Below are positions 1-64,000 of a DNA stretch of 64,000 bases, piece by piece. Source of the DNA: Leucoraja ocellata. Lineage: Eukaryota. Made by a program: the position numbers and the translations under genes. The DNA is taken from contig JAWMAR010000049.1 in the NCBI GenBank assembly GCA_036785375.1, positions 5,890,001 to 5,954,000 on the forward strand. Direction: 5' to 3'. Position 1 is the stretch's first letter. The number at the start of each line of letters is the position of its first letter. Under the pieces are notes generated by a model, which was given only the letters and a program-made list of their open reading frames with translations, had not been told where the DNA came from and did not search any database.

Positions 1-204
1 TCACTTGATTGAAATTGAGTAGCAGGAATGCAAGTCGGAGCATATCTGGCATGCAGCTGGCTTTTGTCATCCATCACGAGATCTATCTGGACAATGCACA
101 AACTCTTGAATCTTGATCTCAGCCAAAACCTTTCATTATTCAAATTTGATTTTTTTTTTTAATTGATCTAATATTTAAGCTAATATCCATATTACTACAC
201 CTCT

Positions 205-470
205 TGGGACATGGAAACGGGCCTCTCCACCCAACTCACCAAAATGCACATCTAAGTTAGCCCTATTTGCCTGCATTTGATGTACCTATCGGAACCTCTC
301 CTATCCATGTACTTCCTCTGGCAGCTCACTCCATATACCCTCAGTATGGAAAAAATTTCTCCTCGGGTTTCTATTAAATCTTTCTGCTCTCACTTTAAAC
401 CTAGACCCTCTAGTTCTTGATTCCTTAACTCTGGAGAAAAGACTGTATGCATTCACCAATCTATGCCTAT
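205..470 (-). mobile_element. Degenerate CR1/HER1-like LINE 3' fragment
   Basis: Reverse complement resembles the CR1 3' ends at 9300-9600 and 58600-58880. Confidence 0.6.
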
Positions 471-787
471 CTTATTTCCGGATGGGTTCTGCAACTTTAA
501 TGTGACAAACCAACAATCTTCCAGTCTTGACTCGTGTTTGCCTGATTTCAGACTTGTCTACCTGATCATAGCCAGATCATTTCCAGTAACTTCCTAGCCC
601 CTACTCCCCGACCTGCCAAATTTCCTGAAATGTTTACCCTTTCCAATTCCTCATTTACTTCCTATCTCTTGGCAACATCACCTTCAGATATGGTGTTATT
701 TACTGACATCAACATTGAAGTGTCTACCCACGCTTTTCTTGATGACTCCGCTACTAATATCAGTTGACTCGGATTAGTTATCAAATA

Positions 788-882
788 AAAGGTAGACAAA
801 AGTGCTGGAGAAACTCAGCGGATGTGGCAGTGTCTATGGAGCGAAGGAAATAGGCAACGTTTCGGACCGAAACCCTTCTTCA
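788..882 (-). mobile_element. Penelope-like short element with hammerhead-type core, 16-bp TSD
   Basis: Minus strand reads CTGAAGAAGGGTTTCGGTCCGAAACGTT; flanked by GATTAGTTATCAAATA (772-787) and GATTAATTATCAAATA (883-898). Confidence 0.7.
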
Positions 883-1946
883 GATTAATTATCAAATATC
901 CAGTTTTGAGTTGGCCATAACTACTTCTGTTTTAACATTGCTATTGATTCCATTCCCTTAAATAGGCTTAAACTCTGACTTTACTATAGAATAAACTTTT
1001 ATACCACTAAGTAACGGATAAGTCAAAGTATTTCTTCTGACAGTCATTGTGAAGGTTTCCCCATAATGTTAATTATGATGTTTGTGATAACTGCTAAGCT
1101 GTTGTACGTCTCTTCCAAACCAATCTATTATGATTCTTCCGTCTTAATGCTGTTTGATTTCCCTGGTGGCTGTAAATAAAATGACATTGCTTTTATCTCT
1201 GAGTAGCTGTGTGAAGGATCAAGGATAAAGAACTTTGTGTAAGTGCTTCAACAGATAACCCCAAATTAGGCTGAAAGTCAGTTGTACAGCACTTCAATAA
1301 ACCCTTCAGACCACATGTCCGTGCTGACTTTGTCCCATTTGCCTTCACTAGGTCCATATTATTCCATGCCTTTTTTTTAAGCCTAAATGTCTCTCAAATG
1401 CACTTATTGTACCTGACTTCCTTGATTAGAATTACCCAAATAATAACACATAATTTGAATTTAATGTAGCGCCGTATTTACAATGTTTAGGTGCCATTTG
1501 TCTGTCTGCTGTTTAGAATAGTTGATACAGTCCAATAAACATTTCTTCCATTATTATAAAAGGAAAAGAAAAACTCCAGTTTCAGGATGGTTGGAATAAG
1601 TGCCTGCTATTGAAATTGTTTAGCCTTTCAGAGTATAAAACTGGTTATAATTATGAACATGGATCTGAAACATTATTGACCAATGTATGAATGCTCTCCT
1701 TTTCATCAGATTAAATCTATCACTTGTTCTGTCCCTTTTGTACCAGTTTTGAGTGGCGGTAAATGCCAGCTGTTTGAAATGTGATGCAGAAATGTTTGAA
1801 TAATTCTAATATGCAATATTGTTTTTTTGCTTTCTAAATCTTTGAGGGTTTTATTTTGGCTAAATAAGCCAACAGCGAAACAAATCACAAAAATAGGATT
1901 TTAATTTAAACATGAACCAAGGATTAATAGTTTCTATAATTACTTT

Positions 1947-2255
1947 AACCATATAACCATATAACAATTACAGCACGGAAACAGGCCATCTCGGCCCTAC
2001 AAGTCCATGCCGAACAATTTTTTTTTTTTCTTTTTTTTTTCCCCCTTAGTCCCACCTGCCTGCACTCGTACCATAACCCTCCATTCCCTTCTCATCCATA
2101 TGCCTATCCAATTTATTTTTAAATGATACCAATGAACCTGCCTCCACCACTTCCACTGGGAGCTCATTCCACACCGCCACCACTCTCTGCGTAAAGAAGT
2201 TCCCCCTCATATTACCCCTAAACTTCTGTCCCTTAATTCTGAAGTCATGTCCTTT
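1947..2255 (-). mobile_element. CR1-like LINE 3' end
   Basis: ORF2 C-terminal peptide GHDFRIKGQKFRGNMRGNFFTQRVVAVWNELP; (AACCATAT)n tail; near-identical to 34438-34730. Confidence 0.9.
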
Positions 2256-2264
2256 CTGATGAAG

Positions 2265-2712
2265 CATATCCTTGCATGCAAAGGATATGCAACAAAATAC
2301 TAAACATGACTACTTTCATTTACATGATATTGCTGTGTCCCAAACATTATGGTGCCTTGAAGTGGGGGGGAACTATGTATAAACACTCCTGTAATTTCTA
2401 GCCCTTGTGGCTAAAGGGATCAGGGGGTATGGAGAGAGGGCAGGTACAGGATACTGAGTTGGATGATCAGCCATGATCATATTGAATGGTGGTGCAGGCT
2501 CGAAGGGCCGAATGGCCTACTCCTGCACCTATTTTCTATGTTTCTACACAGTGAAACCAAAATATATAAAAAATGGCCTTTAATAAAATCTGCCAATGTG
2601 CACTTTAACCACATGTGATTCTTTTCTATTACAAATCTCAAATTGTGGAGTACAGAGGCAAATAAATAAACGATGGAAAGTGAAATTGTCCCACACATAA
2701 TGGAGGGCACTG
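2265..2712 (-). mobile_element. Tc1/mariner-like terminal (IR/DR) fragment interrupted by a CR1 tail
   Basis: Ends GGAGGGCACTG|TA (TIR CAGTGCCCTCC plus TA); inverted homolog at 38075-38378. Confidence 0.7.
2401..2546 (+). mobile_element. CR1-like 3' tail nested in the Tc1-like fragment
   Basis: GGATGATCAGCCATGATCATATTGAATGG...GGCCTACTCCTGCACCTATTTTCTATG, shared with 15593, 41150 and 58330 copies. Confidence 0.8.
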
Positions 2713-5700
2713 TAGTAGGGCATCCTTCATGATTCTTCCTCCCCACCTCACTTCCCCAATCTTACACTTGTGAATTAGCCCTTCTGACATTTTTTTTACT
2801 TTTGATGAGGTGGTCTTTTACTTGAAATATTCTTTTGTTATTGACTGGGCTGCAAAGTGCTTACAAAATGTTCCGTCTATATTATGTTGTGTGAGATTGA
2901 ACACCGACTTTTTTTGAAGTTGATGGAGGGAATTTTAACATCATGTGCCAATTAGAGAAATTGCTGGTGCAATGTAATCTTCAACCTGTCTCATTATCCT
3001 CTTAATTCTTAGTCATACTCTGAGCAGGTGGATTTACTCCAGATGACCTTCTGTGTCCCATGATTGAATGCTTCATTTTGCTGCATAAATGACCATGATT
3101 AAGTTACACAATTTGAATACACTTTCCATTTGTTGTCCTCTGCAATTGGCTGACCTGTTGAGCTTTCTTTTGAGATCTACCTTCATTTGAGTACAGTATG
3201 GGCATAAATCTTGTTCGAGTGTTGTCGGTGCAGGTTGGACTATGGTCTGCCTGTACTGCTGCCCGCCGGAAAGGATAGTACCTGCAGATGGGTGAATGAT
3301 TATTGGGGCCAGCCAAGTTACAGTATTTCTGAAATCTTCCCATGAAATTCACTTTGCATTGCAATGTAAACTGATACTTGGTTCTCTGAGTAAAATACCA
3401 TATAATGACTGAAACTTTAATGTTTATGACAAGGCTAGTATTTGAACAAACAATATGAATTGTAATGCTGAGTAATTGATAATATTATTTGTACAACTTT
3501 GGAAATGTATCTTTACTTTCTTTGCACTTTGTCAATGTATCTATGTTCTATATTAAATGTTGGGCTGTTTCCATGCTGCATAACTCTGACTCTATGGAGT
3601 TGAAGCATATACAAATATATGCAAGGATAATGTTACTTGATTCTGTGTTTACAGCAATATGCATTAATTTCTGCATTGCACATACAAAATAACTTCTCAA
3701 TGAATTATGTAGATCTGATTTTCTTTTAGAATTGAAACAAGGATGTGACTACGGTAGAAGCCTGATCAAAGCGTGGACAAATGGGATTAGTATAGATAGG
3801 CATCATTGGTCAATATGGAAGAGGTGGGCTATAAGGGCCTGTTTCTGTGCTGTATGTTTTGTCTCAGTTCATCAAAATCCTGGATGGTAGTCCTGATTTG
3901 GAGAAGATGTAGTAATTCCTATAAACAGATTCTTATGAGGTGGTAGTGTTGATAGTGTTAGCTATGGAAGTGGATAAATTTATGACTTTTTAAAAATATT
4001 TGGACCGATAGATGGATACAAAGGATTAGAGGTGGTGTTGGGGAAGAACTACCATGATCGTATTCAATGGCAGAGCAGCTTAAATGGTCAAATGGTCTGT
4101 TGCAACTTCAATTTCTTATCATGTTATGTCTGCCTGCACCAAATCTTGATTACTTTATAATCCCTAAATTTAATCTCCAAAATGTACAATTATACCTTCT
4201 GCTTCTGAGTCCCTAAGGTCAGAAATTCTCTTTTAAAACCTGTTTCTATGTTACTTGCATCTTTCAATGTCTTCTTTAGGAGCTGTCTCTTTGGCCAGCT
4301 ACTCCAGTAACCACATAAAGTGGTTCGGTTTTACTTTTGGGTCAAAAACATGCTTTTGCTTCAAGTTTTTTTAAAAATGTTAGCCATTTTGGTTAATTTA
4401 TCATTTTGGAAGAACAAAGTGCATCATTATTTGAAAATAGCACCATATTTAATTTAATAAGACTGCATAATCTAAATGTATTTTTTAGATTGCTGCTCCT
4501 GTTTGCAAACACTGCTTTAATACCCTACAGCACTTTAAGGGTGAACTATGCTCAACTCCTTTTTTACATTGCCTGTTCAGAACAGGTCATTGCAAAATTG
4601 TGTACCACTTAATTTGGCTTAATGGTCTTTAATTTTAATGTCACTATTGCATTTTTTCATATTGAAAATAAGGGTGGAAAACCATGGTACTTTTGCACAA
4701 AATCACTGTGGTTTCAATTTGGGAATTTTAGAAATTCACTTCACATTGATGTTTTGTTGCTTTAAGATGCTGGTGATGGACTTATTTGGAGGGTTAAGTT
4801 CAAACAATTTCTCAAATGGTTTATGAATAAACCAGATCTGCAATTGTGTGACTGCTTATTGAAAGACATTTTTAGTATATAAAGTATAGCCTCTTTAAAT
4901 TGAAAACCCTCCCTTTTCTGCTACCTTTCTCCACCTCTGTAGTTGTATAATTTACAAGTACAGAGAAGAAGGAAGGTTGCACCACAAATGTTTCCCACAT
5001 TCTGGGTTTTTCCAGCAATTTCCAACTCAAAATAGATTGAGATGTTTGACAAAAATTTTATAAAATGTCAAGGGACTGTGGTGGTCATCACCGGAAAGGA
5101 ACAACCAATTCCATTGTTGCCGTTTTGTATCAACAGGGAGCTCCCTTTTAAATTTGCCGTACAGGGTCAATAAATACCAGGGGTGGTGGAAAGGGAAACG
5201 ATGAAAGATTGTAATTATTCTGCTGCATTTAGCAAATGGAAGGGATTATTGGTGTTCGGGGTGAATGATGAATAGACCAAGAAGTTAAAGGGCATACTTG
5301 GAATAGTGAAAGGGTTAGGGACAAGATGACAATGTTTAAGTGGTGGCAGAGGATGATCCATTGAACGCAGAGGCTGCCAGAGCAGAAAATAAGGGGTTAA
5401 CTATAGTTACTCTTTAGATTACTGAGTAACAATTGCAACCTGTATAAGTTGCTTGCTTGGAAAATCAACGAGATAAAATAACTAGAAACACCAGCATAAA
5501 ATTATAGTTCAAAATTGTCAATTTGTTTTTACAATGTGCAGTGGTTTGTGTGACAAATAACACTTTGGAGCTTTAATTTGGTTTATAAATGCATTTCTTA
5601 AACTTTGTTCAAGTTAAATCTAGTAAATTTATTGTGAAAATAAATATTGAGCTGGCTGTGATAGGCAGTTAGAATTTAAATACTGCCTGGGATTGTGAAT

Positions 5701-7819
5701 CATTGATTTTTTTTTAATTTAATAGAATAAATAATTTGGAACAAATATTTCTCTGGATCTCCTGGGGGAAAAAAAGCTGCAAATTATTTAAAGCCATGTC
5801 TAAGATGCAGCAAAATTACAGTATTGTTACACAATTTTGAAAAGGTTGACTTTTGTGGTAAATATGTTTCTGAACCCATGAATTTGATAAACTGATATAT
5901 TAGTTTTTGTGGCTGAGATGCAGCAATGCTCCCAGTGGTATCCTATTATTAGATTGAAATGGATTAAATCTGCCTTAAAGCCAGCTGGGCAATGAGATAA
6001 TACACAGCTGCAGTCAACATGGCAACTGGATTCTGTTTCTCTGCAGTCCGGTTCTAATCTGAAAAATGTTCAGAAATAAGGCAAATTCAAAACTATGAAG
6101 AAAGCAGGGGTGGGTGAATGAATCCACTACATTCTAATACAGGAATGGCATGCAGTGGATTTTTGAAGTTTAGAAAATTCTCTCCCTCTCCATGTTTTTT
6201 TCCTTCAGTAACCACCTGCTGTTCTGTAGTTTGTATTGGGGGGGAAATGGCTGGTGTGACGATTGACGTGAATGGGCAAAAGTTACAATGTTTTTATTCG
6301 ATGTAGCTGATTGAGTTCATGTTAAAATTCTAGGAAAAAAATGATTAAAAAAAGAGATTTGAAAGGAGATGCATTTTAATAGTTTTTTTATTGGAGTTGA
6401 AGAGTATAATGAAGCTGCTTGATGTGCTCCATAACGAGCTATGAAAATGACTGGTTATTTGTGCTCAGTTTGCCCTTTTCCCCCACCCACACTTCCACTT
6501 GCGATCTCTTCCTGGGGAATTTCCAAGATGGCAGCAAATTGTGTGAAATGACAAGTTCCACAACATACTCTGCCAAAGCTTAGTGAACATTTGATAGGTG
6601 ACATTTGTTTTGTACAAAGACTCATTACTCATAAGACAAGAATAGAACCTTTTGCATGTTTCAATGAAAACTCCATTCATACCATCAACTGGATGACTCT
6701 ACTGCTTTGAGACAACTTTTTGCATAATGTAAAAGTTCAGTGCATTGGAAAACACAATGTCGTGGTGATTTCCATCTTCCACCCCCAAAATTGTATTTAT
6801 TTACCAAGGGGCTTAACAGGAGCATTGTCAAACAAAATTGGACATTATCCAATGATATGTAAGGGAAGATTGCTTGGTTAAAGGAAGGGAGTTTTAGTAA
6901 GGAACAAGTGGTAAAGGCAAAGGTTTTTTTTCCTAGTCAAGTTAATAAAAACGGTATCTGGCACGAAATGAAAATCAGAGGTGATCTTCAGACTACTTTC
7001 AAGAAATATGAAAAATCTAACAATAGGTTGTCATTCTTTATTTTCCCTTACTGTTTATCATGTCCCCTCTTCTATAGGCCATATATGACAGAGCGGGAAA
7101 AAAAACAGGTTCCAGAAGTCAACTGGCTGACACATTCATTCCTAGATCCATAATCGTAAAACCGCTGTATTTCTGCTGGTATTCATATTCTTCGTAAGAA
7201 ACAAAGTGCTGGAAATAGTCTGCATATCAGGTTGCATCTTTGAAAAGAGAAATGAAGTTAACATTTCAATCACATAGGAAAAATTGGGCAGCGAAGAGGC
7301 AGGCTGGAGAGCACAAGATCAAGGCATTTTTAAATTATATTTAACCCCACGGGTTAATATTTTGGAGTGATAAGAAACAATCTTTATTTTTATAAAAATA
7401 CATAAATCAAAAATGCCATAATATGATTCACATTGTAATTGATTACTGTAAGGCTTTATTATACCATTTTATCTTGCATGGGAATTATTACTCCAACATG
7501 CAAAGTACAAATGTAAAGTATAACACTCTTAAAGTTATTAGCTAATTTCCTGGCAGTCGTTCCATCATTTGACAGTGATTGAAAATGTTTTGAATAAACT
7601 ACAATACAGTTCATTTTTAATAAATTTTCCTCTGACAATTTGGTGTCTGTTTTGTAAGCAATGATTTTGTATCAGTGTTAAGATTTTCTGAGTTGTATCT
7701 CTTGTTTTTAAAAAAATGCTGCATTAGAGAGAAATCCAAATTAACATTTCAGGTCAATGACCTTTGATTTGAATATTGCTGTATCTATTATCTGCTAATG
7801 TATTTGCTTCTATTTACAG

Positions 7820-7951
7820 TGGAAGAATCTGATATAATTGATCTTGAGAAACGGTATTGGTTGCTGAAGGCTCAGTCAAGGACAGGACGTTTTGATTTGG
7901 AAACATTTGTTCCTTTAGTTTCACCGCCCATCCATCCATCTTTAAGTGAAG
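7820..7951 (+). CDS. USP32: USP32 coding exon (first in window): xEESDIIDLEKRYWLLKAQSRTGRFDLETFVPLVSPPIHPSLSEG
   Basis: tttacag acceptor, G|gtaata donor, 132 nt, phase 1-1. Confidence 0.95.
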
Positions 7952-8614
7952 GTAATAGAAGCCGAGAGAAAAATATAAATTAGGCATGGATGACAATTAA
8001 TGTTTCCAATGTGAATTGGTGCAATCGGATTTATTGTCAATTCAGATTCTATAATGTAACATGCATTTAAGCTGATGGAGTTGACATGCATTTGAGCAAA
8101 TTATGAGTTCATTACCACTACTCAGATGCTTAATGAAGTGTCTTGGGAGAGAAGGAGCGAGGGAGTGAAATAGGGATAGAAAGGAATGGCTGGAGGTGGA
8201 GTGGAAGAAATTGAGCAGCAGAGAGCATTGAAGATGCTGCACAAAAGCCTTACTTTTTGGTGTGATGGAAGAAGAAGATTCGAGGTAGATTTTCTCGAGC
8301 CATGTCAGCTCACAGGATCTGGGAAGATGCAATTTGACCCCCACTGTAAAGGATGGAGTTACTCCCCTGACTGCAGAAATGCTGAATTCTAACAAAATAT
8401 GCAAGCATAGAGCAAGTTTAAGCCCATTGCGAAACATACATTTGCACTCCGAGAGGGAAGTCAGATGACTTTGTGTTTGCTGTAGTGGATGGCTGGTAGC
8501 TCACTTTGTTTCAGTGAGTTGTAAGAAGGGCAATGCTTTGGTTTAAATGATATGTTTGCCCCTTGGAGAGTGCCAGGAAAGAAGAAAGTGCTTGAATTTG
8601 CTTGGTACTTAGTA

Positions 8615-9600
8615 CTTCATGGAAGGAAGCAGAGGGTGATGGTGGAAGGCCGTTTCTTGGACTGGAGGCCTGTGACTAGTGGTGTGCCTCAGGGTCCGAT
8701 GCTGATTGTCATCTATATTAATGATTTGGATGAGAACATGCATGGCAAAATTAGCAAGTTTGCAGATGATATAAAAGTTGGTGGTTTTGCAGATAGTAAA
8801 GATGGTTGTGAAAAATTGCAGCAGGATGTTGATCGATTGGCCAGGTGGGGTGAGGAATAGTTGATGGAGTTTAATACAGGGAAATGTGAGGTGTTGCATT
8901 TTTGGAAGTCTAACATGGGTAGGACCTACACAGTGAATGGCAGGCCTCTGTGGAGTGTTGTAGAGCAGAGGGATCTAGTAGTGCAGGTAGATTGGGCGGT
9001 CAAAAACGCATTTAGCACATTGGCCTTCATCAGTCAGAGTATTGAGCATAGAGGTTGGGAGGTCATGTTGCAATTGTAGAAGACTTTGGTGAAGCTGCAT
9101 TTAGAGTATTGTGTTCAATTCTGGGCACCATGTTATAGGAAAGATATTTTCAAACTGGAAAGGATGCAGAGAAGATTTACAAGGATGTTGCCTGGGCTAG
9201 AGGGTCTGAGTTGTAGAGAGAGTTGAGTAGGCTGGGATTCTATTCCTTGGAGCACAGGAGGATGAGTGTGATCTTATTGCGGTGTATAAAATCATGGGAC
9301 AAATAGGTGGGGTAGATGCACAGAGTCTATTGCCCAGAGTAGGTGAATCGAGGACCAGAGGACATGGGTTTAAGTTGAAGGGGAAAAGATTTAATAGGAA
9401 TCTGTGAGGAAGTTGAGGCAGGGACTAAACTATACCAACATTTAAGAAACAGTTAGACAGGTACAAGGAAAGGACAGGTTTGGAAGGATATGGACCAAAC
9501 ACGGGCAGCTGGGACTGGTGTAGCTGGGACATGTTGGCCGGTGTGGGCAAGTTGGCCGAAGGGCTTGTTTCCACACTTTTTCACTCTATGACTCTATGAC
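8615..9600 (+). mobile_element. CR1-like LINE, ORF2 (RT) 3' portion, disrupted
   Basis: Peptides GRKQRVMVEG..WRPVTSGVPQG..YINDLDE..KFADD (RT motif); (CTCTATGA)n tail. Confidence 0.92.
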
Positions 9601-10689
9601 TTGCATGATTTCAGCCTCAAAGGTTTTGCATCAAATGGAGTTTATTTTTAAAGTCTAACTAGGAGGAAACAAACTGACCATGTACAGCAAGGTCTCAAAA
9701 CATAGCAGAATAAAATAAAATGTGTTGCTATACTGTAGTGATGTTAGTTGAGAGTTAAATGTTAAAATGAGCACAGGTCAAAATGTTTTTGTCATCTCTG
9801 GTGAGTGCCATGGAGTCTTTTGAAAGCAAACATTTGGTTTGGAGCCTCGAACATAGATACCAGTGAAAGTGCAATGGTCGGTCAGTGGGAATGGGGCATA
9901 GGGTCAATTGATTCCGGCTCAGATGAACGTTGTGCCAAGATTTCTGCTCATAAATAATCTAATAACACACGTTTTCAGTATTTGAAGAGTTTGTTTGGAG
10001 AATCTCATAATCCCTGCCCAAATGTCCTTTGACATTCCTCAACATCAGTCTGAAATTTCCTCCAGGCTAGGTTTCTGATTTTGCGGTTCTTCAGAATTGT
10101 AGTTGGATGTGTTTTGTTATAAAATAACATGATATGTCGTGTTATGAAAGCAGTATCTACAGGAGATTCATATTATTGAAAATATATGATGTTTGGCCAC
10201 AAACATCACTTTATACTTGCATTGATTCCCAGAAAAAGACGTGCATTTTTGTTTTGAAAGAGACGGTGAGAATGTCAGAATTGTTATTAATCACCTAAAT
10301 TGTGTTGTCCCTCCTTTGTGATCAAATAGATTAGTCACAAAACCCCACTCTTTAGGCTGAATCATTTACTCACTCTGATTTTGCCGACTTCATACCAAAA
10401 ACCATTGTACAAAGTCTAAAGTGGATTAGATTAAACTGTGGCGATAATGCAAGACCAGGAAAATAAACTATTATTTCATTTGATACAGCGGCTTCCTGGT
10501 TATGAATGACATGACCTACAGAAATCCAACTTTTATGTAAATTCTCCCAAGCATTTTAAAGCTTTTTTTTTTAAAGAAAGTTGCAATAATAATGATGTTT
10601 TTGTGTTTATTAATAACTGAATGCAGTAGGTATTTCATTAGTTTAATTATGGATAGTGTTAGGTTGAATATTCTGAACTGAATTAAAAA

Positions 10690-10820
10690 AAAACATTTAG
10701 GCAAGTACATGGATAGGATAGGTTTAGAGAGATATGGGCCAAATGCAGGCAGGTATGACTTATGTAGTTGGGGCATGTAGGTCAGCGTTGGCCAGTTGGG
10801 CCGAAGGGCCTGTTTCCATG
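10690..10820 (+). mobile_element. CR1-like 3' tail fragment
   Basis: GGATAGGTTTAGAGAGATATGGGCCAAATG...GGGCCGAAGGGCCTGTTTCC. Confidence 0.7.
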
Positions 10821-11115
10821 ATTAAAGTATTATACCAGGTGTATATAGAGTGATAATAGAAAATAAATGTTTTTGTTTTATGGAAAAATCGGATTGGAGA
10901 CAATTCTCATGAACTGATTGCGTAACTCAGCAATTGTCTGTACTTGATTTGGTGGTGTAAACAACGCTAGTTGTATGCATGAAGGACTATGGATGGTCAA
11001 ATGATGTAATGCATGTTAATTATAGCTTGCCTGTATAGGAAAAATGAGATTATGAACTAAGAGATTATTGCAGCAAAAATCCATTTGTGATGTATAATAC
11101 CAATTTATATTGCAG

Positions 11116-11223
11116 GTTTATTCAGTGCTTTTGATGAAAATCGTGACAATCACATAGACTTCAAAGAAATTTCTTGTGGACTTTCTGCTTGCTGTAGAGG
11201 ACCTCTTGCTGAACGGCAGAAAT
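11116..11223 (+). CDS. USP32: USP32 exon, EF-hand: LFSAFDENRDNHIDFKEISCGLSACCRGPLAERQK
   Basis: tgcag / gtaagt, 108 nt; EF-hand loop DENRDNHIDFKE. Confidence 0.96.
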
Positions 11224-12098
11224 GTAAGTTTTTCTAGGTTGAGCTGTTCTATAACAGCTTGAAGAAAGTTAATCTGTGTGTTAAATGCCTGATAATTTTG
11301 GAAATACAATGCAGTTTTGTTCAATATTAGGCAGAATGTCATTTTTATCAAAACGTACTATATTTTCACGTTCATAAGTACCTGATTTAGAATAAGATTT
11401 AAATAAGCACAGTTACTCGATCAAATCCAATAAGAAAAGGATGCAGTGTCAATCACTGCAGAATTAAGAAGGCTATTTGCTATGTTTTGCAGAAATTGAA
11501 AGCACAATGCAATTCCCAACAGGAGGTTTGTTAACAATGTCCAAAAACTAGATTTTGACCAGGTTCTGAAATGGATTTCAATTTCCTCCATCTTGCTTGG
11601 AATGGTTTTGAAAATTGTGGCATTCACATAGTAGAGTGATGGGGAGAGATGTTAAGCTTTTTGGATGAGAATTAATGTTAAATGTGATTTATTGCATAAT
11701 ACTGAATATATTGTATAGCAATATTTTGTAAGACATAATATATTGTATAGCAATATTTTAGTCGATAGTAGATTGCCATACAAGTATAAAATCCAAACAA
11801 AGATTCCGTTTGCAAGCTAAATGTTTTGATTTGAACTCTATGAAGATAATGTGGCATTTTTCTGTAAAATAAAAACAGAAAACAATAGCATTCATAGAAC
11901 AATGTCTGCAAAGACAAAAGGCATTGTTGATGCTGGAAACAGTATTTCCCCCGTGCGCCTGTTAGTCTAATTATTTTCATTATTCAATGTTTTATTTAAA
12001 ACAGATTTTTTGTTAACATAAATCTTAATATATAACTTTCAGTTTTTCTCCTGTTAGATTTTTATTAAATTAAGGTGAATTGTGCTTTGTTTTATTAG

Positions 12099-12214
12099 TT
12101 TGTTTCAAAGTATTTGACACTGACCGAGATGGAGTTCTGTCTCGCACTGAATTAGAAGCAATGATCGTTGCACTTTTGGAAGTCTGGAAAGATAACCGCA
12201 CTGACAGTATTCCT
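12099..12214 (+). CDS. USP32: USP32 exon, EF-hand: FCFKVFDTDRDGVLSRTELEAMIVALLEVWKDNRTDSIP
   Basis: ttattag / gtaagt, 116 nt; EF-hand loop DTDRDGVLSRTE. Confidence 0.96.
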
Positions 12215-12579
12215 GTAAGTAATGGCATTGATTTGCACTGTTTCATATTCTTTAATTAAAAGTGTAAACCATGAATTAATTTCATACTGTTACACTCTTA
12301 CTAAATTCATGGATTTATTTAAACAAAAAGAAATTCATTTATATTCAATCATTCCAAAATAAAACACATCTTCTAGTCTTTTGGTTTGCCTTTAAATGAT
12401 CGGCTATATTCTTTCTCTGCTACTTGTAAGCCAAGCCTTGATACCCTTCTTCATGTTGCATTGCATTATCTCTGTGGGTCTCCGGCCTGAACACTAACAA
12501 ATATATAAACCTCTGTGCTATAAAAAAAAAAACCGAACACACACTCGCTGCTGATCTGGAAACCTGATATGAATCCATC

Positions 12580-12862
12580 ACTGCAGTGCAGTTTCCCCAA
12601 AGCTCCAGGGACATGGGTTCAATCCTAACCTTAGATGCTCTCTCTGTGCTGTCTGTACATTCCCCCTGTGACCATGTGGGTTGCTGCTGCATTCTTTGAT
12701 TTTCGTCCACATGCTAAAGATGTACCAGTAGATTAATTGGCTTATCAACATAGGAGAGAATATCGCCTGAAATAAATAGGAGGGAAGTAAGGAGAGAGAA
12801 AATTGATCTGATGGGATCACTTCAGAGCTAGCTTAGACCACATGGCTGCTTCCTGTGTTATA
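12580..12862 (+). mobile_element. Degenerate HE1-like SINE
   Basis: B-box-like GGTTCAATCC followed by TCCCCCTGTGACCATGTGGGTT core similar to the 56381 copy. Confidence 0.55.
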
Positions 12863-13719
12863 AGATAACAATCGGCTATGGCCCAGTGTGGAGAGATTGC
12901 CTCCAGGGTCGCTGGAGTGAGCAGTGTGGCTCAAAGCTGTGTGATGACTGGCGCAGAGTCCATTGCTGGAAAATCTCACCACCTGTGGTGACAGCTACCT
13001 CAGATCCTGGAGTCTCTAGACGGTTAGCTGTATTTGTTATATGGTTATATGGTTATAAGTTGCTGGCTCCCCTAACAGCAGTCAGGTTGGGCTAAAATGC
13101 AAAAGTATAATCTCTTCCACAATACAATAGAGACTACTTTTCATTTGTCCTTATACAATAGAGGCCACTTTTCAGTTGTCTTAATTTGAAATGGAACTCA
13201 AATTTTAAGGTAGGCAATAATAATAGAATGATCTTAGTCAACTATTTCACTTCTCATTGGAAAGCAACAATGTTTGGGACCTTTCAAAAAAAGGAAAATT
13301 CCTACAATTATATAAATTCTGTTTGATTTCCACAGTGAATTGAGGGTCATTTTTACCCATATATTTAACTGGTGTGCAGGTCCCATTTTTGGCGTTCTAA
13401 CAATAGCAAGGGAAGCAAGTCAACCGATTGTTACTGTGACAAAGTATTTCTGTTGTCTACATCCCATCTTAGCTTCTATTAGCAGAAAGACAAATATTGC
13501 TAACGATTTAAGTCTCCAGCAACACTTTTTTTTTATTGAATACAAATCAAACATTGTACTCTCACAATTAAAACCAAAAATAAAGTAGTTATTCAAAATT
13601 CTTTATCTTGTCTTGTGGAAAATAACTGGGTCTTTAGCTGTTACTTTATTTTATATTAACAAACTACCTCTTTGAAGTATTATGTCATGGGCATGAACAT
13701 ATGGATTACAAGAATAATA

Positions 13720-14990
13720 GACCACTGTAGAATAAGAAACATGGCTGATATCACTGCTGCCTCAACCCTGCATTTCTGTCCATCCGTGTTAACCTTTCAT
13801 CCCCTGTCTGCCTCACTTTCAACATATTAGCTGTATTCAAAATATTCAATATTAAACTCTGCATCCTCTGTCCTTTGAGGCAGAGTGTTCTAAACATTTG
13901 CAACTCTTTGAGATACATTATTTACCAAGCCAGTGTCTTCAGTGAATAACTCGTTATTTTTTTACATTTACCCCTTGTTCTCTTTACGCCCACTAGTGGA
14001 AAGTTTCTTTATATACATCCTATTAAGAACATCCAGAGATTTGTATGAAGAATGGTCCTGAACCAAGATTTCACTTACCAATTTTCTCCAGAGACGCTGC
14101 CTGACCCGATGAGTTATTTTGTGTCTATCTTCACAATTTTGTATGATTTGGTGGCTGCCACTTATTTTTCTAAATGTCAGAGCTACAAGCCTGGCTTGTC
14201 CAATCTTTCTACATGAGGCAACCTTCCTATTCTAAGCATCAGTCCAGTAATCCACAATCCGCTCCCCCCCCCCCCATGATTTGTAATCTACTTTAAAACA
14301 TTTTTAAAAAGCTATTACAAATCTCCACTTTCCGCGAGACAGTGGGAGTGGGGCTGATGAGCGTGGGCACCGATTGGACGAGAGAGACGTCGGTCAGCAG
14401 GCAGTGGTGGTGGGGGGGGGGGGGGGTGGGGGAAACCATGATGATTCAGCGCAATCATTGAAGAAGGGAGGTGTCGGTCAGAGACGGAAGTAGGGGGGTG
14501 GAACTGAGGATAGAGGGTGGTGATTGGAGGAGGGAGACGTCCGTGGAGCAAAGATCATGGAGCGAAGCTTGAATCAGCCCGTTCGCGGGGCTTTTCATCG
14601 CCCGGCACTGCCAACCACGGGATCTTCCACCGCCCCGCGGTCAAATTGCTATGGCGAGGTGATCGAGGCTCCCGATGTTGAAGCCCCCATGAAAGGGCTG
14701 ATTGAAGCTCCACTCTATGATCTTTGCTCCACGATTCGGGGAGGACGAAGCTGCTGTTGCTGGAGTTCGGAGTCGGTCACCAACCAGGTCAGCTTCCGAT
14801 GTTACTGTCCACAGGGCCCCCCCCCCCCATGTTTTGAGAGCGATTTCTGTGCCTGCAGTAAACCATCTCCAAACTGATCAACTCATCAACATCTTTCCTT
14901 AAATAAGGAGATCAATTGGTGCACAGCAAACCAGGTGTGCTTTCACCCATACACTTTATCTGTAGCACAACATCCCTACTTTTGTGTTTC
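13720..14990 (-). mobile_element. Old CR1-like fragment with nested insertions
   Basis: Degenerate reverse-strand CR1 3' sequence interrupted at ~14045-14130 and 14251-14855. Confidence 0.45.
14251..14855. repeat. GC/CpG-rich insertion of unknown class
   Basis: Abrupt GC-rich block with poly-G/poly-C runs; CAGTAA on both sides (14245-14250, 14856-14861). Confidence 0.45.
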
Positions 14991-15042
14991 CACCTGACAC
15001 ATGTTAAAACTTTTTATTTCTAACTTTTTTCATTTTCTTCAG

Positions 15043-15105
15043 GAACTTCACATGGGAACAGCTGACATTGTAAATCATATCTTAAAGAAACATGATACCA
15101 CCAAA
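15043..15105 (+). CDS. USP32: USP32 exon: ELHMGTADIVNHILKKHDTTK
   Basis: cttcag / gtaagt, 63 nt, phase 0-0. Confidence 0.93.
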
Positions 15106-15592
15106 GTAAGTCTTTCTAGAAAACTGATTTTGTATTGCATTGATAATATTGCAAATGATTTTGGAAATTGAGTTGGGATAAAAATAAACGTGATCTTTTA
15201 GATTTGGTCCCAGTGTGTTTTTACCAGTGGCTGTCAATGAACAACAGTGTCCAATATGTGTTGGAGATGTCAGTTGAAGTGCCTCGATACATTATTATTT
15301 GTAATGATATTCCAATTAAAAAAGTGTATATATTAGCATCAACAAGCTATTAATGAAATACACAGTTAAATGAAACATTATTTGTTATTTAGACATGGAT
15401 GTTACATGCACAACTGAAATTTGTTGAGATAAATATTGCCCAAATTCAAGGCTGATGTTCCTATGGAACAATTTAGTACAAGTTTCCCCAATTAGTGAAC
15501 ATTCATCTTACTCTTATTTGTAGCAAAGATTTGTTTTAATTTTTACCTGTTACTTAGTGAAGGATTTATTTGCTACCCTGAGGATAAGGCAC

Positions 15593-15732
15593 ACATAGGA
15601 ACATAGAAAATAGGTGCAGGAGGAGGATATTCGGCCCTTTGAGCCAGCACTGCCATTCATTGTGATCATGGCTGATCATCCCCTATCAATAACCCGTGCC
15701 TGCCTTCTCCCCATATCCCTTGACTCCACTAA
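15593..15732 (-). mobile_element. CR1-like 3' tail
   Basis: Reverse complement of the 2401-2546 type tail. Confidence 0.8.
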
Positions 15733-17989
15733 CATATGGCTACATCCTTTCTAGTACAGGTCCATGAAAACAAACAACACATTAATTAATCAAGTTATTT
15801 AAAATGGGGTGGGGGGAAGGGGGAGACCTCTTCTGAGCAGTTGTTCTTCCATTTGGCAATGATGGCCATCAGGTGTACAACTGATACATCTCAGCTTGCC
15901 AATACAGCCACAAAATGTAACATTTTAGCACCTCATATTAAGGAGTATGTTGAATAAATCAATAGGAGGTAGAGCAATTTGGAACGTGAGTTATTTTTAT
16001 GATTGGTGCTATAATGACTCTTGGATCAAAAAAAAGCTTTGATCTATATTTCTCCAAAAAAAGACCAGCAGATCATAATATGGTCTCATGACAAATGTGA
16101 AGGATCAGTTGCTGCTCTCGATGGCTGCCGTCATGTTGTGATTTAGATTCACAGCCAGTGAGAGATTTAATAAGGTGTGGATGTCAATCCAGGTATATGA
16201 AACCTGCTCGATAACAATTTTTTTCATAATGCTTAAAACTGATCTCTGTGTTCTTGGGTGAATAAGCCATATAAGACATTATTAAAAGCCACACTTGTAG
16301 GTGTGAATTATTCAATTGAAATGGCATTAGGTTGTGTGTTCGGATATGTGTTTAGTTTCATTTGCACAGTACATTTCTCTAATTGTTTGCATGCAGAAAT
16401 TGTATTATGAAAGGTTCACTTTGTGAAATATTTCAATGCTGAGCAAGGCAAATTATTTATTATATATCTCTGAATGGAACTAAGATAGTTTTAAAAAGAA
16501 ATTGTGGAATAGATTTTACTTTAAAAACGTTTTCCGTGACGTGTGAAGGAAAATGTAACAAGAGGGCACTTAAAAAAAAAACTGAAATAATTTAATCCAT
16601 TGGAGGTCTTGATGTGGATTAACAGAATAAATGTGATGTATCAATTTCAATGATCATGGGGCAGAGCAATATGGAAGAAAATGTTTAAATATTAGCAGAA
16701 TAAAAGATTTGTAATAAAAAGGTCAATTTGGAACTGGCATTGCTGGCGACAGCCAGGTCCTGAAATAATTTAAAAAAAATTAGTATGTAGCTTACTGCAG
16801 TTCTTGAATTACTTCAGTATTACTTGAAAAGGGGTATATTGTGGAGAAAAGCACCACTGCCCACTTGTTTGGGTTTTGGGCTGTAATATTTGATCATATT
16901 AAGTAGATATTTCCAGTTTTCAACAGTTTAAGCTCAACTTTTTTTTTTGCTGGCTTCTATTTTTCCTTTATTCTTGTACTGTTAAGGTATTCTCGCGTTA
17001 TGTAGTTGGCTGTGGCACAGTTGAAAATGGGACATTATTACAAAATATGAACACTCATTCCATTCAATGAACACTCATTTCAAAATGCAAGAAGCAAGAT
17101 TAAAAGCAGATAGGCAAAAGAACAATGCTATGACACTAAAAGATGGGTGGTAACCATAATGTGATTATTACCTAGGTAAATTTAAGTAACATTCCCATTA
17201 ATAATATGCAAGGTTGCCAAATGGACCAAATATTGCATTGCTGTCTCCAAATAACTACAGCAAACTGTTCAGTTGTTGGTTAGATATAATAGCAACTATA
17301 TGAAAGCTTCCCCCAGTCCAAAATATGCTTTTTTTCTAGATTGTGTAGATAATGCAAAATGAAGGATAAATATTGATGGCCTACCTATGTTTATTTGTCC
17401 CCAAAGTGATGTTCACTTCCACATTCCATGAACGTATTGTTTCAGTTTAGTTTATTGTCACATGTACAGTGAAAACCTTTTGTTAAGTGCTAACTCTTTC
17501 AGGAAAAGCGTGCACAATTAGGCTTGTTTTAAAGCATTTGGCACTGTTGGTACAACTAATGAAGGATGTAATCCTTAAATGGAACGGGATGCAATGCAAG
17601 GAATAAAATTTTGATGAGGTTTTAAATCTTGCCCTCTAAACCGTCCATATAATTTCAATCTGCTTTACTTTTGATTTAAAAGCGGAACGGATCAAAGACA
17701 CTAATTTTTCTGGTCTTCTAAAATGGAAGTGATAATCCAGGGATAGTCGATGCTGCACTCTAAGTGCAGATGCACAGAGCTTTGTTCTCAGTAGGAAAAT
17801 TTCATTTAGATCAACAAACAAGTTATGGAAAAATTCACTGTCAGGCAACATCAGTGTAAGAAGAAATAAATATGTCAATGACATACTTTCAAAATCATTA
17901 ACAGGAACTGCTATCGTTAACTCCAAGGCACTTCACAAGAGCATGTCACATAAAATATTAATGAATGCCATATTAGGAGACCATGACAG

Positions 17990-18480
17990 CTGATGAACAG
18001 TTTGATTATTAAGATAGGATTTAAGTGGTATTTTAGAGGAAAGAAAAGCTTCCTTTTTAGTTTTAGGGAGAGAACTCCAAAGCATAGATAATTTGCAGCT
18101 GGTTGAAATTCCTCCATTGATGGAGCATTAAATTCAGGAATTTCTAAGATCAGAAATGAAGGAACCCGGGCATTTTTAGGATTATAATAATGATGGAGGA
18201 TATTGCAGCGAAACAGAAGGCTAAATCATGGGGGAATTTGAAAACACATGCCGATTTTAAAATCGAGCCTTAAGCGAGCAAGAAATCAATTTAGGTCACC
18301 AAGCATGAAGTGATATGTGGCCAGGACTTCGTACAGAGAATTTAGAATGACCACAAGTTTGAAGAGTATAGGGGCCCAACTAGGAGTGCACTGCAATAGT
18401 TAAATCGAGAGTAATAAAGGCAGAGATGAGGGTCTCAACAGCAGATGAGCTGAAAGAAGGGCAAAAATCAGGTGAGGAGG
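17990..18480 (-). mobile_element. Old LINE fragment (L2-like)
   Basis: Purine-rich degenerate sequence resembling the antisense 3' end of L2 ORF2 (recalled). Confidence 0.45.
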
Positions 18481-18823
18481 ATGCACATAAAAACATAACA
18501 AATTATAACGTGACATTCCCATAGCATTGTAACAAAATTCTTCCTAATTTTGGTTTCTTATTTTTTTTTTCTCCTTCGGTGACACAAGAATTGACTTTTT
18601 ATTATAATTAGCATGTATAAAAGTCCAAAGTTGTCAAAATGCATATCTTTTAAAAACTAAAATGTGCTCATTGCAAAAGTGAAGTCTTAATATAGTCCAT
18701 CGGTTTGCTTTCTTGAGTTATTAATATTTGATAAAGCTAAGAATCAAACTGGGAATTTGCATTTTGTCTACCCATACGTTTCTAGCTCTTAATATATTCT
18801 GTGAATTACTTTTTTTTTAACAG

Positions 18824-18907
18824 AAGGGACACTTGACACTAGAAGATTATCAGATTTGGGGTGTTAAAAGTGCTTTGGCCAGTGAGTTTCTTAATCTCCT
18901 ATTTCAG
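18824..18907 (+). CDS. USP32: USP32 exon: KGHLTLEDYQIWGVKSALASEFLNLLFQ
   Basis: taacag / gttagt, 84 nt. Confidence 0.95.
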
Positions 18908-20068
18908 GTTAGTGTTACTGTTCTCTACTTTGTAATAATCACTTCCTTGTTTATCTTTCAGGTGTGTTTGAATAATATCTTCCTATTCTTTCTGTTTGAT
19001 GGTCATTGCATTGATCACAGTAGTACTGAATCAAATAGTTAAGATCAATGCTACATCTGTATGAACTTTCTCTGCAAAGTAATTAAACCAGTATTTTGGT
19101 TTAGGATTCTGGATTTTGTTTCAGATCATTGAAACTACCAGGTTTGATCCCTGGTTACTCTTACTAAATTTGGCGATGATTTGAAACTCCTTTTAAAAAT
19201 GACTTTCGATGTTTGGAATTTTAAAAAATGTGGATTTTTTAAACTAATATCCTTGTTCTGACAGGTTAAACTCCAGAAACTACAAAGTCTGCATGCCTGA
19301 TATTCCATGTTTAGTGAATGTTTTGTACTTGCATGTTCAATTTCTTGAGCAGAAGCATCAAATGTAACCAAAAATCTAACACTTAGAAAGGACTGCTAAC
19401 ATAACTTTTGCTCATGTTGCACATTCAGAATCATTACTTAAAGTATTATTCCGACAAAATTATTAATTTGGTGTATCTACTGTGGCATATGTATAGATGG
19501 TGTAAGTTAGTTGAAATGTTAATTTCCCCATGAGTATGGCTCTAAGAAATTGTATGATTTTTTTTTTTCCCCATATGGATTTTTACAAAAGCAGAACCAA
19601 AACAACAAATGCATTCAAAATCAATTAAGTAATAAATTGCAGAGAAACAAAATTGCAATATAAACTGATGTTAATTAATGTAGAATTCTGCACCTTCTAC
19701 CACATTCTTCTAAATCTCTTTGGCACTCTTGTATCCATTCACATTCTTCGTATAATTTGGGGACTAACACTGTACACAGTTCCCCAGTTTTGGCATAATC
19801 AATGCAATAATTAATTTGAACGTTGCCTCTTTGTACAAATTTTCCATGTTTTAGACAAGTATAAGCAAGTATCTCACGAGCCACCCGCACGATGTTTACC
19901 TGTTCTATTGTCATTGAAAAAGTACTTAAACCCTACAGTTCCTCGATACTTGTCGGTATCCTAATGTTGTTTATTGTGAAGAGTAGTCTGAGCTGAAGAG
20001 AGCTTAATTGTCTCAACAAAACTGCTGCTACTTCTGTTAATTTTGATATTTTCTCCTTCCATCTGCAG

Positions 20069-20130
20069 ATATGTCATATAGTTCTTGGTCTAAGACCAGC
20101 TACACCAGAAGAGGAAGGGCAGATTATCAG
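20069..20130 (+). CDS. USP32: USP32 exon: ICHIVLGLRPATPEEEGQII
   Basis: ctgcag / gtgcat, 62 nt, phase 0-2. Confidence 0.95.
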
Positions 20131-20914
20131 GTGCATTCCTTTCTCAGCAACAATTGCTTGTTTTTGAACAAAATAACATTGCAAATTATCTCAGTATTTT
20201 AGGAAGTTATTCACTGGAAATAAGTTAATCTATGTAGAGCATGTGAAAGAGTGTATGGAACATTTTGCCCTTACAACCATCTATGCTCCAGGGTAGGGCA
20301 GAAAAATGCACTTCAACAAGGTGGAAAAAATATTTCGAGATATTTCTCCCTGACATTCTTGTGATAATAGCTCATTGTATGGAGCATGTATTACCTGTAC
20401 AATCACATGGCTTCTATATAATGTGATCTCTGTTCCAGTTAAGACCTGCACTAACTTCCTGTTGATGTATCCAGATTGTTAGCGTCCACCAAAACAATGT
20501 AATGCATTCCAGTGAATAATTCTTTTGTATGAGAAGAACCACCACATTTTGTTTGTCCCCACACTTGTGAACTCAAATTTAAAATTAGAATTCGTATCTA
20601 CTTTGTATCTCAAAGTTGTTAAATTGCAATAATTTATCAACTATCCCTTCATTATTTTATAGACCTCTAGCAGTTCATTGCTCCAGAGTAAATAGATACA
20701 AGTCCTAAAGTTTTTTTTTGTAGTTTTATTCTTTTAGCAAATATTCCCAGTCATTTTTTGCGGAATGATTTCAAAAGTCACCATATCGTGCACCATGTGA
20801 GCAAACCAAAACTCCATATTTCTCTCAATTGGTCGTTCGCCGTAGTAAGCAATACATTAGAGACTGGCTCGAGTGAGGCAGCCAATCGGGAATGAATAAC
20901 GTGTCACGTTCAGA

Positions 20915-21190
20915 AGTTCATAGATTAAAGGAGCAGAAATAGCTAATTCAGCCAATCAAGTCTACTTTGCCATTCAAACATGGCTGATCTATCTTTCCCT
21001 CTCAACCCCGTTCTCACCTTCTCCCCATAACCGCTGACACCCGTACTAATCAAGAATCTATCACTCTCCGCTTTAAAAATATCCATTGACTTGGTCTCCC
21101 ACAGCCTTCTATGAAAATGAATTCGACAGATTCACCCTCCTCTCACCAAACTAATCCCTCTCATCTCCTTTCTAAAGGTGCTTCCTTTAC
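20915..21190 (-). mobile_element. CR1-like 3' fragment
   Basis: CCATTCAAACATGGCTGATCTATCTTTCCCTCTCAACCCC..., antisense CR1 tail type. Confidence 0.7.
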
Positions 21191-21564
21191 CTTGTATGTT
21201 CAAATTGGGTGCATCTTCCAATGAAATCTCAATAGGGAGCCAGCCCAGCTCAGTATTCTTTCCAAGTCGGGATTTTTATTTAGAATAAGAAAGTATCATT
21301 TCAGAAAGTTGAGTGGTTCATTTCCAAACTGCTGAATATATTTAATTGATGGTTGGGTATGGAAAGCATTATCAATACTTAGGCTCAGTTTGGGTTCTCC
21401 AAGACTTGTTGGGCTTTAATTTTATGGACAAACATACCTCCACTGGGCACAACACTTTTTTTTCTCTTCACCATACCATTTTCAGCAAACAATTGATGGA
21501 TGAGGGTATTTACTGTTCACCCTCTCACCGGTGCTTAAAAATACAATAAAACTGAAAACTTAAG

Positions 21565-21751
21565 TACTAACTCAGCTGGTCAGGCAGCATCTCTGGAGGA
21601 AAGGAAAAGATAACGTTTCGGGCTGAGTCACTTCTTCAACCCGAAATGTCACCTATTCCTTTTCTCCAGAGTTGCTGTCTGACTCGCTGAGTTACTCCAG
21701 CTCTTTATGTCTGTTTTCAGTTTATACCAGCATCTGCAGTTTCTTCCGACA
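21565..21751. mobile_element. Penelope-like hammerhead-type element, inverted pair of arms
   Basis: Minus arm ...ACGTTTCGGGCTGAGTCACTTCTTCA abuts plus arm ACCCGAAATGTCACCTATTCC...CCAGCATCTGCAG. Confidence 0.7.
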
Positions 21752-21999
21752 AATTGAGTGTTCCCCGCATTTCTGTTTAATTTCAGAGTTTCAGTACCTG
21801 TATTATATCACTAGATGCGTTTTACCCACATCAAATGTTAATGATAACTTGTCAGATTCACCGAGTGCATCTCACTCATTTTGCATTTGGCTGCTCCATT
21901 GGCCAGCTCATTAATAAAGATTCAACATTTATAATTGAAGGATCAAGCCCTGAGTGCCATCAGTACAGATAGTTTCACTGTAACGCATTAGCTGCGTTA

Positions 22000-22296
22000 A
22001 GGGCCTGTCCCACTATACGAGTTTACCCGAGAGCTCTCCCGAGTTTAAAAAAAAATCAAACTCGTGGTAAGTACGTAGCGGGTACGTCGGAGCTCGGGAC
22101 GTCTCTTAGCGACTCGTAACGCTAACGGCAGTTACTCGGGGAAACGCGGTAAGCTCGTGAAGTTTTTTCAACATGTTGAAAAATGTCCACGAGAGCCCCG
22201 AGTACCTACGAGCGGCTATTACTGTAATTCTCCGAGTTCGAATCAGGAGAACCTCTGGAGAACACTTGAATTACCTCGTACAGTGGGACAGGCCCT
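22000..22296. mobile_element. PIF/Harbinger-like MITE
   Basis: TIR AGGGCCTGTCCCACTATACGAG / CTCGTACAGTGGGACAGGCCCT; TTA at 21997-21999 and 22297-22299; homolog at 62145. Confidence 0.85.
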
Positions 22297-23051
22297 TTAC
22301 TAAGAACCCCGTCTTATAGAAAATTGCATTGTAAAGACAATTGGGGAAAGGGGGTTTAAGGGTTTGAGAATTTCAGACAAGGTTATTTTTCCCGCATGAA
22401 TTTAAAAAATCGAAGTTTTTTTACACCAATATGTTTATTTGTAACTGCAAAATAAAAATACTGAACGCTCTGGTACATTATTTAATGCAGTGTGATTGCA
22501 CAAGTGTCAATGGCAGCGATTACATGTCATTTTCAATGGCAAATCATGGTTGAAGTGACAGCTGTGTTCTTAAAAGACATTGTTGTCCGATTCCTGTGAG
22601 GAAAACAGGATTTATTTTTTCCCCACAATAGTTTTTACATCCAACATGGCTTTTTCTGGTCGTCAATATCCAAAGTAACTTTTAAGTGGTTTGTTAATAT
22701 CCGATCAAATTTGGTTTTTAACCAATTCGGCCCGCTTAACATAAATAGTGCTCCCGAATTCATCACTCGTGTTACACCCAATTTGTGTTTGTGAAAATGC
22801 ACATTATAGCTACAGAAGTACTCCTCCTCAGGCCAATCAAGATTCATTTGTTTCAACTTTACGAAGCGACTAATACAGCATTTTGTAATTGTATCCTTGA
22901 AATTATATTGTGCATTTTTACTTGGTGTTTTTGTTGGGGCATTGATGGCAATGTTTAAATTGTGTCCATTGTAATTTTTTCCTAATTGGCTTTTGAAATC
23001 CCTGTTTATAATTACAATGCTTTACTAATTTATCTGCAATTTATTTTCTAG

Positions 23052-23154
23052 TGGATGGTTGGAAAGAGAAAACAGACATGGCCTACAAACTGGACATAAT
23101 TGGTTTTTGATTTCAATGCAGTGGTGGCAGCAGTGGAAGGAATATGTAAAATAT
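23052..23154 (+). CDS. USP32: USP32 exon, DUSP start: SGWLERENRHGLQTGHNWFLISMQWWQQWKEYVKY
   Basis: ttctag / gtgagt, 103 nt; DUSP-type W-F-L-I-S-x-x-W-W-x-x-W-K-x-Y-V motif. Confidence 0.96.
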
Positions 23155-23655
23155 GTGAGTAATTAATAACCTCTATTTTCTAGTAGTTTGAAGTAAACAG
23201 AGCAAATTAAATACTTTCAATGAAAGGCAGGATATTTTGGTATATGCTGGGGAAAAAATAAATAAAGATATGTTGGAAATATTGAGCAGGTCTGGGAAGA
23301 AAAACAGTTGGGTTGAAGGTCCTTTATCAGAACTCAACCAGTTCTGATTTTATTCATAGAACTCTTTTTATGAGATACAGGTAAATGAGATGAATGTTAG
23401 GTTAACCGCCTCAAGTGATCCTACTTAAACAGTAGGCTTGAAATTAAAAAAATCCATTGCAGTCCTTTCTGGTGACTTAACTTGAGCTCCCAAAACCTGC
23501 ACATAAGTCAAAAGCAAGTTGGGTTCATGAAGATTTGTACAAAGGTGGGTATTGTCTAAAAATGCATTGTTTGAAAGAATTAGCTTGGAGATGTTGACTG
23601 ATATCATTGTCAATTTTCAGTTCTGAGGTTGTTTTCTTTCCTGCTTTTCTTGTAG

Positions 23656-23839
23656 GAAACAAAGCCAGTCATAATAGAACCTTCTTCAATAATGACTCCA
23701 GGAAAAAGCCAACACCAATTACATGCTCTGGATCAAGGTGAAGACAAACCTGGAGTGCAGAATTCATTTACTGCTACAGATGAAAAATATTTTGATAACA
23801 TTTCAATTGCATCTGAAGCATCCGAGAGCACTGGCACTG
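23656..23839 (+). CDS. USP32: USP32 exon: ETKPVIIEPSSIMTPGK...DNISIASEASESTGT
   Basis: ttgtag / gtaccc (weak donor), 184 nt, open frame, phase 0-1. Confidence 0.88.
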
Positions 23840-24755
23840 GTACCCTTGTTTTTTAAGTTTATGCCCAAGATTAATTGAATATTCAACATTTGACTTGTTT
23901 ACTGCACACTGTACTAAAGCTAGAAATAATATTTGGATATGCCTTCATTCTGCAAGGAATAAGGCATTAACTGGAAGCAATTTTGTCATGGAAGAAGCAA
24001 AAGATCTAAGGAACAGCATATTTGAACTGGAAATTATAGTTTTTTTAAAAAAAGAACATAAGGCTATTTGTTAATTCTAGTGGATATCTAAAATGTAAGG
24101 ATTTAATATTTATTCTTCATTTGACATCATGACAGCCCTATCTATATTTGGGGGGAAATAGAAGTGCCAAGAAAAACTGCATTAGCATTTCCAATGCCTA
24201 AAACTATTATAAGGATGGATTGTGGATGACAGTATTTATGAGCCAGTTACTTGATTAGAGCCAAGATTGCAGGACAATCCCAATAAAAACATGATGTGTA
24301 TCCTTGTGCCCAAATGCAAAACCAGGTCCAGAGCAGTGTTTGTTCTCTTTGCTCATAATGCATTAATTGGGTAAATGCGTTAATTAAAGCACAACTTATT
24401 TTATCCTTGTCTTTTAACTTCAATGAGAATGGAATTTAATAAAGGCTTCTAAAGTCTGCCTGCAAAAAAGCAAAGCACTGAGCATTAAGCACTGAAATAA
24501 TAAAATCAAATCTGCATGATATATTAGATGCCTTTTCCTTTATCAAAAGGAATGAAAAATAGTGGGCTTCTGGCAAGTAACAAATGCTGTTTCATCATTT
24601 GCCAGCTATTCAATTTAATTAGGCTGTAGCTACTATATTTGAGGTTTTCAATAGAAATGAAGAAAGCCAAACTATTTTTCACGGCTATATATATTCAAAA
24701 GCAGATTAAAATCTGAAGATAATTGAAGAATATTTTCTTTCTTTTTTTCTTTCAG

Positions 24756-24931
24756 GCTTGTATCAGTCTAGTCCAGCTGGTACTGATGTTTGCTTTGCCA
24801 GACAGTACAACAGTTTGGACAACAATGGTCAATGCTTCCTGGGTGCTAATGGGAACATCTTGGGACACCTCGGTCTACAGAAACCAGGAGCTATAGATAA
24901 CTTATTACTTGTAATACAAGGGTCTGTGAAG
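24756..24931 (+). CDS. USP32: USP32 exon: GLYQSSPAGTDVCFARQYNSLDNNGQCFLGANGNILGHLGLQKPGAIDNLLLVIQGSVK
   Basis: long pyrimidine tract + ttcag / gtatgg, 176 nt. Confidence 0.94.
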
Positions 24932-25814
24932 GTATGGACACAAAGCTATCAAAGATAGAAAGTAATTATTTCCCATGATGAACTCTGAATGTGCCATTCT
25001 AAAAGACATTACAGCATCCATGGCAGTCGCGTTATTCAAAGACTATGTATTGATTATTATTGATTGCTTTTCATTTCTAGTCATGTGCAGAATGTCATGA
25101 GATCTAGGCAGTGCATTCATATAAGCATTAAAGAAATAATAGCCAATTTATCCTACTCACAGGATATTTAAGCGAGTGAAAATTCTATATACAGCAGAGC
25201 TGCTTGCAGCAGGGAATAACATATACATTTCTGATGTGATAGTTTGAGTCCAGTTCCTGTCCTTTTTTCTGGTCAATTTGACACCCTACATTTTACCAAA
25301 GGTAGCTGTGAAGAGGTGTTGATAGGATGCAAGTATGAATGTAAAAACTAAAGGAAAGCTGATTCCATTGTCAGTAGATACTATTGAATGATGTAAGCCT
25401 GAATTATGGTTTAAGTGTGGCATGGTTTGGGAAATATTGTACAAAATCTTACAAACAGTAACTCAACAGAATAAAGAAGCTAATTGGAATGCTGTGAAGT
25501 CTAGGTTGGTGATTGAAGCAGGGCCCATGTTAGTGTCAAAGAACGTGTGTGGATATTGAGATTATTGCTTGTGAAGGATCAACATCACAGAAACATGCCA
25601 TGTTGTCAATTACGTGACTGACTTTGAGCTACACTGCATGTTCATATCTCGAACATATAGGATTTTGCTTTTACAATATATATTGTGTTTTACGCTTTTT
25701 AGTAGAAGTGGCATTCATTTGTCATGTTATTATCCACGAATAATCCCATTTTAAAATTGAAACCTGATTTGATGAGCAAGTTTTCTGGAAATAGTAAAAA
25801 TGTATTTAAGTGAT

Positions 25815-26065
25815 TCAGTTTGTTGTCACGTGTACCGAGAAACAGTGAAAAAGCTTTTGTTGCGTGCTAACCAGACAGCGGAAAGACAATACGTGATTGC
25901 AATCGAACTGTCCAGTGTACAGATACATAATGGAATAACGTTTAGTGCAAGGAAAAGCCTGTAAAGTCTGATCAAAGATAGTCCGAAGGTCCCCGCTGAG
26001 GTTGATTGTACTTCAGGACTGTTCTCTAGTTGCGGTATGATGGTTCAGTTGCCTGATAACAGCAT
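25815..26065 (-). mobile_element. Rex1/Babar-like LINE 3' end
   Basis: GGTTCAGTTGCCTGATAACAGC and tail shared with 44290-44645 and 60340-60510. Confidence 0.65.
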
Positions 26066-27032
26066 TAAATCTATTAAATCAAATGTTCTATGCCGAAATA
26101 TAAAATTTAAATCAGATTTTAATCAGGCTTCATATATATATATATACAGTGTACTCATCACATCCTAGTCTACAGTTTTTGGTCAATCATCCTGCACGAG
26201 TTCAATACTGTATGTCTAAATTGAACTGCTTTCTCCCAGTTCCAATCTTATCCATCTGATCAAAAGCAGCAAATCATCTGTGATGGATCCAGCACTGTCA
26301 TCTGGTAATATGTTCCCAAAGGATCTAAATCACCTTCCAGCTCTTAGTCATCTGTCTGCTATAGTTTGATGACTCCATCTGATACTACATTGTTGGGTTC
26401 AGAGTACATGCTGGTGACTCAGCATCACCTCACTGCCCACCACAGCTCTTGATTATTTATTGTTTTATTCCATCTTGAATATTAGATGAGAAGAAATCAT
26501 CTCCAAATATCAGGATTTCTGAACACACTATCTTCCATTTGCACCATAAATCCCATTGCTCTTACTAAGCCAGGCATCAACAAGACTTTGTGCAAGTGTT
26601 CAGCCTGAATTGAGCCCCTGACTCCATATGCATTTCAAAACTGAGATTTTGACTGCTTCCAGCACTGAGCTTCATTATTATTCCTGCATTCCAATTGCAT
26701 ACGTCAGTGGAAAGTCAAGGACAAACCTGGGCATACTGCAATCCACATTCTGGCAAATCACTGGGCAGCCCTATTTTGCTCCAGTATCCAGCTACTCCCT
26801 TATATATGTGCCAGTGTTACTTGCAGACTTCCAAACTTTTCTACAATATGCCGTAAGACGAAACTGTGTTGCACATTACTCTCACAAAATTCCTGTCAAG
26901 ATGCGCAAACACCTGTAAAATAACCAAAGAAAAATGAGATCAGGGCAATTGGGAACATAACCATTTCAACAAGGTTAATGATTCTGGTTTTGTAACATAA
27001 AAAGAAAATAACACGCTTATGTATTTATAAAG

Positions 27033-27173
27033 GCTCCTACGTTAACATTAGAGGGTGGACGTCTGAAACGCAATCCAGCTTTGGGTCAAGGCAAAGACTA
27101 TGAGGTTGTCCCAGAACCGGTATGGAGGGCATTGTACCACTGGTACGGGGCAAATCTATCTCTACCCAGGCCT
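27033..27173 (+). CDS. USP32: USP32 exon, DUSP end: APTLTLEGGRLKRNPALGQGKDYEVVPEPVWRALYHWYGANLSLPRP
   Basis: ataaag (weak acceptor) / gtaagt, 141 nt; DUSP DYxxVPxxxWxxLxxWYG motif. Confidence 0.94.
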
Positions 27174-27416
27174 GTAAGTTATCTTTGCCTTTCAATTCAA
27201 TTTGTCACTAATGCTTTTAGATTTGAATACCTTTGAATTTGTTTACTCTGCTTTTAAATTTGAATCTTGTCAAAGAATTAGCCTAAAATACTGGAATGTT
27301 CAGCAGGCTACACCATACTGTGGAAAGAAGAATAGTTAACATTGAAAAGGCATCAACTTCATTTATTCCTCTTTCCGGTAATATAGGTATTCTGCTGTAT
27401 TTCCTCCATTTTGGTT

Positions 27417-27600
27417 CTATTTCTAACTAGAAATAGTTAGAAATAGACAGGGACCAGGCCTCCCGTTGGGTCCCTGTCACACGGGAGGCCTGGTCCCCCT
27501 ACGCAACCTGTTCCCCCAACGCAATATTCCACCACTCACCCATAGCCCTCACGGGAGGTCTGGTCCCCTAACGCAATATTCCACCACTCACCCGTTCCCC
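27417..27600. repeat. Hairpin-rich GC insertion with internal direct repeats
   Basis: 13-bp and 17-bp perfect inverted repeats; ACGGGAGGYCTGGTCCCC and AACGCAATATTCCACCACTCACCC each occur twice. Confidence 0.6.
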
Positions 27601-27788
27601 AATTTCCAGCATCTGCATTTTAAGATTTATTTGAAGAATTGACCCATTATTTACATTTATTTTCATTTATTTCGATTTTGTGCAATAATTTGATCATCAC
27701 CAGTTTGATCTTTGTACGCATCAGAAGTGCTGAAACCATTTGATTAGGTTAGTAACTGCATATTTTTTTTTTTTTTTTAATGTTATAG

Positions 27789-27906
27789 GTCATTAAAAAT
27801 ACTACAACAAGTGAAGAAGAGCTGGAGTTGTTTCCTCGCTACCTTCTTTTTTTGCGTCAACAACCAGCCACACGCACTCAACAGTCCAACATCTGGGTGA
27901 ATATGG
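27789..27906 (+). CDS. USP32: USP32 exon: VIKNTTTSEEELELFPRYLLFLRQQPATRTQQSNIWVNM (alternative donor extends it to 27942)
   Basis: ttatag / gtatga, 118 nt, phase 0-1. Confidence 0.94.
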
Positions 27907-29821
27907 GTATGATGAGCCTGAGAACATTTCCTCACCATGGAGGTATTGTAAGACTGCAGCAAGAATAGGAGTTGTTGGCTTTCTAGTTGCTTCGTGCCAA
28001 ATCCACCTGTTTTATTTTTAAATTCCGATTGTAGATTATCATTGAGGTTTTCTTAAAACCATCTGGCCAGTTGGGGTCTGTTGGCTCAGGAAAATTGATA
28101 GAAATTAGAAATATTTGGGATGTTCCTGACATCCACCGAATTTGTTTCACTAATTGAACACCACAAAAGTAATTGTCTGACTAAATTTGTGGCATATAAA
28201 CACTTTAACCATTGTAAGCTGCGCAATTTAGTGGGTGCAATCTAATTGAATAATTTAAGTAGAGTTTGTCCAGTTAAAATTGATCAAAATTAAGTTGTGT
28301 ATATAGTGATATAATATAGAACCCTGGGTTCATTTATTTCTTCCAGGTCCTGTGTTGGGCTCAATACTTTATCGGCTCATTTCTTTCCTTGAGTAATGTT
28401 TTTTGGAGAAACCTCAAATGATAACTTTCTGAATCTTAACCCGCAATGTTTTTTAGAAAATTGTTCTTAAATTTATCAATCCACTTTCTTGCTGTAATCT
28501 TACATCTATACCTTCTAATTTATGATTTGATTGATTTTTTTTTCATATGCATTAGCTTTAACCAGTGTTATTCCCTCAGTGTACTTTTTGTGATTTAGAT
28601 GCGCATGAATGCCTCAAAGAAATGATTTAACTATCAATTTTTCTGCAAAGTAAATGTTTATTCTTTGCTATATTCTTTTCAATTAATTAATTTACATTTT
28701 TAATTTTGAAAATGTAGCTGATGAGAAAAAGATAGCCATGCATATATATTTTTTAATTTGTTCGTGATTTTTTTCACTGCCCAATTTCATCATGAACTGT
28801 TTTTTTGCCACCCTATTCTGTAATTATCTTGCCTGATTTTGAGGGATATGCTGTTATGCCTGTAGTGACTTTTAGAAAGAGCTTGTTCTTAATACCGTTT
28901 TCTAATTTGATTGAGATTTGTACCTTTCCACATAAAGAACATGTAAACCCACATTATTTTTGCTATATCATGGAACACATTAATTTACTGGTCCATATTA
29001 CTATTCATTGAGTTACTTTTGACTTCAAGTTCATCAACAATGCTAAAAACAAGCAGTGGGTTTAAAATATACTGATTTTGTTATATTTTCAAACAGAATA
29101 TTCTAATAATTTGCAGATTTATGTAAATGTTTTCAAATATCATAATCCAATTTAAAATGCAGTAATAAAATTTTATGCTTAATTTGTTTTTTCAATAAAA
29201 TCTATCTTGTAGAGACAATAATTCCATGTAATATAATAATGCTTTATTAGCTTTGTTGATTTATAAGCCAATCAGAATCTAGGAGCACCAGAATCAATTG
29301 CTTTTTGGTTGAATTAGAGTTGCTATATTAAATCATTTCTCTACTCAGCCTTTATATGGAAAGGAATCAATATAATGGACATTTAATTTTCAACATATGG
29401 GCGTTTTTATATTTTTGATAGCTAGGAAATGACGAAACATAACCATTAATGCATTGCAGCAAATAGATGGTGGTTATTATGTATCTGCTTGATTACTGAA
29501 TACCTAGTAGGAATGAAAACAAAATAACAATGTATAGATAGTAAATAGACTTGCAGTTCTTCACTTTCAATTAGACTCTTTGAAGTTGAATGGGCATCAA
29601 TAAATTTTAAGCCTGAGGAAGAGGTAGAGCTTACTAGGGCAGTATGTGTGCAGGAAGACTGGCTTTGTCTTCTATATATGCCCATCATGGTACAATAGTA
29701 CAAAACAAAATGTCACATTCATGAAGAAGTCCCAGCACACTCAGGGATGATATGAGCATATTAAATTATTTTATAGCATGATTTGCATACTTGCAACTAA
29801 AAATATTTGTTGTCAACTTAG

Positions 29822-29976
29822 GAAATGTGCCTTCACCATCGTCACCAATGAAACGAGTGCTAGCTTACACGGGCTGCTTTAGCCGAATGCAAACAATAAA
29901 AGATATCCATGAGTACTTATCCCGGCGACTTCGAATAAAGGAGGAAGACATGCGACTGTGGCTGTATAATAGTGAG
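29822..29976 (+). CDS. USP32: USP32 exon, UBL-like: GNVPSPSSPMKRVLAYTGCFSRMQTIKDIHEYLSRRLRIKEEDMRLWLYNSE
   Basis: acttag / gtaaag, 155 nt. Confidence 0.96.
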
Positions 29977-30058
29977 GTAAAGAAATATTTCTCATATTAG
30001 GTCCTTAGGATTGGATTGTTTTGGGATGATCATGTCACATAACAATTTTATTTTGTAG

Positions 30059-30140
30059 AACTACCTTGCACTACTGGATGATGAGGATCACACTTTAGAA
30101 GACTTAAAAATTCTAGATGACCAACACTTGGTGATTGAAG
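30059..30140 (+). CDS. USP32: USP32 exon: NYLALLDDEDHTLEDLKILDDQHLVIE
   Basis: ttgtag / gtaaaa, 82 nt, follows an 82-nt intron. Confidence 0.95.
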
Positions 30141-32589
30141 GTAAAAGCAATGTTTTTCAAAATCAACATGCAGATTATTGAAATTAATTCATAATTGGTA
30201 ATGTAGAGTCCAAATTCATTTTTAATAGAATTTAGTTAAACCACAGTTGACAAACAGATCACTATTCTTATGTTTTCATGGATAAGATGATTTAAAAATG
30301 TGCTCCGTCTAAGACAGAAACATTTCAGCAAGTTACCATTTCCAGAAATTACCGTTTATGATTGATAATAAAACTAGATATTCATGTTTTGCTTACCAGG
30401 GTGCAACAAACTTACTGCAAGCTCACTCCTTCCTTGAAAATTTTGTATCATATTGTCCATGATTGAGTTTACTTGATGAATACAAATAAAAGACTCAGCT
30501 AAAATTCTGAGCTGATTTTTTTTTTTTCATAACTATTTGTATTTTAATGATCCAGCTCAATAAAATGCTTAATAAAATAATGGATATGAGCATTTTATCG
30601 CAAAAGCCATCAGAAATAAATGTAAACTTGATTTTTGTGATGTGACATTTTATGTCCACAGTGTCTTTCAAGGTGATTGTAAACATGACATTCACCATGC
30701 ATTCACTGATCAAGACCATTGCCTTGGGGTAGGGGAGGGAGTTCAAGTCCTTCTGCTTGAGTGGTAAACCAGTTTAGGTCAGATTTTTATAGTAATGATG
30801 CCCCCAAGTGGGTTTTTTTCCCCCAGATATTCATGTTTTGTTTTTTGTTTTATTTGAGATACTACAATAGGTTTCTTTGCAAAGGGTCATTTTTGTTCTC
30901 TGAAGTATTCTTTGTTTTATTTTCAAAAGTGATAGGGTATAACGGCCCTCTAAAATGTAAAGAAACTAAGCCTGATCTCAGTGTTGAATAGATCCTGGTG
31001 TAGAACAACATTGGGTCCAAATGTTACCTTCATTCACTAGTCTTTGGTCTTATTTTGTCATGTCATTTTAACATTCCCTGCATAAATGGGTAACATATTG
31101 GCTGAAGAAAGTTTTAAGAGTTATCTGAATCCGTTGTGTTTCCACCACTTTTTGTGTCCAATTTGCAAAAACTTTCACTTACCCCATGTTTTCTGAGTTG
31201 GGAATACATTTTCAATCACAGGCACACAATATTTTTTTTAAAGTTTATTTCAGTTAGTGTGCTGCTAAAGCTGTCAAAATAACTTTGCAGTTCACAGTAA
31301 AAATTCAAATGCCCAGCAGCCAAGTTTGAAAATATATGTAGTTACTAATTTTGGAAATAAAAGCACAAAAGTCCCTTTAATCCATTTTCTGTCATCATCA
31401 TGGTTGCATGGTATAATAGTGGAGTTATTAACCAATTCTGACAAACCATCTTTCGTCAATTAGTTTCCAAACGATACGACCCGAGATAAGGTAAACCACC
31501 AATGATGGAAGATTTTGAACACCACAGTTCCAAAGTCGTCTTGTAGCCATGTATTATATATTTCACAGGAAGTTAGTGTTAACATTTTGCACTTAACACT
31601 TTTTTGTGCAAAAAGCAAGCAATAACCACCTTACCATCTATAATTGAGATCCTCATTGCCCGTCATCATTTGTACATCTTCATATATTGGAAGAAACTGA
31701 CTTTACATTTAATTTGGAATTATTTCTTTCACAATCGAAAATATTCCATTCCTTAAAGAGCTGGGGGCTATAATAAATCACTTTTCCCCCCTTTAATTGA
31801 TATTTTGTCCAAAAGAATCAATAATCCAATAACTGTAAATGTACTTGAGTTTGTTCTTGGGGTGTGGGTGATACAGAGATTTATTGTCTGTCCATATCTT
31901 ATTGGGGAACAGTACATCTAATTCCAACTTGCTCAGCACATTGTTGCATCTGTACATTTTGGATATATTTAAGAAATTAAAACTACTAATGATTTTATTT
32001 TGGTTCAAGTGCATTGGGGATAGAGTGACATTCATAATGTTTCTTGTTACTCCTGTTAATTTGCAATATTTGAGAAATTTATATAATTTATTTTTTAATT
32101 TAAAATATTATTTTTCAAACTACCAGTATAGCAAATGAAATCCTTTTTTACAAACATAGAACATTATAGATAAGCACCTCCAGCTTTGAAAATACCTATT
32201 TAAACTTTACTGTATCATGTCGTGTATGTTAGTAGAAGTCTGTTCAAGTCTATATATCCCAGCACAGTGCATTCCTAATTTCAGGCTCGTTAGGCATTCA
32301 TTGATGGCAGGGCACTTCCCCACATGAGGTATGAAAGAATTTAGAGGATCAGTTATTCTAGGATTTTTAATTCTTCCTCTCCAGCAGTCAGTTAAACATC
32401 AAAAAGTAAGAAACATGAACTGAGTTAATCCTCCATTTATGATGTGATTGGTTAGACTTTAGAAGAGAGATTAAAAATGAATTGCAAAATACAAATTTAA
32501 ACTACTTTGTCAAAAGAGACTTTCCAGTTACCTAAGTGCAAACATTGTTACGGTAATATCAGCCTGATATCCTGCATTTCTTATAATAG

Positions 32590-32664
32590 TTCGCAACAAA
32601 GATATGAGTTGGCCGGAGGAGATGTCATTCATTGCAAACAGTAGCAAAATGGACAGACACAAGG
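32590..32664 (+). CDS. USP32: USP32 exon: VRNKDMSWPEEMSFIANSSKMDRHK
   Basis: taatag / gtaggt, 75 nt. Confidence 0.95.
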
Positions 32665-34437
32665 GTAGGTACAAACATAGAACTTAAGTATAGGTGAACG
32701 ATTCATTCCACATTGTGGGGTCATTGAGCAAATTGGAGGTAATTTTAACGGTTCCACATATTTATTGAAATCACTTGAATATCAGCAAATTTATTGCATA
32801 TCTAATATTTTGGCAAATGAAAGCCACCACTAAAATGGAAAATATATTTACATTAAATATTTCAGATATGTGCACAAGATGAATTGAATGATGCACTTCA
32901 AAATGCTTGTGAATGCCTCCTTAATCCTTCCTTATATGTGAAATTATTTCTTATTGCATTTGTATATTTGATTAAAATATTCTAAATATGGAATGGTGTA
33001 AATTTCCATTAAACCTGCCGTTGCTATTGGCCCCACAATTATATTTTTTTCTTCACTAATATTTATTCTAACATGTAGGAGGTTGTAGCTCAGTGAGGAT
33101 GGGTTCATAGATGGGGGGAAATCTCCTGTTTGGTTGGATTGGGAAACATGTACAACTCAAGTTCATCACGTGTAAAGCTTATACCCTCATTTCTCTGGAA
33201 AACAGGTATATATTTTTTCTTAACATACAAAAGAGCCATAATTCACAGCTTTCTCAAGAACATGAGTTCAGAAGGATTTTCTTGGTCATTATCAAACTGA
33301 TGATGTTTGGGTTTCTTGAAACTTTTGGGGAATATTGTTCAGTGTGCAACTATGCTGTGAAGCCAAATATATTCTTTCTGTTTATTTTTGCATTTCTTCA
33401 TCTTATCAATTATGCATCTTTAGACAAACAAGTTAACAAATTGACCCCCCTCTCCACCCACAACTCTACCATGCATTCAGTCTTTCTTCAAGAAGGGTCC
33501 CCGTGGGATTGCTGACAGAGTGCCATTTCATTGGCATAACATTACATTATAAAAAACATATTCTTAAGAATGACAATGGGAGAATTTAAAGCCAATCTTA
33601 AGTGACATTGAAGGGAATGATCCTGAACTGCATTGCAGTGGTGAATGTACTGCCGCAGTGCTATTATGCAGGATGTTGTAGCATTTTGATCCGATGATAA
33701 AGGAATTGCAATTTATTTCCAAGTGAGAATGGTGTCTGATTCGGGGAAATTGCAGGCAGTGACATTTCCATACCTCAGCTGCTTGAAGGTGATGAGTGTG
33801 GTGGGGTTTGAAGGGTTAGAATTAAACAAGTTACTTTTGTGTCTTCCATGGAATAACCAAACTGCATCAGTGCTGTGCTGCTGTTGGTGGAAATGAATGT
33901 TCTGAATGGTAGCTGGGGTATCAATCAGATTGACCTTGATAACACTAGTGCCATTGGAGCTGCAGTAATCCAGGCAATTTCTCTCATTCCTGAAAGGTTT
34001 TAGATGATTAAAGATGATCCTTCACAAAATGCCCAACTGATCTTGGCTTAAAGGTACAACATTTGTGGTTGGTTGAGTTAAGTTTGTGGCCTCTAATGCT
34101 CTCCTCAACACCCCCCCCCCCCCCCACCCCACCCCCCTCCTCCACCTCTCACCTTAACATGTTAATGGTGAGAATTTTGATAACAATCTCACGTGGGATG
34201 AGAAGTTCAACTCTATTTTGTTGTAGATGGTGGTTACCATGGAGTTTTTGTGTGGTACTGTGGCTTGCATTTAACCAGGTTTCATTGCCTGTGGATGGAA
34301 CTGAATGGTGTAGATGTCAACAAGCGTCTTTACTTGGAATTTTATGATGGACTAAAATTATGAAAGAACTGAAGATGGTTAGTTCTGGGACACTTTCCCA
34401 AGCAGTTTCAGTCATTATTCCAGGAGTTCAATTAATA

Positions 34438-35180
34438 TAACCATATAACCATATAACAATTTACAGCACGGAAACAGGCCATCTCAACCCTTCTAGTCCA
34501 TGCCGAACACATAATCTCCCCTAGTCCCATATACCTGCGCTCAGACCATAACCCACCATTCCCTTCCCATCCATATAACTATCCAATTTATTTTTAAATG
34601 ATAAAAACAAACCTGCCTCCACCACCTTCACTGGAAGCTCATTCCACACAGCTACCACTCTCTGAGTAAAGAAGTTCCCCCTCATGTTACCCCTAAACTT
34701 CAGTTCCTTAATTCTCATGTCATGTCCCCTTGTTTGAATCTTCCCTACTCTCAGTGGGAAAAGCTTTTCCACGTCAACTCTGTCTATCCCTCTCATCATT
34801 TTAAAAAACTCTATCAAGTCCCCCCCTTAACCTTCTGCGCTCCAAAGAATAAAGCCCTAACTTGTTCAACCTTTCTCTGTAACTTAGTTGCTGAAACCCA
34901 GGCAACATTCTAGTAAATCTCCTCTGTACTCTCTCTATTTTGTTGATATCCTTCCTATAATTAGGCGACCAAAATTGTACACCATACTCCTGAATTGGCC
35001 TCACCAATGCCTTGTACAATTTTAACATTACATCCCAACTTCTATACTCAATGCTCTGATTTATAAAGGCCAGCACACCAAAAGCTTTCTTTACCACCCT
35101 ATCTACATGAGATTCCACTTTCAGGGAACTGTGCACAGTTATTCCCAGATCCCTCTGTTCACCTACATTCTTCAATTCCC
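34438..35180 (-). mobile_element. Relatively young CR1-like LINE 3' fragment
   Basis: ORF2 peptides RDLGITVHSSLK...QFWSPNYRKDINKIERVQRRFTRM...LERRRLRG and FFTQRVVAVWNELP, separated by one frameshift; intact (AACCATAT)n tail. Confidence 0.93.
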
Positions 35181-36489
35181 TTTACCATGTAATTGGCCAT
35201 CATCAATCATAACCATCTTCCATACATATATTGCCCCTTGATTCCTTCTCATTTTAATTTTGCCAGAGCATCTGAATGTGACACACAGTCAAATGCTGCC
35301 TTGATATCAAAGGATGTCACTCTGACCTTGTCTATTTGCATCAAGGCTGTAATTTGATGATTTTAGTGATGAAAGCCAAATTGAGCATTAGTGAGCAGGT
35401 TAGTGGTGAATAAATGGGGATTAATGGCATTGTCAACGACACTTTCCATCACTTTGATTAAGAGTAGACGTATTAGGCTGTAATTGCTGGATTAGATTTG
35501 TCCTGGGACACCTGGGCAATTCTGTACATTGACACTGGAATAGGTTGCAGATCCAGCTCTCTATAGTCAATGCATAGCTGCAGCACCAAAGTCAGCACCT
35601 TGTTGGGATTCATAATCTTATCCACAACCTGACTATTTCTTGTTATCAGGTCGATAGAATCAAGTTAGTGATGACTAACTTTAATGAAGGTTCTGACAAC
35701 TAAAGCAGGGGGTAAGGTGGATCATCCAATTGGCATGTCTGTCTGAAGATAATTGAATTTGCTTCGGTCTCCTCCACTCTGCCTTCACTGGGCTTGGAGT
35801 TGTCCACCTTTTCCAGTTAGCTGTTTCATTGTTCATTGCATTAGAATTGAATATGGTTCAACTGCAAAGCATTGAATTATTCATAATGCAAACTGTCTTG
35901 CTGTTTGAGGCCCAGTCACTTCATGATTCCAGCTTTGAATCAGTAGGTCTGTCTTGAATATATCATTTAAAAGGTGTGCTTGGTGTAAGGGCAGTGCTGC
36001 TCCTCCATATGTACCATGTGGTGATCATTCTCACCTTTATGGACCATGGCATCAGTGAAGTGTAGATTGACACGGTCAAGTCAAGTAGATTTTCCCTTCA
36101 TTAGTTCTCCCTCCAGCAGTTGCATATTGAATATTGCAAGCTCATCATTCAGAATTGGACTGGCTCAATCAATGTTAAACTCCTCCCATTATTACTCAAC
36201 ATGCATATGTACCCATTCATGACTTGTAGGAGGGCAGTATAATTTTGTTGCCACTTACATTGAACCTACCACAGGAATTGGGATGTACCCACACTTCGTG
36301 ATGGAGAGGTCTTGTGCATGCATTTGCAATTCTTCAAATAATTAGCAGTACATTGGGAGAAAGATATTAAATGTGCCATTGTTTATTTGTGATAATTTCC
36401 TGATTGGCTTTGTTTTATTCCTGCTTTTCTTGTTTCAACCAGCTTCATAAATTCCATCATAATTAGGCTCAATAATATTTTCATTCTAG

Positions 36490-36628
36490 TTCCAACTGAA
36501 AAAGGTGCCACAGGGCTAAGTAACCTGGGAAACACGTGTTTTATGAATTCCAGCATCCAGTGTGTCAGTAACACACAGCCACTTACCCGGTACTTCATCT
36601 CAGGGAGACATCTTTACGAACTCAACAG
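36490..36628 (+). CDS. USP32: USP32 exon, Cys box: [46 protein letters not shown]
   Basis: ttctag / gtaaga, 139 nt; catalytic Cys codon TGT at 36537-36539. Confidence 0.98.
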
Positions 36629-37430
36629 GTAAGAAAATTGAAACCCTATTTGCTGATATGACATTTTGTAGATATCTTTTCCCTTCGTTTCAATTTCAAA
36701 ATTATTTTGATCTCTACTTTTGATTAATACACCAAAATAAGAATATTAATATAATGCCAAGGTACTTTTAATCCCAGTTGTCCCAAAATTGTACAAGATT
36801 TGGATCCACACCCAGATTGAATTCATTCCTTGTTTACCTCATTATAAAATGAAACTGTTCTGATACGCAAAGCATTTTTAATTTTACTGAACTTATAGTG
36901 GGAACACTTAAAAGTGGGAATAATTTGCATTTACTAGATGAAAAACTACTTTTGAACAAATTGATTTTAATTCTCATATATAAAAAATATTTAATTAACA
37001 GCAACTTCTGTGTAATAGAAAAATATGTAACTACATATTGAATATGCAGTCATTATAATTAATATGTGGCTTCTACTTAGTGTTATTCAGAGTGACTTAA
37101 ATGCATATCATGATTTGGCAATGCGATAGGATTTTGTTTGTATTCAATCACTTCATTTTGTAATTATGCTGTCATTTGACTACTTTTGCCACTCAGCTTA
37201 TTTCAGAATCTGCTGGAGTTGTGATTAACTGTATGAACATTTTATCTGTGTGGCTACTGTCCATCAACAAATGTTCTGCACTTTCATTGCATTATCTGTT
37301 TTGGTTTGAACTTGGTTAAATATAAATATTGGTCGTCATTATTTTGAGGCAATGGTGATCTCAGTAACTCTTTTTGGATGAGATCTGTCGATTATATTTT
37401 TGAGTACTGATTAATTGCTGAAAGTAATAC

Positions 37431-37572
37431 TGGAGAGAAGGAATGGGTGATGTTTCGGGTTGAGACCCCCCCCCCACCCCATTCCTTATCTCCGCTGCCT
37501 GTCTCTCTGAGTTACTCCAGCATTTTGTGACTACTTTCGATTTAAACCAGCATCTGCAGTTCTTTCGTACAC
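37431..37572. mobile_element. Penelope-like inverted-arm element with perfect 14-bp TSD
   Basis: GCTGAAAGTAATAC at 37417-37430 and 37573-37586. Confidence 0.8.
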
Positions 37573-38074
37573 GCTGAAAGTAATACGACAGGATTCTATT
37601 TATAGATCATTTATATTAGATTTAGTCTTGTGCCATTAATTCAAAACAACATTATTCATGGACATACACATTAAACTGTCACAATGATCAACAGTGCCAT
37701 ATTGATGACTTTCAATACCACTTAAATATTCCTAATTTTAATATTCCACATATGCCAGAATAAAGCTGTTTGCTCAGTATGAAAATCTTAAGGATTCATT
37801 TGTTCCAAAGACAATGCCAGCCACCTGGTTTTCTTTTGCCATAACAAATCATGCCCAAAGCTGATTTTCAACTGTTATATTATTATTACAAAGATCTAGC
37901 TAATTTTCCTTCGGAATTAGAAAAAATGATGAAAGGCTTATTACTCAGCTATATGATTCATAGTTATACAGCGCAGAAACTGGCCCTTTTGGCCAACCAG
38001 CCCATAACAACCAAAAATGTCCTATTTATACTCACGTTTGGCCTAAATCCTTCTAACACGTTGCTATCGATGAA

Positions 38075-38378
38075 CAGTGCCCTCCATAATGTTTGTTTCT
38101 TTATTTGCATCTTTACTACACAATTTGAAATTTGTAATAGAAAAAAATCACATGTGGTTACAGTGCACATTATCAGATTTTAATAAAGGCCATTTTTATA
38201 CATTTTGATTTCACCATATAGAAATTACAGCAGTGTTTATACACAGTCCCCCCATTTCTGGGCACCATAATGTATGGGACACAGCAATGTCATGTAAATG
38301 AAAGTAGTCATGTTTAGCATTTTGTTGCATATCCTTTGCAAGCAATGACTGCTTGAAATCTGTGATTCATGGACATCA
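38075..38378 (+). mobile_element. Tc1/mariner-like terminal (IR/DR) fragment
   Basis: Starts CAGTGCCCTCCATAATGTTTG; inner repeat CACCATAATGTATGGGAC; homologous to 2265-2712. Confidence 0.7.
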
Positions 38379-38754
38379 TTGGTTACATTATATTCATGTT
38401 TCTTGATTAATGTTATGGAATTCAAACATTAAAGTCAGTAAATGACCTTGATGTTTCTTTAAAAAGTACATGATATTCATATTGAAGGAAATATTGGATG
38501 CTGACAGTATGCCAAAATTAAATTTGAACAAAATGTATGCCCATTTGAACTACCTTATGTATACCCAACAGGAATAAAACAATGTTATGTCAACTAAAAA
38601 TGAATAGTTGTCACTAAAATAACAAATGACCCCTGTCTTTTAGTTGTATGCCCATACAGAGTGTAATATGTTCATGGCATAGAGAACAGATAGCCTTGTT
38701 TAGTTTGCACCAACTAAGACTGGTTATAACCTATTCTTATAATTTGTTATAACC

Positions 38755-39192
38755 ATCACGGGTGCTGACCTCCCCACCGTCGAGGGGATCTATAGGAGGC
38801 ACTGCCTCAAAAAGGCAGCCAGCATCATCAAGAACCCACACCATCCTGGTCAAGCTCTCGTTTCACCCCTGCCATCGGGAAGAAGGTACAGGAGTCGGAA
38901 AACTGTTACATCCAGGTTCAGGAACGGCTTCTTCACAATAACTGTCCGGCTATTAAACACTATGAACTCCACCTACACTTTGAACTAAGAATTTCCTGGG
39001 TTGCAGTCGGGGCTTTGTTTTTTTTTGTTTTTTGCACCATGTTTTTTTTTAATTGAACTTACTTTCTTTTTATTTGTTATATTTATATTACCTGTTGAGT
39101 ACTGTGTTTACAACCTGTTGTACTGCTGCAAGTAAGAATTTCATTATTATGTTTCGGGACATAAGACAATAAAACACTCTTAACTTTTGACT
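38755..39192 (+). mobile_element. Rex1/Babar-like LINE 3' end
   Basis: Translates ITGADLPTVEGIYRRHCLKKAASIIKNPHHPG..LPSGRRYRS..TSRFRNGFF; tail GACAATAAAACACTCTT. Confidence 0.8.
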
Positions 39193-39226
39193 ATAAGTAA
39201 CTTTCTGTATGTGTGATTTAATACAG

Positions 39227-39332
39227 GGCTAACCCATTAGGAATGAAGGGTCATATGGCTAAGTGCTATGGAGATCTTATCCAAGAGTTGTGGAGTGGAA
39301 CTCAGAAGAATATAGCACCACTTAAACTCAGG
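39227..39332 (+). CDS. USP32: USP32 exon: RANPLGMKGHMAKCYGDLIQELWSGTQKNIAPLKLR
   Basis: atacag / gtaggg, 106 nt. Confidence 0.96.
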
Positions 39333-39748
39333 GTAGGGCATATAGTAATATAAAATATTTACTAGAATAAACCCATTTATGTTAGTAATTAAATCAGTAT
39401 ATATTGAATTTAATGTGTTTATATTGGCAAATTTATTATATTGTGGAATTGTGAAAATTAGAAAAAATGATTTTTAACGTGTTTGCAGTTATTCCTCACG
39501 GTTTTAAATATTTTTATTACATAATCCTGTACAGTCCAATATTGTGAAAAATCGAGAACCGATTTCTAATTAACAGATTTGACATTACAAACCAGAAAAA
39601 AATAATGTTCAAATGGAAAGCTTTAATGCTTAGGGACATTTGTGGAGGGATGGCGATGGAAAGGAAGAGAGGACAATATGAAATAATAATATCAATGACA
39701 CTTTGCTTGCTCTTTGCCAACATTACATTTTATTTTGTTTTATTTTAG

Positions 39749-39952
<204 letters not shown>

Positions 39953-40769
39953 TAATCAAAGTATATCCCTGGTGAATATGATGTCTTACGAATCTTTTGA
40001 ATTTGGGTGTTTGTATTACTAAACTGATGATTGCGGGTTTGATTTGCCGTAAATTGATAAGTCTGTCTATTTTTAAATGGGTGATTTCAAAACTTGATTA
40101 TTTCCCACTTTTCTGATCATCAGAAAGCCTTTTGCAATTTGTTTCTTTCCCATCTAATCAAATAGTCAAGAGAAAAATAGAAAAAAGTGCATCTTTTCCT
40201 TTGAAAATACTGAGAAATTCTTCAGCAATATCGTAATGATGTGTTCTGCTAGAAAGTATATGTTGTCACGTGCATCACAGAAATTAATGTGGGTGAAGAT
40301 TGGAAATGGAGTTAGACCATATTTTAATTTGAAGTATTCCAGTTTATTGCACAGAAATAATTGCAGTAAGAACTACTGGAACCCTGCTCAGAAATCAAAC
40401 TGCACATTTAATTGTGTGAAACATTATGAATTATGAACTATAATTCCAGGTTTCTTGCTGTGTATAATCAGCAGGCATTTTTTTAATTGCTTATTCTGAT
40501 AATTAATATGACTTTGGCAGGTTTTCAATCATTCAAAACCTAAATAAAAAAAGTCTCAGTGAAATATTCATGGTAATGTATCCTTTTTGAGATTCAGATG
40601 TACTGTTAGCAAATTTGATTTTTCTGAGTTTTGCTTTGCAAAGAAAAATGATGAATATTTTAATGCATATTGTGTACTTTAAGGCTGAGTGTTTTAAAAG
40701 CCACACAAGATACCTGCTATCTCATTGCCAATGGTAAACAATGCCCTCTCATTTTTCTTGCCCTTTTAG

Positions 40770-40944
40770 GCATGGGACAATCACTTGAGGAGAAATAAAT
40801 CAATTGTTGTTGACCTGTTTCATGGACAACTAAAATCGCAAGTTAAATGTAAAACGTGTGGTCACATCAGTGTTCGGTTTGATCCATTTAACTTCTTGTC
40901 CTTGCCTCTGCCAATGGATAGCTATCTACACCTAGAAATAACAG
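40770..40944 (+). CDS. USP32: USP32 exon: [58 protein letters not shown]
   Basis: ttttag / gtttgt, 175 nt; first CxxC (CKTC) of the USP fingers zinc ribbon. Confidence 0.98.
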
Positions 40945-41149
40945 GTTTGTCAGTACATAAAATGGCTAGGAGTGGGGGGGGGGGGGGGGGGGTCATATTG
41001 CTGAGAAAATTGACATTGATATCCAAAGTATCTTTTCAGGTATTTAAGTGTTTTGAATTTTTACCATCTGCATATTTTATGAATTTGGAGGAAAAGCCAA
41101 AATCAGTATTTCCCCAAAATCTACATACATAAATGCACAAATTGTAAAA

Positions 41150-41447
41150 TAGACAATAGTAGGCCATTCGGCCCTTCGAGCCAGCACCGACCGGCATTCA
41201 ATGTGATCATGGCTGATCATCCCCAATCAGTACCCCGTTCCTGCCTTTTCCCCATATCCCCTGACTCTATTTTTAAGAGCCCTATCTAGCTCTCTCTTGA
41301 AAGCATCCAGAGAACCTGCCTCCACTGCCCTCTGAGGCGGAGAATTCCACAGACTCACCACTCTCTGTGAGAATAAGTGTTTCCTTGTCTCTGTTCTAAA
41401 TGGCTTACTCCTTATTCTTAAACTGTGGCCCCTGGTTCTGGACTCCA
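41150..41447 (-). mobile_element. CR1-like LINE 3' end
   Basis: ESRTRGHSLRIRSKPFRTETRKHLFSQRVVSLWNS; homolog at 58036-58455. Confidence 0.88.
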
Positions 41448-43432
41448 CAAATATACCACAATAGAAAATAGTCTTAATTTTCTTAAGTACGTCACCTTAA
41501 TCATAAGACAGCACCCACCACTAGGGCACCTTTGCTGGAGGACACTTTTCATTTGTTCTAGTCTTTCGCCATCCTTGCACAATCAATCCATTTTTATTCA
41601 GAGGGTTTGATGTTGGGATGTTCACTATTGATTACACAATATTCTATGTGCAACTCCTTAGAAAATGAAACCATTTTAGCCAACATTTGAGCAAAGGCTG
41701 ACAATTGGCAAGTGACATTCACACCTCAAATGTACTGGGCAATGAAGGTCAACAACAGAGGCCCCGCCATCTAACTTTGACTTTCAAGATCCTTTGCTGA
41801 TTTTCCACCAAACCTTCGATTGGTCCAGGACATAAAATTGTGTGGCTATAAAGAAGGTGAATTCTGTGGTGAATGACTAATCTCTTAAAATTCCAAAACT
41901 TTTAACCATGTACAAAATCAGGAGCATGGGTGAATACTTTCCACTTGCCTAGAAGAATGAAACTCTAATTATCATCAAATTAGATAAAGCAGTTCATTTG
42001 ATTATCGCAAGCATCACCTAAATGCACATTTTCTTCACTGCTGTGCTCAGTGGCTCCAATCTGTACTGATTATAAAATGTACTATAGTTATTTACCCAGG
42101 CTGCTGCTACAAAAGCTCCTGATATGTGAGGGACAATGGAAACAAAACTACTTGCAGGCTCCCTTCATGTCTTGGAAATCTATATTGATCATTGAGTCTA
42201 AATGATAGAACTTACCACCCTGCCGGATTGTTGGAGAACCTTCCACCAGAAGGTCTGTTGTAATAATATGGTTAACCAATACTTTTTCAAGGGTAGACAC
42301 AAAATGCTGGAGTAACTCAGCAGATCAGCCAGCATCACTGGAAAAAAGAATAGGTGATGTTTTGGTATAACATTTGTTCAGCTAATGTTTACCTTGATCA
42401 AATTCAGACCAATTTCCTTGGATATTTCCTTGGGACAAAACTTCCAGTTTAATTATTCAACTTGCATCTTTTAAAGCTGAGAAATGGGAATGCAAAAGTA
42501 TTGATGTTCTGATGTTGGAAACTGGGGCATTTTAGCAGCCAGAGATAAAGGACATTTTGCTTCTTGCTATCGCTTTTAATAGATGATGCCAAGTGGTTTG
42601 CGGTTAAAAGGAGTGATAAAAGTCTTCCTGTCCATGAAGCTTCAAATATTTTGTTTTGCAATAAAAACAGAAGATGCTAGAGGTACTCACCAGGACAGGC
42701 AGTGCCTGTGGAGGGAGAAACTGTTAATATTTCAGATCTGTAGCATTTCATTATGCTTGGAAAAGCGACAAAATAAGTGCATCTGATAATGTAGAGAGGA
42801 CGGGTGGAGCGTGAAGCAAAAATCATGTCCTTGGTAAGATAGCAATCAAGATTGCCCAAGTAATAGCACTGAAAACAATTATATCTAGATAATAGCTGAA
42901 CTCCATGTAGGAGTACAGACAGAGGAATATGAGTGAGGGCAGTTAGAGAAATGAAAACTTTGCTGGTATTGGGAGATGCAGAACAGAGTAATTGCTGGAA
43001 TAAAGGAAAGCACGCAGCAGGTCTGGCAACATCTTAGATAAGAACTGAATAAATGTTTACCTGGCATTACAACTTTACAGTTAGAAATGCTAAATTATCT
43101 GGAATAGCTGAATTCAGGATTGAATCCCAAGGGCGACAACATACAAAATATCTGATCTGATTGGATAGCATGCAAGAATAATGCCTCTCATTGTACCTCG
43201 GTACAAGCGACAATAACAAACCTAAACATAAACAACAAAGGATAAATGGCTTAAGAACTGGTCTCCATTTGTTTTTAATGCCTGAAGTTAAATGTTTTTT
43301 TTGTGTTTTTTTTTACTTAGTCCTCAGAACTGAGTAACATACTGTTGAAGGAACAGATTTGTGATGCTGCTAACTATTTAATAATGGCAAAGGTTATGCT
43401 GATGTGATGAGAAGAAATTTTCTCTTTTTCAG

Positions 43433-43584
43433 TTATCAAATTAGATGGCTCAACGCCGGTCCGATATGGTTTACGATTGAATGTGGATGAGAAATATACT
43501 GGTTTGAAAAAACAATTAAGTGATTTGTGTGGACAGAAATCGGAGCAGATCTTGCTGGGAGAGGTTCATGGTTCCAATATAAAA
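43433..43584 (+). CDS. USP32: USP32 exon: VIKLDGSTPVRYGLRLNVDEKYTGLKKQLSDLCGQKSEQILLGEVHGSNIK
   Basis: tttcag / gtgagt, 152 nt. Confidence 0.96.
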
Positions 43585-43977
43585 GTGAGTATCCTCTTCG
43601 GCAGAAACAGTCATACAATTGTAAAGCTCCCTAAAGACTGGTATTGTATTTCCTTCACAGAATGTCTGTGCTTCTTGATGAGTTGAAACTAAGATTTAAA
43701 TGCGCTTAACGTAATCCTCTCAAAATTTGCACCTCTAATTGGGATGTCATCCTTCAACTGATTATAGTTGATTGCAAGACAACTTGAGAAATCCAAGGGA
43801 TAAATTCCACTTTCAAAGAAGTGTATTCTGGAGAGTTGTTATAAATTCATCAAAGTAATAATTGAACATGCACAACTTCTGTATTTGCTATTTTAAAAAA
43901 TTACAGTCGTCAAAATGAATAGAAATGTGAATCGAGCAATAACATATCCAATGATTAATTTTATATTTTTATATCAG

Positions 43978-44089
43978 AATTTTCCTCAGGATAACCAGAA
44001 AGTACGGCTGTCACCAAATGGTTACCTTTGTGCTTTTGAAATCCCTGTTCCAGGATCACCAACTTCTGCCACCTCTCCTGTACTGACAG
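43978..44089 (+). CDS. USP32: USP32 exon: NFPQDNQKVRLSPNGYLCAFEIPVPGSPTSATSPVLT
   Basis: tatcag / gtaata, 112 nt. Confidence 0.95.
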
Positions 44090-44289
44090 GTAATAGTCTA
44101 TTGAGTTACATGTCGGTGTAGTTGTGCAAGTGGATGAATTGTAGGTATTAAGCAAATATGGGTTCAGCACATGCTGAAAAATGTTACCACATCCTGCAAC
44201 ATTCAACTTTATGCAGGTTTGAATTAATATAACTATTGTTATTTGACATTAGAGTGTTCTCCTTCCCTCCAACATAAAGCCAGCAGTGG

Positions 44290-44645
44290 TTTAGTTTAGT
44301 TTATTATCATGTGTTCCAAGGTTCAGTGAAAAGCTTTTTGTTGCAATCTAACCAGTCAGCGGAAAGACTCTTCATAATTACAATTGAGACGCCCACCGTT
44401 AGGGGATACATGATAAAGGGAAAAACGTTTAGTGCAAGGTAAAGTCCAATTAAATATATTCCGAGGGTCTTCAATGAGGTAGATGGTAGCTCAGGACCAC
44501 TCTCTAGTTGTTATTAGGATGGTTCAGTTGCCTGATAACAGCTGGGAAGAAACTGAATCTGGAGGTGTGTTTCACACTAATGCACCTCTTGCCTGATGGG
44601 AGAGAGGAGAAGAGGGAGTGACCGGGTTGAGACTCGTCCTTGATT
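44290..44645 (-). mobile_element. Rex1/Babar-like LINE 3' end
   Basis: IIKDESQPGHSLFSSLPSGKR..FFPAVIRQLN; (TTTAG)n tail. Confidence 0.78.
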
Positions 44646-44869
44646 ATGTTCACTACTGATTGTACATTATTAATTTCCATTTGCGGCGACTCCACTTGTA
44701 TTCCGTGCCCATGCGCAGCAAGCGCTAGACATACTGTGTGCAGTCTGAACCATTTCTTTATCTTGAAATGCCTCAAATTGGCTGAAGACTATATATTGGG
44801 ACATCGAGCCTCGGAAGACTGAGATAGATTAAGATAGCTTTCCCCATTTGCGCTTCGAGCTGCAAATAA

Positions 44870-44970
44870 TGAGGATGGAGGGAGGTGGGGATGGAGGATG
44901 AGAGGGAGGGATGAGGGCAAGGAGGTGAAGATGGAGGGAGGGTGCAGATGAGGGGATGGAGGTGAGGGCT
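44870..44970. repeat. Purine-rich low-complexity (GGA/GGAT) tract
   Basis: GAGGATGGAGGGAGGTGGGGATGGAGGATGAGAGGGAGGG... Confidence 0.6.
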
Positions 44971-45404
44971 CATCGTGGTGCCGAGGGCTGCAAATAATCA
45001 CTAGTGCTCATCTTTTGCGTTATCATACTGGGTGCCACCATCATGGATAGAAATGACAGCCTCCTCTGGTGGTTAAACCACGACTGACACTCAGCCATAT
45101 ATATGAGCATTGGTGATTATTCATGACTAAATTTGGCAAGAGTATAGCTTTAATTGATTTAGTCCATTTGAAGTGTGACTGCTGATGCTGGTTTACAACA
45201 TGCTATTAGTTCAGCATGTATATTATTATTTAATGTAGTTTCAGGTTAGCATCTCGCTTTAAGAGTAAAGGTTGGCTTCTGCGTGATCTTTTCCATTCCC
45301 CATTGAACTGAGGTTGGTCTCTGAGTTTATTGGTGAAAGTAGATTAAGAAATATGGTGCTTTGAGAATGGAGATTGGGCGAGAATAAAACTTTCTCAGGA
45401 TGAA

Positions 45405-45560
45405 GAATATGGCCAGTTGAAGATGATTTCAGAACCTGTCCAGAAACTCCATCTGGGCCAGATGATCTCTGAGACTTTACCTTCGTTAAAGCAGATCTGA
45501 CTTCTGCAACTGAAATGTAAGGGACAGAGCCGGGGGGAGATGGGGTGACCTGTGTAGTTG
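45405..45560 (-). mobile_element. LINE RT-region fragment (Rex1-like)
   Basis: ISVAEVRSALTKVKSQRSSGPDGVSGQVLK resembles the K-x-x-GPDG motif upstream of LINE RT. Confidence 0.6.
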
Positions 45561-45672
45561 GAGTTTTGATTGCCCCATAAAACATAAATAACACAAGATA
45601 GTGTCTGTCTACAATATATTTTGAAATCTTTTTGCAACATTTATTAAAGCATTGTTATTTTCTATTTGTAAG

Positions 45673-45884
45673 ATTCCTCCCAGGTGCCAATAGGTAATGG
45701 AATGCATAACCAGTCTTCGAATGCAAATCCAATGAAGCCAAACCTGATTCCGAATGGAATTCCCTGTACAGAGGTGCCAGCTGACAATGAGAAGAGCACC
45801 CCCAACGGCCTCCCCAATGGACACCTTCCAGGGTTTAATGACAGTCCATTCATAGGATACATTATTGCAGTTCACAGAAAAATG
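45673..45884 (+). CDS. USP32: USP32 exon: DSSQVPIGNGMHNQ...FNDSPFIGYIIAVHRKM
   Basis: tgtaag acceptor (the nearby AG that keeps frame) / gtaatg, 212 nt. Confidence 0.88.
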
Positions 45885-46177
45885 GTAATGTATTGGTTCA
45901 AAATGGCTATTAAAAATTTTAATTACCTTTATTATAATTTCTAAATCTAATCTACTTTTCGTATGCGTCAAAGAAATTATGACTGTTAAATGTAAAAATA
46001 TGGAGTTCTATTCAACACAGCTTTTGATTTTGCTGAAGTAATGGAGAGTATTTAAAGAATGAGAATGGAAAATGTGAATTGGACATGGGGTTATATCATT
46101 GTCAAAATATGATTGTGAAAACCTAGGAATTGTTTGGTGCAGTTCATCCCTCTAGGATGTTAATAATACTCTTTCAG

Positions 46178-46273
46178 AGTCTGACGAACTGTCTCGACCT
46201 GAAACGTCACCTATTCCTTTTCTCCAGAGTTGCTACCTGACCCACTGAGTTAATCCAGCATTTTGTATCTATT
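46178..46273 (+). mobile_element. Penelope-like arm with hammerhead-type core, sense to USP32
   Basis: CTGACGAACTGTCTCGACCTGAAACGTC (46181-46208) followed by the family body ACCTATTCC..CTCCAGAG..CTGAGTT. Confidence 0.7.
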
Positions 46274-46363
46274 CCTTTTATTATCTGTGTAGCCTAGAAT
46301 CTTTTTGATCTTTGTTTCATGAGTATTGTGGCTTGTAATACACATTCTTTATCTTTTGCACAG

Positions 46364-46548
46364 ATGCGGACAGAATTGTATTTTCTGTCCTCTCAGAAAA
46401 ATCGCCCCAGTTTATTCGGTATGCCACTTATCGTGCCCTGCACCATACATACTCGCAAGAAGGACCTCTATGATGCTGTATGGATACAGGTTTCACGACT
46501 TGCCAGTCCTTTGCCACCTCAAGAAGCCAGCAACCATGCTCAAGACTG
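46364..46548 (+). CDS. USP32: USP32 exon: MRTELYFLSSQKNRPSLFGMPLIVPCTIHTRKKDLYDAVWIQVSRLASPLPPQEASNHAQD
   Basis: gcacag / gtcagt, 185 nt. Confidence 0.97.
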
Positions 46549-47942
46549 GTCAGTGCAGATAGTAATTAATATTTATTCCGCAGTGTGTGTAAAATATGAT
46601 ACAAGTTCTAATATAGTTTACCACAGAGTATGTAAATGCTATTTACAGAGTAAGAGCATTTCTAATAAGATTGGATTTTATTCTATAACGTTGTGATGGA
46701 ATGATTGTGGAGGTTTGGCAGGCTTGACTTCCATGGTGGAGTAAGCATCAATTCTGAATTATGCATAATTAGTGCTGTGCAAATATTATTCATGTGCAAT
46801 TTTCCTTGCTGGTATGTGTTCCATTAAGTACTGTTAATATGTTGTATAGAACTGTTGCATTGTCATTAAATGCCTGTTACTGCAAAACAAATTATAATAC
46901 AAATGATTGGCACAAAAATATATTGGATTAAAAAAAAATCCATTTTAGAAAGCTGCAGGATTTTTGATTTAGCCTTTGCTAGATTTTGGGACTAGATTTT
47001 GCATTTAGCAGAAAACAGTCCTGTTATTATTGATCTCCACCAAAGCAGTCACAAACAGTCATAGTCGTACAACTTTGGCCCAACTCATCCATTGAATCTC
47101 TGCTAATTACATTGTGATTTATATTAATTTTTAAATTGACATCCACCAGGACAAAATTAGGCAAGTTTGCTGTAGCCAACAAGAAGCAATGGAAAGTCTA
47201 TACAATCAGCCTCATAATTGTCAAAGTTATCAACTTTTGTCGGCATGACCAACTTGGGCTGAAAGGCCTGTTTCTGTGCTGAATGACTCTATGACGCTTC
47301 CTTGGAAATCAGAAGAGTGTGATACAAGCCCAACTTCAAAAACATGGACATATAATCGGGACTGAAGTAACTGCTACAATTATAAAGTTTCCTATTGTTC
47401 TGGCCCACATAAGCTTTTTACTGTACCTCGGTACACTTGACAACAAACTAAACTAAACATGAATACCTCATTCAAAGTCGGCAGGGAAAAAAAACCTTTC
47501 CTGGACAATTTGATAACCAGGATGTGTAAATTGATAGCCATATCTGCCTAGATTAATGACAAAATCTTGATCCAGTTCATTCCCACACTGACTGCAAGCA
47601 GTTAGCCACATTGTCAAAATAGGCTCAGCTTGTTGTAATTGAAGCACTTGGAGTTAAGGATGTGCATGTACATCAACAAATGTCAGTTTGTTTAATCTTA
47701 TTTAATGTCCTTACAGGTTCAATTTGTGTAAACTATTCTCTCGGTTATTTCTAACACACGATCAGTTCCATTTTATGTTTGGTCACAGATATTTAGTTAC
47801 TCTTTTAAAAAAAAAAATGTTCTTTCCTGGCGCATCTTTAGGAATTCTTGTTTGTTGATTTTTTAATTTATGCTGTAAACTTTTTAATCCATTTGATGTA
47901 TGTCCTTTAGTAAGGTTAATATCTTGTATATCTATATTCTAG

Positions 47943-48029
47943 TGATGACAGTATGGGTTATCAATATCCATTCACTCTTCGAGTTGTTCATAAGGATGGA
48001 AATTCCTGTTCATGGTGTTCATGGTACAG
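47943..48029 (+). CDS. USP32: USP32 exon: CDDSMGYQYPFTLRVVHKDGNSCSWCSWY
   Basis: ttctag / gtaagg, 87 nt, phase 2-2. Confidence 0.96.
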
Positions 48030-48538
48030 GTAAGGACAAGACTTAGCTAGTTCTCTTTTGTCAGTTGCAATGAAGACCTTGCAAGATTAGCAAGTGTTTT
48101 ATGATGATTAAAAACACAATTGTTTTTTGCACGTTCACAAAAAAAGAATATAGACTGCAGCCCCAGCCTGTATGACATCTGCTCATCGGATAAATTGGCA
48201 TTTTTATGTAGTCATTGTCCCATCAGTAGGACCCCTGATATCTGCGGAAGGAATTTGACGAATTGAAGTCACTAAATCTCTTTGGAGCAAGATTGGTGAA
48301 TTGCTTACAACCAACAGTCTACTATTATGTGCAAGAGATAATAAAATATAAAAAATAAGAACAAAATCATGCAATTTGTAAAAAAAGGTCTTTTGCTGGT
48401 TAAAATAAAGAAAACTGAAAATATTTAATAATCCATAGACATTCTTGCTGTTAATTTACATGAATCTTTTATTGAAGTGGCACCAGTATCATATTTCCTC
48501 ATTTGTACAATGCTTGTACTCTTTTTGTCCCGCTGTAG

Positions 48539-48659
48539 ATTTTGCCGAGGGTGCAAGATTGAATGTAACGATCAAAGAGCGAGTGTTGGGAATGCTTACA
48601 TAGCCATTGACTGGGATCCAACCGCTTTACACCTCCGATATCAGACTTCACAAGAGAGG
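48539..48659 (+). CDS. USP32: USP32 exon: RFCRGCKIECNDQRASVGNAYIAIDWDPTALHLRYQTSQER (GC donor)
   Basis: ctgtag / AGG|gcaagt non-canonical GC donor, 121 nt. Confidence 0.93.
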
Positions 48660-48861
48660 GCAAGTATTTTTCTCAAGCTGCAGCAATTTTACGTGGTGGT
48701 AGATGTTATTTCATTTTTTTTTTTTTTTGGGTATTTCTATTTGTCTAAATTAACAACAACACACAGAAAATGCATGCGCTAACACAACATTCACGTGGGC
48801 AGCCACGTTGCCCAAAGTTGCTGCATGGAGACCAGGATTAATTATGCATTTTAATTGTCAG

Positions 48862-49053
48862 ATATGTGAGGAGCATGAAAGTGTTGAGCAAAGTCGTCGA
48901 GCACAAGCAGAGCCTATTAATTTGGGCAGCTGCCTCCGGGGTTTCACGAGCGAGGAGGAATTGGGCGAGGACGAGCTGTATTATTGTTCCAAATGCAAGA
49001 CTCATCGCCTGGCAACAAAGAAACTTGATCTCTGGAGGCTTCCACCAATCTTG
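48862..49053 (+). CDS. USP32: USP32 exon: ICEEHESVEQSRRAQAEPINLGSCLRGFTSEEELGEDELYYCSKCKTHRLATKKLDLWRLPPIL
   Basis: tgtcag / gtactg, 192 nt; second CxxC (CSKC) of the zinc ribbon. Confidence 0.96.
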
Positions 49054-49409
49054 GTACTGAGAATAAACAAACGATCTTGCTTTTGTTGAGCTCTGGCAGA
49101 CTTAAATAACATTTACTCTATATATAAAAACTGAAAGTAATTTTGTTCATAGCCTTTGATTTCTATAATGTAATTTTATTTTAAATTATCGTTTGGTAAA
49201 TGGTGCGTGCAAAACGATGTTCATAGAACCAGAAAAGGCACTGATTATTATTATTATGATTATTACTCGGGCTTCAAAGTAAATGTAAATTGATAATTTA
49301 GTGTATTCAATTTGAGCAATAAGAAATTTAAGTTCCCAGGTCTAAAATAATTCACAAATTAAAAATAAACATAAACTAACTGGGTTCTATGCATTTTATT
49401 TATTGACAG

Positions 49410-49656
49410 ATAATTCACTTGAAAAGATTCCAGTTTGTTAATGGCCGCTGGATTAAATCGCAAAAGATTGTTAAATTCCCCCGGGAAGGTTTTGACCCTG
49501 GTGCCTTTTTGGTACCCCTTGATTCAAAGCAGACTGAGCAACAGGCAGCACAAGTGGGACTGAAGAAATCGGATTTGAGGAATACCCAAGAATTGGATAC
49601 TGGTGACTGTCTTGGAGTACAATCTGGTGTAAACGTAGGCAATTTAAATTTGAAAG
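49410..49656 (+). CDS. USP32: USP32 exon: IIHLKRFQFVNGRWIKSQKIVKFPREGFDPGAFLVP...NLNLK
   Basis: tgacag / AAG|gtactt, 247 nt; USP box HLKRF. Confidence 0.92.
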
Positions 49657-49809
49657 GTACTTGACATTTGTCATTTTTATCATATGGTTTGGTTTTATGT
49701 TATGATCATGTTTGTTATTTGAATTTCAGTTTAATCTTCAGAATAATTGGATATCTCTAATTTAAAAAAAGTCTATCAAAGTTTTTGTTAATTGGAATAT
49801 AGCGTGCAG

Positions 49810-50262
49810 TATGTTTGCTCCGATACAGGAAGGAGATGAATGCTTTGGAACGGGTGCGGAGAAGGTTTAGCAGAGTGAGGCCTGGATTAGAGGGTATTAG
49901 CTACAAGGAGACGTTGGACAGACTTGGATTGTTTTCTATGAGAGACATCTATAGGGTAGACTGTTAGAACCCTTTTCCCAAGAATGGATATAGCAAAAAT
50001 TAGATGGCATTGTTTTAGCGTCAGTGGGGCAATGTTTAAAGATGTGCGAGGAAAGCTTTTTACCCAGAGTGGTGGGTGCATAGAGCACGCTGCCAATGGT
50101 AGTGGTGGAGGCAGATACGATGGTGACATTTGAAGCTTTTAGATAGAAACATGGTTATGCAGGAGAGATTATGGATTATATGCAGGCATGTAAGAGTGGG
50201 TCTTGATTCATGTTCGGCACAGACATTATTGGCAGAAAAGCCTGTACTTGCGCTGTTCTGTT
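49810..50262 (+). mobile_element. Degenerate CR1-like LINE 3' fragment
   Basis: TTTGGAACGGGTGCGGAGAAGGTTTA...TTTTTACCCAGAGTGGTGGGTGC..AAAGCCTGTACTTGCGCTGT. Confidence 0.75.
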
Positions 50263-50429
50263 CCAAGTTCCAGATGTAAATAAAGTAGAGACTGTAGAAA
50301 TCAATTGTCACATCATTCATTTAGCCTTGCAGGTTGTTTTTATTTTCGCAATCAAAGATTTTAATGAACCAGAGAGACTTGCTGGTGGTGGGGTAAATGC
50401 TTATTTTCAGTTTTTGTCTTCAACTTCAG

Positions 50430-50899
50430 CATCTCCACCTTCAGGAAGAAAAAATCAGAATAATTCGTCAAGCAAAAACAACAGCCCTACAAACAGCCCG
50501 AAACAAGGAAAAAGCAGAGGTCGGCTACGCTTACCCCAGCTTGGGAAGAACAAACTTTCAAACAGTAAAGAAAACCTGGATGGCAGCAAAGAGAATAACT
50601 GTAATGTGGATCAGATATTAGAGATAAAGAATGTCAGAAATGCCCACTTGGACCAAGTCGTAGATGACACTGATACGGCAAACTGCTCTGGGGGGGACAA
50701 CGAGGGGGTAAGGCCGGAGGTTGTTGCAAACACGGAATTGATTGTAGTCAATGGAGTGTGTCACAACAAACAGCAGAATGGATTTGGAAGTTGTATTATT
50801 AACGGAGAGTGTGAAAGCAACACAATTGAAGATGTATCTGCAGATGACCAAAGAGATTCAGTCCGTTTGAAGCCTCTATATAACTTATATGCAATCTCG
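50430..50899 (+). CDS. USP32: USP32 exon, divergent insert: ASPPSGRKNQ...RGRLRLPQLGKNKLSNSKENLD...DDQRDSVRLKPLYNLYAIS
   Basis: cttcag acceptor in phase 1 / gtaaga, 470 nt. Confidence 0.9.
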
Positions 50900-52546
50900 G
50901 TAAGATCAGCCATTTGATGTCAATTGCATGGAGTAAACAAAGTTGTTTTCGAATATTAAAATGTATAGTGCATAAACTGAGATTTGAAATTAGTTAACGT
51001 TATTTCTTTTTATTTAAATTTTATTTTTCATCGACTCCATTCCCGTGTTCAGCAAGGTGAATTTGCCCAATTTGGAAATTGAAGTTAACCTATCAAATTC
51101 TTGAATACAAGAACAACATTTGAAGTTATCCACAAGTAGATTTGTCACAGGACTGTCTGAAGGAAGCTCCAATATAAAAGTTGTTCAGGGTTGAAATATA
51201 AACTCCACTAACCTGGAGTTTACTGACCAGCATTCAGTCTTTCCTGTCTGACTGCACGGTAAAATGGAAGTTTCTGCATAACTGTAATTGATATTTCTAA
51301 TGTCCGGAGCATCTTTCCCCCTCCCCCACATTATCCAGTATCCAGTTCAAGAGGTTATCACATTTAGAAAACATAACTAAGAACTGTCCAAAAAGACAAA
51401 ATCATATAATCAGTGAATAGGAAAAGAATGTGATCATGATTTAAAAACTTTTTTAAAGGAATGTATTGAATGTTAAAGTGAAACTTCTGGATGGCTACAA
51501 GGCAGAGCAGTAGGGTCAAGCAGATCATGTTAGCATCCCTAACTGGTATTGGCTTCTGGGCACTGGAGAAAGCAATTCTTCCTCAAGGGAATACCATCAG
51601 AGTTGACGAAGACTGAATCAGAGTTGACCGAGACTGGATATTGCCCTTTTATTAGCTGAAGCAGAGACAACAAGCAAGAAATTAATGGTGGAACTATATT
51701 AAACATCATATATGCTAAAGCTAGAGTAGTGTGCAGTTCTAATCACCACACTAAGTTGTAATCCCACTGAGGGAACAATGGCCTAATTGTGCTTTATGGT
51801 CACGTACACAGACGTATAATGAAAAAATGTTTGCATACAGTTCATGACAATCCTGCTATACATTAGACACAATCATATTAAGTATAAGAGTGTAAACTAA
51901 TAGACCACACTGAGTCTGTACAGAAGAGCTGGCACTTGTAGGCGCCATCTTGTACCATTGAAGTCTGAAATTCTTAAATGTTTGACACTTTCAAGGGTAT
52001 TGCTAGACGTGGAGAATTTGAATTTTGACAAGAGACTCCCTAAGTTGGGTTATTTTCTATGTTACAAAGGAAAAATCAAGATTTCATGACATAGTAAAAA
52101 GGATATTTTCCTTTCAGAGGTTTCTAATTGGAGAGAATATATTTTTAAGTTAACATGGAGATAAATTTAAGAGTAGAATTATTTTACTGAATAAGTGCCA
52201 TCTTCTGTAATGTTAATTTTCAATGAATTTCATCTTTATGATCTCAGTCCTGCAGTGTGTTTCTTACATGGTAGGAAAGTACAAATGTTACCACGGGGAT
52301 GTTCCTCCTTTGCACAAAATGTTAAAAGCCTGAGTAGAGATAAGGTCTCTTAAAAATAAAAATGTTATTCAGTTGCCATTAGTTTCTTTGTTAACTCCAC
52401 TTTCTGAATATTCCAAGTGGTATTTCTTGTGAGATAAGTATTTGTGACATTTGCAATGAATTAACGGTAGCACATAATAAATTGAAAGTAATTAAGATTC
52501 TGTTGGCCACAAAATTAAAACTGTTTTACTGTTTTCACTTTATCAG

Positions 52547-52639
52547 TGCCATTCGGGAATCTTGGGAGGAGGCCATTATGTCACATATGCCAAAAACCCC
52601 AATGGAAAGTGGTACTGTTACAATGACAGTAGCTGTAAG
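52547..52639 (+). CDS. USP32: USP32 exon, His box: CHSGILGGGHYVTYAKNPNGKWYCYNDSSCK
   Basis: tatcag / gtaagt, 93 nt; catalytic His codon at 52574-52576 and WYCYND motif. Confidence 0.98.
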
Positions 52640-53232
52640 GTAAGTTTATGAAGCAGAATCGTGTCAGTACATCTTAATTAAATGCGGAGACTTGAGTGAA
52701 CATTGTATACTTTTAAGTATCTTAGCTCACTCACCTCAGCTATCTCAAGAGATGACACTAGACCCTAATTTTCTCAGCATGGCCAATGAGTAAAATCTAA
52801 ATGTATCTCTTAGTGATTGATTGTGAGGTTCGGGGTGGTTCAGGAATGTGAGGCTTTGCAATGCCGCAATTAAGCTCAAGGTAAAAGCCATGGAGGTGGG
52901 TGGACTTCAGAGGAATGACATTCGGGAGTGGGTTGGAAACAGCCAATGTCTTTATTAGAATACATTCCCTTTGGCCAAATATACATGGATAACAATTTTA
53001 TTTTCTAAACACTAAGCTGAACCTACGGTGAAAGTTGAGGTAGTTTTACTGACTGTCCTCTAATTTTCACCTTCACTTCCAGGGACCATAATCTTTGATA
53101 ATTAATTGGATAATAAGACCCTTTATATTTTGTTAGAAGGGAAGATCACCCTGCCTTATTTTTCAGAAATGTCTCTTGCTTTGATTCCTGTGCCTGCCAT
53201 TAAAGGGACCCAATTGTCTCTCTCTCTTGCAG

Positions 53233-53406
53233 GAGGTACATCCTGATGAAATTGACACTGACTCGGCCTACATCCTTTTCTATGAGCAGCAAGGTGTGGA
53301 CTATGCACAGTTCCTGCCAAAGACAGAAGGCAAGAAGATGGCAGACACTAGTAGTATGGATGAAGATTTTGAATCTGATTATAAAAAGTACTGTATTCTG
53401 CAATGA
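53233..53406 (+). CDS. USP32: USP32 last coding exon: EVHPDEIDTDSAYILFYEQQG...DYKKYCILQ*
   Basis: ttgcag acceptor; AYILFY motif; TGA at 53404-53406. Confidence 0.97.
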   Translation, partial: EVHPDEIDTDSAYILFYEQQGVDYAQFLPKTEGKKMADTSSMDEDFESDYKKYCILQ

Positions 53407-55460
53407 ATGTGTTCTTCCATTCACCAGATGCCATGTGTTTGCTCAAAGACTGGCAACAAAACACTCCAAGTTGAGAATTTCAGGGTTGGACAGGTTTTCT
53501 GCTCAAAATATGCTGCTTCTGCAAATTCTTTTATGTGATTATGAAGCACAAGAAAAACACGTAGACGTTGAAAACAGATGGTTATACTGATTTTTTTTTC
53601 TCTCTCTAGTTGCTCTTTGCAACTTGTGTCAGTAGCCAATGTGATCTGCTACCTCCTTTTCTTAAAGTGTTTGGGTTTCATACATTGTGTTAACGAGACC
53701 AGAATGGTAGCATGTCAGGAGGAAATTGAAACGTACTAAAACTTGGGCTACAGCATTTTAATTCTAACAAGAGTTATAACTATCCATGTAGACTATTTTG
53801 CCCCGAATGAATTTTGAGTGAATAGTTCATGAAACACAGTTTACATTTGTTACCTTTCTAAACTACTACTTCAGCTTGTATTTTTAATGTTACATAGCAG
53901 TAGGAACATTAATATTTTAAACAAATTCAGGAGAATACATTTTTTAATGTAAAATCCTGAAAAATGATAACATATGTGCCATAACCAATTGAACTCTTGA
54001 TAAAACTAACAATGAATTTACACAGCATCAATTTAAAAAGGTAATGATACGTTGGGTTGTGTTTCGTGAATTTTCCACATTTTTGTCTGATTTATGTGAA
54101 CGTAGACCCTTGTGACCCTTAAAATGACATTTTGTAAATCAGATAATGCTACACCGGTCTGGACAGTTTCTGTACTGTTAACCATTCATATTTATTATGA
54201 ATATATCCTAAACTATTTTTAGGTTGTTCATTTTCATTATAATGAACCTGAAGAAACCTTATTTTGAAGGTTTGATATTGTTGCACCAAAATCTCCCTGC
54301 ATTTTCAGCACTGCTAAATACTATATGGTTTTGTTTAGGCCTGCATTGCATCACTGTTATTTTGGACACAATTGATTCTTGGTTTAAATTTAACATCTGT
54401 TTGGATTTTTAACTTGGTGTCATTACTTGAGCTGTAAAGCCTCGGTACACATCAATGGATTTTTGGACAGAAGTTGTTTTTTTTGGCATAAACAAATCCT
54501 AGTTCACCGAAACACACGTATTCCTGATCTATTTTGCTATATTCGAAACTGGAACGGAGTTTGATTTCCAGAGTTAGGTACTATGATTGAACAGTGTTTT
54601 GCCTTTAGAGGTGATTGCAATTCCCACCCAATGTGACTTTTATTGATATCCTGCAACATCCTACAGCTACTCTGATGGTCTTAAATATATATGTATAAAG
54701 ACTACTGATTAAGCTCTGCTAAAGGGGAACATTGGAAAACACAATGTAATGTATTGTGTGTCTTTGTTTTATTTCTTTTTGTCATTTTAGTCAGTGTTGC
54801 ACAGTTAAACTTCCTTCAAGATTGATGGCTAAATACTCTGCCTCTCATTGCTTGGCATTCTAATTAATCATGCCTTGCTTTATCTACACAGCAGAGTTTG
54901 TGCACTTAACATTAAACAGTTTAGTGTATTTTGAAACTTCTGGAAAAATACCACTGCACAATGTTAAGAACAAATCAACAGCTTTAAGTTAATTTGTGTT
55001 TCCAGAATTGTTCCTCTTTTTATGTTCTACATGAGTTAAAAACAAAATGCCTGAGTGAATGATTGTGTGAGAAATGAGTATTTTAAACCATTCTCTCACT
55101 CACAATCCTGAAATAAGGGCAAGTAGTGCAATCTACTGCTGTTATTGTGTGTTCTTACAAGTCTGTTATAGATATAATGGTTGAAAAATATTCTTTTTTA
55201 TTAAATTAAATCATTAATAACTGAAGAATTTATTAAATTATCTGAGAAACTACATTACATCTTATTTTGTAAATTCTTGTAAAAATATTGACATTGCACT
55301 GAATTGGAAAATTTTTATGTACATAAGTGCTTTGTAAATATGGCAGTGAAGTATTGTAATACAAGCTGTAAAAACTGTACTTGTAATTGTATATGGAGTG
55401 AACCTGTTCATCTGTAACTATTAAAAAAGTCAATAAATACAGTGGCTGGAATGTGTGACT
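53407..55460 (+). other. USP32: USP32 3'UTR (approximate end)
   Basis: AT-rich stretch without recognisable TEs after the stop, ending at AATAAA followed by GT-rich sequence. Confidence 0.65.
55432..55437 (+). promoter_or_regulatory. Polyadenylation signal AATAAA
   Basis: Canonical hexamer preceded by several TGTA motifs and followed by atgtgtgact; TE-derived DNA resumes from ~56000. Confidence 0.65.
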
Positions 55461-56004
55461 TGAATAAGCGTCAAAACTAATTTATTGGTAATGCAAGAAG
55501 CCGTTATTGAGAATGTTGAAATTTGTGCTAAATTGTAACGCTGTATGGCAAAATGCATAAAATCTTTTATGGTCATCTGTTTGCAAAGATTTGGAACCCC
55601 TCAGTTGTTTAATGCACTGGAGTCGATAACATTCATAAGACATTTAAAATGCATTTACTGCTGTACAAAATGAGATTGATAATGAAAAACAAAGATTTTA
55701 TTAAATATTTGCATAACTTTACAAGAAGATGCTATTTTTGACTAACACACTAGCATGTGGACTAAATCAATGTTTTACAATCCAAGTGCAGCTAACATGC
55801 ATCTCAGCTTAAAGGTTAATATTTTCCTTTGGACATTTTGTGCTCAGATTTATATTTAACGTTTTATTTTTGGTCGAGGAGCAGTAAGAGGGAAAGAACT
55901 AGGGTACTTAACGGCTTCCAGGAAATTCTGGGCTATTATTTAACCACAGTATTACCAGGGTGATTCATCAGCGATGAATCAAACTGTAGAACAGATTATT
56001 CCCA

Positions 56005-56245
56005 GTTCTTCAGACTGAGAATAGGCGAGAGGGAAATTAGAGATAAAGGGTAGAAAGAATAAACATTTGTTCTTTGTAACTTTTCATATTTCTAGTTTCC
56101 CTCTCCCCTGACTCCCCTGACGAAGGATCTCAACCCGACATGTCACCTTTTCCTTCTCTCCAGAGATGCTGCCTGACCCGATGAGAGTCCAGCATTTTGG
56201 GTCTATCTTCGGTGTAAACTAGCATCTGTATATCCTTCCCTCACA
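56005..56245. mobile_element. Penelope-like element, inverted arms
   Basis: TTCTTCAGACTG arm opposite CTGACGAAGGATCTCAACCCGACATGTCACC...CAGAGATGCTGCCTGACCC. Confidence 0.65.
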
Positions 56246-56380
56246 TTTCTACTGTTTACTGTCCATGATTAATTAGTAATGATAAAATATTACTACCATT
56301 CTATAAATCTTTATTGTATGGAAAAAGCTTGTTGTATTTATCCAAAGCCTTTTTGAAACCTAAATATAGCACAATCAAGA

Positions 56381-56676
56381 GCGGCCTGGTGGAACAGCGG
56401 TAGAGTTGCTGCTTTGCAGTGCAAGAGACCCGAGTTCGATCCTGACCACGGGTTCTGTCTGTATGGAGTTTTATGTTCTTCTCGTGACCCGCATGGGTTT
56501 TCTCCAGGTGCTCTGGTTTCCTCCCACACTCCAAAAGCTTACAGGTTTTTAGGTTAATTGGCTTCGGTAAAAATTGTTAGTTGCCCATGTGTGTAAGATA
56601 GTGTAGTGTACTGGGATAGCTCGTCGGCATGGACTCGGTGGGCCAAAGGGCCTGTTCCACACTGTATCTCTAAACT
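56381..56676 (+). mobile_element. HE1-like tRNA-derived V-SINE
   Basis: A-box TGGAACAGCGG, B-box GTTCGATCC, central GGGTTTTCTCCAGGTGCTCTGGTTTCCTCCCACACTCCAAA, LINE-derived tail GGGCCTGTTCCACACTGTATCTCTAAACT. Confidence 0.85.
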
Positions 56677-58035
56677 AATCATAGGTTTCTCTCCTTTTCT
56701 TTTTGTCATCAAATATATTACATGCCACTAAGAAAACATAATTTTCCTTTTTAAGAAAATATCTACATCAACTCTGCCTGTCCTTATGATTTTCTGAAGA
56801 TTCTGTTACCACATCCATTTTGATAGATAATGTTTGATGCTTTATCCAATATTTTACTGTGATCAGTTCCCTACACGATTTGTATTGTGAGAAAGTTGAT
56901 TAAGCTGGAAAAGTTTGGGTAAATAACATCCTATTTGTTCACAACAGTCCAATGACCTCTGGTCTAGTGTCTTGGATGCATTGTATGAACTCATTCTTCA
57001 AGCTACTATTTCCAAATTTCCTTACTCAGCATGAATTTCCTTACTCCCTCATCATTGTTCTACCACCTTCACATTGTCTTGTTTCTAAGTTCATGATCCC
57101 TCTATCAGCATTACTGCTATCAAGGGGATTGGAAGGTTATGATCTTAAAATCATGGAGTGCAAATCAATCTGTTCAGAGAAAGATTATTCCATTGTAAAA
57201 CAATGTGGCGTGGCCCATGAAAATAATTTGGTGACCAGATTGCCTAGTGTTACTGTATGCTTTCTTTCGCTTTTCCTCCTTGACTAGCTTGTTTATTCAA
57301 AGTCTGTACAAAAAGAGTCTCTTTACAATATACCTATGACTCAGTTTTACAATTTGCCATTTGTAACTTTCCCATCCTTTGTGTCTTTACAGGCTGACCA
57401 TACAATGCATTCCAAAATGCATGCTCTCTGCAAGACTAGCTTAAACCTTCAAAATCAAACAATTGCAGACGCTGGGAATTGAAAATAAAAACTAACAACT
57501 GGAAATGTAAAGCAAGACAGGCAGCACTTGGAGAATGAAATGCTGCTAATCTTTCCAGTGATTATGCAACATTTTGCACTTTGTTCATTCAGATGCAAAT
57601 CCTTCCATCTCAATTTTTTTTTGCCACATATCCTTAATTTTACTCAAATACATTACTAATTCTACTTTTTGAATCTTGTCCAATCAATATGAGCACTCCC
57701 CCTACTTACTTAGTTACCACTGTTTTGTATTAACCCTTCTAGAATACACACACCTCAATGGATTTTTAAAGACACTGCACCACGGTTCCACATGGGATTG
57801 TAATAAAAGCAAAACAAGGCTGAATCTCTCTATAGAAGTAATGGCACATGTAAAAGGGATATGAGGTGAAAAGGCACAAACAGACACACTGAATAATTTG
57901 ATAAACATGTTCTGTAATTCTTAGCATTTACCTTGAATGATTAGTTATGTTCCTCAAACCATCAACAAGATAGAAGATACAGGCCTAAACTTGGAAGACT
58001 GAAATGCAGTAACCCATGTTCAAAAGAAACATATA

Positions 58036-58880
58036 AGCAGCTGGGCTTGTATACCCTGGAATTTAGAAGGCTGAGAGGGTATCGTATTGAAACATATAAG
58101 GTTATTAAGGGTTTGGACACGCTAGAGGCAGGAAACATGTTCCCGATGTTGGGGGAGTCCAGAACCAGGGGCCACAGTTTAAGAATAAGGGGTAAGCCAT
58201 TTAGAACAGAGATGAGGAAACACGTTTTCACACAGAGTTGTGACTCTGAATTCTCTGCCTCAGAGGGCGGTGGAGGCCGGCTCTCTGGATACTTTCAACA
58301 GAGAGCTAGATAGGGCTCTTAAAGATAACGGAGTCAGGGGATATGGGGAGCAGGCAGGAACGGGGTACTGATTGGGGATGATCAGCCATGATCACATTGA
58401 ATGGCGGTGCTGGCTCGAAGTGCCAAATGGCCTACTCCTGCACCTATTGCCTATAATTGGTAAGATGGAAAGGGTACAGAAAAGATTTATGAGGATTTTG
58501 CAAGAACTAGAGGGTCTGAGCAATCGGGAGAGGTTGAGTAGGCTGAGACTCCATTCCTTGGAGTGCAGGAGGATGAGGCGTAATCTTATAGAGGTGTATT
58601 AAATCATGAGAGGAATAGATCTGGTAGATGCATGGACTCTTGCCCAGAGTAGGTGAATTGAGGACCAGAGGTTTAAGGTGCAGGGGAAAATATTTCATAG
58701 GTACCTTTTCACACAATGTGTGGTGGGCTATGGAACAAAAGCAGGGACTATCCCAACGTTTAAGAAACAGACACGTGCATGGATGTGACAGTTTTGGCGA
58801 GATAAGGACCAAACGTGGGCAGGTGGGACTACTGTAACTGGGACCATTTTGGCCAGTGTGGGCAAGTTGGGCCAAAGGGC
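58036..58880 (+). mobile_element. Two adjacent or nested CR1-like 3' fragments
   Basis: LEFRRLRG..ESRTRGHSLRIRGKPFRTEMRK with tail (to ~58455), then ERVQKRFMR..LECRRMR. Confidence 0.85.
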
Positions 58881-59237
58881 CTATTTCCACACTATAACTC
58901 TGGTAGTAATGGCTTTGGGTACCAACTTATATGGACCCTAATGTCACATTTAGTGAGGTGTTCAGATATTGAAGACTCTTCTGACTTAGTTAACTCAAAA
59001 AAATATTTTTTTGATTTGGGTAATCTAACGTCTCTCTCCTGCTCAAAATTCTTGACAATGGCAGCCTCTCAACATCAACCACGCGCAGCCCAGTTAAACT
59101 AGAGCGTAGCATCTGCCATATGACATGCTTGGAACAGCCAATTTTGACATTACAGCCTGTTTTGAGTGTAATTAGGCGGTTACAGCTGATGAGATTGCGA
59201 GCTCGTACTCCAAAGAGTCAAGAGTGTTTTAAGTGGT

Positions 59238-59332
59238 TACACAAAAAAGCTGGAGAAACTCAGCGGGTGCAGCAGCATCTATGGAGCGAAGGAAATAGGC
59301 AACGTTTCGGGCCGAAACCCTTCTTCAGACTG
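59238..59332 (-). mobile_element. Penelope-like arm with hammerhead-type core
   Basis: Minus strand CTGAAGAAGGGTTTCGGCCCGAAACGTT (59301-59328). Confidence 0.75.
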
Positions 59333-59339
59333 GTTTGTA

Positions 59340-59899
59340 GGTTGTGCTGAGTCTGGCTGCAGGACGGAACATGTGTTCAGGGGGGAGGCGGCCGGCGGGA
59401 GGGTTTGTCGGCGGCGCCCGGGCAGGATGGAGGTGTAAGTGAGCGCTGCTCGTCCGCCGGAATGTCCGGGGGTTGGAGCGGGTCCGGGTCCCTGAGCCCC
59501 CGACTCCTCGCTCGGTGTGAAGCTGCCACCTCGGGCGCGCTTCGATGCGAATCTCCCTTCGGGCGGTCCTGCGCCATGTTGTAGATCCGCCCCGGCCCCA
59601 TCCCCGTCCCGGACCCATGTTGACGCCACCGCCCGCCCGGCCCCGACTTCCGGCGGTAGCGTCACCCACCGCCCGACTTCCGGCGGCAGCGTCACCCACC
59701 GTCCGGTCCCGACTTCCTGCGGCAGCGTCACCCACCGCCCGACTTCCGCGGAAGCGTCCCCCACTGCCCCGCCTCGACTTCCGGCGGCAGCGTCACCTTA
59801 GGCCGGACCCGACTTCCGGCAGCAGCGTCACCCACCGCCCGGCCCCGACTTCCGGCGGCAGCGCCACCCACCGGTCGGCCGCCGCCTCTGCCCACGTCT
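59340..59899. promoter_or_regulatory. CpG-island-like block (candidate promoter or TE cargo)
   Basis: Very GC/CpG-rich against an AT-rich background; YY1-like GCGCCATGTT at 59571-59580; repeated ACTTCCGG. Confidence 0.45.
59643..59880. repeat. GC-rich VNTR, 7 copies of ~30-36 bp
   Basis: Unit CCGACTTCCGGCGGCAGCGTCACCCACCG(YCCGGYC), starting near 59643, 59673, 59709, 59739, 59775, 59809 and 59845. Confidence 0.9.
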
Positions 59900-60334
59900 A
59901 AGAGTCAAGAGTGTTTAAATGTCATATGTTCAATGATACTTTATTGTCACATGTACCTAGATACAGTGAAGTTCTTTGTTTTGCCTGCAATGCACAAAGT
60001 ATGCAAAGAGTCGCCACGTATAGGGCCCCAACAGAGTTACGAAAGTATTAATCACAGAAATAAAAGTATTAATTAATGAGACCCGAAATGTCACCCGTTC
60101 CTCCTCTCCAGAGTTGTTGCCTCTCTGAGTTACTCCAGCATTGTGTCTATCTTAATTACCGGCCCGATGGTCCCTCTCAGTTCTCTCTGCGGCCCCAACC
60201 CCGCGGTCAGGTCCCTCTTTGTTCTCGGGACTCACATGGCCCCGTCCTCTATCGACCACCAGGCCCCCCACAGCCCATTCTCGGCCACCCGCCGCTGGGT
60301 CCACTCTTGGACGGCCCTGCAGCGCTCGTCGGGA

Positions 60335-60515
60335 GCTTTCCACTCCCTCTTCTCCGCTCTCCCATCGGGCAAAAGGCATAGAAGTGTGAAAACACACACA
60401 CCTCCAGATTCAGGGACAGTTTTTTCCCAGCTGTTATCAGGCAACTGAACCATCCTATCACATCTAGAGAGCAGTCCTGAATTACTATCTACCTCATCGG
60501 GGAGGGGACCCTCGG
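60335..60515 (+). mobile_element. Rex1/Babar-like LINE 3' fragment
   Basis: HSLFSALPSGKRHRSVKTHT..; CCCAGCTGTTATCAGGCAACTGAACC. Confidence 0.72.
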
Positions 60516-60864
60516 ATTCCCCAAGCGTGGTGGCTCTCTTGGTGATGCTTTGAGATGTCGCTGTTCATCTGTGGTTATGCAGATTGTTAGAATAATCTGG
60601 GACCAAGTGCATCCATTACGCCATCATTTGGTACAGCTGAGGTTGGCTGAGGCAATGCATTCATGGACACAATGATCTTTGTGGAAGAAAGAGACATTGT
60701 GGTTAGTAGTTCACTGACATTTGGAAAGCTTTTCGGACTAAACAGGGACTTTACTGACAGGAAACTCCCTAGTGGGAATGCTGGAGTGATTAGGGACAGT
60801 AAATAACTATGTACTTTTATGCTTTCTTTTGCAAATTATACCTTTGTATAGATATGGCAGGTTG

Positions 60865-61162
60865 ACAGAGAATAGACAGAACCTTTTTCCCCGGGTGCTA
60901 ATGTCAAAGACGTGGCAGCCTTTATGCACGAGGGTCAAAGTTTAAAGGAGATGTGCAGTGGGGACCAGGAACATGCTGCCAGGGATGGTGGTGGAGACAG
61001 TTAAGATAGTGGCGTTTAAGAGACTTTATGCTAAGTGTGAATATGCAGGCAGCGGGAGGAATATGGACCACATGCAGGCAGAGGAGATTGTTTATCTTGG
61101 TATCATGTTTGGCATGGACATTATGGGCTGAAACATCTGCTCCTGTGCTGTATTGTTCCATG
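60865..61162 (+). mobile_element. Degenerate CR1-like 3' fragment
   Basis: Similar to 49960-50262 and 63526-63750. Confidence 0.65.
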
Positions 61163-61295
61163 TGTCACTTGTTTCCAGTAGTTGCTGGTAATTCGATTGA
61201 GGAATTGAGAGTTATGGGGAACTGGCACATAAGAGGTGTTGAGACTAGCTGAGATATGCCATGACGATATTGAATGGCAGGTCAGACGTGAAGGG

Positions 61296-61599
61296 CCAGT
61301 AATGCAGCTGGTAGTGCTGCTGCCTCACAGCGCTACCCGAGACCAGGGTTCAATCCTGACCTGGGCTGCTCGGTTTGTGGAGGTTGCTCGTTCTCCCTGT
61401 GACCACGTGGGTTCGCTCCAGGTATGCTGGTTTTCTCCCACATCCCAAGTTCGTGCAGGTTTGTAAGTCTCAGTCAATTGCCCCTGACGTGCAGGGAGGG
61501 GAAGAGAAAATGGGATTACGTAAAACAGGCCGATCGATGGTCGGCATGGACTCAGTGGGCCGAGTGGCCTGTTTCCCTGCTGCATCGCTAAACTAAACT
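61296..61599 (+). mobile_element. HE1-like SINE
   Basis: GCTGCTGCCTCACAGCG..GGTTCAATCC..GTGACCACGTGGGTT..GGCCTGTTTCC..AAACTAAACT. Confidence 0.8.
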
Positions 61600-61615
61600 C
61601 CTCCTGATCTTATTT

Positions 61616-61883
61616 TGTGTAGGAAGGAACTACAGATGCTGGCTTACACTGAAGATAGACATAAAATACTGGATTAACTCAACGGGACAGGCAGCATCTC
61701 TGGAGAGAAGGAATGGGTGACGTTTCGGGTCGAGACCCTTCTCCTTCACAGCTGACTCCATGGCTTAGTTGGTTAAAGTGCCTGTGTGGGAAACGGAAGA
61801 AGGATCTCAACCCGAAACGTCACCCATTCCTTCTCTCCAGAGATGTTGCCTGTCCCGCTGAGTTACTCCAGCTTTTTGTGCCT
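61616..61883. mobile_element. Penelope-like inverted-arm element enclosing a tRNA-like segment
   Basis: Arms are near-perfect reverse complements (GGGACAGGCAGCATCTCTGGAGAGAAGGAATGGGTGACGTTTCGGGT / ACCCGAAACGTCACCCATTCCTTCTCTCCAGAGATGTTGCCTGTCCC). Confidence 0.8.
61754..61785 (+). pseudogene. tRNA-Thr-like 5' half (fragment)
   Basis: GACTCCATGGCTTAGTTGGTTAAAGTGCCTGT versus recalled vertebrate tRNA-Thr GGCTC(C/T)(A/G)TGGCTTAG(C/T)TGGTTAAAGCGCCTGT; no T-arm or 3' acceptor strand. Confidence 0.65.
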
Positions 61884-62103
61884 GCCTTTATTTTCTTGTG
61901 TTCCTGCTGTTACTGCAAAAACAAATGCAGACTGTTGTGATTATTAGTCTTTTATTGTTACTAGTGAGTTTTCAATTATATTTTTTGGCCTATGCGTATG
62001 CAAAAATACACATCAGTGAACCAGCTGAGCGCTTTAAACCATTTTATTTGGTGGATGCTGGGTTATATTATAATGCAGAGAAAAGTGATCTGCACAATTC
62101 AGT

Positions 62104-62116
62104 CGCCATCTGCTGG
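62104..62116 (-). promoter_or_regulatory. Candidate CTCF site
   Basis: Minus strand CCAGCAGATGGCG fits the core CCASYAGRKGGCR. Confidence 0.4.
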
Positions 62117-62144
62117 CAGTAACTGGAAAATCATTCACTTGTTA

Positions 62145-62447
62145 AAGCCCTGTCCCACGGTACGAGTTCATTCCAAGAGCTCTCCCGAGTTTTAAAAAAA
62201 TCAAATTTGTGGTCAGCACGGAGAATTAACGCAGCGGGTACGTCGGAGCTCGGGGACGTCTTTTAGCGACTCGTAACGCTAATGGCAGGTAAGCACGGGA
62301 AGACTCGTGAAGATTTTTCAACATGTTGAAAAATGTCCACGAGAGCCCCGAGTACCGTCGAGTGGCCATTACCATAAATCTCCGAGTTCGAATCAGGGCA
62401 AGTTCGGGAGAGCCCTTGGAATGAACTCGTACCGTGGGACAGGGCTT
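62145..62447. mobile_element. PIF/Harbinger-like MITE
   Basis: 44-bp TIRs with one mismatch (62145-62188 / 62404-62447); TTA at 62142-62144 and 62448-62450. Confidence 0.88.
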
Positions 62448-62491
62448 TTAGCATCAAGATGTGAGAAAGACGACTGTGGGTCACTAAGGAT

Positions 62492-62625
62492 TGTGTAAGA
62501 AGGAACTGCCGATGCTGGTTTAAACCGAGATAGACACAAAAAGCTGGAGTAACTCAGCGGGACAGGCAGCATCTCTGGAGAGAAGGAATGGGTGATGTCT
62601 CGGGTTGAGACCCTTCTTCAGACTG
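62492..62625 (-). mobile_element. Penelope-like arm (core mutated GAAA to GAGA)
   Basis: Same family body; minus strand CTGAAGAAGGGTCTCAACCCGAGACATC. Confidence 0.72.
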
Positions 62626-62646
62626 GTCACTGATTGACTGGAGTTA

Positions 62647-62840
62647 GATGAAAATGCTGGAGAAACTCAGCGGGTGAGGCAGCATCTATGGCACGAAGGA
62701 ATATGTGACGTTTCGGGTCGAGACCCTTCTTCAGCCCACTATGTTAAGCCTGAAGAAGTGTCTCGAAACGTCATCTATTCCATCGCTCCAGCATTTTTAT
62801 CTACCTTCGATTTTCCAGCAAATGCAGTTCCTTCTTAAAC
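62647..62840. mobile_element. Penelope-like inverted-arm element with perfect 15-bp TSD
   Basis: GATTGACTGGAGTTA at 62632-62646 and 62841-62855. Confidence 0.82.
62707..62734 (-). ncRNA. Minimal hammerhead ribozyme-like core
   Basis: CTGAAGA-A-GGGT(CTCG)ACCC-GAAA-CGTC: both conserved boxes, a 4-bp stem II and a GUC triplet; stem I is very short. Confidence 0.55.
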
Positions 62841-62929
62841 GATTGACTGGAGTTAATCAGTCGTTGCACTCCAGCTAAATATAATTTCTTAACACCGTAG
62901 GAAAGTAAATAGTAACGTATGCTACAGGA

Positions 62930-63750
62930 AGATCAATATTTTACCAGGATGTTACCCAGATTAGAGAATAATAGCAAAAAGGACAGGTTGGAGTTGGACA
63001 AACATGGATTGTTTTCTCTGGAACGTCGGGGGTTGACGGGTGACTGGATGAAAATACATTAAATTATGAGAGGCATAAATAGAGTAGATGTGGTCTTTTC
63101 CCCCAAGGTTGAAATGGTAAATCTTTCTCCCCCACTCCTCCCATCCCTCCCTCCACCCTTGTGCTCCACCTGGACTCGCACCAATTTCCTGCCCCCTCTT
63201 CCTCATCCCGCATTCCCTTCTTTGACTTCACAATTCGCAACTCTTCAATCCTTTTGTCTCACACCTTCTGTCGTTTTATCTCTGGCCTTTGTCTACCATC
63301 TGCCAATCGAAACCCCCTTGCCTGTTCATCTATCACCTGCCACGCGTTATCTTGCCACTTCTCCCTTCTCCCCACCACCCCCACCCCACCACAATCAGTC
63401 TGAAAAAGGGTCCTGATCCGATACATCACTTATCCACGTTCTCCAGAGATGCTGCCTGACCCTCTGAGTTAATCCAGCACTTTGTGTCCTTTTTTTTTTG
63501 TAAACCAGCATCTGCAGTTCCTTGTTCAGGGTGAGAGGGGGGAGGTTTCAAGCAAATTTATGAGGCAAGTGTTTTTGCACAGAGCGTGGTAGGTGTCTGG
63601 AACGCGCTGCCAGGGGAGTAGGTAGAAGCGGTTGCAGTAGCAATGTTTAAGAGGCATTTAGACAGACACATGAACAAACAAAGAATAGAGGGATACAGAT
63701 CATGTGCAGGCAGATGAGAACAGTTTAGGCTGGCATCATGGTGGACAGAC
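62930..63750 (+). mobile_element. CR1-like fragment split by a Penelope-like insertion (~63121-63525)
   Basis: CR1 ORF2 sequence stops near 63120 and resumes at ~63526; the insert has a pyrimidine-rich leader, CAGTCTGAAAAAGGGTCCTGATCCGATACATC and the family tail. Confidence 0.7.
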
Positions 63751-63751
63751 A

Positions 63752-64000
63752 GGGCGGCACGATGGCACAGCGGTAGAGTTATTGCCTTGCAGTGCCTACT
63801 GCGCCAGAGACCCGGGTTCGATCCCGACTACAGGTGCTGTCTGTTAGGAGTTTGTGATCGCGTGGGTTTTCTCCGATATTTTCGGCTTCCTCTCACACTC
63901 CAAAGACGTACAGGTCTGTAGATGAATAGGTTTGGTACAAATATAAATTGTCCCTAGTGTGTGCAGGGTAGTGTTAATGTGCGGGGATCGCTGGTCGGCG
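63752..64000 (+). mobile_element. HE1-like SINE, truncated by the window end
   Basis: GGGCGGCACGATGGCACAGCGGTAGAGTT..GACCCGGGTTCGATCCCGACT..CACACTCCAAAGACGTACAGG. Confidence 0.88.

What the first reader, a model, noticed from the sequence alone, without database searches (positions are those of the whole stretch)
62707..62734. Abundant short repeat family carries a minimal hammerhead ribozyme core (Penelope-like)
Seen: the motif CTGANGA-A-stem/loop-GAAA-CGT(C/T) heads a ~100-150 bp repeat with at least 12 loci in the window (~790, 14050, 21570, 37430, 42295, 46180, 56010, 59240, 60080, 61620, 62490-62840, 63400). The best cores are 62707-62734 (-), 59301-59328 (-), 856-883 (-) and 46181-46208 (+). 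Stem II pairing persists across variants (GGGT-CTCG-ACCC; GGGT-TTCG-GCCC). Known: CUGANGA/GAAA/NUH is the hammerhead core, and minimal hammerheads with a tiny palindromic stem III (here ACGT) are characteristic of Penelope-like element pLTRs and are thought to cleave as dimers. Inference: this is a non-autonomous, ribozyme-bearing retroelement family in an elasmobranch genome that could easily be annotated as an anonymous SINE. Caveat: stem I pairs by only ~2-4 bp, so activity is uncertain.
Basis: partly seen in the sequence, partly recalled or inferred. Interest (0 to 1): 0.72.

Follow-up and report, generated by a model that had tools for sequence, protein, structure and literature searches.

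The report
Hammerhead-bearing ends of active Penelope retrotransposon
The repeat is the short end piece of a Penelope-type jumping gene that still has intact full-length copies in this genome; it carries the miniature self-cutting RNA motif already known from such elements, whose activity here is untested, so it is ordinary in kind though extremely numerous.

Summary
The motif is real: 8 hits against 0.9 by chance, 18 arms at 14 loci in the window, 90,901 perfect cores genome-wide (control 0). It is not a separate SINE or retrozyme. It is the pseudo-LTR end of Penelope-like elements (RT, CX4CXXC linker, C-terminal GIY-YIG; Neptune type by inference). One young family has intact 1,221-aa ORFs in 3,946-bp tandems, with the hammerhead 164 nt before the ATG. 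Copies end 3' at two fixed sites (about +94 and +130); 28 of 28 two-armed insertions with a 13-18-bp duplication use one of each, as expected of a dimeric Penelope protein priming both strands. The focal copy is one arm of such an insertion (15-bp duplication) and has lost most of stem I. 39 of 98 young copies stop at the hammerhead's front edge (44-fold per-base excess), while few copies start at the cleavage site; the cause is open. Stem II shows no double-sided covariation, stem I is 2 bp, and cleavage is untested. Minimal hammerheads in fish Penelope elements are published, and this scan has reported the family many times on other DNA.

The parts
62647..62734 (-). Left (short-site) arm of the focal two-armed insertion; begins at hammerhead C3 (62734)
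   Evidence: closest to the family copy L173 (82 of 93 nt)
62707..62734 (-). Minimal hammerhead core CUGAAGA / stem II 4 bp with CUCG loop / GAAA / palindrome ACGU / GUC; predicted cut after 62707; stem I reduced to one pair in this copy
62750..62840 (+). Right (long-site, tail-bearing) arm, with deletions in stem II and downstream
62735..62749 (.). 15-nt filler between the two head-to-head arms
   Evidence: sequence
62632..62646 (+). Target-site duplication, left copy (GATTGACTGGAGTTA)
62841..62855 (+). Target-site duplication, right copy
62491..62628 (-). Separate neighbouring copy of the older family, long 3' site; core mutated (GAGA, CATC)
59230..59336 (-). Copy of the young family (97 of 98 nt identical to the intact unit); core, stem II and 2-bp stem I intact
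779..890 (-). Older copy of the UUCG-loop lineage; core and stem II intact; 10-bp shared flank word
46177..46274 (+). Decayed copy; stem II broken
21566..21757 (.). Head-to-head pair of arms
37430..37578 (.). Head-to-head pair of arms with 14-bp duplication (37417, 37573)
61613..61924 (.). Head-to-head pair of arms with about 50 nt between them
14034..14136 (+). Decayed copy
42285..42365 (-). Decayed copy lacking the 5' core
42632..42738 (-).
56086..56245 (+). Decayed copy with about 30 nt of upstream 3'UTR
60080..60157 (+). Decayed copy lacking the 5' core
63390..63527 (+). Decayed copy, long 3' site

Best explanation
The repeat is the hammerhead-bearing pseudo-LTR end of Penelope-like retrotransposons, likely of the Neptune clade, and the short copies are likely made afresh, one by one, as heavily 5'-truncated insertions by the element's own RT-endonuclease. 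Shown: in intact tandems the order is ORF (RT, linker, GIY-YIG), 3'UTR, hammerhead (C3 = 0), ATG of the next unit at +164; copies end 3' at about +94 or +130, carry 13-18-bp duplications, and two-armed insertions use one site each. Inferred, by analogy with the Anolis Poseidon protein in vitro: a protein dimer binds the RNA just downstream of the hammerhead, nicks both target strands with a stagger of about 14 bp, primes cDNA at the two internal sites and copies towards the RNA 5' end; the cDNAs are joined to the target or head-to-head to each other, often at the palindrome TCAG-T-CTGA at the hammerhead's edge. Uncleaved RNA is the likely template. The hammerhead would cleave only as a dimer (ACGU palindrome) and probably with protein help; most genomic copies, including the focal one, are dead.
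For: GIY-YIG directly upstream in copies found from the window query; pLTR-ORF-pLTR unit of 3,614 bp in the older family; intact 1,233-codon frames at 99-100% identity and 3,946-bp tandems in the young family; Pfam RVT_1 E=1.6e-6 and GIY-YIG E=2.5e-4 to 0.013, both below gathering score; motifs DKG, YIDD, CX4CXXC, YIGET, CCHH; 4,717 exact copies of the young 93-mer, control 0; 3' ends of 98 young copies: 64 at +92-100, 31 at +124-136, 3 other; 28 of 28 pairs with a duplication are long+short, 4 further pairs had no clear duplication; both tail variants occur in short and long copies; 5 of 317 sampled arms start at +28, the cleavage product. Two adjacent RT start sites, both strands cut, predicted dimer, unprocessed RNA as substrate, protein-assisted ribozyme: PMC11167929.
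Against: Plain random truncation does not explain the pile of 5' ends at 0 to -5 (39 of 98; 44-fold per-base excess over -6 to -117). No ORF remnant in the window itself. Clade assignment rests on motifs and host type, not on a tree. No fold of four family representatives puts stem II in the monomer ensemble (probability 0.05 or less), stem I is 2 bp and no pair covaries on both sides, so ribozyme activity is not shown.
Confidence: 0.85

Rival explanations
1. Short copies are run-off ('strong-stop-like') cDNAs from an RNA whose 5' end lies at the hammerhead's front edge, made by an internal promoter at the initiator-like TCAGTC; only read-through tandem RNA gives long copies.
For: Hard upstream limit: among 40 young copies called within 12 nt, 39 end at 0 to -5; also seen in single-armed copies; YCAGT is kept before CTGA in families with unrelated 3'UTRs. 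Penelope has an internal pLTR promoter (PMC2377424) and an Inr-like TCACT is noted in rotifer pLTRs (PMC3846280).
Against: In D. virilis the start site lies 46 nt before an intron that ends at the hammerhead, not at it. No extra G from a cap at the junctions. The AGT may be kept for stem I or as a splice acceptor. Initiator consensus is recalled, not tested.
Confidence: 0.25
2. A separate non-autonomous element (SINE-like or retrozyme) that amplifies from short masters by ribozyme processing.
For: Very high copy number; sharp ends; in the 599.6-kb sample 82 of 110 core-bearing copies had no library 3'UTR upstream (several may belong to families missing from the library). pLTR-derived retrozymes exist in vertebrates.
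Against: No tandem arrays of the short unit (1 of 110 tandem); ends do not fall at the cleavage site; sequence and variants shared with ORF-linked copies; 59 of 98 young copies extend upstream into UTR or ORF.
Confidence: 0.07
3. The conserved AG before TCTGA is a 3' splice site and short copies come from spliced RNA.
For: Long pyrimidine tract and YAG directly before stem I; in D. virilis the intron ends at helix I.
Against: Only 1 of 40 young short ends falls at -1, the exon boundary; no shared upstream exon; candidate donors of the older family are absent from the young one; no GT..AG joint among the 15 shown in either read lay of a relative (474 and 97 joints not shown).
Confidence: 0.08
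4. The motif only looks like a hammerhead and serves as a protein-binding or promoter element.
For: Stem I 2 bp, no double-sided covariation, core predicted sequestered.
Against: All core positions, the extra base before stem II, G10.1-C11.1 and the palindrome match the published min-HHR; family-level changes keep pairing or stay within NUH, and the loop is the variable part; same place as in other PLEs.
Confidence: 0.15

Closest known systems
Minimal type I hammerheads (min-HHR) in pLTRs of metazoan PLEs (Cervera and de la Pena 2014, PMC4209133; text parts 1-2 of 4 read)
   Same: Core, extra nucleotide before stem II, G10.1-C11.1, palindromic 15.2-16.2, location in pLTR, mostly dispersed single copies; reported in Xena, Poseidon and Neptune elements of fishes.
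   Different: Stem II 4 bp and stem I 2 bp (S. mansoni 7-8 and 4-5; D. virilis also 2 bp). 90,901 perfect cores here against about 9,000 in Xenopus tropicalis and 4,000 in coelacanth (different descriptors; this assembly may hold duplicated haplotypes).
Neptune-clade EN+ PLEs (Craig et al. 2021, PMC8557442; passages and section 10 read)
   Same: Single ORF, RT then CX2-5CXXC linker then C-terminal GIY-YIG with CCHH; partial tandems, inverted 5'-truncated copy, 30-40-bp tail at one end.
   Different: ORF is long (1,221 aa) with a low-complexity Pro-rich stretch before the RT; most copies are 95-135-bp stumps.
Poseidon of Anolis (PAc; Frangieh et al. 2024, PMC11167929; parts 1-2 of 4 read)
   Same: Two internal RT start sites downstream of the hammerhead that define the tail; no copies or reads piling at the cleavage site.
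   Different: PAc ATG lies inside the hammerhead and the start sites inside the ORF; here the ATG is at +164, downstream of both sites. Different clade.
Non-LTR retrozymes (bioRxiv 10.64898/2026.07.22.740005; parts 1-3 of 5 read)
   Same: pLTR-derived, type I hammerhead, found in the one chondrichthyan sampled.
   Different: Retrozymes are head-to-tail tandems of the short unit; these are dispersed single or head-to-head copies with target duplications.

Membership tests
EN+ Penelope-like element | Single ORF with RT and C-terminal GIY-YIG | tested here: met
   (Pfam hits below gathering score; motifs present)
EN+ Penelope-like element | Partial or full tandems forming pLTRs | tested here: met
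EN+ Penelope-like element | Inverted 5'-truncated copy, one-sided 30-40-bp tail, target duplication | tested here: met
Neptune clade | CX2-5CXXC linker before the endonuclease; CCHH motif | tested here: met
   linker shared with Nematis
Neptune clade | RT phylogeny with named references | not tested
   No named reference set was at hand; only Neptune and Poseidon were found in vertebrates, and Poseidon lacks the linker
PLE minimal hammerhead | CUGANGA, GAAA, NUH core | tested here: met
   intact with stem II of 3 or more pairs in 38 of 150 sampled copies
PLE minimal hammerhead | Stem II with G10.1-C11.1 and an extra 5' base; palindromic stem III | tested here: met
PLE minimal hammerhead | Compensatory covariation | tested here: inconclusive
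   Only one-sided changes (U-A/U-G at 11:16 and -1:28) and CpG decay; families too close
PLE minimal hammerhead | Stem I | tested here: inconclusive
   2 bp in masters, one pair in the focal copy
PLE minimal hammerhead | Self-cleavage as dimer or with protein | not testable with these tools
   needs bench assay
Non-LTR retrozyme | Head-to-tail tandems of a short HHR unit | tested here: not met
   1 of 110 sampled copies tandem
Independent SINE-like family | Own lineage distinct from the autonomous partner | tested here: not met
   identical core and shared tail variants in short and long copies; no tree was built

The most novel reading that the evidence does not exclude
The pLTR makes a short RNA that starts at the hammerhead's front edge and holds both RT start sites, so the element mass-produces strong-stop-like 95-135-bp insertions. 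With a still-intact family, over a million stumps and a strict one-long-one-short rule for the two arms, this genome would be the densest record of the Penelope insertion mechanism.
Probability: 0.25. Interest if true: 0.55.

Novelty: new member of a known kind. Interest (0 to 1): 0.25.

Why it matters
The kind is known, so the ribozyme itself is not a surprise. The value is practical: Penelope mobilisation has been reconstituted for one element only, and the role of its hammerhead is open. Here a young family with intact ORFs and thousands of near-identical insertions fixes the two RT start sites, the target stagger and a 5' stop at the ribozyme edge, which makes these questions testable. It also means a large share of this genome's apparent SINE content is Penelope ends (at least 5.5% of sampled bases match one family reference).

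Tried and rejected
Rfam: no hammerhead model hit; best was a chance miRNA match to the 21569-21693 fold-back. PDB sequence search of the ORF: none. No RNA holder listed for the window stretch. Raw RNA reads of a relative (4 runs, 2 studies, 1-5% of each run read): 51,919-67,296 reads per run lay on the older end piece, 84-95% running on into unlike sequence, i.e. passenger transcripts; no pile of molecule starts or ends at the hammerhead, but the test needs a fifth of local depth and is insensitive; the strand bias in single-cell runs was not interpreted. A helix pairing the core with the tail (an off switch) appears in the young family (probability 0.7) but 0.46, 0.2 and 0.0 in three others, with fold z-scores of -0.34, 0.51, 0.31 and -2.28: not used. 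DNA search with the young 95-mer returned nothing because common words are skipped. BLAST start peaks at +4, +11 and +20 partly reflect mutations in the reference copy; the profile and the young copies were used instead. First-look candidate counts are not copy numbers. Literature: no paper held 'hammerhead ribozyme', 'Penelope' and 'skate' together; 'Leucoraja' had 0 occurrences in the 30 papers listed; two searches listed nothing on this family; one of the supplementary files of PMC4209133 could not be searched and the others had no shark or skate term; the preprint's supplement was not seen; Lunse et al. 2017 is not held and is known only from a review passage. Repbase and Dfam were not available, so the family may already be named there.

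Full report
Observation. The minus strand at 62734-62707 reads CTGAAGA-A-GGGT-CTCG-ACCC-GAAA-CGTC. The loose core pattern has 8 hits in the window against 0.93 expected. A profile of the short unit finds 18 arms at 14 loci and none in a Markov control. Genome-wide, a strict degenerate core has 90,901 exact matches, with 0 for the reversed control. In 60 stretches of 10 kb from the 40 longest contigs there were 317 arms in 599.6 kb, which extrapolates to about 1.8 million arms in 3.44 Gb; many fetched loci come in near-identical pairs, so duplicated haplotypes may inflate this. Positions below count from hammerhead C3 = 0.

What lies upstream. Among 30 genomic copies found with the window query, several share upstream sequence of different lengths, which translates to a GIY-YIG endonuclease. 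Walking upstream gave the RT and a pLTR-ORF-pLTR copy with a 3,614-bp unit, broken by stops and frameshifts. Several families with different 3'UTRs share the hammerhead. A young family has open frames of 1,233 codons, 99-100% identical over the query, and head-to-tail tandems of 3,946 bp. Its protein has 1,221 residues from the ATG at +164, with DKG, YIDD, a CX4CXXC linker, YIGET and the CCHH residues; Pfam RVT_1 and GIY-YIG match below their gathering scores. Of 120 listed homologues, 109 have the YIG motif and 108 of those the linker. The linker marks Neptune and Nematis (PMC8557442, passages), and only Neptune and Poseidon were found in vertebrates (preprint), so Neptune is inferred; no tree was built. 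The window copy at 59230-59336 matches the young unit at 97 of 98 nt; the focal arm is closest to an older sister family (82 of 93). The window holds no ORF remnant.

Anatomy of insertions. The young 93-mer has 4,717 exact copies; I examined 98, from the first 30 loci and 60 further stretches listed on contigs 1-3, two of which are duplicates of each other. Their 3' ends fall at +92-100 (64), +124-136 (31) or elsewhere (3); older families show the same two peaks. Of 32 head-to-head pairs, 8 of them from loci chosen as inverted ORF pairs, 28 have a shared flank word of 13-18 nt (duplication plus microhomology), and all 28 combine one long and one short arm (0.5^28 is about 4e-9). The focal copy is the short arm of such an insertion, 62647-62840, flanked by a perfect 15-bp duplication. 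A one-sided 30-40-bp tail and an inverted copy are described PLE features (PMC8557442; PMC3846280, passages), and the Anolis protein starts reverse transcription at two adjacent internal sites, cuts and extends both strands and is predicted to be a dimer (PMC11167929).

The 5' ends. 39 of 98 young copies stop at 0 to -5; 10 of the other 59 stop in the next 112 nt, a 44-fold per-base difference. These copies were selected for an intact 0 to +92, so ends inside the ribozyme are unseen there, and microhomology blurs ends by a few bases. In the unselected sample 5 of 317 arms start at +28, the cleavage product, no more than at neighbouring positions, so cleaved RNA is unlikely to be the template, as found for PAc. 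Short and long copies share both tail variants, and 1 of 110 sampled copies is tandem. This argues against a separate SINE or retrozyme. The cause of the stop is open: joining at the palindrome TCAG-T-CTGA explains many two-armed junctions, but single-armed copies stop there too; an RNA start at the initiator-like TCAGTC (consensus recalled) is the boldest reading; a splice boundary fits poorly (1 of 40 ends at -1).

The ribozyme. Core, extra base before stem II, G10.1-C11.1 and the ACGU palindrome match the published minimal hammerhead, reported in fish Xena, Poseidon and Neptune elements, inactive as monomer and weak as dimer (PMC4209133). In 150 sampled copies spanning the core, 43 keep it and 38 also keep 3 or more stem II pairs; family-level changes are one-sided (U-A to U-G in stems I and II, GUC to GUU) and the loop varies; none is double-sided. 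Stem I has 2 bp. Predicted folds of four family representatives sequester the core and give stem II a probability of 0.05 or less. The focal copy has filler bases in place of the 5' strand of stem I and is unlikely to cleave. Activity is untested.

Verdict. A real and very abundant feature, but a new member of a known kind. The scan has 69 notes fitting 'Penelope hammerhead' in this genome and similar reports from other genomes, which I read after forming my view and do not count as evidence. Interest 0.25.

Noticed in passing
G000:C49:5217378-5220523 (L002) against window 60995-64000: The 3.1 kb around the finding has a 98% identical second copy 730 kb away on the same contig; many other fetched loci also come in pairs, suggesting segmental duplicates or retained haplotypes.
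   Followed up: no
window 63750-64000: GC-rich repeat with tRNA-like boxes, probably a tRNA-derived SINE (family not identified; ARAGORN finds no tRNA in the window).
   Followed up: no
window 62148-62447: About 300-bp element with terminal inverted repeats (AAAGCCCTGTCCCACGGTACGAGTTCATTCCAAG) next to the focal copies, MITE-like; a related copy lies at 22154-22268.
   Followed up: no
window 59600-59890: GC-rich minisatellite of 30-36-bp units containing GACTTCCGG, just upstream of the young copy at 59230-59336; possibly a CpG-island promoter region.
   Followed up: no
L227:5533-9195 (P0001): The young ORF has a long Pro/Ala-rich low-complexity stretch (about residues 165-495) between the N-terminal domain and the RT; listed homologues are mostly 700-950 aa.
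   Followed up: no
L123, L124, L129-L131, L134, L135, L142-L144: A group of older-family copies carries a different shared AT-rich 5' segment joined to the ORF's 5' part, often with CA-rich repeats; possibly a chimeric subfamily.
   Followed up: no
L291, L319: Junctions where a short copy is joined through CAGT or CTGCAG to another piece of the element, suggesting template jumps by microhomology.
   Followed up: partly
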